Below are positions 1 through 64,000 of a stretch of DNA of 64,000 nt, piece by piece. Source of the stretch: a virus. Lineage: Duplodnaviria > Caudoviricetes. Under the pieces are notes generated by a model. That model searched no databases and was not told where the DNA came from. It saw only the letters and a program-made list of their open reading frames with translations. The stretch is taken from IMG/VR virus record IMGVR_UViG_643348505_000006. The stretch is one strand, 5' to 3'. Position numbers and translations under genes: made by a program. Each line of letters starts with the position of its first letter. The first letter of the stretch is position 1.

Positions 1-1293
1 GCAATTTTCAAGGTCGAGCAACACGTCCCAGCAGTCGCTGAAGACGTCGACCCCAACAAATTCCAGATCTCGGATCACCGGTCCGCGCCAGAGCGACGAT
101 GCCAGTACAGGCTGGCTGATCTTGACGCCTTTACCGGTGCCCTTACCTGATGTCCTCATTCGGATACCTTGCAGATAAGCGGTCACAATCTGGTCTGTGA
201 ACGTCAAATCAAGGCCAGGACTTACGACGGTATCGGGCCATATAAATTCAGAGATCGGCGCTCCACCCCCTAAGATCCTTACGCTTTTGTTGCCGGATCT
301 GGCATAGCGCGACGACATCAAAAATGAGCCGTCGGGTTTAACGGGGATGTTACGAGCCTGAGAATAGGTAATCGCGTCATCGAGCGCCTGGACGGCATCC
401 TGCGTACCGTCGTTTTTAATGTCGAGATCTGCGCATAGACGAATTTCTCGCGCGTCAGCTCGGATGAATGCACCGCCGCCGATGGCCGGAGCATACAGAC
501 CACCGTCACTGGCAATAATCGGTTTTGTATTGCCGGCCGCCGCCTTCGCTTGAGCAGACGTCGCAAAGTCGCTGGAAGACAGGATATCACGTAATTTATC
601 GACAATCGGTCTCGCGATCTGTCCAGTGGCGCCGGCTGTGTAGATGGTAAGGCTCTCAGCCGTCTCTTTCGCCTGAACCGCCTCATCACGCGCGGTTTCT
701 GCTTGCGTGACCAACACTGCAACGTCTTCATCCGTAATCAATCGGAACGTAGAGCCGAAGATCTTGCCAGCCATGACCATGCCAGACGCCAGCGCGCTGG
801 CATCTGTCCCACGATTGGTTTTGATCGTCAGTGCCTCTCCATCATTAAAGCTGATCGTCGCCGGCTCACCTGTCGTTGCCCGAAACAATTCGACCAGAAT
901 GAACATCTCCTCAGACACCGGTATCGTCGTTGTCGCCTTGACAGCATTTGCTGTGCCAGCGCCGGCATCCTCGGCTGTCAAAAACGAGTAGGGCAATGGC
1001 AGCGCCCATTCCCAGGTCGTACCGGTCCACCGCCAGATGCCATTGTTCGCAGCGGTTGCGTCTTCATAAACCCAGGCACTGATTTTGCTCGCCAGGGCAG
1101 ATGCGGCAAGATCCGCATAGGTCTTGAACAACGGAGCCTGATTACCAAGCAGATTAATTGGGCTGGTCCCGGCAAGTTGCTTGGCGAGATCGGTCATCGA
1201 CTGGAGACGTGACGAGCCTTTTCGGTTGCCAATGATGGTATCCAGCAAGCCGGTAGCCGCGACATTGGGGGATCTGACGCCGAGATCGGTCAT
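1..1293 (-). CDS. Tail spike/fibre, putative polysaccharide depolymerase (runs off the window, not in ORF track)
   Basis: Hand translation from ATG 1293 stays open to position 1 (MTDLGVRSPNV...). It contains ADLDIKNDGTQDAVQALDDAI, resembling the start of a pectate-lyase-like beta-helix, and follows the tail tip gene. Confidence 0.7.
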   Translation of the reverse strand, partial: MTDLGVRSPNVAATGLLDTIIGNRKGSSRLQSMTDLAKQLAGTSPINLLGNQAPLFKTYADLAASALASKISAWVYEDATAANNGIWRWTGTTWEWALPLPYSFLTAEDAGAGTANAVKATTTIPVSEEMFILVELFRATTGEPATISFNDGEALTIKTNRGTDASALASGMVMAGKIFGSTFRLITDEDVAVLVTQAETARDEAVQAKETAESLTIYTAGATGQIARPIVDKLRDILSSSDFATSAQAKAAAGNTKPIIASDGGLYAPAIGGGAFIRADAREIRLCADLDIKNDGTQDAVQALDDAITYSQARNIPVKPDGSFLMSSRYARSGNKSVRILGGGAPISEFIWPDTVVSPGLDLTFTDQIVTAYLQGIRMRTSGKGTGKGVKISQPVLASSLWRGPVIRDLEFVGVDVFSDCWDVLLDLENC

Positions 1294-1301
1294 GGACGCT
1301 C

Positions 1302-4300
1302 CTATCGAACCGAGATGGTGAAGGGACCGGTGATCGGTCCACTCACGCCGTTCGCGTTCCGTGGCTCCAGCCACAGATAATTGGTGCCTTGCGGCAGACA
1401 GGTGGATGTTTCGAGATAGAGGACGAGGTTATCGACCTGTCCGGAAAAGGCGTCGGTGGCGGCAAGCGCGAGCGCGGTATTGCCGCTCAATGCCTGCACG
1501 GTCTCGCGGATCGTCGCGGAAGCGGATCTGTTGCCGGCAAACACCGTCGTTCCGCCCGTCAGCTTTGGCTGGATCGAGCCGGCCGAGCGGGTCAAATCAT
1601 AGCTGAGGCGATAGGTGGCACCTGCCGTCAACGTCACGGCCTGGCTGATATTGCTCGCCGTCCCGGAGCTGTGAACCGCCGCGCCGGATGAAACCATCCA
1701 GCCGTCGCCAAGTGTCCAATTGCTGGAGCTGTCAAAGCCACCATTCACCAGCATGTTCGAGCGGGTCGCGTCACCCACCGCAACGGTATAGGATCGCGAT
1801 GCCTCGACTGCGATTGGCGAACCGATCGCATCCGTTGTGGTTTCGAGGTCGTTGACGGTCGAGCAATAGATCTGAATGGCAGATGTTGCCGCATCATCCG
1901 TGGTCTGGAAGGCGATGGTTGCCCCGCCCAGGATCGCCACGACATTGATATTGCCGGACGGCAATTGTGCCGGCGTGGCACCATCATCCGCGCCGATCGT
2001 CACCGTGACGGGCAATGAAAAGGCACTGATCAAGCCGGTATCGCCAAGTGCCGCCACCCGCACCTGGACAACATCGCCGGTCACATAGGATGTGATCAGC
2101 ACCGCACCATCGCCCACGCCAAAATCAATTGGCGTCCATACGGTCGTACCGGATTTGCGATGCTGGAGCCGATAGGCCACCGTCACCACATTCCCAACAC
2201 CCGGTGAGGCGGACACGCTCAATCCGCCAGAGATCTCCGTTCCGACAACACCGGTGTCGATCGACGTGATGGTCGGCGTTGGAGGGGCGCTGCTGGATGT
2301 TTCGACATCCGCCCCCGCGCGGCCGGACCATGCCGGTGCCACCTCTTCGTCGGTCAGCTCGTCAATGATCGTTGCTGCGTTGACCAGGCGCAGATGCGAC
2401 GACATGTCTTCCCCGGCCTCGACCCGCGTGACGATCATCGGCAGGCTTTCGGAGGTCAGCAAGCCGACATGCACCAGCGTTCCGGTCTCCGGCACGATGT
2501 CGGGGTTCTGATCGGCCATCACGACGGTCTTGCCAGTGCCGACAACGGTGAGCAACGTCACCAACACGCTGACGCCGATCGTGTCGTCCTCGTCCGCAAA
2601 GTGCCGAAACCGCAGACCATAGGTCAGGCCGGAGGTCATCTCGACTTCGCTGTCCAGCTCGATGGTGCGGCCAATGACATCGAGGACGCGGGCTGCGACC
2701 TGTGTGCGCTCCAGAACGTCATAGGAGGCCATGACCAGATCGCCGCGTGTGGCGACGCTGATCGGCCCGTCCTGGACGGCCTCATAGATATCGATCCGGT
2801 AGAGCGCCTCGTACATGCGCCGGCGCGCTTCGACCCAGATCTCGTCCGGATTGGTCTTGCCGGGCAGTTCCAGGGCTTCCGTCAGGGTGATTGGTCCGGA
2901 ATGGCCCGGCCATGGCACCAACCGTTCGTTCTGCTTGTAGTCATAGGTCTGGTCGAAGAACTTGACCCGGAACCCATGCGGCGGATCGAAGTAGGTGCGG
3001 CTTGCCTTGAAATTCGAGGAGTTGCGCGGGTTGATATGGTCGATGACCAGATCCTGCGGCCGATCGACGATCACACTCCAGCGCACACCGTCATAGCGCG
3101 ACCGCGCCCGGCCAGCCCCGGCGATATCGTCCAGGCGCTCCCGCAGCGTGCGGTCATCATCATGGACCGCATTGTATTCGAGGCCTTTGGATACGCAGAA
3201 GACGTGCCAGTCGGCCAGCGCATCGAGATCGATCTCGCTGTCAGCAACCGGTTTGGGATTGGATTTCGATTGCAGGCAGTAGCGATAGAGTGAGGCCGGG
3301 TTGTTGGTCTCTCGACCGATCCATGTGCCGGTCGCGGCATCCCAATCCAGGCAGCGGCGCGATGCGATGATGTTGAAATTATCGAGCTGGCCATTGAGCT
3401 GATAAGTCGCCTTGACCCGCATGGAAATCATCGCCAGCGGATAGGGAAAGTCGATCGGATATTCCGGCCGGATCGTCTGCAAGGCCACCCAGGTGGTGCG
3501 GCTCTGGTAGTTCGACTTGGTATGCTCGTCCGTCATCCGCGTGACTTCGATGTCGTATCGGCCGCGTGTCGCGAAAGACCATGTGTATTGCCGATAGAAG
3601 GCTTCGAGCTTCTGGCTGGTGATCGTCATCGTGGTGACCACGACATATTGATCGTCGGCGGCATTGGCGGGCTTCTGCCGGATGCGGATCTGCACCGACA
3701 GGTTCTTCTTGTTGCCTTCGTCATCGACACGGCCAAGGCCAGCCGGAAAGCCGATGATCACCGAACCTGCCGAGGCATCGGCACCCGTGGTGCGCACGAC
3801 CGGATCTTCCTTCGCCGCGCCGCTGATCACCTTGCCCTGATCGTTGCGGGGCCTTTCGCGTGTCAGCTCGACGCCGAGGGACAGTTCATAGACCTGCCGA
3901 TAATAGAGCGTGAAGGTACCATCACTGGCGAGACCTTCGTGGGTCTCGATCGTCAGCTCATCATATTCGTCGATACTGGTGTCGCCGATCCAGAACTCAG
4001 AGAGCGCCACGCCATAGTCGCCGCCATAGCCGACCAGAAAGATCGAGCGCAGATATTGGATATTGCCGACGATTTCCGTGTAGCTGGTGGCGGCGAACGG
4101 TGGTGCAAACCGGATCTTGCCGTAGACTTCTGGAATGACGCCGTCCGGATCGAGATTGTTGCGCCAGCCGTTGATGTAATAGGTGGTCTTGTCCTTCTTG
4201 TTGCTGGCGGGCGGAATGAGCGCGTTGATCAGCAGATTGCCAAGCACGGTCAGGCCAAGCGTGATGCCGGCCGCAACGACCGTGGTGGCCGTTGCACTGC

Positions 4301-4637
4301 CAAGCGCCATGGCGGTCGCCCAATACTGGCCGATCGCAGCAGCTGCAATGGCCACGACAACGGTCAGGACAGACCGAAGGGCGCTCTTGCCCGGCACAAG
4401 GCGGATGACGACACGCACACCGGCATAGGGCCTGACGCGGTGCCAGTAGCGCGGATCGATCACCGCAGAGCCGCGATCGCTGACCAGCACCACCCGCAGC
4501 AGCGCCAAATCATGATCGGACAGACCCGGCATGGTCACGCCGATGATCTCGGCAATGGTCAGGCCTTCGGGCAGTTCTTTGGAAATGCGTCCGACTGAAG
4601 GATCGAGAAACGGTACGGCCAAAACAGGAATGGTCAT
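1302..4637 (-). CDS. Tail tip / host-specificity protein (lambda gpI+gpJ-like) with FN3-like and carbohydrate-binding-like C-terminal domains
   Basis: 1111 aa; IPEVYGKIRFAPP, YQSRTTWVALQ, NPASLYRYCL and IDHINPRNSSNF motifs typical of gpJ-like proteins; LVNGGFD...W CBM-like segment near the C terminus. Confidence 0.85.
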   Translation of the reverse strand: MTIPVLAVPFLDPSVGRISKELPEGLTIAEIIGVTMPGLSDHDLALLRVVLVSDRGSAVIDPRYWHRVRPYAGVRVVIRLVPGKSALRSVLTVVVAIAAAAIGQYWATAMALGSATATTVVAAGITLGLTVLGNLLINALIPPASNKKDKTTYYINGWRNNLDPDGVIPEVYGKIRFAPPFAATSYTEIVGNIQYLRSIFLVGYGGDYGVALSEFWIGDTSIDEYDELTIETHEGLASDGTFTLYYRQVYELSLGVELTRERPRNDQGKVISGAAKEDPVVRTTGADASAGSVIIGFPAGLGRVDDEGNKKNLSVQIRIRQKPANAADDQYVVVTTMTITSQKLEAFYRQYTWSFATRGRYDIEVTRMTDEHTKSNYQSRTTWVALQTIRPEYPIDFPYPLAMISMRVKATYQLNGQLDNFNIIASRRCLDWDAATGTWIGRETNNPASLYRYCLQSKSNPKPVADSEIDLDALADWHVFCVSKGLEYNAVHDDDRTLRERLDDIAGAGRARSRYDGVRWSVIVDRPQDLVIDHINPRNSSNFKASRTYFDPPHGFRVKFFDQTYDYKQNERLVPWPGHSGPITLTEALELPGKTNPDEIWVEARRRMYEALYRIDIYEAVQDGPISVATRGDLVMASYDVLERTQVAARVLDVIGRTIELDSEVEMTSGLTYGLRFRHFADEDDTIGVSVLVTLLTVVGTGKTVVMADQNPDIVPETGTLVHVGLLTSESLPMIVTRVEAGEDMSSHLRLVNAATIIDELTDEEVAPAWSGRAGADVETSSSAPPTPTITSIDTGVVGTEISGGLSVSASPGVGNVVTVAYRLQHRKSGTTVWTPIDFGVGDGAVLITSYVTGDVVQVRVAALGDTGLISAFSLPVTVTIGADDGATPAQLPSGNINVVAILGGATIAFQTTDDAATSAIQIYCSTVNDLETTTDAIGSPIAVEASRSYTVAVGDATRSNMLVNGGFDSSSNWTLGDGWMVSSGAAVHSSGTASNISQAVTLTAGATYRLSYDLTRSAGSIQPKLTGGTTVFAGNRSASATIRETVQALSGNTALALAATDAFSGQVDNLVLYLETSTCLPQGTNYLWLEPRNANGVSGPITGPFTISVR

Positions 4638-5053
4638 GCCGCCACCTGAAGCCGTTCGAGGTGCCTTAAAAACCGCTTCAAACGCGGTTTCCAGACCCCA
4701 TTGTCGTAACGTTCAAGCTTGGCCTGATCCTCACCAACGACATGCAACATCACGCCAGGACGGACGATCACGCCAACATGGGTTTCGAACCGTCCGCGCC
4801 GAAAGATGGCGAGATCGAATTCGGCTGGCGTATCAACTACGCTCCAACGGATTGCAGCCTCGTCGGCAAACAGCGTCTCGATCTCGGCTGCTTCGTCGAT
4901 CGAGACGAAGTCACCCGTGTATGTGGGGAGATCGATGTCGAACTGCTCTCGATAGGTCAGGCAGACAAGCGTCCAGCAATTGACCCCACTCTCACGATCA
5001 ATGCCGTGCGGAGCATGCGGGATACCGACGTAATCTTGGGACCAGTGCGCCAT
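4634..5053 (-). CDS. NlpC/P60-family tail assembly protein (gpK-like)
   Basis: YVGIPH...GVNCWTLV (catalytic Cys) and THVGV (His); ATG at 5053. Confidence 0.88.
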   Translation of the reverse strand: MAHWSQDYVGIPHAPHGIDRESGVNCWTLVCLTYREQFDIDLPTYTGDFVSIDEAAEIETLFADEAAIRWSVVDTPAEFDLAIFRRGRFETHVGVIVRPGVMLHVVGEDQAKLERYDNGVWKPRLKRFLRHLERLQVAA

Positions 5054-5124
5054 TGCCAACCATGAAAAAGGCCGGGAAGTGACCCGGCTGGATTGGAGGC
5101 ATCATCGCGCGAGACGGGCATGGC

Positions 5125-5149
5125 AAAACAGCCGGTAGGGTGACCGGGT
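5125..5149 (-). promoter_or_regulatory. Late-promoter activator box (copy upstream of tail-tip operon)
   Basis: AAAACAGCCGGTAGGGTGACCGGGT, nearly identical to 16209-16233 and 24087-24111; dyad CCGGT-N6-ACCGG. Confidence 0.75.
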
Positions 5150-5175
5150 TACTTCTGGTTGGATTTGGAGGGACG

Positions 5176-5205
5176 AAAAAGCCCTACACTATTTCGGGCG
5201 GGCTT
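5176..5205 (-). terminator. Possible intrinsic terminator after the DUF1833 gene
   Basis: Minus strand AAGCCC...GGGCTTTTT, with a long loop. Confidence 0.4.
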
Positions 5206-5224
5206 GCCAGTATCAGGGCCAGCA

Positions 5225-5740
5225 TCAGGAGAACAGGCCAGGAAACTGGCTGCGGGTCATTCGGCCGCCCGGTGACTTCTCTTCTTCGATGTCCTGTCGG
5301 CTGAAACTCAATGTCACCTCGCCTGCGGTCAGGTCGGCGCTGACGATCTGCATGTTGCGATACTCGATTTCCACATAGTCCGGCGACGATGCCAGCACCA
5401 CGGCCATGTGAATGGTGGCAAGCGTCGTGAAGGAACGCAGCACCTTGGCAATATCATTATCGACATTCTCCAGCACAAGATTGCCGGAGGTCGGAGCGTC
5501 ATCGAGATCCGACGGAAGGATGGTCGAGGCCAGCACGAAGTAAAATGGCTCCGTGCTGTCCATCCAGGTCGAGCGCGTGCCATACATCAACGGCTCGTCC
5601 GACAGCCGTTCGGTATTGTCGGTCGAAAGCCGGACAGGTTCATCGAGATCCGGGTGGGTGATGTAGAACAGCGCGACATAGACCTCGTCCGTCATGCCCA
5701 TTTCCATCGCCAGCCGGGCATTGAGGGAAACACGTCTCAT
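5225..5740 (-). CDS. Tail protein, DUF1833 / gpL-like
   Basis: MRRVSLNARLA..EVYVALFYITHPDLDEPVRL; lies between the distal tail gene and NlpC/P60. Confidence 0.75.
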   Translation of the reverse strand: MRRVSLNARLAMEMGMTDEVYVALFYITHPDLDEPVRLSTDNTERLSDEPLMYGTRSTWMDSTEPFYFVLASTILPSDLDDAPTSGNLVLENVDNDIAKVLRSFTTLATIHMAVVLASSPDYVEIEYRNMQIVSADLTAGEVTLSFSRQDIEEEKSPGGRMTRSQFPGLFS

Positions 5741-6159
5741 GGCATCACCGTCACGCTGAAGGAAATTCGAAACTGGACACCGACAACCGCGTCACTGGGT
5801 GGCTGGTCGCCAAATACCACCAACCATTGCTCCGCCAGCAGGATTGGCTGGCCGGTATCGGTCAGGAGCGGATTGCCGCTATCATCGAGCAGCGGCCAAC
5901 TGTCAGTGGTCGGGTCCGGCATGTAGAAGGGCGTCGCGCCATAACCGGTTAGTTCCTCATAAAACTGATCAAACACGGCCTTGTCGGCGCGGCTGACGAG
6001 AATGGATAGAGTGACCGATCTGGCGACGGCGGAAAAGCGACGGCGATAGCTTGGCACCGCGCCGTCGTTTTGCCGCTTGAGGCGAGGATCGGTCGTTGTC
6101 CGCTGCCAGGTCTCGCGCTCCGGACGCGGCAGGACATCGGGCCAGATTGGAACCGTCAT
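5737..6159 (-). CDS. Distal tail protein (gpM-like)
   Basis: WPDVLPRP...RRRFSAV...FDQFYEE; directly follows the tape measure gene. Confidence 0.7.
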   Translation of the reverse strand: MTVPIWPDVLPRPERETWQRTTTDPRLKRQNDGAVPSYRRRFSAVARSVTLSILVSRADKAVFDQFYEELTGYGATPFYMPDPTTDSWPLLDDSGNPLLTDTGQPILLAEQWLVVFGDQPPSDAVVGVQFRISFSVTVMP

Positions 6160-9100
6160 CGGGCGATCCCTTTCTTCTTGAGGCCGTATTGCTGCTCAAT
6201 GGTCTTGGAGGCTTTGCCACCTTTGGTGCCGATCGCATCCCCTGTCATGTCCGCAATCACGAACTTGGTCTGGCGGCGGCCACTCGCATCCGTGGTCTGT
6301 TCGGCCTGAACATTGGCTTTCGAATAATTGTGAACGGTAATGTTGCCGCCACCATTGTCGTTCGACGACTGAGCAGCGCCACCCGATCCACCAACCACGC
6401 CACCCTTGTCATAGCCGCGATAGCCGAGCCGCATGGCATCGACCGTGGCCGCACCGCCCGCCCGCGCCACGTCGTCCTGGCTCCAGACGACTTCGCCCTT
6501 ATGCACGACGCCAGCAGGTTCCTTGCGGCCGCCTGCTCCGGTGTAGCCGCCACTATCAAATCCCAGAAAGGAACTGAACGTCGTGTTTGGACGCCAGAAA
6601 ATGGAGGTCGGATCGACAGAGCCACCGAACAGCGACGACATCAGATTGGTCGTTCCCTTGGAAAAGGACGATGCGAGACCACCAAAAATGTTCTGGCTAC
6701 CACCGCCAGCAGCACCGGCATTTCCACCGCCTGAGATCAAATTGGTGAGACCGTTGCCGAGCTGGCCAAGGCCATTGCCAAATGTGCCAAGGTTCTGGTT
6801 GGCGGCAGCCGTGCCCGTCGAAAACCGATTGAGGGCATCGGCAGCCTTGGTGCTGGACGATTGAATGCCCGGCCATAGGGATGACTGCGCCGAGGTCAGG
6901 CCCTTATCCCAGGAACCACCGCCCATGCCGGCCTTGTCACCGCCGAGGTCGAAATGCATGGTATCGAGCGCGCCGTATTTGCCCTTGCCGCCGCCGAAAT
7001 AACCACCCCAGCGGAACTGGTTGGCCAGCTCCGGATATTTCTCCATCTGGACGGAACGCGCCGTCTGGGCAAACTTCTCGTAAGTGCCGAAGCTGCCGGC
7101 GTCCTGGTAATTGCCAAGCTGCTTGCCACTGGCGAGATCGGTCAACTGAACGTCGGTTGCCAGTCCCTTGCCGTGGAAGCGCGGATCGCCAGCCCGAAAG
7201 CCGGAAATCGCATCGACCTTGTATCCCGGCGTGCGCTGGGCAGCGGTATTCAGGATATCAGTCAAACGCGGATCGACGCCACTGCCCTTGTAGTTGCCGG
7301 CGCTGGACATCGACTGGCCGAGGCCGGTAAGGGCATTGGCAGACGAAGTGCCCGCCGTGTTGGTGTTGGCGGCTTGAAGCCCGGCCGGCGCAATGCCGGT
7401 CCCGGCCACGCCGCCATTGATCATGACCGTGCCGGCCGTCACCGCCATGGAGCCGACAGATTTGCTATCGCCGAGTAGGTTGCTGGCAACACCCTTGACG
7501 CCCCCAACATCCGCCAGCGTGCCGTAGTTTGAACCGGTCAGCGCGTTCTTGAGCGGGTTCTTCACCGCGAGATCCAGGACGGTCTTTTGAATGTCCTTCG
7601 AAATCCCTTCAAGCGCCCCGGAAATGTCTCCCGACGACAGGCCGTCAACGATCCCGTCGATGGCGCTTTCGGATGATTTACGAATGCTGCTCCAGGCTTC
7701 ACTGGTTCTGGAAAGCTCGGCATTCATCTGCGCCTGGGCACTCGCACCACGCCGGATCTGGTTAGCCTGGGCACTGGTGGCCTCCAAGCCAAGCTCGCGG
7801 ATCTTCAGCTCGGCGTCGTATTGCGCCAGCAAACCCGTCTGTTCGGTCTGGCTTTTGCCGGCAATGCCGATCTGAAAACCAAGCCGGTCATTACCCGTCT
7901 TCTGGTCACGCAGATAGGAGGCGACATTTGCCTCTCGCTGGGCAGCGGCAAGACCGGAATAGCCGGATCGAAGCTGCTCGATCACGGCCAGCAACTGTTC
8001 CTTCTCCTTGCCCTCCGCCTTGGCCGCAGCTGCGATCAGCGGGCGCAACTGGATTTCCGATTCCATCTGCGTTTGGGCCTGAGACGCGGTCAACGTCCCG
8101 GCTGCCACCTGGGCGGCAAGCCGCGCCCGAACGGCCACCTCGGAAGTCATATCGGCGGCTTGCGTCTGGGACGATGCAATCGTTTCCTGAATGACACGGT
8201 TGCGGGCCTGAGCTGCGGCGGCCGACACCTGGTCGGCGCTCATCTGCTGGTCGGCAAGCTGCAACCGGGTTCGCTGAGCCGTTAGATCAGCCCGCACAAG
8301 TGGATTGCGTTCGTTCTGGATCTGGATGTCGAGGCGGTCCAGTTCGATCGCGCGGCTCTGGCGATTGTTGAGCGCATCAAGCGCCCGCGTCTGCGCCTCG
8401 ATGCCAACCGTAAGCTTGGCGCGGTCCTCTGGGCTAAGGGACTGGATGGTCAGGCCGGATTGCATGGCCGCGATGCTATTGGTCAGGCTCTGGCGCTGAG
8501 CCGCGTCAGCATTGGCGGGCACCGCATCGGCCGCACCCAAGGCGGCTTGGCTCTTCCGGATTTCGGCAGCCTTACGCTGGCGTTCCGCCTCGGCAGCCTG
8601 TTCGCTGGCCTGTTGCGCTAACGCGGCATCCAGTTCAGCCTGAATTTTATCAGCCCCTCGCGCGCCACGCCCTGTGGGTCCACCGACAGAAAGCTGGTTT
8701 CGAAGGCCTGCAATCCGTTCTGCCAGGGTCTTGATGCCAGCTGCCTTATCAACTGTTTTTCCCATCCAATCGAAGGCATTGCTGGAAGCCGTGCTAACCC
8801 CGTTCCAAGCCCGACCTAGCGCGGTCGTCGCTTCCGCAGCCGACGCCAGTTGCGGGGGTAACGCCTTGAGCAACACGGCTTGCGCTTCGGATTGCCGGTT
8901 CTGCGCCGCCAGATTGGTCGCCTGCTTGGCCGTGGCCGCATCGATCAACCCATATTGCTGATAGAGCGTCTGGGCTGCCTTTGCCGGATCGGCGAACAGA
9001 TCGGCCAGCGCCTGGCCAGCCGAGGCGGCATCCGTGCCAATCGTCGCGGCAAAATCCTTGCTGATCGAGATCAGGCCTTCGTAATTCTCATTGCCGATCC

Positions 9101-9962
9101 GGCCAGTGCGCAAGAAGGCCGCTTCCATCGAGCGGGCAGCCTTGACCGAGATGCCAGCGCTGGCAGCTCCGGCCTGGGCAGATGCTTCCATGCTGGCAGC
9201 AGATCCGGCAACAGCACGGCCGAGACCATTTGCCGCCGTTTCGACCTCCTTGATCGAGGACAGGTAGCCGCTCCAGGCAGCAGCCCCAACCGCAGCAGCG
9301 GTGGCAAGAGCACCGATGCTGACAGAGAGCGGTGTGATCAAGCGGCCCGCATTGGCGGCAATAGTGCCGAGATCCTTCAGCGCAGCATTCACTCCGCCCT
9401 GGCCGGCATACATCTGGATAACCTGCGGCCCCTGTTGCATGGCCACCATGGCGAGCGGCATGCCAAGTGCCGCCGATTGTCCAGTGTCGAATACTTGATA
9501 CATGAGGTTCTGGCGGCGGAACTGGCCCTCCCTGTCGCCATTCATCGCCGCATTGCGGCCCTTGATCGCATTGATCGAAGCAAGCGTCGCTTGCCGATTG
9601 CGCGAGATCGCCGCCGTCATTTCGTCGGTGGACAGCACGCCCTGAGCATGAAGGGTGCGGATCTCGGTTAGCGACGCCTTGTACTGATTAACGGTCGCAA
9701 ACAACGGATTGTATTTGGCCCGCAACTCGTCAAGCGAACGCCCCTGCATTGCCAAGGCACCGGTCCACTCGCGGACATTCTGATTGGCGGCAGGAGATCC
9801 TAAACCGGTCTGCGCGGCAATCATCTGCTGGAGTTTGGTGGCGCTGGCCGAGGCCTCAGTGCCGATACCGGCAATCGCCTGCTTGGTGGCCTGCGCGCCG
9901 GCAGGCACCTGGCTGGCATCAAGCGTGACGGTCGCGGCGAGTTTCAAAGGGGTGGCCATCAT
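6156..9962 (-). CDS. Tape measure protein with C-terminal M15-type Zn-peptidase domain
   Basis: 1268 aa Ala-rich helical protein, QQGPQ motif, GGYTG..EPAGVVH motif; HGKGLATD and DTMHFD Zn-ligand motifs. Confidence 0.9.
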   Translation of the reverse strand: MMATPLKLAATVTLDASQVPAGAQATKQAIAGIGTEASASATKLQQMIAAQTGLGSPAANQNVREWTGALAMQGRSLDELRAKYNPLFATVNQYKASLTEIRTLHAQGVLSTDEMTAAISRNRQATLASINAIKGRNAAMNGDREGQFRRQNLMYQVFDTGQSAALGMPLAMVAMQQGPQVIQMYAGQGGVNAALKDLGTIAANAGRLITPLSVSIGALATAAAVGAAAWSGYLSSIKEVETAANGLGRAVAGSAASMEASAQAGAASAGISVKAARSMEAAFLRTGRIGNENYEGLISISKDFAATIGTDAASAGQALADLFADPAKAAQTLYQQYGLIDAATAKQATNLAAQNRQSEAQAVLLKALPPQLASAAEATTALGRAWNGVSTASSNAFDWMGKTVDKAAGIKTLAERIAGLRNQLSVGGPTGRGARGADKIQAELDAALAQQASEQAAEAERQRKAAEIRKSQAALGAADAVPANADAAQRQSLTNSIAAMQSGLTIQSLSPEDRAKLTVGIEAQTRALDALNNRQSRAIELDRLDIQIQNERNPLVRADLTAQRTRLQLADQQMSADQVSAAAAQARNRVIQETIASSQTQAADMTSEVAVRARLAAQVAAGTLTASQAQTQMESEIQLRPLIAAAAKAEGKEKEQLLAVIEQLRSGYSGLAAAQREANVASYLRDQKTGNDRLGFQIGIAGKSQTEQTGLLAQYDAELKIRELGLEATSAQANQIRRGASAQAQMNAELSRTSEAWSSIRKSSESAIDGIVDGLSSGDISGALEGISKDIQKTVLDLAVKNPLKNALTGSNYGTLADVGGVKGVASNLLGDSKSVGSMAVTAGTVMINGGVAGTGIAPAGLQAANTNTAGTSSANALTGLGQSMSSAGNYKGSGVDPRLTDILNTAAQRTPGYKVDAISGFRAGDPRFHGKGLATDVQLTDLASGKQLGNYQDAGSFGTYEKFAQTARSVQMEKYPELANQFRWGGYFGGGKGKYGALDTMHFDLGGDKAGMGGGSWDKGLTSAQSSLWPGIQSSSTKAADALNRFSTGTAAANQNLGTFGNGLGQLGNGLTNLISGGGNAGAAGGGSQNIFGGLASSFSKGTTNLMSSLFGGSVDPTSIFWRPNTTFSSFLGFDSGGYTGAGGRKEPAGVVHKGEVVWSQDDVARAGGAATVDAMRLGYRGYDKGGVVGGSGGAAQSSNDNGGGNITVHNYSKANVQAEQTTDASGRRQTKFVIADMTGDAIGTKGGKASKTIEQQYGLKKKGIAR

Positions 9963-10264
9963 TCGTCTCCACTGTTGAGGACAGGCAGTGCTGCTTCCTC
10001 CATCACCCGCAAATCAGCCCAGACCGGGTCGGCATATTTGCCCCTACGAAACACAACGTCGCAGGCGCTATAGTCGAGGCCGATCCAGATCATTCCACCA
10101 AGGCCGACGCCGACGACACGCCACTGCGTATCGCAGGCCAGAAAAGCCATCAGGCTTTCCCAATTGCAGGCCGCGACCGGATCGAAGTCTTCTTCGACAT
10201 CATCATCCGCAGCCGCGACAACCGCACCGAAAGCGGCAAATTCAGCCCTGACATCCGCCGTCAT
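9959..10264 (-). CDS. Tail assembly chaperone T portion (DUF1799-like), probably made as a G-T frameshift fusion
   Basis: TQWRV....WIGLDYSA..DLRVMEEAAL motif; in frame with the -1 frame of the upstream slippery site. Confidence 0.8.
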   Translation of the reverse strand: MTADVRAEFAAFGAVVAAADDDVEEDFDPVAACNWESLMAFLACDTQWRVVGVGLGGMIWIGLDYSACDVVFRRGKYADPVWADLRVMEEAALPVLNSGDE

Positions 10265-10314
10265 CGACTGTGGCTTGGTCCGGTCGATCTTGCCTGTCCG
10301 GTGACACGCCCAGC

Positions 10315-10767
10315 TCAGTGCAAGCCTTTGGAGTTTCCCAGGCGGGCCTTGTCGTTGGAGACGGCTTCCTCATAGGCACGGTTGAGGCCGACGCGGATGC
10401 GATCAAAGCCGAGCGCCATGTTCAGATTGTCGGCACTGAAAGAGAGCGCCTGGTCGTCAGCATCGAAGACCCCGCGCCAGTTGGTGATCATCAGATGAAA
10501 CATGTTGCGATCATGCGCTTCAATCAGCGCCTTGGTTGCTTCCGCCTTTTCCGAAGCCGCCTGATAATTGGCCGCGAACTCTTCTGCTGTCGGCAGTTGC
10601 TTCAGCAGCTCGGCCCGCTTGTCGTCATGGGGCTTCATCTGTTCCTTGCCCCGGATGACGAATTCGGCCTCGAAGGTGAATTCCTTCAGCTTGCCCGGAT
10701 TGTCATTGTCCGGCTCCAACACGGAAACCGGCCACCAGGCAGTCAGGGTTGGAACGATCTTGAACAT
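10315..10767 (-). CDS. Tail assembly chaperone G
   Basis: Lies between tail tube and tape measure genes and ends with the slippery site. Confidence 0.8.
   Translation of the reverse strand: MFKIVPTLTAWWPVSVLEPDNDNPGKLKEFTFEAEFVIRGKEQMKPHDDKRAELLKQLPTAEEFAANYQAASEKAEATKALIEAHDRNMFHLMITNWRGVFDADDQALSFSADNLNMALGFDRIRVGLNRAYEEAVSNDKARLGNSKGLH
10333..10339 (-). promoter_or_regulatory. -1 programmed frameshift heptamer G GGA AAC
   Basis: Codons CTG GGA AAC near the end of the G gene. The -1 frame reads KLQRLALSWACHRTGKIDRTKPQSMTADV with no stop into ORF 9959-10264. Confidence 0.85.
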
Positions 10768-10799
10768 GCTTCAAAGCCTCTTTGAAACGCCCTTAGGGC

Positions 10800-11726
10800 T
10801 TACTTGACGGTGATGGTGAATTCGTCGTTACCGGCAGTCGGCAGCAACATCAGCGGCATCTTGTTGTTGAGGATCTTCTGGTTTTCCTCGTAGGTCGTGC
10901 GGCCGATCTGGACACGGGCGGCATCGAACTGGACGATGTTGCCGGCGACCGTACCGTGCTGGGCGGCCATGACGCCGGTCTCGTGCGCCTGGGCTTTTGC
11001 AAACCAATCCACCTCTGCCAGCGTTGTGGCCGACATCGTGGCTTCGCCCGTCATCTGCCGATCGGTAAATTCGATGCTCTCGTGGTTGATCAGCAGGCGT
11101 GGCTGGATGTCACCGGCCAGATCGAACGAAAACGCTTCACAGGCCCCTGCATAGCCAAGCAGCGTGAAGGTGGTATTCGCCTTGGAAACCGGGACTGGCT
11201 TGATGAATTTGGTGAGATCAATGGTCGGATTGGCGGCATCGGTGATCGTGCCAAGCAAGCCGGTCAATGTGAAGCTGAAACGAGCAATCTGGTTCGGCTG
11301 CATGGACAGCTTCCAGGTGCCCCGCGCGCCAAGCAATACGTGCTTGATGCCATCATTGACAAAGTAGATCGAGACCGCTTCGAACCCACCCGAAATCGGC
11401 GTGTATTTGACGTCGGTCGCTGCCGTGATCACTTCCGCCATGCCACAGGCACGCAACGGCGGCCCCCAGGCTGGAGCTGTCCCAGCCGCACCGGAACCGG
11501 CGACTTCGACATCAAAGCCGACGCGGGCATAGTTGCCGGTCAGGATCACGCCCTGATGACCCATGTAAGGCAGAATAAGGTCACGGCTGACATCGGTACC
11601 CAACAGCGGCTCGAAATTGAAATTCGAGGCCTGAATAGCATTGGCAGCACCTGTGGGAACGACATCGGTTCCATAGACCGTTTCAGGCTTGACCAGCAGG
11701 GCCTTGTTGCGTGCGTATTTCGTCAT
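10800..11726 (-). CDS. Major tail tube protein
   Basis: ALLVKPETVYGTD..P..WGPPLRACG...HVLLGARG motifs; no sheath gene present. Confidence 0.85.
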   Translation of the reverse strand: MTKYARNKALLVKPETVYGTDVVPTGAANAIQASNFNFEPLLGTDVSRDLILPYMGHQGVILTGNYARVGFDVEVAGSGAAGTAPAWGPPLRACGMAEVITAATDVKYTPISGGFEAVSIYFVNDGIKHVLLGARGTWKLSMQPNQIARFSFTLTGLLGTITDAANPTIDLTKFIKPVPVSKANTTFTLLGYAGACEAFSFDLAGDIQPRLLINHESIEFTDRQMTGEATMSATTLAEVDWFAKAQAHETGVMAAQHGTVAGNIVQFDAARVQIGRTTYEENQKILNNKMPLMLLPTAGNDEFTITVK

Positions 11727-11728
11727 GA

Positions 11729-11899
11729 TCAGGCCTTCCCCTTCTTGGCGCTGGTCTCGTCAACCGCGTCCGGTGTTTCTGTTGTTGGTTCGGTGGCTGG
11801 CGTTTCCACTTCGACAGCGGCAGGCGCATCGGCCTCGATCCGGGTCAGGCTGCCATCCGCGTTGCGGCGGTAGCTGCCGCCCTCGTGTGGGTTGGTCAT
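11729..11899 (-). CDS. Small acidic hypothetical protein (56 aa)
   Basis: MTNPHEGGSYRRNADGSLTRI...; ATGA overlap with the upstream gene and an AGGAGG RBS. Confidence 0.6.
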   Translation of the reverse strand: MTNPHEGGSYRRNADGSLTRIEADAPAAVEVETPATEPTTETPDAVDETSAKKGKA

Positions 11900-12312
11900 G
11901 ACTGTTCCTCCTGGTAAAACGCCGTGCCGAACACGTCTTCGAACCAGACCATGCCGTCCTTGGCCTGCTGCAATTTGCCTGTGATGTGTTCGAGCGGATC
12001 GGCCTCGCTTGGGGTAAAGCCGAGCAGCTTGCCGCGAACCCACGCCTTCAATGTTTCGATGTCGCGGGCGGCATTTTCGGCCCCGGCCGCATTTTCCGTG
12101 ATGATGACAACGGAAATATCCATCGACAGGCGCTGGAGCACCGGTCCCGTGATGCGCTGGTTTTCGCCGGAGGTTTCACCGCTGACGAACACATAGGCCA
12201 CGGGCGTATTCGTTGGTCGGTCTGTGACCTGTGCCAGCTCGTTGGCACCTTCGACCAGGATGAAGGGCGTTCCGGTCTGTTTCAGGCGGTCCATGACTTC
12301 AAAAACGATCAT
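11896..12312 (-). CDS. Tail terminator-like protein
   Basis: Position between head-tail joining and tube genes; PVAYVFV..E..GEN and LLGFTP motifs. Confidence 0.7.
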   Translation of the reverse strand: MIVFEVMDRLKQTGTPFILVEGANELAQVTDRPTNTPVAYVFVSGETSGENQRITGPVLQRLSMDISVVIITENAAGAENAARDIETLKAWVRGKLLGFTPSEADPLEHITGKLQQAKDGMVWFEDVFGTAFYQEEQS

Positions 12313-12884
12313 TCAATTGCCCTTCCAAAGTCAGTCATAATGATGGCGCCGATTTCGTCGCGATCGGCATCGTTGATGCCGAGGTATGGCCGGGCGGGCA
12401 TGGTGATTTCCCGTGCACCGATCGTCGCCTCGCGCTCGATCGCGCCCTTGGTCCCGGCTTTGACGAACCGGACCTTCTTCGATCCGCGTATCCGCTTCAG
12501 GCTGAGTTTCTGGGTGCGTTCGCCCTGTTTGATCACACCGCCGAACTGATGGATGGCGGCATATTCGACATTGGTGCCCACGGTGGCGCTGGTGGCATCG
12601 GCACTGGTGGTCAACGAATTATACAGGCGACCGGTATCGCGCAGGATATGCTCGCTGCCTCGCAACTTGCGTCCGCGACCTGCTCTGGCGCTGGCCGTGC
12701 GTCCCTTGAGCGGCTGCCATTTCTGCCCGTCCGGCCCGATCTCCCGTTCGAACCGCTGCTGGGTCGAGGTCAGCAGATAGCCCGCGACATCGCTCATGAT
12801 CTCGGCCGGGTTTTCCGAGATGGTCACAAGCCGGTTGAGCGTAGGCGTCAGACCATCGCGGATCTCGATCGATGCACCGGACAT
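12309..12884 (-). CDS. Phage virion morphogenesis protein (Mu gpG-like)
   Basis: STQQRFERE.GPDG.KW...LRDTGRLYNSL..VGTNVEYAAIHQFGG...MPARPYLG. Confidence 0.9.
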   Translation of the reverse strand: MSGASIEIRDGLTPTLNRLVTISENPAEIMSDVAGYLLTSTQQRFEREIGPDGQKWQPLKGRTASARAGRGRKLRGSEHILRDTGRLYNSLTTSADATSATVGTNVEYAAIHQFGGVIKQGERTQKLSLKRIRGSKKVRFVKAGTKGAIEREATIGAREITMPARPYLGINDADRDEIGAIIMTDFGRAIE

Positions 12885-12885
12885 G

Positions 12886-13323
12886 TCAGTAGCCTCTCAG
12901 CGACTGGCGCGAAAACACCTTGGCCGGCGCGACCACCTGGACCTGACCGCCGCCCGGCGCTGGCGGCACTTCGCCCGTGTCGGTTTCGATCAGTTGAACG
13001 ACACCCTTGGAGACATCGCGGAAATATGAGAGCGCCTGGTCGTAGGCCCGCTGGATCGGGCTGTCCTTCTCGACGCCCTTGAAATGCAGATAGTAGCGGG
13101 CGACATCGCAAGTCACCTTGGTCAGCACCTCGGGGACGGTCACCAGCGGCAACTTGTAGGCTTTGCCGATATAACCGTCCGCAAATGCCGTGGCATCCGC
13201 AATGGCGCGGGCGACCACGGTGTCGTCGATTGCCAAAGCAGGCGGCGTGGTGCGGTCGGTCAGTTGGAGCAGCTCCCGTTCACCAAACCGCTCAATCAGG
13301 TCCTGCTTTGTGCAATAGGTCAT
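12886..13323 (-). CDS. Mu gp36-like head-tail adaptor (DUF1320)
   Basis: MTYCTKQDLIERFGERELLQLTD...DVARYYLH. Confidence 0.9.
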   Translation of the reverse strand: MTYCTKQDLIERFGERELLQLTDRTTPPALAIDDTVVARAIADATAFADGYIGKAYKLPLVTVPEVLTKVTCDVARYYLHFKGVEKDSPIQRAYDQALSYFRDVSKGVVQLIETDTGEVPPAPGGGQVQVVAPAKVFSRQSLRGY

Positions 13324-13334
13324 GGCAATGCCCC

Positions 13335-13676
13335 TCAGGCTTGCGAGGTCTGGGTGTCGACATCAGCTTCCGGTTCGGCAGGCTTTTCCACCAGCTCGGC
13401 CGTCAAGGCAGGCTCGGCCAGGATCTGCTCGATCTTTTCCGGATGGAGATCTTTCAGGTCATAAAGAGTGGGTTCAGTCGTGTGGGTAAGGCCTCCACGG
13501 CGGAAACCTGCGACGGTGGAAATAACCCGCAGCACGGGTTCAACGGCCTTGTCCCAGGCACGCACCAGGGCATGGGTCAGCGGATAGAGCTTCTTGAACT
13601 CTTCCTCGGCCATATCCTTAAACTCATCCAGCCAGCTTTGCTCGGTGCTGGCAGTATCGTCTTTCTTCGAAGCCAT
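13335..13676 (-). CDS. Mu gp35/HI1506-like head accessory protein
   Basis: GFRRGG motif and ILAEP.L; follows the major capsid gene. Confidence 0.65.
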   Translation of the reverse strand: MASKKDDTASTEQSWLDEFKDMAEEEFKKLYPLTHALVRAWDKAVEPVLRVISTVAGFRRGGLTHTTEPTLYDLKDLHPEKIEQILAEPALTAELVEKPAEPEADVDTQTSQA

Positions 13677-13690
13677 GATGTGGTCCTTTT

Positions 13691-13754
13691 CGGTTCCTGG
13701 TGAAAAAGCCGAAACCCGGCTCTTGCATCAGGAACCGCCAGCCGAAGCTGACGG
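13691..13754 (-). promoter_or_regulatory. Structured intergenic element downstream of gpT (nested terminator-like hairpin, overlapping alternative stems)
   Basis: CGGTTCCTG/CAGGAACCG stem encloses AGCCG-N5-CGGCTTTTT; an upstream UUCG hairpin shares the CGG. Confidence 0.55.
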
Positions 13755-13783
13755 TCTCTTGCCCTGGGAGGCGATCGTTAGGA

Positions 13784-14680
13784 TCAGGCGAGATAGGGGC
13801 AGACCAGTACCTCGGCCGTGCCGTACCACTGGTTGGTGCCGCCATTGTCGGTGAGCTGGTTGCCGACGATCTTACGGGCCGCCCCTTCCAGAGACGGCGG
13901 CACGATGAGCAGACGCGGATTGATGGCCAGCGGTTTGCCATAGTCAGCCTTCAGGCTGCCGAGACCGACGCGCGCCACTTCGTAGTTCGCAGCGTTAAGG
14001 GTCTGCTTCGAACCCCAGGCCTGTTGCCAGAAGCCGAAACCAACCTGGCAGCGGCCATCCAGGCCGTAGACGTATTCCTTCTTGAAGAAGACGTTGTCGT
14101 CACTCTCCTGGTCCTTGCGGATCAGATTACTGAAGGGCTTGCGCTGCTGGTAAATCAACGGCTTTAAGGCACGGCTATTGTCGACCAGGAACCAGGCAGT
14201 ACCCGTTCCGCCATCCGTGTTGGCGACAGAGGTCACGTTGCCAGCAGCATCGAGGACAGGATGGTCCGTGTCGAAGAAATACTGGCCATCGTAGCATTTG
14301 GTGGCAAAGCCGTTCTTGACAAGACCCCACACCAGTTCGTCAGGGAACATCGTGGCATTCTGGCCAAGCTGTTTGAACATCGGCCCGTAGATGCCGAGAT
14401 TGTCGTCTTCGAAGTCATCGCGATCGACACCGATCGTCGTCTCGTAGGACTTATTGGTCAGCGCATAACCATGACGGGCCAGACCATTGACGACCCGGTC
14501 GCCGATCCATTCGCGCATGCCTGGAAACTGACCGAGCCAGCCGTATTCCTGGGTCTTGGTGGTCGATGGTACCAAGGTCGCGACCTGAGACCATTGCGGC
14601 GTTGACATCGCGAGGCCCGCTTGAAAGGCGGTATTAAAGCCGACGAAAGCCGACTGGAGAGATTGACGAGTGATCAGCAT
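13784..14680 (-). CDS. Mu-like major capsid protein gpT
   Basis: YGWLGQFPGMREWIGDR...FEDDNLGIY...CYDGQYFFDTDHP...KPLIYQQRK. Confidence 0.95.
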   Translation of the reverse strand: MLITRQSLQSAFVGFNTAFQAGLAMSTPQWSQVATLVPSTTKTQEYGWLGQFPGMREWIGDRVVNGLARHGYALTNKSYETTIGVDRDDFEDDNLGIYGPMFKQLGQNATMFPDELVWGLVKNGFATKCYDGQYFFDTDHPVLDAAGNVTSVANTDGGTGTAWFLVDNSRALKPLIYQQRKPFSNLIRKDQESDDNVFFKKEYVYGLDGRCQVGFGFWQQAWGSKQTLNAANYEVARVGLGSLKADYGKPLAINPRLLIVPPSLEGAARKIVGNQLTDNGGTNQWYGTAEVLVCPYLA

Positions 14681-14692
14681 GGACGGGCCTCT

Positions 14693-15100
14693 TTAAGAGA
14701 ACTTGACCCACACGCCCTGGTCATCGACATCGAAGATCGTGCCGGCAACAGGACGCGCGGAGGAATTGGAGGTTTTGGCGACCGTCTGATCGTCGGCCGC
14801 ATAGCAGCTCGATCCGATGTCGGCCAAGGTGATGGCGTCCGTCGATGCCGAATTGGCAAACCGGAAGATGCCAGTCTTGACGTCGGCGCGGACACTGCCG
14901 TCAGCGCCAGCATTAACGATCTGGCGCTCGTTGCGCCCAACAACCTTCAGGGTCGCCGTCGCACCGGCCGGGACCAGCATGCCGGTCGCATCGATCGCCA
15001 CCATGGCACCGGCAAAGAGGGTAGCCGATGCCTTAACCGGGAAATTGCGGTTATCGCCGCTCCGCTGGGCGGTGTTGCGGTCTGCGGTCAGAGCCGTCAT
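14693..15100 (-). CDS. Capsid decoration/cement-like protein
   Basis: MTALTADRNT...DDQTVAKT...VDDQGVWV; lies between gpI and gpT. Confidence 0.65.
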   Translation of the reverse strand: MTALTADRNTAQRSGDNRNFPVKASATLFAGAMVAIDATGMLVPAGATATLKVVGRNERQIVNAGADGSVRADVKTGIFRFANSASTDAITLADIGSSCYAADDQTVAKTSNSSARPVAGTIFDVDDQGVWVKFS

Positions 15101-15630
15101 GCGTCACCGCCTTTCTTGGCCTTGAGGAAGGCTTCCTTGCTGAGACCCATCTGGCTCATGACCGCCAGATCCTCCGTTGTCAGATCCGCGTCAGTGCCAT
15201 TGCCGGGCGGCGTAACCCCGGCACGCTGGGTTGCCGTCAGAACCGGAGATGCATCAGCAAAAGCCTTGAAGGCTGCGGCATCTTTCTTGTGCAGGTCAAG
15301 GCCCCAGGACTTCAGTGCCGGCGCAAGCCTGCCTTCGGTGATCGCCCGGTTAACGGCCGTCTCAGCCTCCTCGCCTTCCATTTTGGTTTGAAGGGCCTTC
15401 AAACCGGTCTGGAGCGCTGTGACCTGCTCGATTGGCACGAACTTCGTGGGATCAACATCGGCGCGCGCGGAGTTAATCGCAGTGACGATCTCGGCGGGTT
15501 TGGCGGTGGCCGACAGACCAGCCGCAGCGGCAATCGCCGCATTGCCGGTCAGCACACTGTTGATCGCGATGAGAATAGCATTCTCATCCGCGTCCTCGGA
15601 AAGCCCCAAGGCGGCGGCAATTCTCTTCAT
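15097..15630 (-). CDS. Nested in-frame scaffold protein (Mu gpZ-like)
   Basis: In-frame ATG (MKRIAAALGL) preceded by AGGA RBS inside gpI, the same arrangement as Mu I/Z. Confidence 0.65.
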   Translation of the reverse strand: MKRIAAALGLSEDADENAILIAINSVLTGNAAIAAAAGLSATAKPAEIVTAINSARADVDPTKFVPIEQVTALQTGLKALQTKMEGEEAETAVNRAITEGRLAPALKSWGLDLHKKDAAAFKAFADASPVLTATQRAGVTPPGNGTDADLTTEDLAVMSQMGLSKEAFLKAKKGGDA

Positions 15631-16179
15631 ATCGTTTTCCTGGTTGGGTTGAGCGCAATTTTGCTGAGCACTGGCGGCCACGGCCGCAAGTTCGAGATTG
15701 GGCACATTGGTCAATCCGGCCGAAATCAGCCGCAGCACCTGGCCGGCCTTATCGTGCTGGTAGACGGGGGAAATGTAGCGATACTCGCCAGCCCGGATGG
15801 CCTGGGCTGCCTTGTCCGTCCATTCGACGAGACCATAGAGGCCGTCGGGACGGGCGTCGAGCTGCTTGATCCAGCCGGCAGCCGGAGCCTGGCCACCCAC
15901 ACCGGGCACGGCCGAGAACTGCGTCTGATGATCGTAATCGACCACGAGGTCGGTGCTGCCGGCGCGCTGCTCGGTGGAAGCAATCACGGCCCGCATGCCT
16001 TCAAGACCATTGGTCGAATAGGGACCACGACCGTCGCGGCCGGAAAACGATCCGATCGGGAGCAACATGATCCAGTGTCCGGAAGAGCCTTCGGCAGGCA
16101 AAGCGGCATCCGCCCCACCCAGCATCACAGCATGGGCGGCAACAAGGCCGGAAAAGAGGTTTTGGGTGCGTTTCGTCAT
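15097..16179 (-). CDS. Mu gpI-like prohead protease
   Basis: VVDYDHQT, APAAGWI, VEWTDKA..I..GEYRYISPV, AGLTNVPNL. Confidence 0.93.
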   Translation of the reverse strand: MTKRTQNLFSGLVAAHAVMLGGADAALPAEGSSGHWIMLLPIGSFSGRDGRGPYSTNGLEGMRAVIASTEQRAGSTDLVVDYDHQTQFSAVPGVGGQAPAAGWIKQLDARPDGLYGLVEWTDKAAQAIRAGEYRYISPVYQHDKAGQVLRLISAGLTNVPNLELAAVAASAQQNCAQPNQENDMKRIAAALGLSEDADENAILIAINSVLTGNAAIAAAAGLSATAKPAEIVTAINSARADVDPTKFVPIEQVTALQTGLKALQTKMEGEEAETAVNRAITEGRLAPALKSWGLDLHKKDAAAFKAFADASPVLTATQRAGVTPPGNGTDADLTTEDLAVMSQMGLSKEAFLKAKKGGDA

Positions 16180-16208
16180 GGGGCGAGATTGCCCCGGCCC
16201 GATAAAGT

Positions 16209-16233
16209 AAAACAGCCGGTAGGGTTACCGGGT
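16209..16233 (-). promoter_or_regulatory. Late-promoter activator box upstream of gpI
   Basis: AAAACAGCCGGTAGGGTTACCGGGT; -10-like CAATCT at 16191-16186. Confidence 0.75.
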
Positions 16234-16442
16234 GAGTTGCTTGCCGTGACGATGCGGCCAACCAACTCATATCACGACGGGGGAGAGAGGCAAGGCTTCG
16301 AATTTGAAGCCGATTTGAAGCCCTTGGGCGCGTTTGAGGGCTTTGTCCTGCGTCACTGGCCGTTCAACCGTCTTGTGCGCGTCTGTGGCGCTTAAATTCG
16401 TCCTCCTTGAAATCCTTCTACACCGGGAGTATCTTTGGCTGT

Positions 16443-16537
16443 GGCCATCATGACAACCGGGAAATCGCACGTCCGGTTTGGTGCCCTGCTGAGGCAGGCT
16501 ACTGTTACGGGGAGAGTGGCGTACCCCCTTGATGGCC
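16443..16537 (-). ncRNA. Candidate structured RNA (four-way junction) immediately after the gpF stop codon
   Basis: 8-bp closing stem GGCCATCA/TGATGGCC enclosing three hairpins (GGGG/CCCC, CCTGC/GCAGG, AACCGG/CCGGTT). Expression is unknown. Confidence 0.45.
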
Positions 16538-16544
16538 GCATCAC

Positions 16545-17840
16545 CTAAATCGTCCCACTGATAAGCTCGTAAGTCTTCTCGTCTGTCAGGACGCGGGCTT
16601 CAACCAGCCCCGCAGTTCGGATCGAATTGGTGACGATCGTCTGGGCTTTTCCCCCTGGTGGCCGGGCCTTATCTGCGAAATCGACCTTCACAACGATCTT
16701 GGCCAGACGCGGGTCTTGGCCGCTGTCGAACACATAGAGAAGCGCACCGTCGCGCTTATCCCGCAGGACCGCCCTCGGCCGGCTGAGATTGGCCGGCAGT
16801 TGCCGAAGCGCCGCCATATCGACGGTCTTTCCCACTCCGGCCTTGGCATCGCGGATCATATGCAGAGCAGCTTGCTGGGTCAGGGTGATCGCGCCTGACT
16901 GCGGCGCAATCCCGCCCTGGGCAAGAGATGCCAGGACATCCTCGGACAAAGCGCCAACCACGATGATGGACCGGTCCACGCGCCCGCCCGCTGTGGCCGC
17001 ATCAAACCACCTCGCAAAGTCATCGCCGAGCGGCTTGACCAGCCAGTCCGGATCTTTGTTGACCTGGGCGGCCATGATCGGCGGTGCATTGATCAGCTTT
17101 TCCGCCGCATCGAAGGCCCGAAAGCCAGCCTTGCCGGGATTGTGGTCCCAACCGGGATCGATGCCGCGCGGGATCATCCGGACTTCGCCAGTGCGCTTGT
17201 TGGTGAAGGCAACGAAGTCATCTTCGGGCGGCGTGAACTTCAACTCACCCCGCATCCGCTCGACATCCCGATCCGACAGGCTTTGCAGCGTGCAGCGGCA
17301 ATTCCAGCCACAAGGCGGTGCCCATGTGTCCCAATAGGGATGATCGACGGGCAGGCAAAGATTGTGGCGCTTGCGGTGTTCCGGCCGGGTGTGGTCGTCC
17401 AGAATACAGACATAGCGCAGCCAAGGCCGGCGCGCCTTGTTGCGCTCAAAGGCCGCCCAATGACCCGCCGCATAAGAGACGCGAAGGTTCACGTCGAAGA
17501 TCAATTGCAGGCGACGGGTCGAGCCGAGCTGCGCTTTGCGAAGCTCCCCTGTCACTGGATCGGTCACGTCCTGGACGCCCCACCAGCCCTTAGCCTGGAG
17601 AACCGGCGTCACCTGGCTGGCGAAATCCCGAAACGTCTTGCCCTCTTCAAGGCTGGTTTGAAGCCCGTCGAAAAGGTCTGTGAGGATATCGAAACCGGCC
17701 GACTTGGCGACCGTGAACTGTTTGGCATGCTCCTCGGCATAAACGTCCTGCCAGGAAAAGGACGGCGCGAGCTGTTCGCCGCGCGCCTTCAGAGCCTTGA
17801 TGGCATCGTCCGGCTTCAGCGCTGCGATCGTCGCCGTCAT
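16545..17840 (-). CDS. Mu gpF-like minor head protein with C-terminal PBECR-like (RelE/colicin-type) nuclease extension
   Basis: RLQLIFDVNLRVSYAAG..RYVCILDDHTRPEH..WDTWAPPCGWNCRC; about 130 extra aa containing ALHMIRD..LPANLSRP.AVL..LLYV..IVVKV..NSIRTAG. Confidence 0.85.
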   Translation of the reverse strand: MTATIAALKPDDAIKALKARGEQLAPSFSWQDVYAEEHAKQFTVAKSAGFDILTDLFDGLQTSLEEGKTFRDFASQVTPVLQAKGWWGVQDVTDPVTGELRKAQLGSTRRLQLIFDVNLRVSYAAGHWAAFERNKARRPWLRYVCILDDHTRPEHRKRHNLCLPVDHPYWDTWAPPCGWNCRCTLQSLSDRDVERMRGELKFTPPEDDFVAFTNKRTGEVRMIPRGIDPGWDHNPGKAGFRAFDAAEKLINAPPIMAAQVNKDPDWLVKPLGDDFARWFDAATAGGRVDRSIIVVGALSEDVLASLAQGGIAPQSGAITLTQQAALHMIRDAKAGVGKTVDMAALRQLPANLSRPRAVLRDKRDGALLYVFDSGQDPRLAKIVVKVDFADKARPPGGKAQTIVTNSIRTAGLVEARVLTDEKTYELISGTI

Positions 17841-19393
17841 GAGAGCGGCTCATCGGCTTCACCGGAGATCCGGGCCGAGAACGCAGCACGAGCGAGTTGC
17901 TCGACAAAGGCATTGACGCCCATGGCGCTGACTTGAGCCGCAAGGATCGCCTGTGCCTCCGCGATCGACGTCGCTTTGCTCAATGCCTCGGCCAAACCAT
18001 CGACCACGGGCGGTGTCATCTCCTGCCAATCATCAGCCGAGATCTGGCCGGCTGCCGCATCGATAGCATCGCGATCGGCGCGGGCCATCTGGCTTTGGGT
18101 GGCAATCGCAGGCGGTGTGCTGTCCGCCTGATCGGCAGGCGGCTGTGCTGCCGCTGCGGCCGGCTTCAGGATTTCCTCGTCCTTGCCTGGGTCAGGCAGG
18201 CCAATCTTGTCGCGCATGGTGGACATGCCGACTTTCAAGCCGAGCGGGACGAGCTTGACGACATTAGCAACCAGATTGTTGACATCGATATCGTCGGGAC
18301 GTCCGATGCAGATCTTCGGATAATTTTTTCGGGGGCCACGATTGAACGATACCAGTGGCACGACAACATCCCGATTTAGGGTCGCGGCCAACTGGCGGGC
18401 ATCAGCCCGCTCGATATCTTCACGCACACCGTCATGCACCTTGCCGACCGCATAGCCGCCAGCCTGTGCATCGGTGGTAGCCGTCTGTCCCAGGACAAGC
18501 TTGGATATTTGCCGGTCCAGCCAGTCGGACCGCCGTTCATAGAGATCGAGGCTACCGGACAATTGCGCCTGGACAAACTCAATCGCCATGCTTTCTGGCA
18601 CGATGGCGGCATAATCGGCCGCGATGCTGGAGACGGCCCGCAGCAGCTTTTCTTTGTCGGGCTCGCTTGCGCCAGCGCCATATTTGCCCAGCCGCAACGG
18701 CTGGCCATAAGCCTCGCAGAAGATGGCCCAATCCGAAGTCGTGAAGGTCTTGAATAGATAGGTCCAAGCCGCTGATCGGGCCAAGCCGCCACGAATGGTC
18801 AGGCCCGATTTGACCTTGGCGCGATGCACAATCCATTTGGCTGGCCAGAGATCTTCGTCACCGGCCGGACCACGCAGTCTCAAGGTCTCTCCATCATTGC
18901 GATCGAATCGGAACCATCGTGGATCATTCCATTTGAGCGCCCTGATTGACCACTGGCCTTCGGATGTGTCCCAGATGATTTCGGTGGCGCTGAAGCTCTT
19001 TCCGACGGCATCGAGGATATCGAACAGCTCGTCCTCAAAGGTATCGCGGGATATAAAGTCGCGCACGAGGTCGGCATCGCGGACATCATCTGCACTATCG
19101 CTGGCTGCCTCAACCGTGATGTCCAGTCCGGCGACCTGTCGTTTGCGCACACCCAGAACACCAGCATAATGCTCGTTGCGTTCCTCCATGTCCTCCGCAA
19201 GCTCAAGGTAGCGCTCCGGATCGCCATCAATGGCCTCGCGCAGAATGCGGGCAAGTTTCTGGGGTGTCAGACCGGGTGCCTGATGATTGCCAGCCGCTTG
19301 GCGAACGCCAGTCGTCGTCGGCCCGCCTTGCTCCTGCTTCATCGCGGCCTTGACGATCGGGTTGCCATACTGGTCGAGGATCTGGGCCATCAA
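17837..19393 (-). CDS. Portal protein (Mu gp29, DUF935)
   Basis: YLELAEDMEER..H..VLGVRK, YGQPLRLGKY, QISKLVLGQT. Confidence 0.93.
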   Translation of the reverse strand: MMAQILDQYGNPIVKAAMKQEQGGPTTTGVRQAAGNHQAPGLTPQKLARILREAIDGDPERYLELAEDMEERNEHYAGVLGVRKRQVAGLDITVEAASDSADDVRDADLVRDFISRDTFEDELFDILDAVGKSFSATEIIWDTSEGQWSIRALKWNDPRWFRFDRNDGETLRLRGPAGDEDLWPAKWIVHRAKVKSGLTIRGGLARSAAWTYLFKTFTTSDWAIFCEAYGQPLRLGKYGAGASEPDKEKLLRAVSSIAADYAAIVPESMAIEFVQAQLSGSLDLYERRSDWLDRQISKLVLGQTATTDAQAGGYAVGKVHDGVREDIERADARQLAATLNRDVVVPLVSFNRGPRKNYPKICIGRPDDIDVNNLVANVVKLVPLGLKVGMSTMRDKIGLPDPGKDEEILKPAAAAAQPPADQADSTPPAIATQSQMARADRDAIDAAAGQISADDWQEMTPPVVDGLAEALSKATSIAEAQAILAAQVSAMGVNAFVEQLARAAFSARISGEADEPLS

Positions 19394-21033
19394 AAGCCTC
19401 CACGTTTGTTTCTGAGCGACGACATGCGAAACGGTCGCTCATCGTCTCTGGAGGGTGTTTCTGACGAGCGGGACGCAGACGGCGGTGCTGGTTGGTAATC
19501 GAATTCACACCACTGCATACGGCTTGCGAAATGGGCCAAGGCCAGCGCGATCGCATAGTCCCCGTGGCGTTTCTTGTTTTTCTCGCCCGTACGCGCTTCC
19601 GGCACCATTGGAATGCCGCGTATCACTTTGACCAAGCGAAGATCGGAAAGATGGTCTGCGTTCTTGGAAATGGAAATTGCCGCGTCTTCAAACGCGGTTT
19701 TAAGCGGCGGCATATGGATACGATACCAGTCCTGCGAAAACTTGATCGCGTGAACCAGACCACCTTCATTGTCCTTATCCCTCAGGCCAAAAAGCCGCCC
19801 CATGTCTTCGGCAACTGTCCAACCCATGCCGGTGGCGTCGAAGGCCGCCCCGACCAAACGCGGGGCACGTCGAAGGATTTTCTCTGTGATTTGTTTTTGT
19901 TCGTCGCCCGGCACCTTGCGCAGTTCGACGGTCAACGCGCTTTTGCGATTGAGCTTCTTGTCAATCGCCAACAGTTTCCCGACCGAAAGGTCAGCAACGC
20001 GCGCAAAGTCAAAACCGAAGGCATGCATCAATGCCGGATCAAGCTTGTCCAGCGCCTCGTCCAGCTCCTCCATGAATGGAGCTAGCAATTTTGCGCGTTC
20101 AAGTTCCGACAGATGCAAATAGTTGTCAGGAAGATCAAGCGTCAGGACCGGAGCATCCGACGTCATGCGCGCTTCGATCAGGGGCGAGGTCAACCAGGCG
20201 CCAGACCCCATGGAGGCAACACAGAACAACTCTTCGTCCGCACCATCGCCGTAAAAGTCGATGATGTCTTCGCGCCAGTCGGCTTCGTTTTCAGGGGACC
20301 ATTCCTGATTGGTGACGAGGCAAATCCGCTCGTAGAGGCCATCCCGCAGCGCGTCGTCAAAGTCGATCTTGATGTGATCGTATTTGTTACGACCGCCGAG
20401 GATGTTTTGGATCTGGAGGTTAAACTCGTTTTCCGCGCCATTGTGAGTGGAGCAAACGACAACTTGGCCGCCCCACATCAGGAACGCCAGTGCGGCCTTC
20501 AGCAGCTCCGGCAAGCTATCGACGAACGCCGCCTCATCGATCATCACCACACCCTGCTTACCGCGCAGAGTGCGTGGCGCTGAAGAAAGGGCCAGCACTT
20601 CGAACCCTGAGGCAAAGCGAATACGGAAGGCCTGAATAGAGCGATCACCGTCTTCGGTCTTATCTTCGAAGACGAACTCTTCCATTTCCATGGCGGCCAA
20701 CGAGTAGGCACGAGCCCACATCGCGCAGGCGTCGATAAACTCGCGGGTCATCTCCTGGCTATAGGAGATATACATCACGTCCATGCCACCGGCGCTCTTT
20801 GCCCTGGCGGCGCGCAATGCGGCATAGGAGGCAAAGCCCCATGTCAGACCGATACGACGGCTTTTCTCAACGAAGAGAACCTTGCAAGCCGAGCTTTCAA
20901 GGAGACCAACTGTCCGCGACTGATACGGCAATAGTGCCTTGCCAAGGCCTTCCTTCCCGACCAAGCCGAGGACGGCATCTGTAGAAAACCGTCGAGCTTT
21001 CGCCCATTCTTCCTTGCTGACAGGACCGGTCAT
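19390..21033 (-). CDS. Terminase large subunit (Mu gp28-like)
   Basis: EKSRRIGLTW (Walker A variant), VMIDEAAF, STHNG, FDATGMG, HGD. Confidence 0.92.
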   Translation of the reverse strand: MTGPVSKEEWAKARRFSTDAVLGLVGKEGLGKALLPYQSRTVGLLESSACKVLFVEKSRRIGLTWGFASYAALRAARAKSAGGMDVMYISYSQEMTREFIDACAMWARAYSLAAMEMEEFVFEDKTEDGDRSIQAFRIRFASGFEVLALSSAPRTLRGKQGVVMIDEAAFVDSLPELLKAALAFLMWGGQVVVCSTHNGAENEFNLQIQNILGGRNKYDHIKIDFDDALRDGLYERICLVTNQEWSPENEADWREDIIDFYGDGADEELFCVASMGSGAWLTSPLIEARMTSDAPVLTLDLPDNYLHLSELERAKLLAPFMEELDEALDKLDPALMHAFGFDFARVADLSVGKLLAIDKKLNRKSALTVELRKVPGDEQKQITEKILRRAPRLVGAAFDATGMGWTVAEDMGRLFGLRDKDNEGGLVHAIKFSQDWYRIHMPPLKTAFEDAAISISKNADHLSDLRLVKVIRGIPMVPEARTGEKNKKRHGDYAIALALAHFASRMQWCEFDYQPAPPSASRSSETPSRDDERPFRMSSLRNKRGGF

Positions 21034-21614
21034 TTCTCGACACCAAGAATTTTCGCGAGGATTTCATCAGCAGCTTCAGCGGAAAGGCCCTTGGATTTGG
21101 TGACGGTCGCCACGGCTTCCTTTGCCTTCTCTGCAAAATGTGCCTCGACTTTCCTGCGCCGGTCCGACGAAACCGATTGGGCCTGGGCCGCTTTGTGAAC
21201 GGCAGCAGCAAGCGCGGCGATGCCTTTCGGATCGATTGTTCCTTTTTTGGTTCGGGCACAGGCCAAAACGAGACCCTTGATGGCTTCTGTCGCGACAAGC
21301 GTTAGATCGTCGCTTTTCCCGGCATCAAAGGTTGAAGCAACGGCCGATGCCATTTCTCTCGCTTCGTTGATCTGACGCGTCAGTTCGTCCAGGTTCACCG
21401 AGTATCTGTTGAAAGAGCTGAGGCTGGGGATCTTGAATTCGAGTTCGCCACGGGATTCCCTCTGCACCTGTTCAAGCCTAGTGACAAATTCCTGGTAGAT
21501 ATCCACCTGAGAGGTGGTGGTATCCTGAAGCTGCTCTGCCGCCCATTGGACCACATGGCTGCATTCCCTCGGCAGCAGTTGGAGCGAACTCAGTCGGCCG
21601 CGTCCCTTCGCCAT
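21030..21614 (-). CDS. Terminase small subunit (Mu gp27, DUF3486)
   Basis: GRGRLSS..LLP...SLSSFNRY; directly upstream of the large terminase. Confidence 0.85.
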   Translation of the reverse strand: MAKGRGRLSSLQLLPRECSHVVQWAAEQLQDTTTSQVDIYQEFVTRLEQVQRESRGELEFKIPSLSSFNRYSVNLDELTRQINEAREMASAVASTFDAGKSDDLTLVATEAIKGLVLACARTKKGTIDPKGIAALAAAVHKAAQAQSVSSDRRRKVEAHFAEKAKEAVATVTKSKGLSAEAADEILAKILGVEK

Positions 21615-21616
21615 GA

Positions 21617-21934
21617 TCAGATCCCCGGCCGGCGCGGGCGCTGGACACCCTGAATGGTGATTTCCCGGTCAAGGTGACGTTTTCCATGATCCGTCAGGGT
21701 GGCGATTTTCACGTCCTCATCAACATCGAGAACCTTCACCGCACTCAAATTGCGCAGATATTCGATCTGCTGATTGACCCATGGCAGATCCTGATAGATG
21801 GCACTCAGACGAAGCGCCCCGTCGAAAAACGGGGACGACAGACTTTCGTTGGTCTGCTTTGCCAGCTCCTGAAGAATGACCAGACGGGCTTTCTCCCTGG
21901 TCAGTTTTTCATAATCAACCGCGATGCTGTTCAT
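21617..21934 (-). CDS. Mu gp26-like winged-helix protein
   Basis: RLVILQELA...QQIEYL...ATLT..G; conserved position in Mu-like phages. Confidence 0.7.
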   Translation of the reverse strand: MNSIAVDYEKLTREKARLVILQELAKQTNESLSSPFFDGALRLSAIYQDLPWVNQQIEYLRNLSAVKVLDVDEDVKIATLTDHGKRHLDREITIQGVQRPRRPGI

Positions 21935-22298
21935 GCTTTGCTTGCTCCAAAAGGACTTCGTTCAGCCGTTCGCCCATAGCCTGGATGGGGGCTAGTTTTT
22001 GCTCCATGGCCGAAAATCGGCCTGCTTGTGCAACTTCGATCGTGTTGAGACGCCCGGCGATTTCCGCCATGGACAGTTCAAGGCGGTGGGTCGTTCCGCG
22101 ATCAGGCAGATGCTTCAGCTCGCTCTCGATCGCCTGGATGCGCCGGTCGTATTCGACCAGCTTCGATTCCGCTTTGACCATCCGCTCTTCGAGCTTCTTT
22201 TCACCGGTCGACATCATCGTGCGGAACTGCGTGAGCAGGTTGATGCTGTTGAGCGCCAGCGAGATCAGGACGCCGATGGCTGTCATATCGAGGATCAT
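21915..22298 (-). CDS. DUF2730 / Mu gp25-like membrane-anchored coiled-coil protein
   Basis: N-terminal hydrophobic segment; ESELKHLP..HRLEL motif. Confidence 0.75.
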   Translation of the reverse strand: MILDMTAIGVLISLALNSINLLTQFRTMMSTGEKKLEERMVKAESKLVEYDRRIQAIESELKHLPDRGTTHRLELSMAEIAGRLNTIEVAQAGRFSAMEQKLAPIQAMGERLNEVLLEQAKHEQHRG

Positions 22299-22513
22299 CG
22301 GCAATAGACCTCACGCTCGATCGACGTCTGACAATCGATGCAACGGGCAGCGGCCGGATAGGCCAGTCGGCGCGCCTGGGGGATGGCTTGCCCGCAATCG
22401 ATGCACTCGTCTGCGCCGGCCTTGTTCAGATCCGCACGGGCTGCGGCGACCTTGGCCGCGCGCTCTTGCTCAACCCGTTCCTCCGCCAACTCAAAATGAA
22501 TGTTACTGAGCAT
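22295..22513 (-). CDS. TraR/DksA C4 zinc-finger protein
   Basis: CIDCG..IPQARR..P.AARCIDCQ. Confidence 0.88.
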   Translation of the reverse strand: MLSNIHFELAEERVEQERAAKVAAARADLNKAGADECIDCGQAIPQARRLAYPAAARCIDCQTSIEREVYCR

Positions 22514-22778
22514 TGGAACCCCCGGACACGCCGGCAGCGCGGCGCGCTTCACAAGCCCGTAGGGCAGTGCGATCCTTGCCCCAATAGGACGTGGTTTCCG
22601 GCTCATTCAGCCGACGATCGGGCAATGGAACAGGAGGATCGCAGGGCACCTTGGATGCCTTCGGGACTTCGCGCTCGACATAGACTGTCTTGACCACTGG
22701 CGGGGTCTCAGCGCTGATTGAGCAAGCGGACGCGATCGCGGCCAATGCCACCAGTGCCATCATCGGGCAGAGACGCAT
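22503..22778 (-). CDS. o-spanin (Rz1-like lipoprotein)
   Basis: Lipobox IASAC, Pro-rich; starts inside the 3' end of the i-spanin in another frame. Confidence 0.75.
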   Translation of the reverse strand: MRLCPMMALVALAAIASACSISAETPPVVKTVYVEREVPKASKVPCDPPVPLPDRRLNEPETTSYWGKDRTALRACEARRAAGVSGGSNAQ

Positions 22779-23061
22779 TCTGTTTCTCCAAGGTGTCGGC
22801 ACGTTGATTGGCGGCCTCGATCTGATCGCGAGCCGCGTCCTGCGCGGCCATGGTTTGTTTAAGGGTCTCGGCAATCTTTGCCTGGGCTGCTGCGTTCGAT
22901 TTCTCGATCTCCGCGCGCCAATAGTTGTCTCGCTCGCTGCGGGCCGTTTTGGCAGCCTTGTCGACCATGCTCTCGATCTTGCCGATCGCGGCTACACCGC
23001 CCCAGACGATGGCGGCAAGAACCGCAAGGGCAACCAGACCGGCGATAAGGTAACGGCTCAT
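22708..23061 (-). CDS. i-spanin (Rz-like)
   Basis: N-terminal TM segment plus Ala/Gln coiled coil, within the lysis cassette. Confidence 0.75.
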   Translation of the reverse strand: MSRYLIAGLVALAVLAAIVWGGVAAIGKIESMVDKAAKTARSERDNYWRAEIEKSNAAAQAKIAETLKQTMAAQDAARDQIEAANQRADTLEKQNASLPDDGTGGIGRDRVRLLNQR

Positions 23062-23330
23062 GACTGACCTCCGGCGGGAGGCTCAAGACAAGGCGGGTCC
23101 GGCTTTGCGCCCCGCGTCATTGCCCGCATATCAAGAGAGCCGAAGGCACGATGGACACCCAGCAGCGCAACGATAAGGCCGACCATGCTTGGCACGGTGA
23201 CATTGCCGAACGCCACGGCCTGTTCAGAACCAAGGCAAGCGCCGATGGTCAGGGTCAGGATGACAGTCCAGGCCAAGGCACCTGAACACCAGAGCCATTG
23301 CTTGGATGTGGTGTAGGACGGCTTTTCCAT
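23058..23330 (-). CDS. Putative holin
   Basis: 90 aa with two TM segments, between endolysin and spanins. Confidence 0.6.
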   Translation of the reverse strand: MEKPSYTTSKQWLWCSGALAWTVILTLTIGACLGSEQAVAFGNVTVPSMVGLIVALLGVHRAFGSLDMRAMTRGAKPDPPCLEPPAGGQS

Positions 23331-23506
23331 CAGTCGTCACTCCATGTCTGGCGGACCATCCAGGCAAACGGAATGACCAACAAACCGCAGGCAACCGTAT
23401 GCAAAAAGCCAGCTCCAATGATCCAACCTGAAGCGACGGAAACAAACAGGTAGACGGCGACAAACAGCGCCGTCATCCCGATCTTGCGCTTGAGGCTGAT
23501 CTTCAT
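23330..23506 (-). CDS. Small two-TM protein (holin/antiholin candidate, 58 aa; not in ORF track)
   Basis: MKISLKRKIGMTALFVAVYLFVSVASGWIIGAGFLHTVACGLLVIPFAWMVRQTWSDD; coupled at both ends and conserved in prophage 2. Confidence 0.65.
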   Translation of the reverse strand: MKISLKRKIGMTALFVAVYLFVSVASGWIIGAGFLHTVACGLLVIPFAWMVRQTWSDD

Positions 23507-24009
23507 ACGATGGCCGCCTGAAAATGCATGCCGTCACGGCGTTGCGGCGACCAGTCACCACCCCATATCCAGCCTTCGGCCTTGAAGGCATCGACCACGC
23601 GCGGGTCCATGTCAGGCGTAGGATCGCCAAGACCGTTATGAGACGGGTCGAGATCGACCGCGCAGCCGTAAGCATGCATGGAAAGCGCGGACTTGCCGCG
23701 CATCTGCCGCCAGTTATAACCACCACCGATCAGATGCAGGTTCTTGGCTTCAATGGTCTTCTGGTTTTTGCCGAAGATATCCCAGATATTGCCGAGAACC
23801 CGGCCAAGGCTGCCAGCGACCTTCGTGTGAACGCGAAAGGATTTGAGCGGGATTGATGTGTCCCAGGCGGCAACAGCCTTCCATGGGATCGGCACGAGGA
23901 CAAGGTTCGCCTTCTCCCAGGCCAGATCAGGCCCGGCAACGCCCTTGGTGATTTTGAGGTTCTTGCCGTAGAAATCGGCAACGGCGGACTGTTGAGGCCA
24001 ATTGTTCAT
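23503..24009 (-). CDS. Endolysin, M15-family peptidase
   Basis: GGYNWR, SMHAYGCAVD, WIWGG.W..DGMHFQ. Confidence 0.92.
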   Translation of the reverse strand: MNNWPQQSAVADFYGKNLKITKGVAGPDLAWEKANLVLVPIPWKAVAAWDTSIPLKSFRVHTKVAGSLGRVLGNIWDIFGKNQKTIEAKNLHLIGGGYNWRQMRGKSALSMHAYGCAVDLDPSHNGLGDPTPDMDPRVVDAFKAEGWIWGGDWSPQRRDGMHFQAAIV

Positions 24010-24027
24010 GATCGTTCCCAGCTAAAG

Positions 24028-24052
24028 AAAAAAGCCGGGCAAGACCGGCTTT
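24028..24052 (-). terminator. Terminator-like hairpin in the lysis-operon leader
   Basis: AAAGCCGG-N6-CCGGCTTT followed by further Ts on the minus strand. Confidence 0.5.
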
Positions 24053-24086
24053 GCTGAGGACGAGTTTTGCTCGTTACGGGCGCATC

Positions 24087-24111
24087 AAAACAGCCGGTAG
24101 GGTAACCGGGT
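24087..24111 (-). promoter_or_regulatory. Late-promoter activator box upstream of lysis genes
   Basis: AAAACAGCCGGTAGGGTAACCGGGT, abutting the stop codon of the Mor/C-like gene. Confidence 0.78.
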
Positions 24112-24470
24112 CAAAATTCGAAAAGATCGAGTTGATTGGTTTCGCCGGAACGCAGCCATTTGCTCACTGTCTTATGTGTCGTGTGCAGTTGGCGGGCAAT
24201 GTCGTTCGTGTTCAGCCCCTTATTATACTTTAAATGGCTGGCGATAAAGGGCTTTGCTGTGGGCACATATAATGGACCAGAACCGACCTTGGCTGCCAGA
24301 CTGATAGCGGCGGCCTTGCCGAGTTCTTCGGCCACTGCGGACCCCGTCTGAGGACTTTCCGAGAGGTAGACATACGACCCTCCGAAGGCCAGGAGGAACT
24401 GGATAGCCTTCTCGATGCCGACCGCCGTCACATACGGCTGAACATGGGCGGGAACGCGGATTTCAGCCAC
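24111..24470 (-). CDS. Mor/C-family late transcription activator
   Basis: FLLAFGGSYVY, C-terminal HTH (NDIARQLHTTHKTVSKWL); Mu C position upstream of lysis genes. Confidence 0.82.
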   Translation of the reverse strand: MAEIRVPAHVQPYVTAVGIEKAIQFLLAFGGSYVYLSESPQTGSAVAEELGKAAAISLAAKVGSGPLYVPTAKPFIASHLKYNKGLNTNDIARQLHTTHKTVSKWLRSGETNQLDLFEF

Positions 24471-24654
24471 GGCGCACCTCCAGCTGCTGTTCGAGGATCA
24501 GGATTTCGCGGGTCACGGCTTTCAATTCTCCAAGCTTTTCGAATTTGCCGCGTTCGTGCGGCCTCATGGTTTCAATGCGCCTTACAAGCGCTTCACGGCG
24601 GTCCTGAAGCCTCTTCAAGTCACCCTTGAGAAAGAGAGGCAGGACCGGCGTCAT
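24463..24654 (-). CDS. Hypothetical coiled-coil protein (63 aa)
   Basis: ATG 24654; coupled within the operon. Confidence 0.55.
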   Translation of the reverse strand: MTPVLPLFLKGDLKRLQDRREALVRRIETMRPHERGKFEKLGELKAVTREILILEQQLEVRRG

Positions 24655-24656
24655 CT

Positions 24657-24914
24657 TCAGATCCTCTTGCCCGGCTGGACGCGAAAGCAGGTCACGACGC
24701 CTTCGTCCTGGATGACGAATTTCATCCCATCGGCAATCACCTTGGCCGCGCCGAACCGAACGCCGGTGCTGCACATGATGCGGATCTCGGTGCGGATCGC
24801 CTCGACATCGATGCCGTGCCGGCGCTCCAGAAAGCGCAGAACAGCGTGGTCGGTCACGACGGCAATGGTGAAGCCGGTTTCCGGCATGGGCTTGGCTGGC
24901 GGCTTTTGGCTCAT
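24657..24914 (-). CDS. Hypothetical protein with VTDHAVLRFLER motif (possible RelE-like fold)
   Basis: Motif recurrent in small phage proteins; ATGA overlap with the upstream gene. Confidence 0.55.
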   Translation of the reverse strand: MSQKPPAKPMPETGFTIAVVTDHAVLRFLERRHGIDVEAIRTEIRIMCSTGVRFGAAKVIADGMKFVIQDEGVVTCFRVQPGKRI

Positions 24915-25348
24915 GCGCGCCGCTCCCACTTGATCAAGACACCTTGGAAGACGTTCTTGTCATGACTGTCGCGCCAAAACCGGCCCATGGTTTCCCGTGC
25001 CGTCGCGCCGATCAACTTTGCCGGTGCGATGCCTTTCAGCCGGATCGGATCAAAACCGTCCGAGGCCGCGAATGGCTCAATCTCATCACGGTGCAGCGGT
25101 TGGCCGTTGATGGCGATGTAGGCAATGCCAGCGTCGATCAAGTCGCTCGACATGATGACGATCGGCAGTACCTCAATGCAGATCGGATCGTCGATGATCT
25201 TTCGGCAGTACCGGGTCCGCAGCCCCTGGAAGAGCTGGACGGGTTCGCCAACATGGGCATGGCGGCGGCGATGCCCCCGGATGGTGTGGGTTTTGGTGCC
25301 ATCTTCGATCTGTGCCGCGAAGAATTTTTTGAAGCCGTAGGATACCAT
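24911..25348 (-). CDS. ASCH/PUA-like domain protein
   Basis: F...I.DGTKTHTIR..RR.HA.VGE.VQL..G.RT motif and later FAASDGF. Confidence 0.7.
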   Translation of the reverse strand: MVSYGFKKFFAAQIEDGTKTHTIRGHRRRHAHVGEPVQLFQGLRTRYCRKIIDDPICIEVLPIVIMSSDLIDAGIAYIAINGQPLHRDEIEPFAASDGFDPIRLKGIAPAKLIGATARETMGRFWRDSHDKNVFQGVLIKWERRA

Positions 25349-25518
25349 CAGGCACCTGCCTTTTTGACGGTGTCCTGCTCAACCGGATCAGTCGGGTTAT
25401 CCTCGGACTTGGCCGGGAAAAGCTTGCGAAGATCGAAGCCACCGGTGGAACGGATATTCATGGTTCCATCGCGGTTCAGCTTCATGGTGATAGTGGCCGG
25501 CTTTTTTTTCTTCGCCAT
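25348..25518 (-). CDS. Small basic hypothetical protein (56 aa)
   Basis: MAKKKKPAT...; TGATG overlaps on both sides. Confidence 0.5.
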   Translation of the reverse strand: MAKKKKPATITMKLNRDGTMNIRSTGGFDLRKLFPAKSEDNPTDPVEQDTVKKAGA

Positions 25519-26165
25519 CACGCACCTGCCTTCTGGGCGCGTACCCGTTCGCCCAGGGCGTTCATGACGGTCTGCCACTGGCTCGGCTTCAAATCAGCCA
25601 GCCAGACATTTGACAGGCCGAGCAATGAGGCGACTTGCGCGTCAAAGCCCTTGCGTACGATCAGGCTTACGCCGGGATTGAGGATCTTCCACTGCGCCCA
25701 GGCGATCTTCGCGCCATCGCTGGCGAGCCACTCTTGGCCGTTGGTGTTGCCGAAGCCGACACCAGCCTCGCGGGCCAGCCATGTTTTCAGCCCCTCAATC
25801 GCTTTCTTGGCATCATCGGCGTGGTGCAGGAAGCGAACATGATCGAGACCGGTCTGGCGGGTGACAAAGGCCAACAATGCCGCATCGTCCCGGTTCTCGA
25901 CCACACCGAGGTTCCAGCCCGCGATCCACAGCGCCTGGAGCTTCTTGGCGAATTTTCCGACCAGCGGCTTGCGCTTGCCTGCGCTGGCCGGAGCCGGAGC
26001 AAAGCCTTCACCCCGAAACACCTTCAGCACCTTCTGGCGCTCTGCCTCTGTCATGTCTTTCGCGGATGGCTTGCCGGTGATGTTTTCGAGCTTGGCCCGG
26101 TAGGTGTCTTCGTCTAGGCCGAGATGCTTTTTGGCTACGTGAATGGCTGCGATCGAGGAGGTCAT
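25518..26165 (-). CDS. gemA: GemA / Mu gp16-like regulatory protein (DUF1018)
   Basis: IAAIHVAKKHLGLDEDTYRAKLENITGK.SAKDMT..E..KVL. Confidence 0.88.
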   Translation of the reverse strand: MTSSIAAIHVAKKHLGLDEDTYRAKLENITGKPSAKDMTEAERQKVLKVFRGEGFAPAPASAGKRKPLVGKFAKKLQALWIAGWNLGVVENRDDAALLAFVTRQTGLDHVRFLHHADDAKKAIEGLKTWLAREAGVGFGNTNGQEWLASDGAKIAWAQWKILNPGVSLIVRKGFDAQVASLLGLSNVWLADLKPSQWQTVMNALGERVRAQKAGA

Positions 26166-26452
26166 GACAGCACGCCTTCCTCGGTTAAATGGTGATACCA
26201 AACCTCATTTGGAAAAGCCCAAGCATGCCATCGTTCAAAGGCTGTAAGAGCCTCTTCTGTGTCGGCAGCTTCCGGGACGCCGGGTATCAACAGCACACCA
26301 TCCGTGTAGCCATGGCGCGCCTTTGCGTTTACCGCGTCTTCTATGGTTTCTTTTTCGCCACCAGCAAAGACGATTACGCCGTGGGGGATTGCGGCCTCGT
26401 CCTCAACAATGCCGATAACGCCAGCGCGGTCACAGTAGGCAACTGCAAACAT
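26162..26452 (-). CDS. Conserved phage protein (often labelled host-nuclease-inhibitor-like)
   Basis: AYC.RAG.I...ARHGY...LLIPGVPEA motif. Confidence 0.5.
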   Translation of the reverse strand: MFAVAYCDRAGVIGIVEDEAAIPHGVIVFAGGEKETIEDAVNAKARHGYTDGVLLIPGVPEAADTEEALTAFERWHAWAFPNEVWYHHLTEEGVLS

Positions 26453-26658
26453 TACTTGATCCTCCTATCGATCTGATCCGCCAATGCGCTGAGATTGATT
26501 TCGGACAAGGAAACTGCACCTACAGTCTTGGCTTGAGCTGCGTCGGAGATGTACGCATAGGTCACACCTTCATCCGTCGAAATCGTGCAACCTTCAGCGC
26601 TGAACTCAGCGATAAGTGCGGCCAAGATGGTGTCGTGGCGGGATTGGTCGGTGCTCAT
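26452..26658 (-). CDS. Hypothetical protein
   Basis: 68-aa ORF coupled within the middle operon. Confidence 0.55.
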   Translation of the reverse strand: MSTDQSRHDTILAALIAEFSAEGCTISTDEGVTYAYISDAAQAKTVGAVSLSEINLSALADQIDRRIK

Positions 26659-26966
26659 GCCGCACCCGCTTTCGTCGATCTACGTTCTTCTGCCGATTTT
26701 ACTTGCGGCGCATACGGCGATGGAACAACGCGACCCAGAGATGGAGCTGCATTTTTCTGCATCAGATGATCGGCGCCGACCTGAGACGGCGCGGGGCATG
26801 GCTCAATGGCGTTGATGGTGTTCAGGATGCCGCTCACCCCAAACGTCGCGCTGCACTCGAAGCGCACCAGCAACATGCGCTCCTGCTGTTCGTTGACGGG
26901 TCTGGCGTCTGCGCCGCAGACAGGGCAGGTCTTTTCGGCTTTCAGTTTTGCGTAAAGGTGGTTCAT
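26655..26966 (-). CDS. Cys-containing (Zn-ribbon-like) hypothetical protein
   Basis: CPVCG...FEC...C; homolog at 49333-49569. Confidence 0.65.
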   Translation of the reverse strand: MNHLYAKLKAEKTCPVCGADARPVNEQQERMLLVRFECSATFGVSGILNTINAIEPCPAPSQVGADHLMQKNAAPSLGRVVPSPYAPQVKSAEERRSTKAGAA

Positions 26967-27397
26967 GCTGCACCTACCTTCTTGGCCTGGGCAGCATGCA
27001 AATCCGCGGCTCTTTTTAGAAGCTCCGGCTCTATCGCATCGACGCTTTCTACGTAGAACCAAAGCTGCTGGGTATAGCCCCAGCCGCTCTTCCATGTGTC
27101 GGGAGCAAGGTACGTCCTGATACATATCGAGGCGGTGGCCATGAAACCTCGGCGACCGTTCAGCTCCCAAAGTTCAGCGACGGTCTCGCGCAATCTGCGG
27201 GGTGAAGTGAACTCGTCGATGTGAGCTACCAGTTTGGCTAGTTCGGGAAAGCTGACGGCCAAGTCGGCGTTGGCCGTAACGTCGATCGCATCACAAAACT
27301 CCTCCAACCAATCAGGGGGAGATTGCGGATCTCCGAGCATGTGGATCGGGTAAATGGCGTCAACGCGGGCTTCAGCGTCATAAAGATTTTCGTACAT
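26963..27397 (-). CDS. Hypothetical protein (144 aa)
   Basis: ATG 27397 with GAGGAG RBS; absent from prophage 2. Confidence 0.65.
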   Translation of the reverse strand: MYENLYDAEARVDAIYPIHMLGDPQSPPDWLEEFCDAIDVTANADLAVSFPELAKLVAHIDEFTSPRRLRETVAELWELNGRRGFMATASICIRTYLAPDTWKSGWGYTQQLWFYVESVDAIEPELLKRAADLHAAQAKKVGAA

Positions 27398-27408
27398 GGC
27401 TTTCCTCC

Positions 27409-28062
27409 TCACGCCTTGGCAATATCGACGGTGACAGCGATCCATTCGTCCTGAACGGAATTTCGTACATGAAACCGGATATACTGTTTGGAATAGGCGA
27501 CGTTGATCGCGTCGTTGATGGCGCGAACAGCCTGCACCCACCGCTCGTCCTCAATGGCCAGCTTCGTGAGCTTCTTGATTTCCTTGAGGTTGACCTTGCC
27601 CTCTTTATCCGTATCGAAGGCACGGGTGATAAGGGCGCGGATCTCGACGCGGGCGTCGGATGTCCATTCGTTGAGGCATTCGTCAATGAGGCTCTTTGCC
27701 ACCTGAAGCTCAGGACCGGCTGTCTCAAAATCATTGATCGCAACGGATACACGCATCAGGCCGTCAATGGTCTGATAGGTACGGTTGCCCTTTATCCCAC
27801 CTGACTTCGCTCCGTATTCCTGCTCCAGGACAGCGTCCAAAGCGTCGAGATCATCCATGCAGTGGGCACGAAACCGGGCAATCCGAGCCGAGATATCGAC
27901 AGCATAGGCCATGACCTTGCGGACCGATTCGTCGCGCAACTTCTCCTGCGGCTTCACCAGCTCCAGCGGCACCAATGCGCCCTTGGCATTGGCCATGTAT
28001 TCTTTGCCGTTGACGAGCGTAACGCCGTCGGTGGGCTTTTCTTCGAGAATAATTGCTTCCAT
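27409..28062 (-). CDS. DUF3164 family protein (gam position)
   Basis: YMANAKGALVP...YGAK.GG.KGN.T..T.DG...LIDECL.EW...AF.TDKEG. Confidence 0.85.
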   Translation of the reverse strand: MEAIILEEKPTDGVTLVNGKEYMANAKGALVPLELVKPQEKLRDESVRKVMAYAVDISARIARFRAHCMDDLDALDAVLEQEYGAKSGGIKGNRTYQTIDGLMRVSVAINDFETAGPELQVAKSLIDECLNEWTSDARVEIRALITRAFDTDKEGKVNLKEIKKLTKLAIEDERWVQAVRAINDAINVAYSKQYIRFHVRNSVQDEWIAVTVDIAKA

Positions 28063-28066
28063 GAGT

Positions 28067-28354
28067 TCAATCCTTCTTGTGTAGGTTTTTGGCGGCGCTT
28101 CGAACGCCCTGTGAGGCGGCAAGGAGGGCGTTCAGCGCCCGCCTTTCATCGCGTGTCCCTTTGCTGGCCTCGTACCGGTCAAGGGCTTGCCAAAGCAGCA
28201 TGGCGGCGTTGACGAGGGTTTCGTCGCAGGGGCGGCGGTTCAGCGCCGCCCGCTCGTCCTTCTCCGCTGCCCGGATCGTCCGCAGCAGCTTGGGACCGAC
28301 CACTTCAAGCAGTTGGTCAATCGGGATTTCGAGTGGGACGATGAGTGATTTCAT
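28067..28354 (-). CDS. Hypothetical early protein
   Basis: Homolog at 50239-50520. Confidence 0.7.
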   Translation of the reverse strand: MKSLIVPLEIPIDQLLEVVGPKLLRTIRAAEKDERAALNRRPCDETLVNAAMLLWQALDRYEASKGTRDERRALNALLAASQGVRSAAKNLHKKD

Positions 28355-28632
28355 GCCGCGTCACCTCCATCTGGCGGAGGGCGGTGAGACGGTTTCGGGC
28401 GGGGCCGAAATAGGATGACCTTCTCGTCCAATACGATTGGCGGTGGCGAGGCTGGGTGTGTTGCCCGTTCAGCCAGTTCCTCAACATCATTCGAAATTTT
28501 GGCGATAACTCGGAGGTATTCGGCTATCGTAGCAATGAAGCCCGGATGCATATTGATGCCCAGCGCAACAACCTTTTGAAGCCTTGCTTCCAGCCTTCTT
28601 AGGAGTTCTGACGGCTTGCTCGATACGGTCAT
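28351..28632 (-). CDS. Hypothetical early protein
   Basis: Positional homolog at 50517-50846; coupled. Confidence 0.65.
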   Translation of the reverse strand: MTVSSKPSELLRRLEARLQKVVALGINMHPGFIATIAEYLRVIAKISNDVEELAERATHPASPPPIVLDEKVILFRPRPKPSHRPPPDGGDAA

Positions 28633-28910
28633 GACCGCCCCCCAAAATCAGGGCGGATGATCTTGCTATCGGCATCCTTCACCAGCCCGGCGAATTGCTC
28701 GGTTGCCAGTCGGTCAACGATCGCACGACCCGCCTTCCCGGCTTCGGCAAGCCGATGAACGGCGACCTCGTCTTCCAGGTTCTTTGCGAGATCGGCCAGA
28801 GTGCCAAGCAGCGTGGCGAACTGTTCGAGGTCTCGTAGAGAGATCAGTGTCCGCCCACACATTGCCTGGATAGACGCGCTCACGTTTCGGAGTTCCGTGG
28901 AGAGGATCAT
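28629..28910 (-). CDS. Hypothetical early protein
   Basis: Homolog at 50843-51127 (VHRL.EAGKAGR.IV..LA.EQFAGL). Confidence 0.7.
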   Translation of the reverse strand: MILSTELRNVSASIQAMCGRTLISLRDLEQFATLLGTLADLAKNLEDEVAVHRLAEAGKAGRAIVDRLATEQFAGLVKDADSKIIRPDFGGRS

Positions 28911-29938
28911 GCCATGTCCTCCACGTCGCGGTTCTTCCAGGCGGCCTGAATGTCCTTTAAGCCAACCTCGGTCCCTGCCCCAAGCGCCACCATCAAGGCC
29001 ATGCGCATTGTCTTTTCGATCTGCCGGAAGGCACCGCCCTTCAAGCCGATGCCCATCAGAAACTTGATGCAGGCCGGATCGGTTACATTCCAGGCGGCAA
29101 TGTAGGTTTGCAAGTCATCCGGATAGGGCTGCACCCGTTGCAGGCGCTTACCGATGCGGCTTTTCAGCTGGGCATAACTCGGCCCCTTTTTGTTGCTGGC
29201 AAACCGGCTATAGACCTCCGAGTTGCCAACGACGGCCACACCGCATTTGTACACATCCACGAAATGGCGAAGCTGGTTGAGCGCCTCGTCGTTAAGGTGC
29301 TGGCCCTCGTCAACGATCAGCAACGTCCCGTCACCGGTCCGCTTCAACTTGGTCCCGATCGCCCGCGCCAGACGCGCCGGGTTGTTCTCCTGAACCGCGA
29401 GCTGCTCGGCCAGCTCCGTCAACATGCCGTGAACCGTCTTGGTGCTCTCAGAAACGGTGGCGTGATAGACATGCGGGCGCGTGTTGGTGAAATACTCACA
29501 TGTCGCGGTCTTGCCCATGCCAGCGCCCAGCGTGATCATCACCAGATCGGGGCAAATCTGCGCCCACGTCAGCGTTTCCAGCACCTCCGCCGAACCGCGA
29601 AGCTTCATGAAGGGCGGCGATTGCGGAATCATCGCCGCAATGCTGGCACTGGCTTCCAAGGCATCCAGCCATTGTTCAATCATGGTGTTGTGACCGTCCA
29701 GCCGCCCTTCGTAGCGGCCGGAAAACCACTGGCTAAACGTGCCTTCCTTCATGCCCGACCGGCGGGTAACTTCCGCCTTCGTCCACCGGAACTGCCGGGC
29801 AACGGCAATAACGCGGTCAATCAGCTCCCACCACTTTTCGATATCGGCATCACTCTTGTTTGCAGAAACCTCAGGTGCCTGGACGGGGCGCTCCCAGGAA
29901 GCGCCGTTAAACTGACTTGTGTTGATGTGCTTGTTCAT
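28907..29938 (-). CDS. MuB-like AAA+ transposition ATPase
   Basis: N-terminal HTH, Walker A GAGMGKT, Walker B LLIVDEGQHL. Confidence 0.93.
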   Translation of the reverse strand: MNKHINTSQFNGASWERPVQAPEVSANKSDADIEKWWELIDRVIAVARQFRWTKAEVTRRSGMKEGTFSQWFSGRYEGRLDGHNTMIEQWLDALEASASIAAMIPQSPPFMKLRGSAEVLETLTWAQICPDLVMITLGAGMGKTATCEYFTNTRPHVYHATVSESTKTVHGMLTELAEQLAVQENNPARLARAIGTKLKRTGDGTLLIVDEGQHLNDEALNQLRHFVDVYKCGVAVVGNSEVYSRFASNKKGPSYAQLKSRIGKRLQRVQPYPDDLQTYIAAWNVTDPACIKFLMGIGLKGGAFRQIEKTMRMALMVALGAGTEVGLKDIQAAWKNRDVEDMA

Positions 29939-29975
29939 TTACAGATAGCTCCGTTGAATAGCCCATTCGGGCCAG

Positions 29976-32048
29976 TTATCGGGCAGTCTTCGGACTGCCC
30001 TTCTTTTTTCCGGAACCGTACGCAATACTCTTCGGCTCGTTCTTCCCGGTGTCCGAAACACGCGACACCGGGCTATTCCCTCTCGGGAATTCAATGACCC
30101 CACCGCCCTGAACCAGGCCCAGCGCGCGGGAAAAACTGTCTTCGAAATGTTGATCCGAAATCGCATCCACAGGTGCTTCCACCTGCTGGCTGCGGGTGAT
30201 CAGGCGGGTCACAGCAGGACGGACTGTCTCCGGCACATCTGCTGGCTTTGGTGGTTTGGACCCCTTGTAATAGATCTCGCCCAGCTGCTGGGCCGACAGT
30301 GCGGCTTCCGCCTCGGCCTTGGCAGCAACGGCCTTGGTGTGGGTGCTGGCGAGGCGAGAATGCGCACGCGCATCGTCTCTGTTCTTGAAGCCAGCATCAT
30401 CCACGCACGCTGCCTCGCAGATCAGCCGGTTTTTGAGGTCGTACACTTTGATCGGCTTGTGCAGAAAATCAGGGTCAAACCGGATAATGACCTGCTTCCC
30501 GGCCCATTGGTTCAGCTCCCCACTCCAATAGCGATTGCCTTGGAAATGTATCCCACCATTCGATTTCTGGGTCTTGATCGCCTCGGACGCCAGCAACCAC
30601 AATGCTGCCTGCGCGTTGGATGGAACCCGAACAATTGTCGAGGGTGCCGCCATCGAGGCCGCAAAGGTCTCATCAAAACTACGCCCCTTGCAATTCTCGG
30701 CCCGGCGGCCAGCTTGCGCGTTATGCTCAACAATCTGAGCCGCCACATGCATCCGGAAGTCTTCCAGCGGAATAGCCCGCTCCATGTAGTTCCAGGGCTT
30801 GGCATCCGGTTTATTACCGCTGTACGCCCCCGCACAAAACGGATGTTTGGCAATGTTTTCCGCCAGATCACGCCATGCACGCTCAATCGGCTTGGACTGG
30901 CCCGAATATGGCCGGGTCCAATGCACCTCAACACCCAGCGTGGTCAGCAAGCCGCGCGGATCTTCTGGCTTCACTTTGAAACGGAAACGGTTGACTGTGC
31001 CGCCTGTTATCCACTTGCTGGCAAAAGCCCTGCCGTTATCCAGGTAGATGTCTTCAGGAATGCCGAAAGCCTCGACCATGTCACCAATGACCAGTCGCAC
31101 GGCTTCCCATGTCTCGCTTTCCGATAGTCTCCAGGACAGGATTTTCCCGGAAAACAGATCCTGAATACCGATGATGAACATGCGGGTTGGCTCTTTTTTC
31201 CATGGCACGGACACGAACACATCGACTTTGTGTCCATCCATATTGACCATTTGCATCGCGTGCAGGTGCGCGCGGCTACGGCGCTGAGCTGGATAGAGCG
31301 CCTTTGCCTTGTCACGGCCCTCGCGCTTAAAGAGCGTCACGGCCTTGCCGACCTCACGCTCAAACCGGCGGCGCAAAGACCGCTCGGAAGGGATCGGAGC
31401 CCATTTCTCACGCTTCGCCACCGTCATCATCCGACGATAGCAGGCAGAAAATGCGGGCTTCTCCGGTCTCAGATAATCGGACTTGAGGAACGTCCATGCA
31501 TCAGGATGGCAATCGGCCACATCGGCAACGACACCATCAACCGCAGGAGAAAACGATGGAGCCAAGGCAGCAAGCCAGTCGTCGCGATCAAGCCCTTCCG
31601 TCAGTCCTTTCCATTCGTAGTAGGTGGACTTCTGGACCTCCGCCTCCGACGTGGCGATAGCAATGGCGGCTGCCCTACTGACACCTTTCTGCGCCGCCAG
31701 CGTCTCGACCCGGCAAAGCACGCTCAAACGGGCTTTGCAGATGTCTCGATGTTCATTTGAAAGCCGTTCAAACCGCGCCCAAAGTTGATTTTTGCGGGTA
31801 CGGATCGCGTCCCATTCTTCCGGGGCAACAGCCGACGCCGCCATTTCAATCCGCGTCCGTGCCGGAGCTGGCAACAGAGCGATATGATACAGCCAAACCG
31901 GCTTGGTCGGGCCTTTGACTTTTCGCGCATGAGTAGGATGTTCGCGCCAGTTTGCCTCCGTGGCGACCCTATGCAGACCCGCCATGTTATGAGGCAAATC
32001 GGGCAGCTGCATTTGCGCCAGTTCAGCAAGAGAGAACCATTCCTTCAT
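29976..32048 (-). CDS. MuA-like DDE transposase
   Basis: Mu HTH N terminus; NMDGHK, YLDNGRAF, SKPIERAW catalytic triad. Confidence 0.95.
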   Translation of the reverse strand: MKEWFSLAELAQMQLPDLPHNMAGLHRVATEANWREHPTHARKVKGPTKPVWLYHIALLPAPARTRIEMAASAVAPEEWDAIRTRKNQLWARFERLSNEHRDICKARLSVLCRVETLAAQKGVSRAAAIAIATSEAEVQKSTYYEWKGLTEGLDRDDWLAALAPSFSPAVDGVVADVADCHPDAWTFLKSDYLRPEKPAFSACYRRMMTVAKREKWAPIPSERSLRRRFEREVGKAVTLFKREGRDKAKALYPAQRRSRAHLHAMQMVNMDGHKVDVFVSVPWKKEPTRMFIIGIQDLFSGKILSWRLSESETWEAVRLVIGDMVEAFGIPEDIYLDNGRAFASKWITGGTVNRFRFKVKPEDPRGLLTTLGVEVHWTRPYSGQSKPIERAWRDLAENIAKHPFCAGAYSGNKPDAKPWNYMERAIPLEDFRMHVAAQIVEHNAQAGRRAENCKGRSFDETFAASMAAPSTIVRVPSNAQAALWLLASEAIKTQKSNGGIHFQGNRYWSGELNQWAGKQVIIRFDPDFLHKPIKVYDLKNRLICEAACVDDAGFKNRDDARAHSRLASTHTKAVAAKAEAEAALSAQQLGEIYYKGSKPPKPADVPETVRPAVTRLITRSQQVEAPVDAISDQHFEDSFSRALGLVQGGGVIEFPRGNSPVSRVSDTGKNEPKSIAYGSGKKKGSPKTAR

Positions 32049-32248
32049 CGATGTGCTCCTTTGCGGCTTTCCACAAAGGCGCGAACGGCAGGCTCATTGG
32101 TCTGTAACCACCTGAGGGTCTCGATGACCGCGCCGAGTTGCTCCTTGATCAACTGACGTTGCGACGCGCTACTGGCGACAATCGGGAACTGTCCGCAAAC
32201 AACCGCGTCCACCGCTGCAATCTGGCTCTTGAGTGATACCTTGGCCAT
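32045..32248 (-). CDS. Hypothetical protein (67 aa), prophage 1 only
   Basis: Coupled ORF upstream of MuA. Confidence 0.6.
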   Translation of the reverse strand: MAKVSLKSQIAAVDAVVCGQFPIVASSASQRQLIKEQLGAVIETLRWLQTNEPAVRAFVESRKGAHR

Positions 32249-32709
32249 TACCGCCCCCTTGACGCGAGCGTGACAGGGCGCGCGCTCTGGCGGCGGATCT
32301 CCGCCTCAATGCGCTTGCGCTCCTGGCGAAGCCTGGAAAGCTCCGCAAGCCGGGCTTCGTCGCCGATCAGCACGGTGACGCCCTGTACGGAAGCAACCTC
32401 GTCCCAAAGCCAAAGCGCATCGGTGGCATGTACAAAGGCTGTGAACCTGATCAGCGTCACGTCGTGACTGTTGCGGCTTTCCGCCGTGTAGGCATCCAGC
32501 GTGGCCTTGCTGATATTCGGCAGGCCCAGATATTGCGCCATGCGGGCTGCAATAGTTGGGCGGTCATAAGCACACTCGCGGATAGCTCGGGCCATCGCCC
32601 GCTTGATCTTCACGCGGTAGCGATCGATATCGACATGCTGAGCGCCGTCGCGGACAGGGAAAACCGGCTGCGCGAAAAAGTCGAGCTGGGAAGGGTCTGG
32701 CTTGGTCAT
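32248..32709 (-). CDS. Conserved early DNA-binding protein
   Basis: R..IAARMA.YLG...SKATLDAYTAES; homolog at 54268-54732. Confidence 0.7.
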   Translation of the reverse strand: MTKPDPSQLDFFAQPVFPVRDGAQHVDIDRYRVKIKRAMARAIRECAYDRPTIAARMAQYLGLPNISKATLDAYTAESRNSHDVTLIRFTAFVHATDALWLWDEVASVQGVTVLIGDEARLAELSRLRQERKRIEAEIRRQSARPVTLASRGR

Positions 32710-33533
32710 TCGGCAGCCTCCCGAAGATCATCCATCATGCCGATGGAGATCAGGAAGCGTGACCGGGTGGTATCATCCGCATCCTTCCACGCCTTTTGCA
32801 ATGTGGTGAGAATGGCAGCCTGCTTGGTCGCCGGATCGGCCTGCACCTTGGGTTCTGCCATGTATGACAAAACCTTTTTGACGTCCGGTTCCGTCTCAAG
32901 TGCCTTGGCTATGGCGGCCTGTTCAGTCGGACCTTTCTTGGCAAGCTTCAAAAGCAAAGATTGGTCATCTGCAAAAGGCGTCCCACGGAGTGCCGCCCGC
33001 AATGGCGGATAGAGGTTCTGGCCAATGGCAGTCACATATTTATATGTGCGCTCACGAAAGCCGAGGCGTTCCTGCACCTGCTCTGAAAGCTCTTTGCCGG
33101 GAGCAAAGATCAAAGGGCAATCATTGCCCTTTGATTTTTTGTCACCACCACGCTGGATTTTGCCGTTTTTCTCTTCCCACAATTCGCGGAATGTCAGCAC
33201 GAACACAGCACGATCCAGCTTGGATAGTTCGTTGCGGTAAAGGTTTTCAGACAGCTCAATCAACTGGCCTTCTACCGCATCGGCAGCAACGGCAATCGCG
33301 TCAATCTCGCTCCATTGGTTAAGCTCTGCTGCCCGCAAACGGTGCCCACCGGCAACCAATGTATAGGGTGTTGCACCCTTGTTGGCCGCAGGCGTCTTGC
33401 GCACGGTAATCGGGTTGATCAGCCCGCGCTCGGCCATGGATGCTGCGATAGCGAGGGCATGGTCTTCATCCACCGGGCGGGCACGAGTGCCAATGTGAAT
33501 GCTGGATAGAGGAATACGGGCAAATTCAGCCAT
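32706..33533 (-). CDS. ParB-like N-terminal domain + HTH protein
   Basis: GLINPITVR..LVAGGHRLRA..ENLYRNELS; HTH ERLGFRERTY. Confidence 0.88.
   Translation of the reverse strand: MAEFARIPLSSIHIGTRARPVDEDHALAIAASMAERGLINPITVRKTPAANKGATPYTLVAGGHRLRAAELNQWSEIDAIAVAADAVEGQLIELSENLYRNELSKLDRAVFVLTFRELWEEKNGKIQRGGDKKSKGNDCPLIFAPGKELSEQVQERLGFRERTYKYVTAIGQNLYPPLRAALRGTPFADDQSLLLKLAKKGPTEQAAIAKALETEPDVKKVLSYMAEPKVQADPATKQAAILTTLQKAWKDADDTTRSRFLISIGMMDDLREAAE
33109..33135. repeat. Perfect 27-bp palindrome inside the ParB-like gene
   Basis: ATCAAAGGGCAAT-C-ATTGCCCTTTGAT. Confidence 0.9.
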
Positions 33534-33792
33534 TCTTTTTGTCCTGCAAAAGCCTCGCCAGGGTGACGATGGTCCGCACGTCAGCAATCATCGCTGCTGA
33601 CGCACGGCGGCCATGACCTTCAGTCAATCGCGACACCGCCTCAGAAAGTGCCTCTTGATCTTCTGTCCAGTGTTCGAAGGGATGCACCGCGTTTGGCATC
33701 AAATCGCCAACCGCCTTCCGCAGATCCGCCGCCGCAGCTTCCCGATCTGTGGGCAGACCGTCCGGGCCAAGATAAGTGCCATTACACATCAT
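33526..33792 (-). CDS. Hypothetical protein (88 aa), prophage 1 only
   Basis: Coupled ORF in the early operon. Confidence 0.6.
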   Translation of the reverse strand: MMCNGTYLGPDGLPTDREAAAADLRKAVGDLMPNAVHPFEHWTEDQEALSEAVSRLTEGHGRRASAAMIADVRTIVTLARLLQDKKNG

Positions 33793-34142
33793 CAGGCAGC
33801 GTCCTCCATGCGGGCATGCAATGAGGCGCGGGCAGCCGCCGCCATTTTGCAGTAGTGCTGTTCAAAACGTGGGGTTTGCAGGCGCGTGTCGATGGTTCTC
33901 AGCGCCCGATTGACCGCTTCGCGGGACCGCTCCTGGTGTTCAACCACCCGACGCTTCGGGATCAGGAACACCCGAACCATCAGGTGGATGACGACTTGAC
34001 GGGCAAGCGCCGCATCGAACCATTCGTGCGGCGGGTCGATAATCGATTGGACGGACAGATGCGGAAAACCATCCCGCACCGCCAGAATGCAGGCGTGATA
34101 GGCACCATCGTGCAGGGATGCTTGTGAATGCAGGTTCAGCAT
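33792..34142 (-). CDS. DnaA C-terminal-like HTH protein
   Basis: LARQVVIHL...RSREAVNRALR.ID; near-identical copy at 55585-55935. Confidence 0.65.
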   Translation of the reverse strand: MLNLHSQASLHDGAYHACILAVRDGFPHLSVQSIIDPPHEWFDAALARQVVIHLMVRVFLIPKRRVVEHQERSREAVNRALRTIDTRLQTPRFEQHYCKMAAAARASLHARMEDAA

Positions 34143-34233
34143 GGAAACCATGCCCGCCTCAAAGAGGCTTTCGTGACAATTTCGGTCTGACGTTTTGTCA
34201 TTGTGGGGCTCGGAAATTTCGGGAATTGTTGGT

Positions 34234-34338
34234 GTGTGGCGCGGACAGCTGGACTGGACAGCCGGAACGAGAGCACTTCTGAAACGGGGAGCTTTTTGTT
34301 CTGCCGGTGAAAACCCGGATGCTAAAGGCTAGAACAGC
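34234..34338. other. Conserved non-coding element downstream of ner (second copy 56655-56758)
   Basis: About 105 nt strongly conserved between the two prophages although the adjacent ner genes diverge; GTTCT/AGAAC and CCGG/CCGG stems. Confidence 0.6.
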
Positions 34339-34357
34339 GTGCCGTCCGCGCCACATC

Positions 34358-34678
34358 TCAGGCAGCCATCGAGTCGCTACGACGCGAATGGCGATAATTC
34401 TCAGCAGGTTGAGGGCTCAAGCGCCGCCCGTCTGCAAAATAGCGCGAGGGCCAGAGCATATGAGGACGTGTCTTGAGGGCAGCGGCAATCGCGCGCTCGC
34501 CCGCCAGATGTGGTTCATGAACAGCGTTTCCAGCCGTACCGCTGGGGAGATTGTAATTCTCATCGATCTTGGCAAGCGTCAGCTTGGCGACGATCAACTT
34601 GCTTTTAATACGGCCGATCTCTTCCAGGCGTTTGCGCTCGGCACGGCTGGGCTTGCCGGTGATAGGATCACGATGCAT
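34358..34678 (-). CDS. ner: Ner/Nlp-like HTH regulator
   Basis: GERAIAAALKTRPHMLWPSRY; divergent from the repressor. Confidence 0.85.
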   Translation of the reverse strand: MHRDPITGKPSRAERKRLEEIGRIKSKLIVAKLTLAKIDENYNLPSGTAGNAVHEPHLAGERAIAAALKTRPHMLWPSRYFADGRRLSPQPAENYRHSRRSDSMAA

Positions 34679-34700
34679 AAGTAATTCCTTGATCCAGATG

Positions 34701-34727
34701 AGGAGGCCCTGGCAGGCCTCCTTTTTT
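34701..34727 (+). terminator. Plus-strand terminator-like hairpin in the ner leader
   Basis: AGGAGGCC-N6-GGCCTCCT-TTTTT; same stem with a different loop at 57137-57162. Confidence 0.55.
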
Positions 34728-34757
34728 GGGGTGGCGTAATCTGTGAACACAGAAAGG

Positions 34758-34810
34758 TATAGCCAGAAATGGCCATTATATCAAATGCAAAATGGCCACT
34801 TCTGGCTATA
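34758..34810. promoter_or_regulatory. Immunity-region operators (20-bp inverted repeat)
   Basis: TATAGCCAGAAATGGCCATT / AATGGCCACTTCTGGCTATA (1 mismatch) between ner and the repressor. Confidence 0.75.
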
Positions 34811-34819
34811 TCCACGTAA

Positions 34820-35434
34820 ATGACTGAATTATCAGATAGAATTCGCTTGGCCGCTGAAAAGCTTGGAGGGTTAAACAAGCTTGCTCAGGAAATTGGTGTG
34901 CCACGACGTACGCTCGGGAACTGGTTGAAGGGTACCAATCCAAAGCCAAGCAACCTCAAACAGATTGCGGATGTGGCAAACGTCAGTCTTGAGTGGCTAA
35001 TCAGTGGGACTGGCTCCCCTGAGCAAGATGGCCTATCGACGGCGTTGAACCGGCTCGTGGACGCAACCGGAAACCCTCATGGAATGTCAAATGATGAGTG
35101 GAATCAGCAGGCAAACGAGTGGTTTTCTGCTGGAATGGCTAACCTCGAACGCCAACCGAAGCCGCACACTTCAGATCCTGCACCATTTCTAGATACTGAC
35201 CTGATGGAGAGACTCGCTAGGGTAGTTACATCAACTCATCGAGACTTGGGTATATCAATAGCGCCAGAAAAAGTTGTCGTTGAAGTTGCTATTTTAATGA
35301 ATGACTTAGCTCGTACGGTGAGGATAAACGACCCGGATGCTATAACTCTGGCTCTTCCTGTTATCGAATACCGATTGCGCGAGCGTTTACAGGAGGCAAA
35401 GCGGGAACCAGGAACCGGCAAACGTTTGGCTTAA
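34820..35434 (+). CDS. Repressor (XRE HTH) without S24 peptidase domain
   Basis: GGLNKLAQEIGVPRRTLGNWLKG..VSLEWLISG.G; divergent from ner; no GDSM/VKR catalytic motifs. Confidence 0.85.
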   Translation: MTELSDRIRLAAEKLGGLNKLAQEIGVPRRTLGNWLKGTNPKPSNLKQIADVANVSLEWLISGTGSPEQDGLSTALNRLVDATGNPHGMSNDEWNQQANEWFSAGMANLERQPKPHTSDPAPFLDTDLMERLARVVTSTHRDLGISIAPEKVVVEVAILMNDLARTVRINDPDAITLALPVIEYRLRERLQEAKREPGTGKRLA

Positions 35435-35585
35435 TGGTTGTAAGGTGCGCCAACATCGCAACTATCGTCTTGAGTGTATTTACTCCACAGATCAATGGTT
35501 GCCGCTTTAAGTATGATGCATTTATTAATTGATTACGGTTTTTCAAATATAGGTATAGGGCAGTTTTATATTAGGGGGAATTGTA

Positions 35586-35996
35586 ATGCAAAATTTGATA
35601 ATTTTCGTGCTACTAGGCGTTCTGGCTGGATGTCAGAATGTTGACTCTTCATCTACAGCGTACGTAGCCAATTATCCGATCCGGCCTTACGCTATCGACA
35701 AAGAAGATGCCGCTGCCATCGAAATTGCTGTAAGGAACGAACTAAAAGACCCGTTAAGTGCCATACTGGGAGAGGCACGCGCAACCATTGACGGGAAAAA
35801 TGTGGTCCATGTTTGCGGGATGGTAAATGCACGAAATAGCTTTGGTGGATACACTGGATTTGTACTTTATCAGGGCATATTAGCCACTAATGTGTACAAC
35901 AAGAGAGTTTTCGCTGTGATCGGCATGGGTGGTTCGCCAGGAGATATTCCGAGCCAAAGCATAGCGATTATGTGCAAAAGGAATGGTATAAACTGA
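35586..35996 (+). CDS. Accessory lipoprotein
   Basis: Lipobox LAGC; LKDPLSA..VCGMVNARNSFGGYTGF motif; AT-rich DNA. Confidence 0.8.
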   Translation: MQNLIIFVLLGVLAGCQNVDSSSTAYVANYPIRPYAIDKEDAAAIEIAVRNELKDPLSAILGEARATIDGKNVVHVCGMVNARNSFGGYTGFVLYQGILATNVYNKRVFAVIGMGGSPGDIPSQSIAIMCKRNGIN

Positions 35997-36034
35997 CGTT
36001 GCCTTACTCTCTCTGCGATACGAGGATGAGAAGT

Positions 36035-36247
36035 ATGGAAATCGATTGGAAACAGGCGCCAAAGGCTGCTCGATGGTGGGCTGTCGACGCAAACGGAGAT
36101 GCACACTGGTTCTGTGCGCCAAATGTAGCCGCCTTCACTGACTTTTGGTTTTCAGAGCCGGTCAAAGCCCCACTATTTGGCTTTACCGGCGACTGGAGGA
36201 AAAGCCTTATTGAGCGGCCACCGTTGAAATTATCTAACACGTCATAA
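36035..36247 (+). CDS. Trp-rich small hypothetical protein (70 aa)
   Basis: MEIDWKQAPKAARWWAVDANG.AHWF; GAGGA RBS upstream of ATG 36035. Confidence 0.65.
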   Translation: MEIDWKQAPKAARWWAVDANGDAHWFCAPNVAAFTDFWFSEPVKAPLFGFTGDWRKSLIERPPLKLSNTS

Positions 36248-36570
36248 AAATCGGTAGAAAATTATATTTTTCAATATCTTATCATAAATACCAGAGATAA
36301 TTTCAGCGTGAAATTATCTAAATTGGATTTTTGCCTACAATCTGTCGAATATAGGCAGCGCACCGGCAAACCGTGACAATCCCTCCAGCCTTGAGATTTC
36401 AATGATTTGAAGGCGCTCAAACCCCTTTTGAGGACACTTTGAGGGCCGACTTGAAGCCATGCCTGTTTTTGGTCTAAATGGCTGCCGAACGGACATCATG
36501 ATCGTGCCATGCTGTCAAAATAGTGCCAACCGTCTCGCCGCACGATCCGCACCAAGCGCCTGAAAAATAA

Positions 36571-36668
36571 GGCGTTCCCGCGCATTCCCACATAATCCCG
36601 GATATTCCCGTATTTTCCAGATACTGGTGTCAGACAACACTCGCCGCACACTTCCGGAAGTTTGACAC
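36571..36668. repeat. Probable Mu-end region: five 10-bp-phased TTCCC-like boxes plus GTGTCAGAC/GTTTGACAC inverted repeat
   Basis: ttcccg, ttccca, atcccg, ttcccg and ttccag end at 36580, 36590, 36600, 36610 and 36620. TG..CA-type termini are possible at 36495 or 36636. Confidence 0.55.
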
Positions 36669-36870
36669 CCAAAACCGGAAAAATGAAATTTGAAAAATCG
36701 CTTATGGATCGTAAGCTATTGCGGATGATACGCCTCCTGCGAGAACCGCAGCTCCGGATTTCGTTTGCGTAAGTTCCAAAAGCCGAGACTTGGTCATCGA
36801 CTATTTCATGCGTAACAGGATAACTCTTCGCTAACGCTGACGACTCATCTACCAATAGTTTACAAACAGT

Positions 36871-36879
36871 TGGTAAAAT
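36871..36879 (+). promoter_or_regulatory. Extended -10 promoter candidate for the DUF4365 operon
   Basis: TGgTAAAAT about 24 nt upstream of ATG 36903. Confidence 0.45.
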
Positions 36880-36902
36880 CGTTGTCGTAGCGGGGGGGGC
36901 TT

Positions 36903-37400
36903 ATGACCGATTCACTTTTAGCCGATACTGACATAGAAGAAGGGGTTTCCAAGGCGTATGTTCATGCGGTCGCTGTCGCAGCCGGATACGTAACTTCCCT
37001 GAAAGATTTCGACCGTGACGGAGTCGACGTGACTATCGAGGCCGGAAGCGTTTTTCGTCCAAAGATAGACCTACAACTGAAGTCGACCATTAATCTGCCT
37101 CTAGTCGATGGTAAATTAGTGCTCCCGTTGAAGGTGCGGAATTATAATCTGCTGACCATTAAGACCCAAACTCCACGCCTTCTCGTGGTGATGCACCTCC
37201 CGAAGGAAAAGGTAGACTGGATCAATATGCATCCCGAGCAGTTGGTACTCCGAAATTGCGCATATTGGCACGTACTTGAAGGAATGGCTGAAACTACCAA
37301 CAGCACGTCTGTCACTGTCTACATTCCGCAAGCCAATCGATTTAATAAAGACACCTTGGTTGAACTCATGGAGAAGTCTCGAAGTGGAAGCCTCCTATGA
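36903..37400 (+). CDS. DUF4365 family PD-(D/E)XK nuclease-like protein
   Basis: E..S.AYVHAVA..AGY..DRDGVD....IDLQLKST...NYN.L....PRLLVVM.LP. Confidence 0.85.
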   Translation: MTDSLLADTDIEEGVSKAYVHAVAVAAGYVTSLKDFDRDGVDVTIEAGSVFRPKIDLQLKSTINLPLVDGKLVLPLKVRNYNLLTIKTQTPRLLVVMHLPKEKVDWINMHPEQLVLRNCAYWHVLEGMAETTNSTSVTVYIPQANRFNKDTLVELMEKSRSGSLL

Positions 37401-38533
37401 ACGCACCTTTCGTTGACCTTTCGGCTGTTAGGGCTGTATCGCCCACATCATTAAGCGCCTACGTGCGAGCCGAAGGTTGGACCAAGCAGGAGCGGTTTGG
37501 CGAACACAGCGATGTTTATGCCCGCGACCTTGCACCTGAACTGATCATACCTGGAACGACAAAATTGGGTGATTATCCCGAAGTCGTATTGGCAATTATT
37601 CGCACACTCGCAAAGTTCGAGGGCCGAACGGAGGCCCAAGTATTTAAAGATCTTTCAGTCTCTGACCGCGATGTGGTTCGCATTAGGGCGCCAGAGGCAT
37701 TCGATGACGGCTCCTTGCAGGTCGATGCCGGCGTGAACATCTTCGCATTCGGTCGCGATCTTCTTCTTTCTGCGGCGTGCTCCGCCATCGAGCCGCGCAC
37801 TGTGTTTCGTGCAGGAAAGAATAAGGACGCCGTCGAATATATGAATCGTGTTAGGTTGGGGCAGACCGAACAAGGCAGTTTCATCATTACCTTACTCGCT
37901 CCGGTTCCACCATTATTGGAACCGGCACAGCCCGACCTGTGGCCAGTCACCGCCGAAGAACCCTACGATCGGATGGTAACTCGGTTCCTCGCTGACGGTG
38001 TCGAGGCCGCTAGCCACGCTGCGGAGCAGGTAGCCCGTGGAGACAGCGTTGATGCGTTCAATCGGGCGGTGAAGCATGGGGTCAGTGCCAATCTGTGTGA
38101 AGCCCTATCAAGCCTGATAAATATTGGTCATGGTCTTGACGTGTCGGTCACCTGGTCGCGTACCCGCCCAACTCCTGAGCCGCGCCGCACAGTAAGGTTC
38201 ACGAGAGAGGAAGGCGAGGTCCTCAAAGAAGCCGCCCGAGTTTTACGTACGCAGGAGCCTCGCCTTGACGAGGAACTCCAAGGTTACATCGTCGCAGCAG
38301 GACGCAGCCTAGCACAGGTAGATGGACAAGTTACCCTTAAGACATTTGTTGACGGGAAGCCCGTTTCGGTCAAAACAAAAGTTCCAGCCGAAACCTATAG
38401 TCTTGCCTTGACTGCGCACGACGATAAAGTGGCGGTAGCTATTACTGGTGATCTTCGCCGTGAAGGCCAGCGCTGGCGGTTAGATAATCCACGCAACTTG
38501 GCTCTGATGCCTGACGAAGCTGCTTCGGCCTAG
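37397..38533 (+). CDS. Uncharacterised 378-aa partner of DUF4365
   Basis: ATGA overlap with DUF4365; LGQTEQGSFIITL and GVSANLCEAL motifs; beta-rich OB-like C terminus. Confidence 0.8.
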   Translation: MNAPFVDLSAVRAVSPTSLSAYVRAEGWTKQERFGEHSDVYARDLAPELIIPGTTKLGDYPEVVLAIIRTLAKFEGRTEAQVFKDLSVSDRDVVRIRAPEAFDDGSLQVDAGVNIFAFGRDLLLSAACSAIEPRTVFRAGKNKDAVEYMNRVRLGQTEQGSFIITLLAPVPPLLEPAQPDLWPVTAEEPYDRMVTRFLADGVEAASHAAEQVARGDSVDAFNRAVKHGVSANLCEALSSLINIGHGLDVSVTWSRTRPTPEPRRTVRFTREEGEVLKEAARVLRTQEPRLDEELQGYIVAAGRSLAQVDGQVTLKTFVDGKPVSVKTKVPAETYSLALTAHDDKVAVAITGDLRREGQRWRLDNPRNLALMPDEAASA

Positions 38534-38832
38534 AATTTTACATTCCTCCCAGAGCGTGAAGCTCCCACAGAAAATGGCGCCAGCAGTCGCTTGAAGCAAA
38601 GAACGCCACGAGACCAAAAACTCGCTGCGCAGGCTCTTCGCCACGCAAATTGCTGAACTGGGCGTTCAATTTGAAAGTCAAATTTGGCTCTCCGATGACG
38701 TGGGGACCCATGACCGCATTACAAGAGAGTGTTGGTTTCCACGCAGAACTGAGCCGGTTAGGCGGATAATTTCCATTGAGAATTGAGCCATGTGAACCTT
38801 CCCCCAACGCGGTGAGCGACGGGGGCAACGGA

Positions 38833-40359
38833 GTGATCCACATGGGACTTTTAAACATCATCCGTCGGATGGCGCTGCGTGAGAAGCAGTCGATCCGCGA
38901 GATCAGCCGGCGTACTGGGCTGTCACGTAACACGATCGCAAAGTATTTGAACGCTGGCACGATCGAGCCGACGTTTACGGTACCGGAGCGACCGAGCAAG
39001 CTTGATCCTTTCGCCGACAAACTTTCTGGCTGGCTGAAGACCGAGGCAGGGCGGTCGCGCAAGCAGCGCCGAACGCTGAAGCAGCTTCATGCCGATCTTG
39101 TGGCTCTCGGCTTTACCGGCTCTTATGGCCGGGTCGCCGCGTTCGCCCGTGAGTGGCAGGCTGAGCAGCAGACGGCGGGCCGCGGCATATTCGTACCGTT
39201 ATCATTCCGCCCAGGTGAAGCATTCCAATTCGATTGGAGTGAAGATTATGCCGTGATCGCTGGCGAGCGTGTGAAGCTTCAGGTCGCACATATCAAGCTA
39301 TCGCACAGTCGGGCCTTTCTGGTCAGGGCTTACCTGCTGCAAACGCACGAGATGCTCTTCGATGCTCACTGGCACGGCTTCCGGGTCTTCGGCGGTGTGC
39401 CTGCGCGAGGGATTTATGACAATATGCGCACAGCCGTTGATCGGGTCGGCCGTGGCAAGGAGCGGCAGGTCAATATCCGTTTCCTGGCGATGACGAACCA
39501 CTACGTCTTTGCGCCCGAATTCTGCAATCCAGCGGCCGGTTGGGAAAAGGGTCAGGTCGAGAAGAACGTCCAGGATGCCCGACCACGCTTGTGGCAACAG
39601 ATGCCAGACTTTCCAAATCTGATGGCGTTGAATGACTGGCTGGAGCAACATTGCCAGGAGCTGTGGCGGGAGACGCTGCATGGCACCTTGTCAGGCACGA
39701 TCGCGGATGTTTGGGCCGATGAGCGGGCAGCATTGATGGCGCTCCCTGCCATGTTTGACGGCTTCGTCGAGCAGAGCAAGCGCGTCTCACCAACATGCCT
39801 GATCACCTTCGAGCGTAATCGTTACAGCGTGCCAGCATCATTTGCGAACCGGCCCGTCAGCCTGCGGATATACCCAGACCGACTGGTTGTTGCGGCCGAG
39901 GGAAACATTCTGTGTGAACACGCGCGGATTATTGAGCGCAGCCACAAGCTACCGCGAACGATCTACGACTGGCGGCATTACCTTGCCGTCATCCAACGCA
40001 AGCCCGGAGCCCTACGCAATGGCGCACCGTTTTTAGAATTACCGTCTGCCTTTCGACAACTACAGGAGCAGATGCTTCGTCGTCCTGGCGGTGATCGTGA
40101 GATGGCCGATATCCTTGCCCTTGTCCTTCATCACGACGAACAGGCCGTACTCCGTGCTGTGGAGTTGGCTCTGGATGCGGGCGTGGCGACCAAGACGCAT
40201 GTAATGAACCTGCTGCATCGGTTGATTGACGGCAAGACCACCGATGGTCCCGATATCGACACGCCACAGGCGCTAACCTTGTTGCGTGAACCCAAGGCCA
40301 ATGTCGAACGCTATGACGGTTTACGTGTCCGCATCGTGGGAGGTCGCCATGCGTCATGA
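38833..40359 (+). CDS. istA: IS21 transposase IstA
   Basis: [23 protein letters not shown]; [21 protein letters not shown]; GTG start about 38833. Confidence 0.95.
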
Positions 40360-41143
40360 TCCTGCCAGTGCTGCCGTCGTCATCATGCTGCGTAGTCTGA
40401 AGATGTATGGCATGGCCCAGGCCGTCACGGACCTGATCGAGCAAGGTGCTCCGGCTTTCGACGCTGCCGTGCCGATCCTGTCCCAGTTACTGAAAGCCGA
40501 GGTGGCCGAGCGTGAGATCCGCTCCATCGCCTATCATATGAAGGTCGCCCGCTTTCCTGCCTACAAGGACCTCTCCGGCTTCGACTTCGCCACCAGCGAA
40601 ATCGTTGAGGCGACGGTGCGCCAACTGCACCGATGCGACTTCATGGACGGAGCACAGAACATTGTCCTCGTTGGCGGGCCGGGCACAGGCAAAACACACG
40701 TCGCGACCGCGCTTGGTGTCCAGGCCATCGAACATCACCGCCGAAAGGTCCGCTTCTTCTCGACCATCGAACTGGTCAATGCGCTTGAGCAGGAGAAAGC
40801 AAAGGGCAAGGCAGGTCAGATCGCCGAGACCTTGGTTCGCCTCGATCTGCTGATCCTCGATGAACTCGGATACCTTCCGTTCAGCGCCTCAGGTGGAGCG
40901 CTGCTGTTCCACCTGTTGAGCAAGCTTTATGAGCGCACCAGCGTCATCATCACCACCAACCTCAGCTTCAGCGAATGGGCGACCGTCTTCGGCGACGCCA
41001 AAATGACGACCGCGTTGCTCGACCGCCTGACCCACCGTTGCCATATCCTGGAAACAGGAAACGACAGCTTCCGCTTCAAGGCCAGTTCGGCCGCAGCAGC
41101 ACAGAAGAGAGGAGAAAAGACCAGCACCTTGACTAAAGCCTGA
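40349..41143 (+). CDS. istB: IS21 helper ATPase IstB
   Basis: [36 protein letters not shown]. Confidence 0.95.
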
Positions 41144-41215
41144 GCAGAAAACCATACTCAGAGGTGGCTCACTTCTCGGTGGAAAAACCGGCTCAGTTCC
41201 GCGTGGAAACCAACA

Positions 41216-42331
41216 GTCGAACACATAGAGGAGCGCACCGTCGCGCCGATCGCGCAGCACCGCCCTTGGTCGGCTGAGATGGGCAGGCAACTGCCTGAGT
41301 GCCGCCATATCGACAGTCTTGCCTACCCCTGCTTTAGCGTCGCGGATCATATGCAGGGCTGCCTGCTGGGTCAGGGTAATGGCACCCGACTGCGGCGTAA
41401 GCCCGCCCTGGGCAAGCGAGGCCAGAACATCTTCCGAGAGAGCACCAACCACGACAATGGAGCGATCGACACGCCCGCCAGCCGTCGCCGCATCGAGCCA
41501 GCGGGCAAAGTCATCGCCGAGCGGCCTGATCAGCCAGTCGGGATCCTTGTTGACCTGGGCGGCCATGATCGGCGGCGCATCGATCAGCTTTTCCGCCGCA
41601 TCAAAGGCCCGAAAGCCAGCCTTGCCGGGATTATGATCCCAGCCTGGATCGATGCCGCGCGGGATCATCCGGATTTCGCCCGTGCGCTTGTTGGTAAACG
41701 CCACGAAATCATCATCAGGCGGCGTGAACGTCAATTCACCCCGCATGCGCTCGACATCGCGATCCGACAGGCTTTGCAAGGTGCAGCGGCAATTCCAGCC
41801 ACATGGTGGCGCCCAGGTGTCCCAATAGGGATGATCGACGGGCAAGCAGAGATTATGCCGCTTGCGATGTTCCGGCCGGGTCCGATCATCGAGAATACAG
41901 ACATAACGCAGCCACGGCCGGCGCGCCTTGTTGCGCTCGAAGGCCGCCCAATGGCCGGCGGCATAAGAGACACGAAGGTTCGCGTTGAAGATCAGCTGCA
42001 GACGGCGAACCGATCCAAGCTGCGCCGGCCCCTGTTTGCCGGTCAGCGGATCAGTCACCTCCTGGACGCCCCACCATCCCTTGGCCTGCAGGATGGGTGT
42101 GATGTCCTTGACCGCTTTATCGACGGATATGCCGTCTTCAACGACGGTTTGAATGCCATTGAACAGGTCAGTCAGGATGTCGAAGCCAGCGGATTTGGCA
42201 ACAGTGAACTGATTGGCATGTTCCTCGCCGTAAGTGTCCTGCCAGGAAAAGGACGGCGAGAGTGTTTCACCGCGTGCCTTCAGCGCCTTGATGGCGTCTT
42301 CGGGTTTAAGGGCGGCAATCGTCGCCGTCAT
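41216..42331 (-). pseudogene. gpF truncated by IS21 within its nuclease-like C-terminal domain
   Basis: Matches prophage 1 gpF up to ..GALLYVFD, then reads into the IS right end (CWFPRG..). Confidence 0.9.
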
Positions 42332-43884
42332 GAGAGCGCCTCATCTGCCTCGCCCGAAATCCTGGCTGAGAAAGCGGCGCGCGCGAGCTGCTCGACAAAA
42401 GCGTTGACGCCCATGGCGCTCACCTGGGCTGCCAGGAGCGCCTGGGTTTCCTCCAGCGTCGTCACCTTGCTCAAGGCATCGGCCAAACCATCGACGACAG
42501 GCGGGGTCATTTCCCTCCAATCCTCGGCCGCGATCTTGGCAGCTGCGACATCGATCGCGTCCCGATCGCCCCCCGCCATCTGACTTTGCGCAGCGACCTT
42601 TGGCGGTGGAGCATCTTCCTGGTCGGACGATGGTGCCGGCGTTGCCGCCTTTGGCACGAGCAGCTCCTCGTCCGCGTCCGGATCCGGCAGACCCAGCTTG
42701 TCACGCATCGTTGACATGCCAACTTTGAGGCCAAGCGGCACCAACTTGACGACGTTGGCAACGAGATCATTGACGTCGGTTTCATCCGGCCGGCCGATGC
42801 GGATCTTCGGGTATTTTTTGCGCGAGCCCAAATTGAGCGCGACCAGCGGAATGACGAGGTCGCGGTTGAGTGTCGAGGCCAGTTGCCGGGCATCGGCCCG
42901 CTCGATATCGTCACGCACGCCGTCATGCACCTTGCCGACGGCATAACCGCCAGCCTGCGCATCCGTCGTCGCGGTCTGACCAAGCACGAGCTTGGAGATC
43001 TGACGGTCGAGCCAATCGGCGCGCCGCTCATAAAGATCGATGCTGCCGAAGAGCTGAGCCTGTACGAACTCGACCGCCATGCTTTCCGGGATGGTCGCGG
43101 CAAAGTCGGCCGCAATGCTGCTGACGGCGCGCAGCAGGACTTCCTTGTCCTTTTCGGAAGCGCTCAAGCCATATTTGCCGAGGCGCAACGGCTGCCCGTA
43201 GGCCTCGCAGAAAATCGCCCAATCTGTCGCCGTGAAGGTCTTGAACAGATACGCCCAGGCCGCCGAGCGCGCCAAGCCGCCTCGGATCGGAAGGCCGGAC
43301 TTGATCTTGGCTTTGTGCACGATCCACTTCGCCGGCCAGAGATCCTCATCGCCTGCGGCACCACGCAGCCGAAGTGTCTCACCATCGTCGCGATCAAACA
43401 CGAACCAGCGCGGATCGCGCCACTTCAGTGCCTCGATCGTCCACTGGCCCTCGGATGTATCCCAAATGATTTCGGTGGCGGAAAAGCCTTTACCGACCGC
43501 ATCGAGTATATCGAACAGCTCGTCTTCAAGATCGTCGCGGCCGATGACGTCACGCACCAGATCGGCCGCTGCGACATCATCGGCGCTATCGCTTGCGGCC
43601 TCGACCGTAATCTCCAGGCCCGCGACCTGGCGCTTTCGAACGCCAAGCACGCCGGCATAATGCTCGTTGCGTTCCTCCATGTCTTCGGCAAGCTCGAGAT
43701 AGCGCTCTGGGTCGCCGTCGATCGACTCCCTGAGGATCCGCGCCAGCTTCGGCGGTGTCAGCCCCGGTGCCTGATGATTGCCGACAGGACGGCGAACACC
43801 GGTCACCGTAGGTGCCGCCTGCTCTTGTCTGATCTGGCCGCTGCTGATCGGATTGCCGTATTGGTCGAGGATCTGGGCCATCAA
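42328..43884 (-). CDS. Portal protein (DUF935)
   Basis: Close paralog of 17837-19393. Confidence 0.93.
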   Translation of the reverse strand: MMAQILDQYGNPISSGQIRQEQAAPTVTGVRRPVGNHQAPGLTPPKLARILRESIDGDPERYLELAEDMEERNEHYAGVLGVRKRQVAGLEITVEAASDSADDVAAADLVRDVIGRDDLEDELFDILDAVGKGFSATEIIWDTSEGQWTIEALKWRDPRWFVFDRDDGETLRLRGAAGDEDLWPAKWIVHKAKIKSGLPIRGGLARSAAWAYLFKTFTATDWAIFCEAYGQPLRLGKYGLSASEKDKEVLLRAVSSIAADFAATIPESMAVEFVQAQLFGSIDLYERRADWLDRQISKLVLGQTATTDAQAGGYAVGKVHDGVRDDIERADARQLASTLNRDLVIPLVALNLGSRKKYPKIRIGRPDETDVNDLVANVVKLVPLGLKVGMSTMRDKLGLPDPDADEELLVPKAATPAPSSDQEDAPPPKVAAQSQMAGGDRDAIDVAAAKIAAEDWREMTPPVVDGLADALSKVTTLEETQALLAAQVSAMGVNAFVEQLARAAFSARISGEADEALS

Positions 43885-45239
43885 TAGCCTCCACGTCTGT
43901 TGCGCATTGAGGAGACGCGGTAGGGCTCATCGTCACCCTGCTGTTCTGAGAACTTGGATGGTGGTGCCGGCGCTGGCTGATAGGCGTATTCACCCACGAT
44001 GCCGTCGGCAGCATGGATGCCCAGGAACGCTGCCCAGGTGCGGTCGGCGTGATCGTCATCGCGCTCGGCCACAAAGCGTGGCGCGCCAGTGGCAGACGCC
44101 ACCTTGCGCAGTTTGTGAAGATCAGCGCGCAGCTTCTGATCGCCCTGGCTGATGCGCACGGTGCGATCCTCGAACCGCTCCTTGCCGCGCGTTGCCATGA
44201 CCAGCTTGTTCGGGCCGGTAAACAACACGCCTTCAACCCGGCTGCCATAGCGGATCTGTGCGTCTTCCGTGACTTTCTCGCCCATGCCGGTCTGGTCGAT
44301 ACATGCCCGGCCGACGCGGTAGCGGGTCATGACATCATCGAAGGCTTCGTCCATTTCGGCAAAGGTGGCGCGCTTCTGCTCGATCCGCTCACGCTCCCAA
44401 AGCACATCGCCGATCTGCTCCCAGACCCAGATGACATGCAGGTCCTCGCGTCGGCCGATATCGCGGCCGACGAAGCAAACATTGCCCTGATAGCCTTCAG
44501 GGTCTCCGGCACGCTCATCCTCGCAAGACGAAATCAGATCGTAGGATAGCCAGGCGCTTGCCTCGTCCAACCACTTCAGTTCGAACTCCTGCGCCCAGCT
44601 ATCCTCATCTGCCAGACCGGCGCGCAGCTCTTCGATGTCGCGCGGCAACCCATCCCGCACCGCCTGATAGATATCAACGACGTGGCGGCTCCAGGGATCA
44701 TCGATTGGCCCGGTTGCCAGCTCATAGAACTTATTGCTTTTGCCGTTCGGTGTGGACGTGACGCGGATATTCCAGCCCTTGGAAATGACTGGAAACAACG
44801 CCCGCCAAATTTGCTGGCTGTCTTTGTGGAAAGCGAATTCATCGAGAAAGACATTGGCGGAAAAGCCGCGTGCCGTGTCCGGATTAGCAGGCAGCGCTGT
44901 GATCTTGGAGCCATGAGGCAACGTGACCTCCAGCGCCTTATGGGTGCCGCTCTCGCCTTCCCAATCGAATTCAGCCTCCTGAAACGCCAAGTCATAGGCC
45001 TTGCAATGGACCTTGATGCCCTCGTTCATGGCTTCCCGCGCCTGGCGTTCACCACGCGACAGGATCACCCAGCGTTCGCGCTTGCCGGAGACAGCCGCTT
45101 CAAAGCAGGTGTCCACGGTCTCCAGCGTCGTCGTAAAGGTCTTGCCGGTCTGGCGGGCAAACATGCCGAGCTTGAAGCGCGAGCGATCGAGCAGCCAGCG
45201 CTGCTGATAGCCATAAAGCGGGACGGCAGGCGACTTCAT
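43881..45239 (-). CDS. Terminase large subunit (different clade from prophage 1)
   Basis: LYGYQQRW..ARQTGKT, LDEFAFH, STPNGK, IDQTGMG, HADR. Confidence 0.92.
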   Translation of the reverse strand: MKSPAVPLYGYQQRWLLDRSRFKLGMFARQTGKTFTTTLETVDTCFEAAVSGKRERWVILSRGERQAREAMNEGIKVHCKAYDLAFQEAEFDWEGESGTHKALEVTLPHGSKITALPANPDTARGFSANVFLDEFAFHKDSQQIWRALFPVISKGWNIRVTSTPNGKSNKFYELATGPIDDPWSRHVVDIYQAVRDGLPRDIEELRAGLADEDSWAQEFELKWLDEASAWLSYDLISSCEDERAGDPEGYQGNVCFVGRDIGRREDLHVIWVWEQIGDVLWERERIEQKRATFAEMDEAFDDVMTRYRVGRACIDQTGMGEKVTEDAQIRYGSRVEGVLFTGPNKLVMATRGKERFEDRTVRISQGDQKLRADLHKLRKVASATGAPRFVAERDDDHADRTWAAFLGIHAADGIVGEYAYQPAPAPPSKFSEQQGDDEPYRVSSMRNRRGGY

Positions 45240-45835
45240 TTCTCAAAAATCCCGTAGATGTCTTCGCGGATCTTGCGCAGAACCTCCTGCCCATCAGGCT
45301 TGCCCTGGGCTTCCATCTGGTTGGAAACCGTCGCAAAGACCTTGTCGGCCTTTTGCTTGAAATCAGCCTCGACCTTGCGCCTGCGATCCGAAGACACGGT
45401 TTGCGCCTGGGTGGAAGCGCGCAGCGCATTGGCCAGAGCCATCGCGCCCTTCGGATCGATGCCGCTTTCGCCCTTGCTGGTGAGCAGTTCAAAGATCAGT
45501 GTCTTGATTGCCTCGGCCGCGATCAAGGTCAGATCGTCGCTGGACTGGGCATCGAACTTGCCGGCAATTGCCGTGGCGATCTCGCGGGTCTCATCCAGCC
45601 GTCGGGTCATCGATGCCAGGCGCACGGAGTACCGATTGAAAGAGCTGAATGACGGGATACAGATCTCCAGCTCGCCGCGATATTCCCGATCGAGCGCCTG
45701 GAGCTTGGAGACGAACTCCTTATAAAGGTCAGTCTGCGTCCGGTCGCGGTCCTGCAGGGCGTCGGATGCCCAGGCAACGATCGGTCCGCATTCTTCCGGC
45801 AACAGTTCGATACCGCTTAAGCGCCCGCGCCCCAT
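45236..45835 (-). CDS. Terminase small subunit (DUF3486)
   Basis: GRGRLSGIELLP..SFSSFNRY. Confidence 0.85.
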   Translation of the reverse strand: MGRGRLSGIELLPEECGPIVAWASDALQDRDRTQTDLYKEFVSKLQALDREYRGELEICIPSFSSFNRYSVRLASMTRRLDETREIATAIAGKFDAQSSDDLTLIAAEAIKTLIFELLTSKGESGIDPKGAMALANALRASTQAQTVSSDRRRKVEADFKQKADKVFATVSNQMEAQGKPDGQEVLRKIREDIYGIFEK

Positions 45836-45837
45836 GA

Positions 45838-46155
45838 TCAGATCCCCGGCCGGCGCGGGCGCGCAACGCCCTCGATGGTGATTTCACGATCCAGGTGCCG
45901 CTTGCCATGGTCGGACAAAGTGGCGAGCTTGATCTCGTCATCGATATCGATGACTGTCAGCGCACCGAGGTTCCGCAGATATTCGATCTGCTGGTTGAGC
46001 CAGGGCCGATCCTGATAGATAGCATTCAGGCGCAATGCCGGAGCCAGCAAGGCAGACGAAAGGCTTTCGCTTTGCTGCTTTGCCAGCTCCTGGAGAATGA
46101 CCAGACGGGCTTTCTCCCTGGTCAGCTTTTCATAATCAACCGCGATGCTGCTCAT
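45838..46155 (-). CDS. Mu gp26-like protein
   Basis: Paralog of 21617-21934. Confidence 0.7.
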   Translation of the reverse strand: MSSIAVDYEKLTREKARLVILQELAKQQSESLSSALLAPALRLNAIYQDRPWLNQQIEYLRNLGALTVIDIDDEIKLATLSDHGKRHLDREITIEGVARPRRPGI

Positions 46156-46519
46156 TCTTTGCTTGCTCCAAAAGGACTTCGTTCAGCCGCTCGCCCATGG
46201 CCTGGATGGGGGCTAGTTTTTGCTCCATGGCCGAAAATCGGCCTGCTTGTGCGACTTCGATTGTGTTGAGACGCCCGGCGATTTCCGCCATCGACAGTTC
46301 GAGGCGATGGGTCGTGCCGCGATCAGGAAGGTGCTTCAGCTCACTTTCGAGCGACTGGATACGCCGGTCGTATTCAACCAGCTTGGCTTCCGCTTTCACC
46401 ATGCGCTCTTCGAGCTTCTTCTCGCCGGTCGACATCATGGTGCGAAACTGCGTGAGCAGGTTGATGCTGTTGAGCGCCAACGAGATCAGAACGCCGATGG
46501 CTGTCATATCGAGGATCAT
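46136..46519 (-). CDS. DUF2730-like protein
   Basis: Near-identical to 21915-22298. Confidence 0.75.
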   Translation of the reverse strand: MILDMTAIGVLISLALNSINLLTQFRTMMSTGEKKLEERMVKAEAKLVEYDRRIQSLESELKHLPDRGTTHRLELSMAEIAGRLNTIEVAQAGRFSAMEQKLAPIQAMGERLNEVLLEQAKNEQHRG

Positions 46520-46734
46520 CGACAGTAGACCTCACGCTCAATCGAAACCTGGCAGTCGAAGCACCGGATGGCGGATGGATAGGCAAACCGGCGCGCCTGC
46601 GGAATGGCTCGGCCGCAATCCAGGCATTCCGTTGCACCGGCCTTCTTCAGGTCGGCGCGGGCCGCTGCCACCTTGGCGTCACGCTCTTGTTCGATCCGCT
46701 CTTCGGCCAGTTCGAAATGAAGGTTACTGAGCAT
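46516..46734 (-). CDS. TraR/DksA C4 zinc-finger protein
   Basis: CLDCG..IPQARR..CFDCQ. Confidence 0.88.
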   Translation of the reverse strand: MLSNLHFELAEERIEQERDAKVAAARADLKKAGATECLDCGRAIPQARRFAYPSAIRCFDCQVSIEREVYCR

Positions 46735-46999
46735 GGGTTCCCCCCGAAACAGCGGCAGCCCGGCGCGCTTCGCAGGCCCTGAGAGCCGTCCTGTCCTTGC
46801 CCCAATAGGATGCGCTTTCCGGCTCGCTCAGCCTTCGATCCGGCAGTGGAACCGGAGGATCGCACGGCAACTTGGCGGCGGCGGGAACGTCACGCTCGAC
46901 ATAAACGGTCTTGACCACGGGCGGGGTCTCAGCGTTGGTTGAGCAGCCGGACGCGGTCGCGGCCAATGCCACCAGTGCCATCATCCGGCAGAGACGCAT
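46724..46999 (-). CDS. o-spanin lipoprotein
   Basis: Lipobox ASGC; paralog of 22503-22778. Confidence 0.75.
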   Translation of the reverse strand: MRLCRMMALVALAATASGCSTNAETPPVVKTVYVERDVPAAAKLPCDPPVPLPDRRLSEPESASYWGKDRTALRACEARRAAAVSGGTHAQ

Positions 47000-47282
47000 T
47001 CTGTTTCTCCAGTGCATCGGCACGCTGATTGGCGGCCTCGATCTGATCACGGGCGGCGTCCTGCGCTGCCATGGTTTGCTTGAGGGTCTCGGCAATCTTG
47101 GCCTGGGCCTGCGCGTTCGATGTCTCGATCTCGCCTTTCCAATAAGCATCGCGCTCGTTGCGGGCAGCGCTGGCGGCCTTATCGATCATGCCGTCGATTG
47201 TGCCGATCGCAGCCACTCCGCCCCAGATGATGGCGGCAAGAGCCGCAAGGGCAGCCAGGCCGGCGATAACGTAACGGCTCAT
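46929..47282 (-). CDS. i-spanin
   Basis: Paralog of 22708-23061. Confidence 0.75.
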   Translation of the reverse strand: MSRYVIAGLAALAALAAIIWGGVAAIGTIDGMIDKAASAARNERDAYWKGEIETSNAQAQAKIAETLKQTMAAQDAARDQIEAANQRADALEKQNASLPDDGTGGIGRDRVRLLNQR

Positions 47283-47551
47283 GACTGACCTCCGGCGGGA
47301 GGCTCAAGGCACGGCGGATCCGGCTTTACACCCCGCGTCATTGCCCGCATGTCCAGAGAGCCGAAGGCACGATGCACACCCAGCAGCGCAACGATCAGGC
47401 CGACCATGCTTGGCACTGTGACATTTCCGAACGCCACGGCCTGGTCAGAGCCAAGGCAAGCGGCGATGGTGAGCGCCAGGATGACAGTCCAGGCCAAGGC
47501 ACCGGAACACCAGAGCCATTGCTTGGACGTGGTGTAGGACGGCTTTTGCAT
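47279..47551 (-). CDS. Putative holin
   Basis: Paralog of 23058-23330. Confidence 0.6.
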   Translation of the reverse strand: MQKPSYTTSKQWLWCSGALAWTVILALTIAACLGSDQAVAFGNVTVPSMVGLIVALLGVHRAFGSLDMRAMTRGVKPDPPCLEPPAGGQS

Positions 47552-47727
47552 CAGTCGTCACTCCATGTCTGGCTGACCATCCAGGCGAAGGGGATGGCCA
47601 GCAAACCGCAGGCAACCGCGTGCAAAAAGCCTGTGCCGATGACCCAGCCTGAAGCGACGGAGACAAACAGGTAGACGGCGACGAACAGCACCGTCATCCC
47701 GATCTTGCGTTTGAGGCTGATCTTCAT
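47551..47727 (-). CDS. Small two-TM lysis-cassette protein
   Basis: Paralog of 23330-23506, same length. Confidence 0.65.
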   Translation of the reverse strand: MKISLKRKIGMTVLFVAVYLFVSVASGWVIGTGFLHAVACGLLAIPFAWMVSQTWSDD

Positions 47728-48230
47728 ACGATCGCCGCCTGAAAATGCATGCCGTCACGGCGTTGCGGCGACCAGCGTCCACCCCAGATCCAGTTCTCGG
47801 CTTCAAAGGCTTCGACAACGCGCGGGTCCATGTCCGGCGTCGGATCGCCAAGCGCATTGTGTGTCGGGTCCATATCGACGGCGCAGCCATAGGCATGCAT
47901 GGAGAGAGCGGCCTTGCCCCGCATCAGCCGCCAGTTATAGCCACCACCGATCAGATGCAGGTTCTTGGCTTCAATGGTCTTCTGGGACTTGCCGAACACA
48001 TCCCAGATATTGCCGAGGACGCGACCGAGGCTGCCAGCGACCTTGGTGTGGACGCGGAACGATTTAAGCGGGATGGTTTTGTCCCAGGCCGCTACGGCCC
48101 TCCACGGGATTGGAACAAGGACCAGGCTTGCCCTTTCCCAGGCTGGATCAGGTCCGGCAACGCCTTTGGAGATTTTGAGGTTCTTGCCGTAGAAATCGGC
48201 AGCGGCAGACTGTTGAGGCCAATTGGTCAT
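47724..48230 (-). CDS. Endolysin, M15 family
   Basis: SMHAYGCAVD, DGMHFQ. Confidence 0.92.
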   Translation of the reverse strand: MTNWPQQSAAADFYGKNLKISKGVAGPDPAWERASLVLVPIPWRAVAAWDKTIPLKSFRVHTKVAGSLGRVLGNIWDVFGKSQKTIEAKNLHLIGGGYNWRLMRGKAALSMHAYGCAVDMDPTHNALGDPTPDMDPRVVEAFEAENWIWGGRWSPQRRDGMHFQAAIV

Positions 48231-48306
48231 GATCGTTCCCAGCATAAGAAAACAGCCGGGCAAGACCGGCTTTGCTGAGGACGATTCTGATCGTTATGGG
48301 CGCATC

Positions 48307-48331
48307 AAAACAGCCGCAAGGGTTTGCGGGT
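48307..48331 (-). promoter_or_regulatory. Late-promoter activator box of prophage 2
   Basis: AAAACAGCCGCAAGGGTTTGCGGGT; dyad CCGCA-N6-TGCGG at the same position as 24087-24111. Confidence 0.75.
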
Positions 48332-48690
48332 CAGAGGCCGAAAAGGTCGAGTTGAGAGCTTTCGCCGGCTTTAAGCCAGTTGCGAATGGTGACATCGGTG
48401 GTGTGAAGTTCCCGGGCGATGTCGTTGGTGGTGAAGCCCTTATTATACTTTAAATGGGCGGCAATAAAGGGCTTTCCGGTCGGGCAGCGGAACCCGCCGG
48501 GACCGATATGTCGGGCAAGTTCAGTTGCCGCCACCTTGCCGATCGCCCGCGCCACCGGCGAACGATCCTGCGGGTTTTCCGAGAGATAGACGTAGGACCC
48601 GCCGAAGGCCAACAGGAACTGAACGGTCTTTTCGATACCGATCGCCGTCACATAGGGCTGGATATGGGCGGGGACGCGGATCTCAGCCAC
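48331..48690 (-). CDS. Mor/C-family late activator
   Basis: Paralog of 24111-24470 with a changed recognition helix (TDVTIRNWL); GTG start. Confidence 0.82.
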   Translation of the reverse strand: MAEIRVPAHIQPYVTAIGIEKTVQFLLAFGGSYVYLSENPQDRSPVARAIGKVAATELARHIGPGGFRCPTGKPFIAAHLKYNKGFTTNDIARELHTTDVTIRNWLKAGESSQLDLFGL

Positions 48691-49336
48691 GGACCTGGTC
48701 TCCTCGATCCCGGATGCGCTGGCCCAGTGCATTCATCACCATCTGCCAGTGGCTTGCCTTGAGATCGCCAATCCAGCTCACCTGTTCACCAGCAAGGGAG
48801 ATAATCTCGGCATCAAAGCCCTGGCGAACCATCAGGCTGCAGCCGGGATGCAGGATCTTCCACTGCGCCCAGGCGATCTTTGCCCCGTCGCTGGCCAGCC
48901 AATCATACCCATTGGTATTCCCAAAGCCGACGCCAGCTTCACGGGAGAGCCAACGTTTCAGACCCTCGATGGCCGATTTCGCATCGTCGGCATGGTGCAG
49001 GAACCGGACGTGATCCAATCCGGTCTGACGGGTCACAAAGGCGATAAGGGCCGTATCCTCCCGGTTCTCAACAACACCGAGGTTCCAGCCCGCGATCCAC
49101 AACGCCTGGAGCTTCTTTGCGTACCGGCCAGCAAGCGGCTTGCGCCTGCCTGCTGCGGCCGGAGCCGGAGCAAAACCTTCACCCCGGAACACCTTCAGCA
49201 CCTTCTGGCGCTCGGCCTCTGTCATGTCTTTGGCGGATGGCTTGCCGGTGATGTTTTTGAGCTTGGCCCGGTAGGTGTCCTCATCCAGGCCGAGCTGCTT
49301 CTTGGCGACGTGAATGGCGGCGATGGAGGAGGTCAT
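48683..49336 (-). CDS. gemA: GemA/gp16-like protein
   Basis: IAAIHVAKKQLGLDEDTYR. Confidence 0.88.
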   Translation of the reverse strand: MTSSIAAIHVAKKQLGLDEDTYRAKLKNITGKPSAKDMTEAERQKVLKVFRGEGFAPAPAAAGRRKPLAGRYAKKLQALWIAGWNLGVVENREDTALIAFVTRQTGLDHVRFLHHADDAKSAIEGLKRWLSREAGVGFGNTNGYDWLASDGAKIAWAQWKILHPGCSLMVRQGFDAEIISLAGEQVSWIGDLKASHWQMVMNALGQRIRDRGDQVRG

Positions 49337-49569
49337 GCCGCCCCCGCTAAATCCGCTTCCACCATCAAATGGGCCGCCGCGACCTGCGACGGCGTCGGGC
49401 ATGGCTCGTTAGCGTTGATGACATTGAGGATGCCGCTCACCCCGAAGGTCGCCCCGCATTCATAGCGCACCAACAGCATACGTTCCTGCTGTTCGGTAAC
49501 GGGCATGGCGGGCTGACCGCAGACCGGGCAAGTCTTTTCACCCTTCAGCTTTGTATAAAGAGCCATCAT
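49333..49569 (-). CDS. Zn-ribbon-like hypothetical protein
   Basis: CPVCG..YEC..C; paralog of 26655-26966. Confidence 0.65.
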   Translation of the reverse strand: MMALYTKLKGEKTCPVCGQPAMPVTEQQERMLLVRYECGATFGVSGILNVINANEPCPTPSQVAAAHLMVEADLAGAA

Positions 49570-49580
49570 CGCTATTCTCC

Positions 49581-50234
49581 TCACACCTTCGCCAGATCGA
49601 TCGTCACCGCCTGCCAGCCATCGGCCGCACTCTGGCGCGTGTAGAACCGCACATATTCTTTGGACCCGGTCACCGTGATCGAGTTCCGGATCGCCTCCAT
49701 CGCCCGCTTCCAGCGCTGATCTTCAATGTCGAGGCGCAGAAGCATGAACAGCTCCGATTTGTTGATCTGGCCTTCCTTGTCGGTATTGAAGGCGCGCGTC
49801 ACGATGGCCTGGATTTCCGGGCGGCTTTCCGCCGACCATTCCGTCAGGCATTCGTCGATCAGGCCCTTGGCGATCTGGAGCTGCGGCCCAAAGCTGATCT
49901 GGTCGGAAACCTGCACCACGACTTTCATCTTGCCATCGACGGTCTGGTAGGTCCGGTTGCCCTTCTGCCCACCAATCTTGGCACCGTATTCCTGGGCGAG
50001 CAGCGCATCGAACGCGCCGAGATCAGCTACCGTATGCCCCCGAAACCTCGCAATCCGGGCTGAAAGCTCGATGGCGTATTTCATGATCTTGCGGACGGTC
50101 TCGTCCTGCAATTTGTCTTCCGGCTTGATATTGGCGGTCGGCAGAAGATTGCCCTTGGCATCTTCCATGAACGGCCGGCCGTTGATGATGGTGATGCCGT
50201 AATCGCTGGTTTCTTCGAGAATAATCGCTTCCAT
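49581..50234 (-). CDS. DUF3164 family protein
   Basis: Paralog of 27409-28062. Confidence 0.85.
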   Translation of the reverse strand: MEAIILEETSDYGITIINGRPFMEDAKGNLLPTANIKPEDKLQDETVRKIMKYAIELSARIARFRGHTVADLGAFDALLAQEYGAKIGGQKGNRTYQTVDGKMKVVVQVSDQISFGPQLQIAKGLIDECLTEWSAESRPEIQAIVTRAFNTDKEGQINKSELFMLLRLDIEDQRWKRAMEAIRNSITVTGSKEYVRFYTRQSAADGWQAVTIDLAKV

Positions 50235-50238
50235 GTTG

Positions 50239-50520
50239 CTAATCCCTGATGGTTTTGACGGCGTTTCGAACGCCTTTTGAAGCCGCCAGGAGGGCGTTTA
50301 GCGCGCGTCTTTCATCGCGTGTGCCTTCGCTGGCTTCGTAGCGGTTAAGAGCGTGCCAGAGTGTGCGGCCCGCCTGGATCAATGCCTGTATAGGAGGGCG
50401 GCGCAGAACGGCCGCCTCGTCCTCGCGCTCTGCCGCCCGCAGGGCCTTGATCACCAACGGACCGACGGCATCGGCCAGCTGATCGACAGGGATCTCTACG
50501 GGAACGACGAGCTTTTTCAT
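50239..50520 (-). CDS. Hypothetical early protein
   Basis: Paralog of 28067-28354. Confidence 0.7.
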   Translation of the reverse strand: MKKLVVPVEIPVDQLADAVGPLVIKALRAAEREDEAAVLRRPPIQALIQAGRTLWHALNRYEASEGTRDERRALNALLAASKGVRNAVKTIRD

Positions 50521-50846
50521 GCGGCGTCTCCACCGTCATATGGCCCGCTGCCGCAGGGATCGATGACACGAACCCGGGTTGGAAAGCGCACCACGTTACC
50601 GGCAGCGATATCGATCATCGGGCCGGGCTTGCGCCGATCCGATCCCCCCTCGCCGGCCGTCTGAAGGCGATGCTCGAGAATGCGCATTTCCTCTTCCATA
50701 TCGCGCGACAGTTCTCGAACTGTCCTGAGATTGGTCAGGAGCTTGGTGACATGATCAGGTGCCAGTTGAAGACCGGTCTGCTCGAATTCGCGCAAGCGCT
50801 GGCAGATCGAGTGGATCAGATCCGAAGGACGTGGAGCGCAATTCAT
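50517..50846 (-). CDS. Hypothetical early protein
   Basis: Positional homolog of 28351-28632. Confidence 0.65.
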   Translation of the reverse strand: MNCAPRPSDLIHSICQRLREFEQTGLQLAPDHVTKLLTNLRTVRELSRDMEEEMRILEHRLQTAGEGGSDRRKPGPMIDIAAGNVVRFPTRVRVIDPCGSGPYDGGDAA

Positions 50847-51127
50847 GAGCGGCCTCCGAAATCCGGCCGGATGATCTTGGCATCGGCATCCTTGGCCAGA
50901 CCGGCGAACTGTTCGCTGGCCAGTTCATCGACAATCTGTCGCCCTGCTTTGCCAGCCTCCGTCAGCCGGTGAACGGCAAGCTCCTGTTCCATGTTTCTGG
51001 CAAGCCTGGTCAGGCCATCGAGAAAGTCGGCTTCCAGCAGCAGTTCCGTGGTCTGGATCGACGGCCAGTCTGCCATACGACGAATGCGACCGACGGCAGC
51101 GTGAAGTTCCTTGTGGAGGCTGATCAT
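50843..51127 (-). CDS. Hypothetical early protein
   Basis: Paralog of 28629-28910. Confidence 0.7.
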   Translation of the reverse strand: MISLHKELHAAVGRIRRMADWPSIQTTELLLEADFLDGLTRLARNMEQELAVHRLTEAGKAGRQIVDELASEQFAGLAKDADAKIIRPDFGGRS

Positions 51128-52167
51128 GCCATATCCTCCACATCGCGGTTCTTCCAGGCGGCCTGGATGAACTTGAGGCTGACCTCGGTCCCCTCACCCG
51201 TTGCCACCATCCGGGCCATACGCATGGTCTTTTCGATCTGGCGGAATGCCCCGCCCTTCATGCCAATGCCCATCAGAAACTTGATGCAGGCCGGATCGGT
51301 CACGCTCCAGGCGGCAATATAGGTTTGCAGATCCTCGGGGTATGGCTGCACCCGTTGCAGACGCTTGCCGATTCGGCTTTTCAGCTGGGCATAGGATGGC
51401 CCCTGCCTGCCTCGGGTAAAGCGGCTGTAGACCTCGGAATTGCCGACAACCGCCACCCCGCATCTGTAGACGTCAACGAAATGACGCAGCTGGTTGAGCG
51501 CTTCATCATTCAGATGTTGGCCCTCATCGACAATCAACAAAGTGCCGTCGCCGGTGCGTTTCAGCTTGCCGCCAATGGCACGGGCCAGCCGGGCGGGGTT
51601 ATTCTCCTGAACGCCCAATTGCTCGGCCAGCTCGGTCAACATGCCATGCACCGTCTTGGTGCTTTCCGAGACGGTGGCGTGATAGACATGCGGGCGCGTG
51701 TTGGTGAAATATTCGCAGGCCGCCGTCTTGCCCATGCCTGCACCCAGCGTGATCATCACCAGATCCGGGCAAATCTGCGCCCAGGTCAGGGTTTCCAACA
51801 CTTCGGCAGAGCCGCGCAATTGCATGAATGAGGGCGCTTGCGGGATCATCGCGGCCACGCTGGCAGCGGCCTGCAATGCATCCAGCCATTGTTCGATCAT
51901 CGCGTTGTGGTTATCCAGCCGCCCTTCATAACGCCCGGAAAACCACTGGCTGAACGTTGCGTCCTTCATGCCTGAACGGCGGGTGACCTCAGCCTTTGTC
52001 CAGCGGAACTGGCGGGCAACGGCAATCACCCGGTCGACCAGCTCCCACCATTTTTCGATATCGGCCTCGCTCTTGTTGGCCGAGACTTCCGGGGCCTGCA
52101 ATGGCCGCTCCCACGATCCGCCATTCAGCTGACCGGTCGGGGGGCTTGTGAAAACATGTTTGTTCAT
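51124..52167 (-). CDS. MuB-like ATPase
   Basis: GAGMGKT, LLIVDEGQHL. Confidence 0.93.
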   Translation of the reverse strand: MNKHVFTSPPTGQLNGGSWERPLQAPEVSANKSEADIEKWWELVDRVIAVARQFRWTKAEVTRRSGMKDATFSQWFSGRYEGRLDNHNAMIEQWLDALQAAASVAAMIPQAPSFMQLRGSAEVLETLTWAQICPDLVMITLGAGMGKTAACEYFTNTRPHVYHATVSESTKTVHGMLTELAEQLGVQENNPARLARAIGGKLKRTGDGTLLIVDEGQHLNDEALNQLRHFVDVYRCGVAVVGNSEVYSRFTRGRQGPSYAQLKSRIGKRLQRVQPYPEDLQTYIAAWSVTDPACIKFLMGIGMKGGAFRQIEKTMRMARMVATGEGTEVSLKFIQAAWKNRDVEDMA

Positions 52168-52204
52168 CTAACTATAGCTCCGTCAAATAGCCCATTCGGG
52201 CCTG

Positions 52205-54271
52205 TTATCGGGCAGTCCTAGGACTGCCCTTCTTTTTTCCGGAACCGTACGCATTACTCTTCGGCTCGTTGTTCCCGGCATCCGAAACACGCGACACCGG
52301 GCTATTCCCTCTCGGGAATTCAATGACCCCACCGCCCTGAACCAGGCCCAGCGCGCGGGAAAAACTGTCTTCGAAATGTTGATCCGAAATCGCCTCGACC
52401 GGCGCTTCCACCTGCTGGCTGCGGGTGATTAACCGCGTCACGGCGGGCCGGATCGGCTCTGGGGTGTCCACTGGCTTGGGCTTGGATCCCTTGTAATAGA
52501 TCTCGCCAAGCTGCTGGGCGCTGAGGGCTGCTTCCGCATCGGCCTTAAGGCGCACCGCCTTCTTGTGGGTGTTGGCAAGACGAGAATGCGCACGCGCATC
52601 GTCCCTGCTGTTGAAGCCCGCATCATCCATGCAGCCGGCTTCGCAGATCAACCGGTTCTTCAGGTCATAAACCCTGATCGGCTTATGAAGTGCATCGGGG
52701 TCAAACCGGATGATGACCTGCTTTCCAGCCCATTCGTTCAGGGCTGGATCAAAATAGCGGTTCCCCTGGAAATGAACCCCGCCATTCGATTTCTGGGTCC
52801 TGATCGCCTCAGATGCCAACATCCAAAGCGAGGACTGCGCCTTGGATGGCACCCGAACAATTGTGGTCGGCGCGGCCATGGAGGCGGCAAAGGTCTCATC
52901 AAAACTGCGGCCTTTGCAGTTCTCGGCCCGGCGTCCCTCCTGCGCATTATGCTCGACAATCTGCGCCGCCACGTGCGCGCGAAAATCGTCAAGCGGAATG
53001 GCCCGCTCCATGTAGTTTTCCGGCTTGGCATCAGGCTTGTTGCCGGTATATGCCCCGGCGCAAAACGGATGCTTGGAGATGTTTTCCGCCAGATCGCGCC
53101 AGGCGCGCTCGATCGGCTTGGACTGGCCGGAATATGGCCGCGTCCAGTGAACTTCGATGCCGAGCGTGGTCAAAAGACCGCGCGGATCCTCCGGCTTCAC
53201 CTTGAAACGGAAACGATTGACCGTGCCACCGGTGATCCACTTGCTGGCAAAGGCCCTGCCATTGTCGATGTAGATGTCTTCCGGGATACCGAAGGTCTCG
53301 ACCATGTCGCCGATCACCAGCCGCACCGCTTCCCATGTTTCGGCTTCCGACAACCGCCATGCAACGATCTTGCCTGAGAAGAGATCCTGAATGCCGATGA
53401 TGAAAAAGCGCACCGGCTTTTTCGACCAGGGAACCGAAACGAACACGTCGATCTTGTGGCCATCCATATTGACCATCTGCATCGCATGTAGATGCGCGCG
53501 GCTGCGGCGCTGGGCCGGATAGAGTGCCTTCGCCTTGTCCCTGCCCTCGCGCTTCATCAGCGTCACGGCCTTGCCGACTTCGCGGTCGAAACGGCGGCGC
53601 AGCGACCGCTCGGACGGGATAGGTGACCAATGTTCGCGCTTGGCGACCTTCATCATCCGGCGATAGCAGGCGGCAAAAGCAGGCTTTTCAGGCCGCAGAT
53701 AATCGGACTTCAGAAACACCCAGGCTTCAGGATGGATGTCAGCCATGTCAGGCATGATCTCGAAGCTGGGCGAAAGAGACGGAGCCAAAGCCGCCAACCA
53801 GTCTTCGCGGCTCAGATCCTTGGTGAGCGCCTTCCAGGCATAATAGGCTGACTTCTGGACACCGGCATCGGCCGTGGCAATGGTGATCGCGGCGCCTCGG
53901 GTCACACCCGGCTGGGCAGCCAGCGCTTCCACCCGGCAAAGCACATCCAGACGGTTTTTGCAGATCTCTCGATGCTCGTTTGAAAGCCGTTCAAACCGCG
54001 CCCAAATCCGGTTTTTACGAGCCATGATCGCCTGCCATTGTTCGGGCGTTTGCGATCCCTCAGCAATCGTCAGCCGTGTCTGCGCAGCATGCGGCAGGAG
54101 GGAGACATGATATTCCCAGACCTTTTTGGTTGCGCCTGCGACCTGCCGCGCCAGGCCGTCGTGGCCCCTCCAATATTGGCTGGTGGCAAGCCGATGCAGG
54201 CTCGCAACATTGTGCGGCAGATCCGGCAGCTTCAGCTCCGCAAGCTCGGCTAGCGAAAACCACTCCTTCAT
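52205..54271 (-). CDS. MuA-like transposase
   Basis: NMDGHK, YIDNGRAF, SKPIERAW; intact 688-aa ORF. Confidence 0.95.
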   Translation of the reverse strand: MKEWFSLAELAELKLPDLPHNVASLHRLATSQYWRGHDGLARQVAGATKKVWEYHVSLLPHAAQTRLTIAEGSQTPEQWQAIMARKNRIWARFERLSNEHREICKNRLDVLCRVEALAAQPGVTRGAAITIATADAGVQKSAYYAWKALTKDLSREDWLAALAPSLSPSFEIMPDMADIHPEAWVFLKSDYLRPEKPAFAACYRRMMKVAKREHWSPIPSERSLRRRFDREVGKAVTLMKREGRDKAKALYPAQRRSRAHLHAMQMVNMDGHKIDVFVSVPWSKKPVRFFIIGIQDLFSGKIVAWRLSEAETWEAVRLVIGDMVETFGIPEDIYIDNGRAFASKWITGGTVNRFRFKVKPEDPRGLLTTLGIEVHWTRPYSGQSKPIERAWRDLAENISKHPFCAGAYTGNKPDAKPENYMERAIPLDDFRAHVAAQIVEHNAQEGRRAENCKGRSFDETFAASMAAPTTIVRVPSKAQSSLWMLASEAIRTQKSNGGVHFQGNRYFDPALNEWAGKQVIIRFDPDALHKPIRVYDLKNRLICEAGCMDDAGFNSRDDARAHSRLANTHKKAVRLKADAEAALSAQQLGEIYYKGSKPKPVDTPEPIRPAVTRLITRSQQVEAPVEAISDQHFEDSFSRALGLVQGGGVIEFPRGNSPVSRVSDAGNNEPKSNAYGSGKKKGSPRTAR

Positions 54272-54732
54272 GACCGCCCCCTGGAAACCAGCGTCACCGG
54301 GCGCGCACTTTGGCGGCGGATTTCCGCCTCGATGCGCTTGCGCTCCTGCCGCAGCCTGGAGATCTCGGCCAATCGCGCCTCGTCACCGATCAACACGGTC
54401 ACGCCCTGAACAGAGGCAACCTCATCCCAAAGCCAGAGCGCGCCCGTGGCATGAACAAAGGCCGTGAAGCGGATCAGCGTCACATCGTGACCATTGCGGC
54501 TTTCGGCGGTATAGGCGTCCAGCGTGGCCTTGCTGACATTCGGTAGGCCGAGATAGTGCGCCATGCGGGCGGCGATGGTGGGTCGGTCATAGTCGCATTC
54601 GCGGATGGCGCGGGCCATCGCCCGTTTGATTTTGGCGCGGTAGCGATCAATATCGACCTGCTTTGCGCCATCGCGCACCGGGAACACCGGGTGGGCGAAA
54701 AAGTCGAGCTGGGAAGGGTCCGGCTTGCTCAT
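54268..54732 (-). CDS. Conserved early DNA-binding protein
   Basis: Paralog of 32248-32709. Confidence 0.7.
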   Translation of the reverse strand: MSKPDPSQLDFFAHPVFPVRDGAKQVDIDRYRAKIKRAMARAIRECDYDRPTIAARMAHYLGLPNVSKATLDAYTAESRNGHDVTLIRFTAFVHATGALWLWDEVASVQGVTVLIGDEARLAEISRLRQERKRIEAEIRRQSARPVTLVSRGRS

Positions 54733-55585
54733 TGGGCAGCCTCTTGAACATCATCCAGAAGACCGATGGATTGCAGGAAGCGCTGGCGTGTTGCCTCATC
54801 GGCCCCCTTCCAGGCCGTCTTCAGCTGATGAAGAACGATCGCCTGCTTGTCGGCCTCCGAGATCGGCGGTGCTGGATCTTTCGCCCAGGCCAGAACCTTT
54901 TTGATATCCGGTTCCTTCTCCAGCCCGGCAACAATCCCGGCCTGCTTGCTCGGACCAGCTTTGGCGAGCTTGAGCAGCAGCGATTGGTTGTCGGCGGCAG
55001 GGGTGCCGCGAAGCGCGGTACGAAGTGCGGGGGAAAGGCTTTGTGCGATCCTGTTGAGGCGCTCTATGGACCGCTTTGAAAAGCCAAGGCGTTCAGCCAC
55101 ATGTTCAGAGAAGCCTTGGCCAGCCTCTTCTTGAAACAAAAGTGCTAAATTTGCTCATCCCCGACCGAAGCGACAACTTGTCGCTTCGATTGTTTGAGGT
55201 TATTGGCGGGATCAATTTTCCCATACTTCTGCTCCCACACATCGCGGTAGCTCTGCACAAAAATCGCCCGGTCAATCACCGAAAGCTCGTTGCGAAAAAG
55301 GTTCTCGGTAATCTCAAGCAACTGCGCCTCGGCCTTGTCGGCCTCAACCACCATGGCCTCGATTTCGCTTTCGTCATTCAGCACCATGGCCCGCAGGCGA
55401 TGAGCGCCGGCGACAAGCGTATAGTTTCCGCCCTTGGCAGCCCGGGTGCTACGCACGGTGATCGGGTTGAGCAGCCCATGTTCGACAATGCTCTTGGCAA
55501 TCGCCAGGGCATGATCTTCCTCGACAGCCCGCAGGCGCTCTGGAACCACGATCTGGTCAATGGGAATGGTTTTGAACTCGGCCAT
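54729..55585 (-). pseudogene. ParB-like gene split into N-terminal (55145-55585) and HTH-containing (54729-55139) frames
   Basis: The N half has LVAGAHRLRA and ENLFRNELS and stops at TAG 55145. The C half aligns with the prophage 1 ParB C terminus in a different frame. Confidence 0.7.
55166..55188. repeat. Perfect 23-bp palindrome at the ParB frame break
   Basis: CGAAGCGACAA-C-TTGTCGCTTCG. Confidence 0.9.
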
Positions 55586-55935
55586 CAGGCAGCGTCCTCC
55601 ATGCGGGCAGTCAGCGAGCCGCGGGCCGCAGCCGCCATCCGGCAATAATGCTGTTCAAATCGTGGGGTCTGCAGGCGGCGGTCGATCGTTCGAAGCGCCC
55701 GGTTGACGGCCTCGCGGGAGCGCTCCTGATGCTCCACCACCCGCCGTTTGGGGATCAGAAACACCCGAACCATCAGGTGAATAACCACCTGCCGGGCCAA
55801 TGCCGCATCGAACCATTCATGCGGCGGATCGATGATCGCCTGGACTGTGAGATGCGGAAAACCGTCATGCACAGCCATCACGCAGGCATGAAACGCCCCG
55901 TCATGCAGCGATGCCTGGGAGTGGAGGTTCAGCAT
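55585..55935 (-). CDS. DnaA C-terminal-like HTH protein
   Basis: Near-identical to 33792-34142. Confidence 0.65.
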   Translation of the reverse strand: MLNLHSQASLHDGAFHACVMAVHDGFPHLTVQAIIDPPHEWFDAALARQVVIHLMVRVFLIPKRRVVEHQERSREAVNRALRTIDRRLQTPRFEQHYCRMAAAARGSLTARMEDAA

Positions 55936-56187
55936 GAGCACCCCCCGATTTTCGCGGTCACCCGGTAACCCAACCGGCTGTTTTGAATTGGGTAAACACG
56001 CCAATAGTCGTGACGCATCGGCTGAAATTTCGCCTGGGTATCAAGCAGATCGCGCAAATGCCCCCACAAACCCTTGTGGCTGTTTTGGACCGGACGAATC
56101 AGTGGAGCATAGCGGTCTCGGAGCTGCCCAAACGCAGCGCCGAGACCTGTCATCACCCCGCAACAAGGATACGAGGAGACGATCCGA

Positions 56188-56436
56188 ATGAAGAGAACGA
56201 AAGAAGAGCGTATTGCAGCGATCATGAAAGGTGTTCGCGAGGCCGATGCTCGGCTTTGGCGGCATCCTTTGGCCGAAGCGACAGTGAGCCTTCTTAAAGA
56301 CGGCACGCCAGTCACGGTCGAAAACCTGATTACCCGTCTCAAGGTCACCGGACACACCGGGGCCGCGATACTCAGACGAGAGGTGTCAGAGGCGGCCATT
56401 GAGCGCCTCCGCGAGATTGTCGTGAAGAAGGATTGA
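56188..56436 (+). CDS. Antisense-oriented 82-aa hypothetical protein inserted in the early operon
   Basis: GAGGAG RBS, helical protein-like sequence; absent from prophage 1. Confidence 0.55.
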   Translation: MKRTKEERIAAIMKGVREADARLWRHPLAEATVSLLKDGTPVTVENLITRLKVTGHTGAAILRREVSEAAIERLREIVVKKD

Positions 56437-56622
56437 CGAAAGAAGCTGCGCGGCGATGGCCTCATCTTGCTTGTAAGGCAAAGCTTCAAGGGCAAGCTCA
56501 ACAAGCCGGGCAGTGGTTTCATCTTCACCGGCTGCACCAATCAGCTTCCGAAGGACGGCATCAGCGGCACCCTCCGAGATGAAGGGGTTTTCGGTGACAA
56601 TTTGAGCGTGTCGATTTGTCAT
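56386..56622 (-). CDS. Hypothetical protein (78 aa)
   Basis: MTNRHAQIVT.. start matches the 21-codon MTKRQTEIVT.. ORF of prophage 1 (ATG 34201); overlaps the + ORF convergently. Confidence 0.5.
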   Translation of the reverse strand: MTNRHAQIVTENPFISEGAADAVLRKLIGAAGEDETTARLVELALEALPYKQDEAIAAQLLSSILLHDNLAEALNGRL

Positions 56623-56775
56623 TGTTCGTCTCGATGTTCTGGGTGAATGTTTGCGTGTGGCGCGGATCGCTGGACTGGACAGCCGGAACGCAGGAGCTTC
56701 TGAGAGGGAGTGCTTTTGCTCTGCCGGTGAAAACCCGGATGCCAAAGGCTAGAACAGCAAGCGATCCGCACCACC

Positions 56776-57114
56776 TCAGGCAGCCTCGCGGGTGCCGGAG
56801 CTTTCCAGGCGGCGCTTTTCCATGTTGGGCGGGCGCTGATAGTTTTCAGGCGGCTGCGGAGCGCGGCGTTGGCCATCAGGATGGTATCGGCTGCGCCACA
56901 ACAAATGCGGGCGTGTCTTCAAGGCAGCGGCAATCGCCCGTTCGCCTGCCAGATTGGCCTGCTGCAACGTGTTCCCGGCCGTGCCGCGCGGCAAGCCATA
57001 TTCCCGGTCGATCGCCAGCAGCGTGAGACCGGCCACATTGAGCCTGGCTTTTATGCGATTTATCTCATCAAGGCGCAGTTTCGCTGCCTTGTCCGCAATA
57101 CGGGCACGGTGCAT
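56776..57114 (-). CDS. ner: Ner/Nlp-like regulator
   Basis: GERAIAAALKTRPHLLWRSRY. Confidence 0.85.
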   Translation of the reverse strand: MHRARIADKAAKLRLDEINRIKARLNVAGLTLLAIDREYGLPRGTAGNTLQQANLAGERAIAAALKTRPHLLWRSRYHPDGQRRAPQPPENYQRPPNMEKRRLESSGTREAA

Positions 57115-57193
57115 AATAGTTCCTCGTTGTGAACGGGGAGGCCCTGACTGGCCTCCTTTTTCATGGGTGATTTGGTCTGTATTTATAGAGAGG

Positions 57194-57236
57194 ATAAAAC
57201 GGATTTCCGTCTTTGTAAAGCGGATTTACGTTTTAT
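57194..57236. promoter_or_regulatory. Prophage 2 immunity-region operators
   Basis: ATAAAACGGATTTCCGT ... GCGGATTTACGTTTTAT; each half is quasi-palindromic (ACGGA-TT-TCCGT). Confidence 0.6.
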
Positions 57237-57249
57237 TGCGTGTTACGAT

Positions 57250-57942
57250 TTGGCAAGACCTGAAGTCGATCCAAAAACGCCCATGGCTGCGCGTCTCCGC
57301 GAATTTCGCAGAGCGATCGGAGATCCAGATCGTGAGGAGTTTGCTCGCTCTATAGGTGTCAGTAAAACCACCTTGGCGTCTTATGAACGCGGAGAGTCTG
57401 AACCTACCGCCTCAGTGCTATTTGCCTATCGCGAAAAGCACGGCGCTGATGTTCTTTGGCTTGTTGGTGGCGAAGGCGAAATGCGCGGATCGCAGTTATC
57501 TAGCGCTGCCGTTGCAGAACGCGACTTCGTATTAATGCCACAATACGACGTCTGCGCCTCAGCAGGAACGGGCCGCCTCCCCGTCAACCAGATGCCAACC
57601 AGCGAAACAGCCTTCGAGCGTAAATTCCTCCGAGATCTCGGCGGCGCCCCCGACCACTGCTTCCTCATGTGGTCCACCGGCGACAGCATGCTGCCCTCAA
57701 TCCCCGACAACGCCCTCCTCATCGTCGACGCCAGCCAAACCACCGTCGACCACGGCCGCATCTACGTCTTCAGCGTCGGCAACGCCGTCCTGGTCAAACG
57801 CGCAAATTGGCGGATGGATGGAAGACTAGACCTGATCTCCGACAACACGGCCGGGAAGTATCCGGTGGAGACGTTCGACGCGAACCGGGTTGAGGATTTG
57901 GCAGTGGTTGGAAGGGTGATTTTTGTGGGGCATCCACCGTGA
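57250..57942 (+). CDS. CI/LexA-type repressor, HTH + S24 autopeptidase
   Basis: REEFARSIGVSKTTLASYERGESEP; ASAGTG cleavage site; GDSMLP (Ser) and LVKR (Lys). Start is TTG 57250 or ATG 57283. Confidence 0.92.
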   Translation: MARPEVDPKTPMAARLREFRRAIGDPDREEFARSIGVSKTTLASYERGESEPTASVLFAYREKHGADVLWLVGGEGEMRGSQLSSAAVAERDFVLMPQYDVCASAGTGRLPVNQMPTSETAFERKFLRDLGGAPDHCFLMWSTGDSMLPSIPDNALLIVDASQTTVDHGRIYVFSVGNAVLVKRANWRMDGRLDLISDNTAGKYPVETFDANRVEDLAVVGRVIFVGHPP

Positions 57943-58062
57943 TCCGCTGAAAAGCGACAGTTCAGCTTGACCATTTTTGGTTGTAATTAACGCCAAAGTT
58001 GCTCAAACATAGACAAGATAAGCTCTCCCTGATTTAGTATAATTCTAATTTAGGGGGCATCA

Positions 58063-58536
58063 ATGAATCTCAGAAAATTTGCCGCTGTGGCCATTGCTAC
58101 AGCGTTCGTTTCGTCGTGCGGAAGTGTCTCTCGCGGCACCACGGAAGATGTAACCATCCACGCCTTACCAGACGACGCATCGATCCGAACCTCCCTCGGC
58201 CCCGGCTGTCCCCGTTCGCCCTGCACATTTCCAGTGAAACGAAAAGACGCCTTCACCGCATTTGCGGAACGCGAAGGCTATAAGCCCGGATCGATCCAAA
58301 TCAAAACAGAGATCAGCGGTGCAGGCGCTGCCGGCTTCGCAGGCAATGTCCTCCTTGGCGGCGTGATCGGCATGGGTGTCGATGCCTACAACAAGTCGAG
58401 CTATGACCACAAACCAAACCCGGCTTATATCGTACTCGAACCTATCAACCCGAATGATCCGAAGACGCCACCTCAGAAAGCCCCCATGCTGCCAAAGAAG
58501 ACAGCTGGTGGGTCATCCACTAAGCCGACGAGTTAA
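58063..58536 (+). CDS. Accessory lipoprotein (PEGA-like)
   Basis: Lipobox VSSC; C..PC, GAGAAGFAGNVLLGGVIGMGVD. Confidence 0.8.
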   Translation: MNLRKFAAVAIATAFVSSCGSVSRGTTEDVTIHALPDDASIRTSLGPGCPRSPCTFPVKRKDAFTAFAEREGYKPGSIQIKTEISGAGAAGFAGNVLLGGVIGMGVDAYNKSSYDHKPNPAYIVLEPINPNDPKTPPQKAPMLPKKTAGGSSTKPTS

Positions 58537-58539
58537 AAC

Positions 58540-58573
58540 ATCCAAAAGGCCGCTTAATAGCGGCCTTTTGGAT
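58540..58573. terminator. Bidirectional intrinsic terminator
   Basis: ATCCAAAAGGCCGCT-TAAT-AGCGGCCTTTTGGAT between convergent genes. Confidence 0.85.
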
Positions 58574-58740
58574 ACATTGAATGGCGAAGGGACAAATTGT
58601 CCAGACACGATTAGGCAACTATCATCGACAAAAGGCTGAACGGAGCTCAAAACTGAATAAGACTTTGGGAAAACTCGTCCCCTTTTTAGTACGTCGATTG
58701 GCCTCAACTGATTTCTGCAAGTCACTAGCTGGGGTGCTCG

Positions 58741-61269
58741 TCATGAGCCTAATAGATGAGCAAGTTCAACGATTTTCGCACCGCTTACTTCCATAGAAAC
58801 TCGGTTATTGATGATACCCCGGATGGCTCCGCGTAAGCCATCGAAATCACCCGCGTCGATTCTAGCAACGCCTTCCATCACGAGCTGCTTGTGAAGCGCC
58901 TCGTCAACCGCAAGGTAGTCTTCGTGAGCGATCTCTTGGAAGAGACCTATGAGGAACTCCGGCTGACTTGAAACTATTTTAAAACGGATCGAACGCATCT
59001 CGTCGAGAGCGTAGCGAGCGGAATCAAAATCTCCTTCACGCACTGAGCGCCGCGCAGTAGAGACAAGGCGATCGTGCCGCTCGATCTCAACAGTCTCCGC
59101 CATGTCACGCAGTTCATCGAAACCTGTTTCAGCAGCCTCGACCTCTTTAGTTACGACTTGCTTTACATTCTCAGGACTAATTCTCAGCAGGGCAATCTCC
59201 TGCCTGATCTTGCGTGCCTCCTCGGTTACGGAACGGTGCGTGTCAGCGTCGATCGACACAGCGAGAGCTGCATGCTGGTCCTCGATTTTGTCTCGCAGGG
59301 GATTGATTTCCTGCTCTGCCGTCGGAAGCATTTCATTGAGCACCCGCAACTCCTCCTCGGCCCGCGCCAAGAGTGAGGTCGCGACCTGCGATCCTTGCTC
59401 TCCCTCGAAATTTATATGGCCACCCTCGACAAAGTATAGCCTCGGAGCATCAATCACGCGACCAATACTTGGGATTTCGACAGCGAAGCTGAGTAGGCCG
59501 TTATCGCTTAAACGCCAATGGACGATTAACTCATCGCCGCGAGCGATTCGTTCTCCGCGCGAAAGATCATTTTCGGCGTCGAGCCTGAAGTCGCCGATAT
59601 GCAGGTTCTTCTCTGGATCGTCGATACCGGTGGCCATGTCGAAGAACTCGAAATTGAGCGTGTCGGCTACGCCCCCACGCATTGTCTTTCCTGCACGAAA
59701 CGCCTGACGTCCCTCAGCAGGCAATGCAGTGCCTTTTGAGACCAATGGCACCAATTTATTACGTTCGTAGCCGACCGTACCCGTTTGCGTCTTGACGGCG
59801 AGCGTGTAGGTCATTGGAACGCTCGCTGCCGTGGCAAGCGCCCGAGTTATCAAAATGTCGCGGGAAAGTGCTGGTACCGCGATGCCATTTTCTCCAGAAA
59901 CTATGATCTTGAAGCGATGCTCACCGTCCCGGCGCAGCGAGAGTGGGATCTTCAACGGGCCATCAATCAATAGTCGTCCTGTCGTTGTACCCGTCTCGTC
60001 AATCACCTCGATCCAGAATTTATCGGCATTGGCGTCCTCTGGCCTCACACTCAGTCTGGTAGTCTCTGCTGTAACCCGTGCTTGGTACTCGAATGCGAGA
60101 TTGATAGATCCGCACACCTTTTCCCTTGATCGCGAAACCTTTCGTGTGGAATGACTTTCCTGCCAGACTCGACTCTCCGCAAAGATTGCAGCACCCATGG
60201 CGACAGCCGTCATCGGATCGAGATTCTGCTCAACTTCGATAGCAAGTTCGCGCTGCAACATTTCCCGAATGAGCGGCATCTTGGAGGGACCACCGATCGG
60301 AACAACCTTGCTAACATCCTCAGGACGATATCCATTGTCGGAAAGAACCTTCCGGCAGAGAGTGATCGTATCCTCGACTTTGTCACGTACGATCGCAGCT
60401 ACAGCATCGCGCGTTGTGTCGATACCAAGATAGATATCAGAGCCTTCAAGATCTCGCATCCGCACATCATCTTCGCTGGCGAAGATCGAGGCGCTGGCGG
60501 ATGCCGAAAGTTGAATCTTGGCTCGTTCAATAGCATGATGGGAGACTGTGGTGAGAAACCGAAAGGCTGGATCCTTCTGGAAATGCTCAGGCAGTTTAAA
60601 GTTGGACATGAGCCATGGTCGGACGATGCTGTCAAAGATGCGACGGTCGAAATCGCGCCCGCCGAGCATGTTGATGCCCTCGTGAGCTATCACGTTGACT
60701 GAACCACCAGTGCTGATAACGAGCGCTACATCAAAGGTACCACCGCCGAGGTCATAGATGAGAAAGACGCCATCTTTTACCGAAGACTTTGCGACAGCCG
60801 CAATGGCTGCAGCGACTGGCTCCTGAACCAAGCTCACCTTGTTGAGCCCGGCGGCGTTCGCCGCACGGATCGTAGCTTCGCTCTGCATCTGATTGAAAGC
60901 AGCGGGAATGGTGATCACTACGCCTTCGATCTGTCGACCGCCCGATTCCGTAGTAGCCTGAGCAACTAACGTACGGATAATTTCAGCGCTGCATTCCTCA
61001 GGAGTCCATTCCTCGTCGTTGATCCTTATGGGGCTTCGAGTGCCCATTGATCTTTTGAATCCAGCCGCTACGCTCTGCGGTGAGGTAACCGTGCGGTCAT
61101 AAGCACTTTTTCCAACAAACCTATGTCCCCTGCGATCGACATAGATCACACTCGGCAACACATCACTCCCATCTGAGGCCTTGAAGAGTCGAAGGTGACC
61201 ATCAAGATAGCCTACTACTGCCGAGTTCGAAGTTCCGAGATCGATACCGAGATACATGTTGAGATCCAC
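58741..61269 (-). CDS. Atypical Hsp70-family protein (842 aa; not the housekeeping DnaK)
   Basis: GIDLGTSNS, EPVAAA, YDLGGGTFD, LGGRDFD, GGPSKMP; about 130-aa insert after the NBD and a long helical C terminus. Confidence 0.92.
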   Translation of the reverse strand: MDLNMYLGIDLGTSNSAVVGYLDGHLRLFKASDGSDVLPSVIYVDRRGHRFVGKSAYDRTVTSPQSVAAGFKRSMGTRSPIRINDEEWTPEECSAEIIRTLVAQATTESGGRQIEGVVITIPAAFNQMQSEATIRAANAAGLNKVSLVQEPVAAAIAAVAKSSVKDGVFLIYDLGGGTFDVALVISTGGSVNVIAHEGINMLGGRDFDRRIFDSIVRPWLMSNFKLPEHFQKDPAFRFLTTVSHHAIERAKIQLSASASASIFASEDDVRMRDLEGSDIYLGIDTTRDAVAAIVRDKVEDTITLCRKVLSDNGYRPEDVSKVVPIGGPSKMPLIREMLQRELAIEVEQNLDPMTAVAMGAAIFAESRVWQESHSTRKVSRSREKVCGSINLAFEYQARVTAETTRLSVRPEDANADKFWIEVIDETGTTTGRLLIDGPLKIPLSLRRDGEHRFKIIVSGENGIAVPALSRDILITRALATAASVPMTYTLAVKTQTGTVGYERNKLVPLVSKGTALPAEGRQAFRAGKTMRGGVADTLNFEFFDMATGIDDPEKNLHIGDFRLDAENDLSRGERIARGDELIVHWRLSDNGLLSFAVEIPSIGRVIDAPRLYFVEGGHINFEGEQGSQVATSLLARAEEELRVLNEMLPTAEQEINPLRDKIEDQHAALAVSIDADTHRSVTEEARKIRQEIALLRISPENVKQVVTKEVEAAETGFDELRDMAETVEIERHDRLVSTARRSVREGDFDSARYALDEMRSIRFKIVSSQPEFLIGLFQEIAHEDYLAVDEALHKQLVMEGVARIDAGDFDGLRGAIRGIINNRVSMEVSGAKIVELAHLLGS

Positions 61270-61272
61270 AAA

Positions 61273-61629
61273 TTAGCTTTTGAGTGCCAGCAGGACACGA
61301 CCCATCTGGATTACCCGCATATCCCGGACAATTGCGGGAGAAAGGGTTCGCTCCACAACAAGTCCGTCCTCACTGGGAAAGTCTTCTAGATTATCCGCTG
61401 TCGCGGGGCTTCCAGGCCCGAAAGGCTCACCATCAAGGCTGATGACTTTAAGGCCAGCTTCCGCTGCAAGCGCATGAAGCTGTATCTCCGAGTATTTGAT
61501 CTGGGACGTGAGCCGATTTTTCTCCGCATCCGGTACAAGGCCAACGGTCTTCGCATACTGCTGGAGAAGTTTCCATTGCTCAACGCAAAGGCGAGCGACT
61601 ATCGAAGATGTTTCTTGGTCGTGCGTCAC
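61273..61629 (-). CDS. GrpE-like small protein
   Basis: Helical N part, then GEPFGPG..A...VVERTLSPAIV...VIQMGRVLL, resembling the GrpE beta domain. GTG 61629 has a good RBS just after the upstream stop (the track uses ATG 61680). Confidence 0.6.
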   Translation of the reverse strand: MTHDQETSSIVARLCVEQWKLLQQYAKTVGLVPDAEKNRLTSQIKYSEIQLHALAAEAGLKVISLDGEPFGPGSPATADNLEDFPSEDGLVVERTLSPAIVRDMRVIQMGRVLLALKS

Positions 61630-61630
61630 A

Positions 61631-63574
61631 TCACCATCCTTTTGCGACCGTTGCCGCATCACGCATGAATTGACTACCATTAGAGGACGCTTCGAGCTCC
61701 ACTGCGGTCATGTCGCTCTGTCGGTACCTAAAGTTACTACAACGCAGATTAAAGTCTGCAACCAGACCGTTGAACTTGTCTATCGCGGAATTCGATTGCG
61801 CCATTGTTCGCAGAAGATCGAGACGTTTGCCCTGAAAAATGCAGTACCGGATTTCAGATCGGTTGAGGGTCGCACCAACTCTCGGTAATGGCTTGAATTC
61901 TGACTTGTCATCAACACTCGACGCCTTGGTTGAAGCTGAAGAACTGAGCGGAAGTGTGCCGTTTACTGTTGACGATGGCTTATAGGACGAAGAGGGTGAG
62001 CTCGAATAGGACGGACTCTTGTTCGAGTTGACGAATGCTACCGGAATAAAAACTACAGCAAGGACCAACACACTGACGACAAATTTCGTCCGATTTTGGC
62101 GCCGTTTGTCAATTAATACCGAGTATAATTCAGCTAATTCAGGCTTGACCCCCACGGGAGCTATGATCATAGCAGCCTCCACCACCGCTGTCATGCGGGA
62201 GAGGTTGCCCTTTTCTTTTTCGATCTCAGGGATCTTCCAGTTGCGGAAGATGGTCTCTACATATTCAGTAAAGCGTGCCTTGGTTTCATCCGAGATCTTA
62301 GGTTTCTGCAGGATGTAATCCACTCCCCTAAGGATTATATAAGCGACTTCCGGTTTCTGCTGGTCGTTGTTGAAGAAGAGTGCGAGATCACCCGCTGCTG
62401 CAGCCGCCAAATTAGGGTCACCGACTTCCATGTAAGCCTTAAGCGCTTGCGCGAAAGAACCTGCAGGAGACCGGGCTTCCGCTGTCAACCCGTACGCCTT
62501 CACAGACTTAGCAAATTCCTGGTGAGCTGCCTTCGCCGCATCGCAAGCATCAACCAATGGCTGGAAAAGCATCAACTCCTGACGTTCGTTGATCAATCCC
62601 TCGAGATCTAAAAGATCTTTCTCCGATAGGTTCTTTAGCTCTTCAGCATGTGCCAGCCATGAAGCTATTGCAAAAAGCAATTCCTTTGCCTCGTCAAGCC
62701 TGCCTTCAACGTTGGTGAGGTAAAGGACGTACTCCCGCATTTCTTCGAAGATTTTCTTTGTTCGAGGTTCGGCATGGCCACGCCAATTGTAAAACCCGAT
62801 AACTGGCCGCGTGTAGTGGTTCCATTTTTTGAGCGCATTTCCGAGGCGTGAAGCAGCAGCGGCATTAGAAAGCGATCCAGATTTCGAACTCTCGATAGTT
62901 TCGTGTATTTCGTCTGCAATCCTCAACTGATCCTTTTCGCAGCGCTTCTCAAACTCCTTAACGAGCAAAGGAAGGAACGACGAGGGTGACCCGCTCAAAA
63001 TTTCGGCGTCAAGAACATCGCTTAAATGAGATGATCCATCGGAACCATCCATCAATCCCCTGACCAAGGAAACTGCGTGACGCTGCTTCAGGTCATGGAG
63101 AGTGGACTGGAAGGTCGTCTGATCAGGTACCGGAAAACCCGCAGCTCGCCTCGTCTTGTGGAGAAAGCTGAAGACCGGCTCCGGCTCAAACCATTTCCAG
63201 GTGTTTAGGTATGCAGCAAGCGCATCCTTCGTGATGGTTCGACGCGAGGCCATGTCGGCGATGACGTTAACCTTAGCCAAGTCAGGAAAGTTCGCTATTG
63301 TCTGCAGCAAAATCTCCTCATCTGTGTTTGAAGACTGATCCAACACTTTCGCGACTTGCGTTTCACTTAGTTCAGGAAGCCAAGATAGCTCGGCCTGCAA
63401 ACGAAGACGTGGCGTAACAAGAGCCTGCTGAGCCTTGTTAAGTACGTTCTCAGTTCTCGATGGACCAATTTCAGCGTCGTCGACGAGGTCAGCAATCTCC
63501 TGAGCAGTCGATTGAAACCGGGCTCCAAGTACATTGAAAGCGTTAGAACCAAGTGAAAATTCTTCGGTTTGCAT
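61631..63574 (-). CDS. Membrane-anchored 647-aa protein with degenerate J-domain-like N terminus
   Basis: NAFNVLGA..S..EI start but no HPD; long helical region; TM KFVVSVLVLAVVFIPVAFV after basic RRQNRTK; Ser-rich linker; Cys-paired C-terminal domain. Confidence 0.7.
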   Translation of the reverse strand: MQTEEFSLGSNAFNVLGARFQSTAQEIADLVDDAEIGPSRTENVLNKAQQALVTPRLRLQAELSWLPELSETQVAKVLDQSSNTDEEILLQTIANFPDLAKVNVIADMASRRTITKDALAAYLNTWKWFEPEPVFSFLHKTRRAAGFPVPDQTTFQSTLHDLKQRHAVSLVRGLMDGSDGSSHLSDVLDAEILSGSPSSFLPLLVKEFEKRCEKDQLRIADEIHETIESSKSGSLSNAAAASRLGNALKKWNHYTRPVIGFYNWRGHAEPRTKKIFEEMREYVLYLTNVEGRLDEAKELLFAIASWLAHAEELKNLSEKDLLDLEGLINERQELMLFQPLVDACDAAKAAHQEFAKSVKAYGLTAEARSPAGSFAQALKAYMEVGDPNLAAAAAGDLALFFNNDQQKPEVAYIILRGVDYILQKPKISDETKARFTEYVETIFRNWKIPEIEKEKGNLSRMTAVVEAAMIIAPVGVKPELAELYSVLIDKRRQNRTKFVVSVLVLAVVFIPVAFVNSNKSPSYSSSPSSSYKPSSTVNGTLPLSSSASTKASSVDDKSEFKPLPRVGATLNRSEIRYCIFQGKRLDLLRTMAQSNSAIDKFNGLVADFNLRCSNFRYRQSDMTAVELEASSNGSQFMRDAATVAKGW

Positions 63575-63859
63575 AAGATCTACTTCGTCCGCGAGGTGCT
63601 AATTGTTTCCCCTATTTTCAATCTTGCATAGTGACACAACTTTAGAAACACATTTTTTAGCGTATTTATCGTTCATTTCTAGGTCTTTGGACGAAGAGAT
63701 AACGGCGAACTGCATCTCCGCGTTTTCACCGCGTCTAACGACGAATAGCCAATCAGTCGGCACGATTGCCAAGATTGAGCTCATCCTTGACCGCCTCGCC
63801 ATAGCCTCCTCAAATGCCCCTCTCTTGATCAAGCATGCGTCGCTACTAAATTGGTCAGC

Positions 63860-64000
63860 ATGGGTACACTCATCGAAATGATCATCGGCAGCCTGTTTGG
63901 GGCGCCACCGGCAAAAACCAAGATCGGAAAGCGCATCCAGAACTACGGCTGGATCGTGCCAATTGTCATCGGCATCGGTTTGCTGATCTTCCAGCGGTGA
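63860..64000 (+). CDS. Small membrane protein (46 aa)
   Basis: MGTLIEMIIGSLFGAPPAKTKIGKRIQNYGWIVPIVIGIGLLIFQR*; ends at the window edge. Confidence 0.45.
   Translation: MGTLIEMIIGSLFGAPPAKTKIGKRIQNYGWIVPIVIGIGLLIFQR

Follow-up and report, generated by a model that had tools for sequence, protein, structure and literature searches.

What takes the place of an immunity gene behind a phage head protein that ends in a putative RNase domain? Effector domains fused to MuF are common among temperate phages, and RNases of the BECR fold are major weapons in bacterial conflicts. In the 64-kb stretch of viral DNA analysed here (the window), a gpF gene carries a C-terminal extension predicted to be of this type. 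An earlier note on this DNA had seen, starting 7 nt past the gpF stop codon, a 95-nt element composed of an 8-bp stem and three hairpins, and had suggested that this RNA may serve the domain as antitoxin, decoy or substrate. We therefore asked whether the element is a real RNA, which strand encodes it and how closely it is tied to the protein domain.

The window includes two Mu-like prophages. The late genes of prophage 1 are located on the minus strand. They comprise an ORF of 547 aa at the large-terminase position (19390-21033, no Pfam match), the Mu portal gene (17837-19393, Pfam Portal_Mu) and gpF (MuF; 16545-17840), a head morphogenesis and virion pilot protein of 431 aa in the ORF list. 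gpF matches Pfam Phage_Mu_F (PF04233) over residues 60-185 (61.6 bits, cut-off 29.6, E=1.4e-16) and phrog_220, 'minor head protein and DNA pilot', over residues 3-396 (E=2e-87). The next gene downstream, gpI, encodes the Mu-like prophage protease/scaffold (15097-16179, minus strand; Pfam Mu-like_Pro, E=1.9e-97) and is followed by a virion protein gene and then by the gpT capsid gene. The neighbours of gpF (Portal_Mu, Mu-like_Pro and Mu-like_gpT) are thus found in the portal-F-protease-capsid order. A second gpF copy (40889-42331) is interrupted at codon 373 by an IS21 element and its remainder is deleted, and for this reason it could not be used as a control.

Between gpI (to 16179) and gpF (from 16545) there is a gap of 365 nt. 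The part of this spacer outside the element and its promoter region (16180-16406) has no conserved ORF when aligned with relatives. It includes a conserved block at about 16290-16340 and a 25-nt box, ACCCGGTAACCCTACCGGCTGTTTT, at 16209-16235, which is repeated at 5147, 24109 and 55962 and recurs upstream of other late operons.

The core of the element covers the 95 nt from 16443 to 16537. Read on the plus strand, its 8-bp closing stem is formed by GGCCATCA (16443-16450) and TGATGGCC (16530-16537), and can be extended to 16437-16450/16530-16545. Within it are arm A (AACCGG/CCGGTT, 16455-16478) with the loop GAAAUCGCACGU, arm B (CCTGC/GCAGG, 16485-16498), which is variable among copies, and arm C (GGGG/CCCC, 16509-16528) with the loop AGAGUGGCGUAC. 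The two 12-nt loops of the small RNA, GAAAUCGC and GUGGCGUAC, are nearly invariant. A loop-loop pairing between the CGC present in one of them and the GCG present in the other was considered, but such invariant loops offer no compensatory changes by which to judge it. The stem and three hairpins reported earlier are therefore plainly visible in the sequence, with 7 nt between the gpF stop and the core stem. As delimited by covariance models, covariation and strand statistics, the small RNA gene would be about 105 nt long (16437-16545, plus strand), and its predicted 3′ end overlaps the gpF stop codon.

The four-way junction was reproduced by the ViennaRNA minimum-free-energy fold on both strands. 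Folding z values were -1.15 for the gpF strand and -1.27 for the opposite strand, which is ordinary for G+C-rich DNA here, so that thermodynamics by itself cannot tell the element from chance and the distinction comes from the comparative data. The topology is tRNA-like, and the window copy, with its 12-nt loops, has neither T-loop or D-loop consensus nor an anticodon-type loop, in agreement with the first description of the element. ARAGORN found no tRNA gene in the window or in 17 related loci, and the sole match of the window copy in Rfam 15 was snoZ256 (E=2.1, 15.7 bits for a threshold of 50). No terminator or U-tract was detected 3′ of the stem by a terminator scan. The window copy is the single copy in its genome.

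A search with the gpF protein gave relatives in 80 genomes, 9 of which were also matched by BLAST with the element. At some of these loci gpF is only 36-40% identical to that of the window while the element is about 80% identical. Two short DNA patterns retrieved about 40 further copies from IMG/VR viral contigs. A metagenome scan with a gapped pattern was too loose (true copies at 1 in 80 returned loci), and a DNA search of a phage collection with the window copy gave no match. Covariance models R1 and R2 scored the window copy at 117-121 bits (E about 1e-34 to 5e-40) and reached distant copies in a Methylophaga MAG, an Elusimicrobia MAG, Nitratidesulfovibrio, a Reyranella MAG and Hansschlegelia. 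They also recognized a copy in Pseudomonas phage B3 (57 bits, E=4e-17), which covers the annotated 32-aa "ORF34" located between the F-like and G-like genes. Altogether, more than 50 copies were found in prophages of several phyla. Copies right behind the gpF stop occur in Alpha-, Beta- and Gammaproteobacteria, in Desulfovibrionia and in the Elusimicrobia MAG, as well as in phage B3. The element is rare: when 150 other genomes from the same order were sampled, one had it.

In 53 copies aligned by fitting to the covariance model, 91.6% of the cells at paired positions were paired, compared to 74.3% in shuffles. Both-sided (compensatory) changes were observed at 20 of the 23 base pairs, and the covariation score was 0.45, against 0.14 for shuffles and 0.03-0.07 for slid partners. 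An unguided MAFFT/RNAalifold alignment of 10 copies gave compensatory changes at 12 of the 23 pairs, with changes in all helices. The structure proposed from a single sequence does covary, and these data confirm that the element is a genuine conserved structured RNA.

The element had been assumed to be part of the gpF transcript, and this assumption failed. When the helices are read on the gpF strand, the non-Watson-Crick pairs are A.C or C.A in 51 cases and G.U or U.G in 22, 13 of which fall at one doubtful pair. Since A.C on one strand corresponds to G.U on the other, the folded strand is the antisense of gpF. A consensus scan located a predicted sigma-70-type promoter on the plus strand (16407-16435), with the -35 box TTGAAA (16407-16412), a 17-nt spacer and the -10 box TATCTT (16430-16435). 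This places the predicted start of the small RNA around 16442, where the extended stem has its base. The pattern TTGnnn-16/18-TAnnnT is present in most copies and ends 7-14 nt ahead of the core stem; at least 8 of the 12 promoter consensus positions were found in 62% of 52 distinct copies and in 1.4% of control windows. The pair counts and this conserved opposite-strand promoter both argue against a location on the gpF transcript. By these sequence criteria, the RNA appears to be a separate gene, antisense to and convergent with gpF and outside its transcript.

A promoter-like sequence on the sense strand, TTGTCA-17-GATACT, is also located in the element. It was rejected as the main reading: its spacer in B3 is 23 nt and, further disfavouring it, both of the RNA classes described below conserve UGACA as a junction within the RNA. 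A bidirectional promoter may nevertheless exist at this position.

We also examined whether the gap encodes a small protein that could act as immunity factor. No ORF conserved in frame was found within the 365 nt among the relatives compared. Two candidates, 16267-16470 and 16392-16544, were discarded, as their similarity follows nucleotide conservation and their frames are broken in two relatives (L036 and L038). The view that the gap holds no protein immunity gene is thus upheld. In phage Mu, whose own MuF-C has been called inactive, F overlaps G by 4 nt, leaving no room for an RNA there.

The C-terminal domain of gpF spans residues about 285-431 (16548-16988, minus strand), as defined from 47 homologs, conserved residues and a structural model. 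Each of the 47 proteins that share it is a MuF fusion of about 430 aa; it is also found in phage B3 and Ralstonia phage RS138. Residues H327 (codon 16860-16862, in LHMIRD) and T404, N405 and R408 (in TNSIRT, from 16629-16631) are each kept in at least 90% of 46 homologs, in line with the assignment of the extension to the PBECR/BECR kind. The histidine is missing from the domain in three loci (L081, L095 and L042). The window protein scores below the Pfam cut-off for MuF_C (PF18819; E=0.11, 13 bits, cut-off 27.6). Among the 46 homologs, sub-threshold matches were obtained with MuF_C for 14 (best E 0.0035) and with PBECR3 for 10 (best E 0.0016). In the AlphaFold (AF2) model (pLDDT 92), the domain begins with helices, after which comes a sheet of five strands. 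Foldseek returned no match for this model in the PDB. The top list of VIA-align consisted mainly of BECR/RelE-fold RNases, including BrnT (Z 5.2), colicin D (Z 4.6), RelE, HigB and CdiA-CT, all with Z below 6.

A previous study placed the MuF C-terminus, on Mu-type gpF, in the PBECR clade, whose first helix carries the active-site His and which has a Thr/Ser towards the C-terminus (Iyer et al. 2017, PMC5512222). The BECR fold as given there has an N-terminal helix and, after it, a sheet of four or five strands. In the same work MuF-C is predicted to act as an RNase or, in inactive versions, to bind RNA, and phage Mu's own MuF-C is called inactive. The protein part of our finding was therefore already known. 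Judging from conserved residues and modelled fold, the domain is probably of the MuF-C/PBECR (BECR) type. Many gpF proteins have conserved it, and it is at most a putative toxin.

How tightly are RNA and domain linked? For about 47 of the 57 RNA copies, a gpF ORF with the domain ends inside or just ahead of the RNA. In three to four copies (L067, L147, L041 and L057) the gpF end is 92-386 nt upstream, and the distance from RNA to gpF stop ranges from -20 to +386 nt overall. Apart from six copies away from any domain, the remaining ones lie too near a locus edge to judge. In the other direction, class-1 RNA was found in none of about 75 gpF loci devoid of the class-1 domain; 26 of these carry a class-2-like domain, leaving about 50 without either. 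The co-occurrence that the earlier note proposed to examine holds in that the RNA is absent behind gpF genes lacking such a domain, but the six separate copies do not conform to it.

We followed domain presence on a tree of the N-terminal MuF domain (FastTree, 109 rows). It changes at least 6 times with good support (16 times on the best tree). The RNA changes in the same way as the domain in every informative independent pair and never in the opposite way (sign test, p about 0.03-0.06). This joint gain and loss could result from mere cassette linkage, since domain and RNA are physically adjacent. Other C-terminal domains occur at this position: in one locus (L085), gpF has a true PBECR2 domain followed by a 43-nt gap and no RNA, and in another (L048) it carries an ADP-ribosyltransferase (ART) domain instead.

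Many gpF proteins that seemed to lack the domain in fact bear a distant homolog of it, with His, LP, DG, K and TxSR motifs. Behind six of these, we observed a second, conserved class of cloverleaf (class 2), which is closed by a stem of 7 bp and has three arms and a variable region of 5 nt. Class-2 RNA is also antisense: it has its own TTGAAG-17-TATACT-type promoter sequence, and its invariant U.G pairs are valid on the antisense strand only. Model R3 detected it in addition in Bilophila (74 bits) and in a Sororendozoicomonas MAG. Since the first arm and the UGAC junction are alike in class 1 and class 2, the two RNA classes look homologous. Two further loci, L098 and L076, on which R2 fails, carry at the same position an antisense four-way RNA with an acceptor-like stem and a canonical tRNA T-arm (GGTTCGAGTCC, GGGGGTTCGAATCCCC). 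Their best Rfam clan match was tRNA-Sec, on the antisense strand, with 18 bits for a threshold of 47. Each domain class thus comes with a cloverleaf class of its own, as would be expected for cognate partners.

The six copies away from any gpF or domain are those of L120, L125, L135 and L146, plus L121 and the tandem pair of L138. In the first four, which are related proviruses, the class-1 RNA has a primase/DUF6456 module on one side and the small terminase gene on the other, is flanked by two intrinsic terminators and overlaps no gene. No MuF or MuF-C was found in these four records, which are only 42-70% complete. A PBECR-like domain in the gene convergent with these orphan copies was considered and rejected (hhalign probability <1%). 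As the orphan copies sit between two terminators before late genes, a Put-like antiterminator or a riboswitch was also considered; this idea was dropped because the RNA strand proved to be antisense. In L121, the RNA adjoins a gene for an AMP-binding enzyme. L138 has two tandem RNA copies and is the only locus with two. A different type of exception is provided by L081 and L095, where the domain lacks the histidine and the four-way RNA is kept, with 8 compensatory pairs between these two sequences. Conservation of the RNA in these loci fits binding to the domain rather than a need to neutralise catalysis.

The reading that we tentatively prefer, with chances slightly short of even, is that the small RNA is a dedicated partner of the MuF-C/PBECR domain and most likely a neutralising tRNA mimic. 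A separate gene of about 105 nt would be transcribed from its own sigma-70-type promoter, opposite gpF, and the transcript would end over the gpF stop codon. It would fold as a tRNA-like four-way junction displaying the two nearly invariant 12-nt loops. As a pseudo-substrate mimicking tRNA, it would bind the gpF domain and neutralise it in the producing or lysogenic cell, and so would do for this domain what immunity proteins do for other effectors at the MuF C-terminus. The promoter looks constitutive and could shield lysogens from the same domain injected by related phages. Such protection would account for the orphan and duplicated copies, which would then be the RNA equivalent of orphan immunity genes. 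The wider picture, in which Mu-type phages and their lysogens are guarded from a virion-borne BECR RNase domain by a convergent tRNA-mimic RNA, with cognate classes co-diversifying and orphan copies circulating as possible immunity against incoming phages, is possible, although as a whole we find it doubtful.

Part of the same evidence could be accommodated by a tRNA mimic directed at the host and independent of gpF, acting as a decoy for anticodon nucleases or other tRNA-targeting defences or as a sponge for a host factor. The gpF junction would then be a permissive insertion site and the cassette would be inherited as a block. The existence of copies without any MuF-C domain in the record, the constitutive-looking promoter and the tRNA-like features of the RNA are all consistent with this. 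Moreover, the loops are nearly invariant across phyla while the domain goes down to about 30% identity, which suggests a conserved host target. Nevertheless, a self-sufficient RNA should sometimes outlive the domain, and it was observed in none of the about 50 gpF loci without domain; in addition, the RNA class switches when the domain class switches. We consider a host-directed mimic unlikely.

The convergent layout, with the stem overlapping the gpF stop codon, raises the possibility of a cis-antisense regulator, either type I-like or acting by convergent-transcription interference. It would lower leaky or late gpF expression or insulate operons, and the fold would be a stabilising 5′ domain. 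Without a terminator after the RNA, transcripts may run into the domain-coding part of gpF, and antitoxins that overlap a toxin gene at its 3′ end in antisense are known from type I systems of Bacillus prophages. However, a regulator working purely as antisense could do without a conserved four-way junction and its invariant loops, none of the orphan copies overlaps a gene and the distance to the gpF stop is variable (from -20 to +386 nt), which makes such a regulator rather improbable.

If MuF-C bound the RNA as a cofactor, the complex could be packaged in the head, and the RNA injected with the DNA would act early in the next host. In favour of this cargo role, gpF homologs are virion proteins ejected with DNA, inactive MuF-C is predicted to bind RNA (Iyer et al. 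2017, PMC5512222) and His-less domains keep the RNA. A packaged cofactor would, however, need neither a constitutive promoter nor orphan copies, and we give this possibility little credence. Still less can be said for a 3′-UTR element of the gpF mRNA acting on the sense strand as a processing, stability or autoregulatory site: its position directly behind the gpF stop codon and the overlapping TTGTCA-17-GATACT would suit it, but with A.C/C.A the commonest non-Watson-Crick pairs on that strand (51 for 22 G.U), class-2 invariant pairs that are U.G only on the other strand, a conserved promoter directed the opposite way and weak tRNA-clan matches on the antisense strand, it is very improbable.

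Coming back to the preferred reading of the RNA as partner of the domain, comparison with known systems separates what is new from what is not. The RNA family and its pairing with the MuF-C domain were not found in Rfam 15 or in full-text literature searches, and constitute the new part; the protein domain is known. As in the description of MuF-C/PBECR by Iyer et al. 2017 (PMC5512222), a probable BECR-type C-terminal domain with a first-helix His and a C-terminal Thr is present on Mu-type gpF, but that paper has no associated RNA gene. The window protein also remains below the Pfam cut-offs for MuF_C and PBECR3. The MuF polymorphic toxins (Jamet et al. 2017, PMC5576092) share with the proteins analysed here an N-terminal MuF part and exchangeable C-terminal effector domains, here including ART (L048) and PBECR2 (L085), with repeated swapping of the domain on the N-terminal tree. 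They differ in that an immunity protein is encoded downstream, on the strand of the toxin, where the present loci have a convergent RNA gene and no conserved ORF.

In type III toxin-antitoxin systems (ToxIN, CptIN, TenpIN), as would be the case here, an RNA directly neutralises an endoribonuclease, and RNA and protein classes co-diversify. Type III antitoxins are tandem repeats located upstream of the toxin in the same operon and cut by the toxin. The present RNA is, in contrast, a single cloverleaf, downstream, convergent and with its own predicted promoter, in one copy per prophage except in L138, and its partner protein would be a virion structural protein of unrelated fold. To our knowledge, all known inhibitors of BECR RNases are proteins. 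If the preferred reading is true, this would be the first case in which the BECR fold has an RNA as its immunity factor or partner, and a function would be given to the long-enigmatic MuF-C domain of Mu-type phages. A correction of annotation also follows, for an RNA family without Rfam entry that is labelled as a tiny ORF in the reference phage B3.

Among tRNA-like RNAs, the four-way junction topology is shared with tRNA, tRNA-Sec, mascRNA and the bacterial Y RNA module. The likeness goes further in class 2 and in L098 and L076, where the acceptor-like stem is 7-8 bp long, the variable region has 5 nt and the loop of the T-arm 7 nt, and is less marked for the window copy, which has 12-nt loops and is unmatched by ARAGORN and Rfam. 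Finally, type I pairs with convergent antisense RNAs overlapping at the 3′ end are found in Bacillus prophages (txpA/RatA and bsrG/SR4). There also, a prophage gene that may be harmful is adjoined at its 3′ end by a convergent gene for a small RNA. The toxins of these pairs are, however, small peptides of the membrane, and it is by base pairing, not through a conserved fold, that the antitoxin acts.

The C-terminus of gpF, the MuF head protein of prophage 1, is exchanged among its close relatives. As effector domains, an ADP-ribosyltransferase domain is found at this place in one of them (L048 4760-5359, E=1.8e-13) and a PBECR2 domain in another (L085 4700-5242, E=8e-17), and the gpF C-terminus is therefore polymorphic. 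No small RNA follows gpF at either locus. The gpF of prophage 2 (40889-42331) shares 88% identity with that of prophage 1 across residues 1-373 and breaks at codon 373, where the gene is interrupted by an IS21-type element. IstB is encoded at 40286-41143 (plus strand), and a transposase-like ORF of 527 aa with a Mu-transposase C-terminal domain is located at 38776-40359 (plus strand). Prophage 2 lacks what remains of the gpF C-terminal domain, and it has neither the RNA gene nor its head genes.

Several features lie in the spacer between gpF and the protease gene gpI. The conserved block GGGCTTCAAATCGGCTTCAAATTCGAAGCC (window 16290-16340, minus-strand reading), which reads on the plus strand as two TTGAAG motifs, is retained also in relatives bearing class-2 RNA, the other antisense cloverleaf class. 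Immediately before the gpI start codon, which has no obvious Shine-Dalgarno sequence ahead of it, a hairpin GGGGC-AATCTC-GCCCC (16180-16200) is kept among the closest relatives in the spacer alignment. Further upstream, a promoter-like TTGTCA-17-GATACT lies on the gpF sense strand (16428-16456, minus) and has its -10 region in common with the promoter of the antisense RNA. The two may constitute one bidirectional promoter, firing towards gpI too.

The window also includes four near-identical boxes of 25-27 nt, ACCCGGTNACCC(T/A)ACCGGCTGTTTT, with an internal dyad CCGGT-N6-ACCGG (16209-16235, 5125-5149 and 24087-24111, all minus strand; 55958-55984, plus strand). In prophage 1, one is positioned ahead of gpI and two elsewhere on the late-gene strand. 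The boxes are probably sites bound by a late activator of the Mor/C type; they resemble weak terminators as well.

Class-1 RNA, the cloverleaf class of prophage 1, was also found beyond any Mu-type head module, as orphan copies (L120 7401-7535; L125 1036-1168; L135 4216-4348; L146 9438-9570) or duplicated, with two copies in L138 (about 6677-6812, which carries no covariance-model score, and 6790-6927); a further copy lies at L121 1831-1968. Four of these copies are flanked by a pair of intrinsic terminators and have the small terminase gene downstream, in a different kind of prophage. In Pseudomonas phage B3, the small RNA (L151 2957-3086; NC_006548 about 18950-19079; 57 bits) coincides with ORF34, a hypothetical gene annotated as 32 aa, which is probably not protein-coding.

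Class-2 RNA (covariance model R3) comes after a distantly related MuF-C-like domain. It occupies about 110 nt directly after the gpF stop, on the minus strand of each locus, in L045, L049, L054, L055, L062 and L072, and was also located at L091 4794-4899 and L096 5746-5879. Because its closing stem is 7 bp and the loop of its last arm 7 nt, this class is more tRNA-like than that of the window. Not called by tRNA finders, the RNA behind gpF in L098 (about 5321-5401) and L076 (about 5252-5329), both on the minus strand, has, besides an acceptor-like stem, a T-arm of the canonical tRNA type (GGTTCGAGTCC, GGGGGTTCGAATCCCC).
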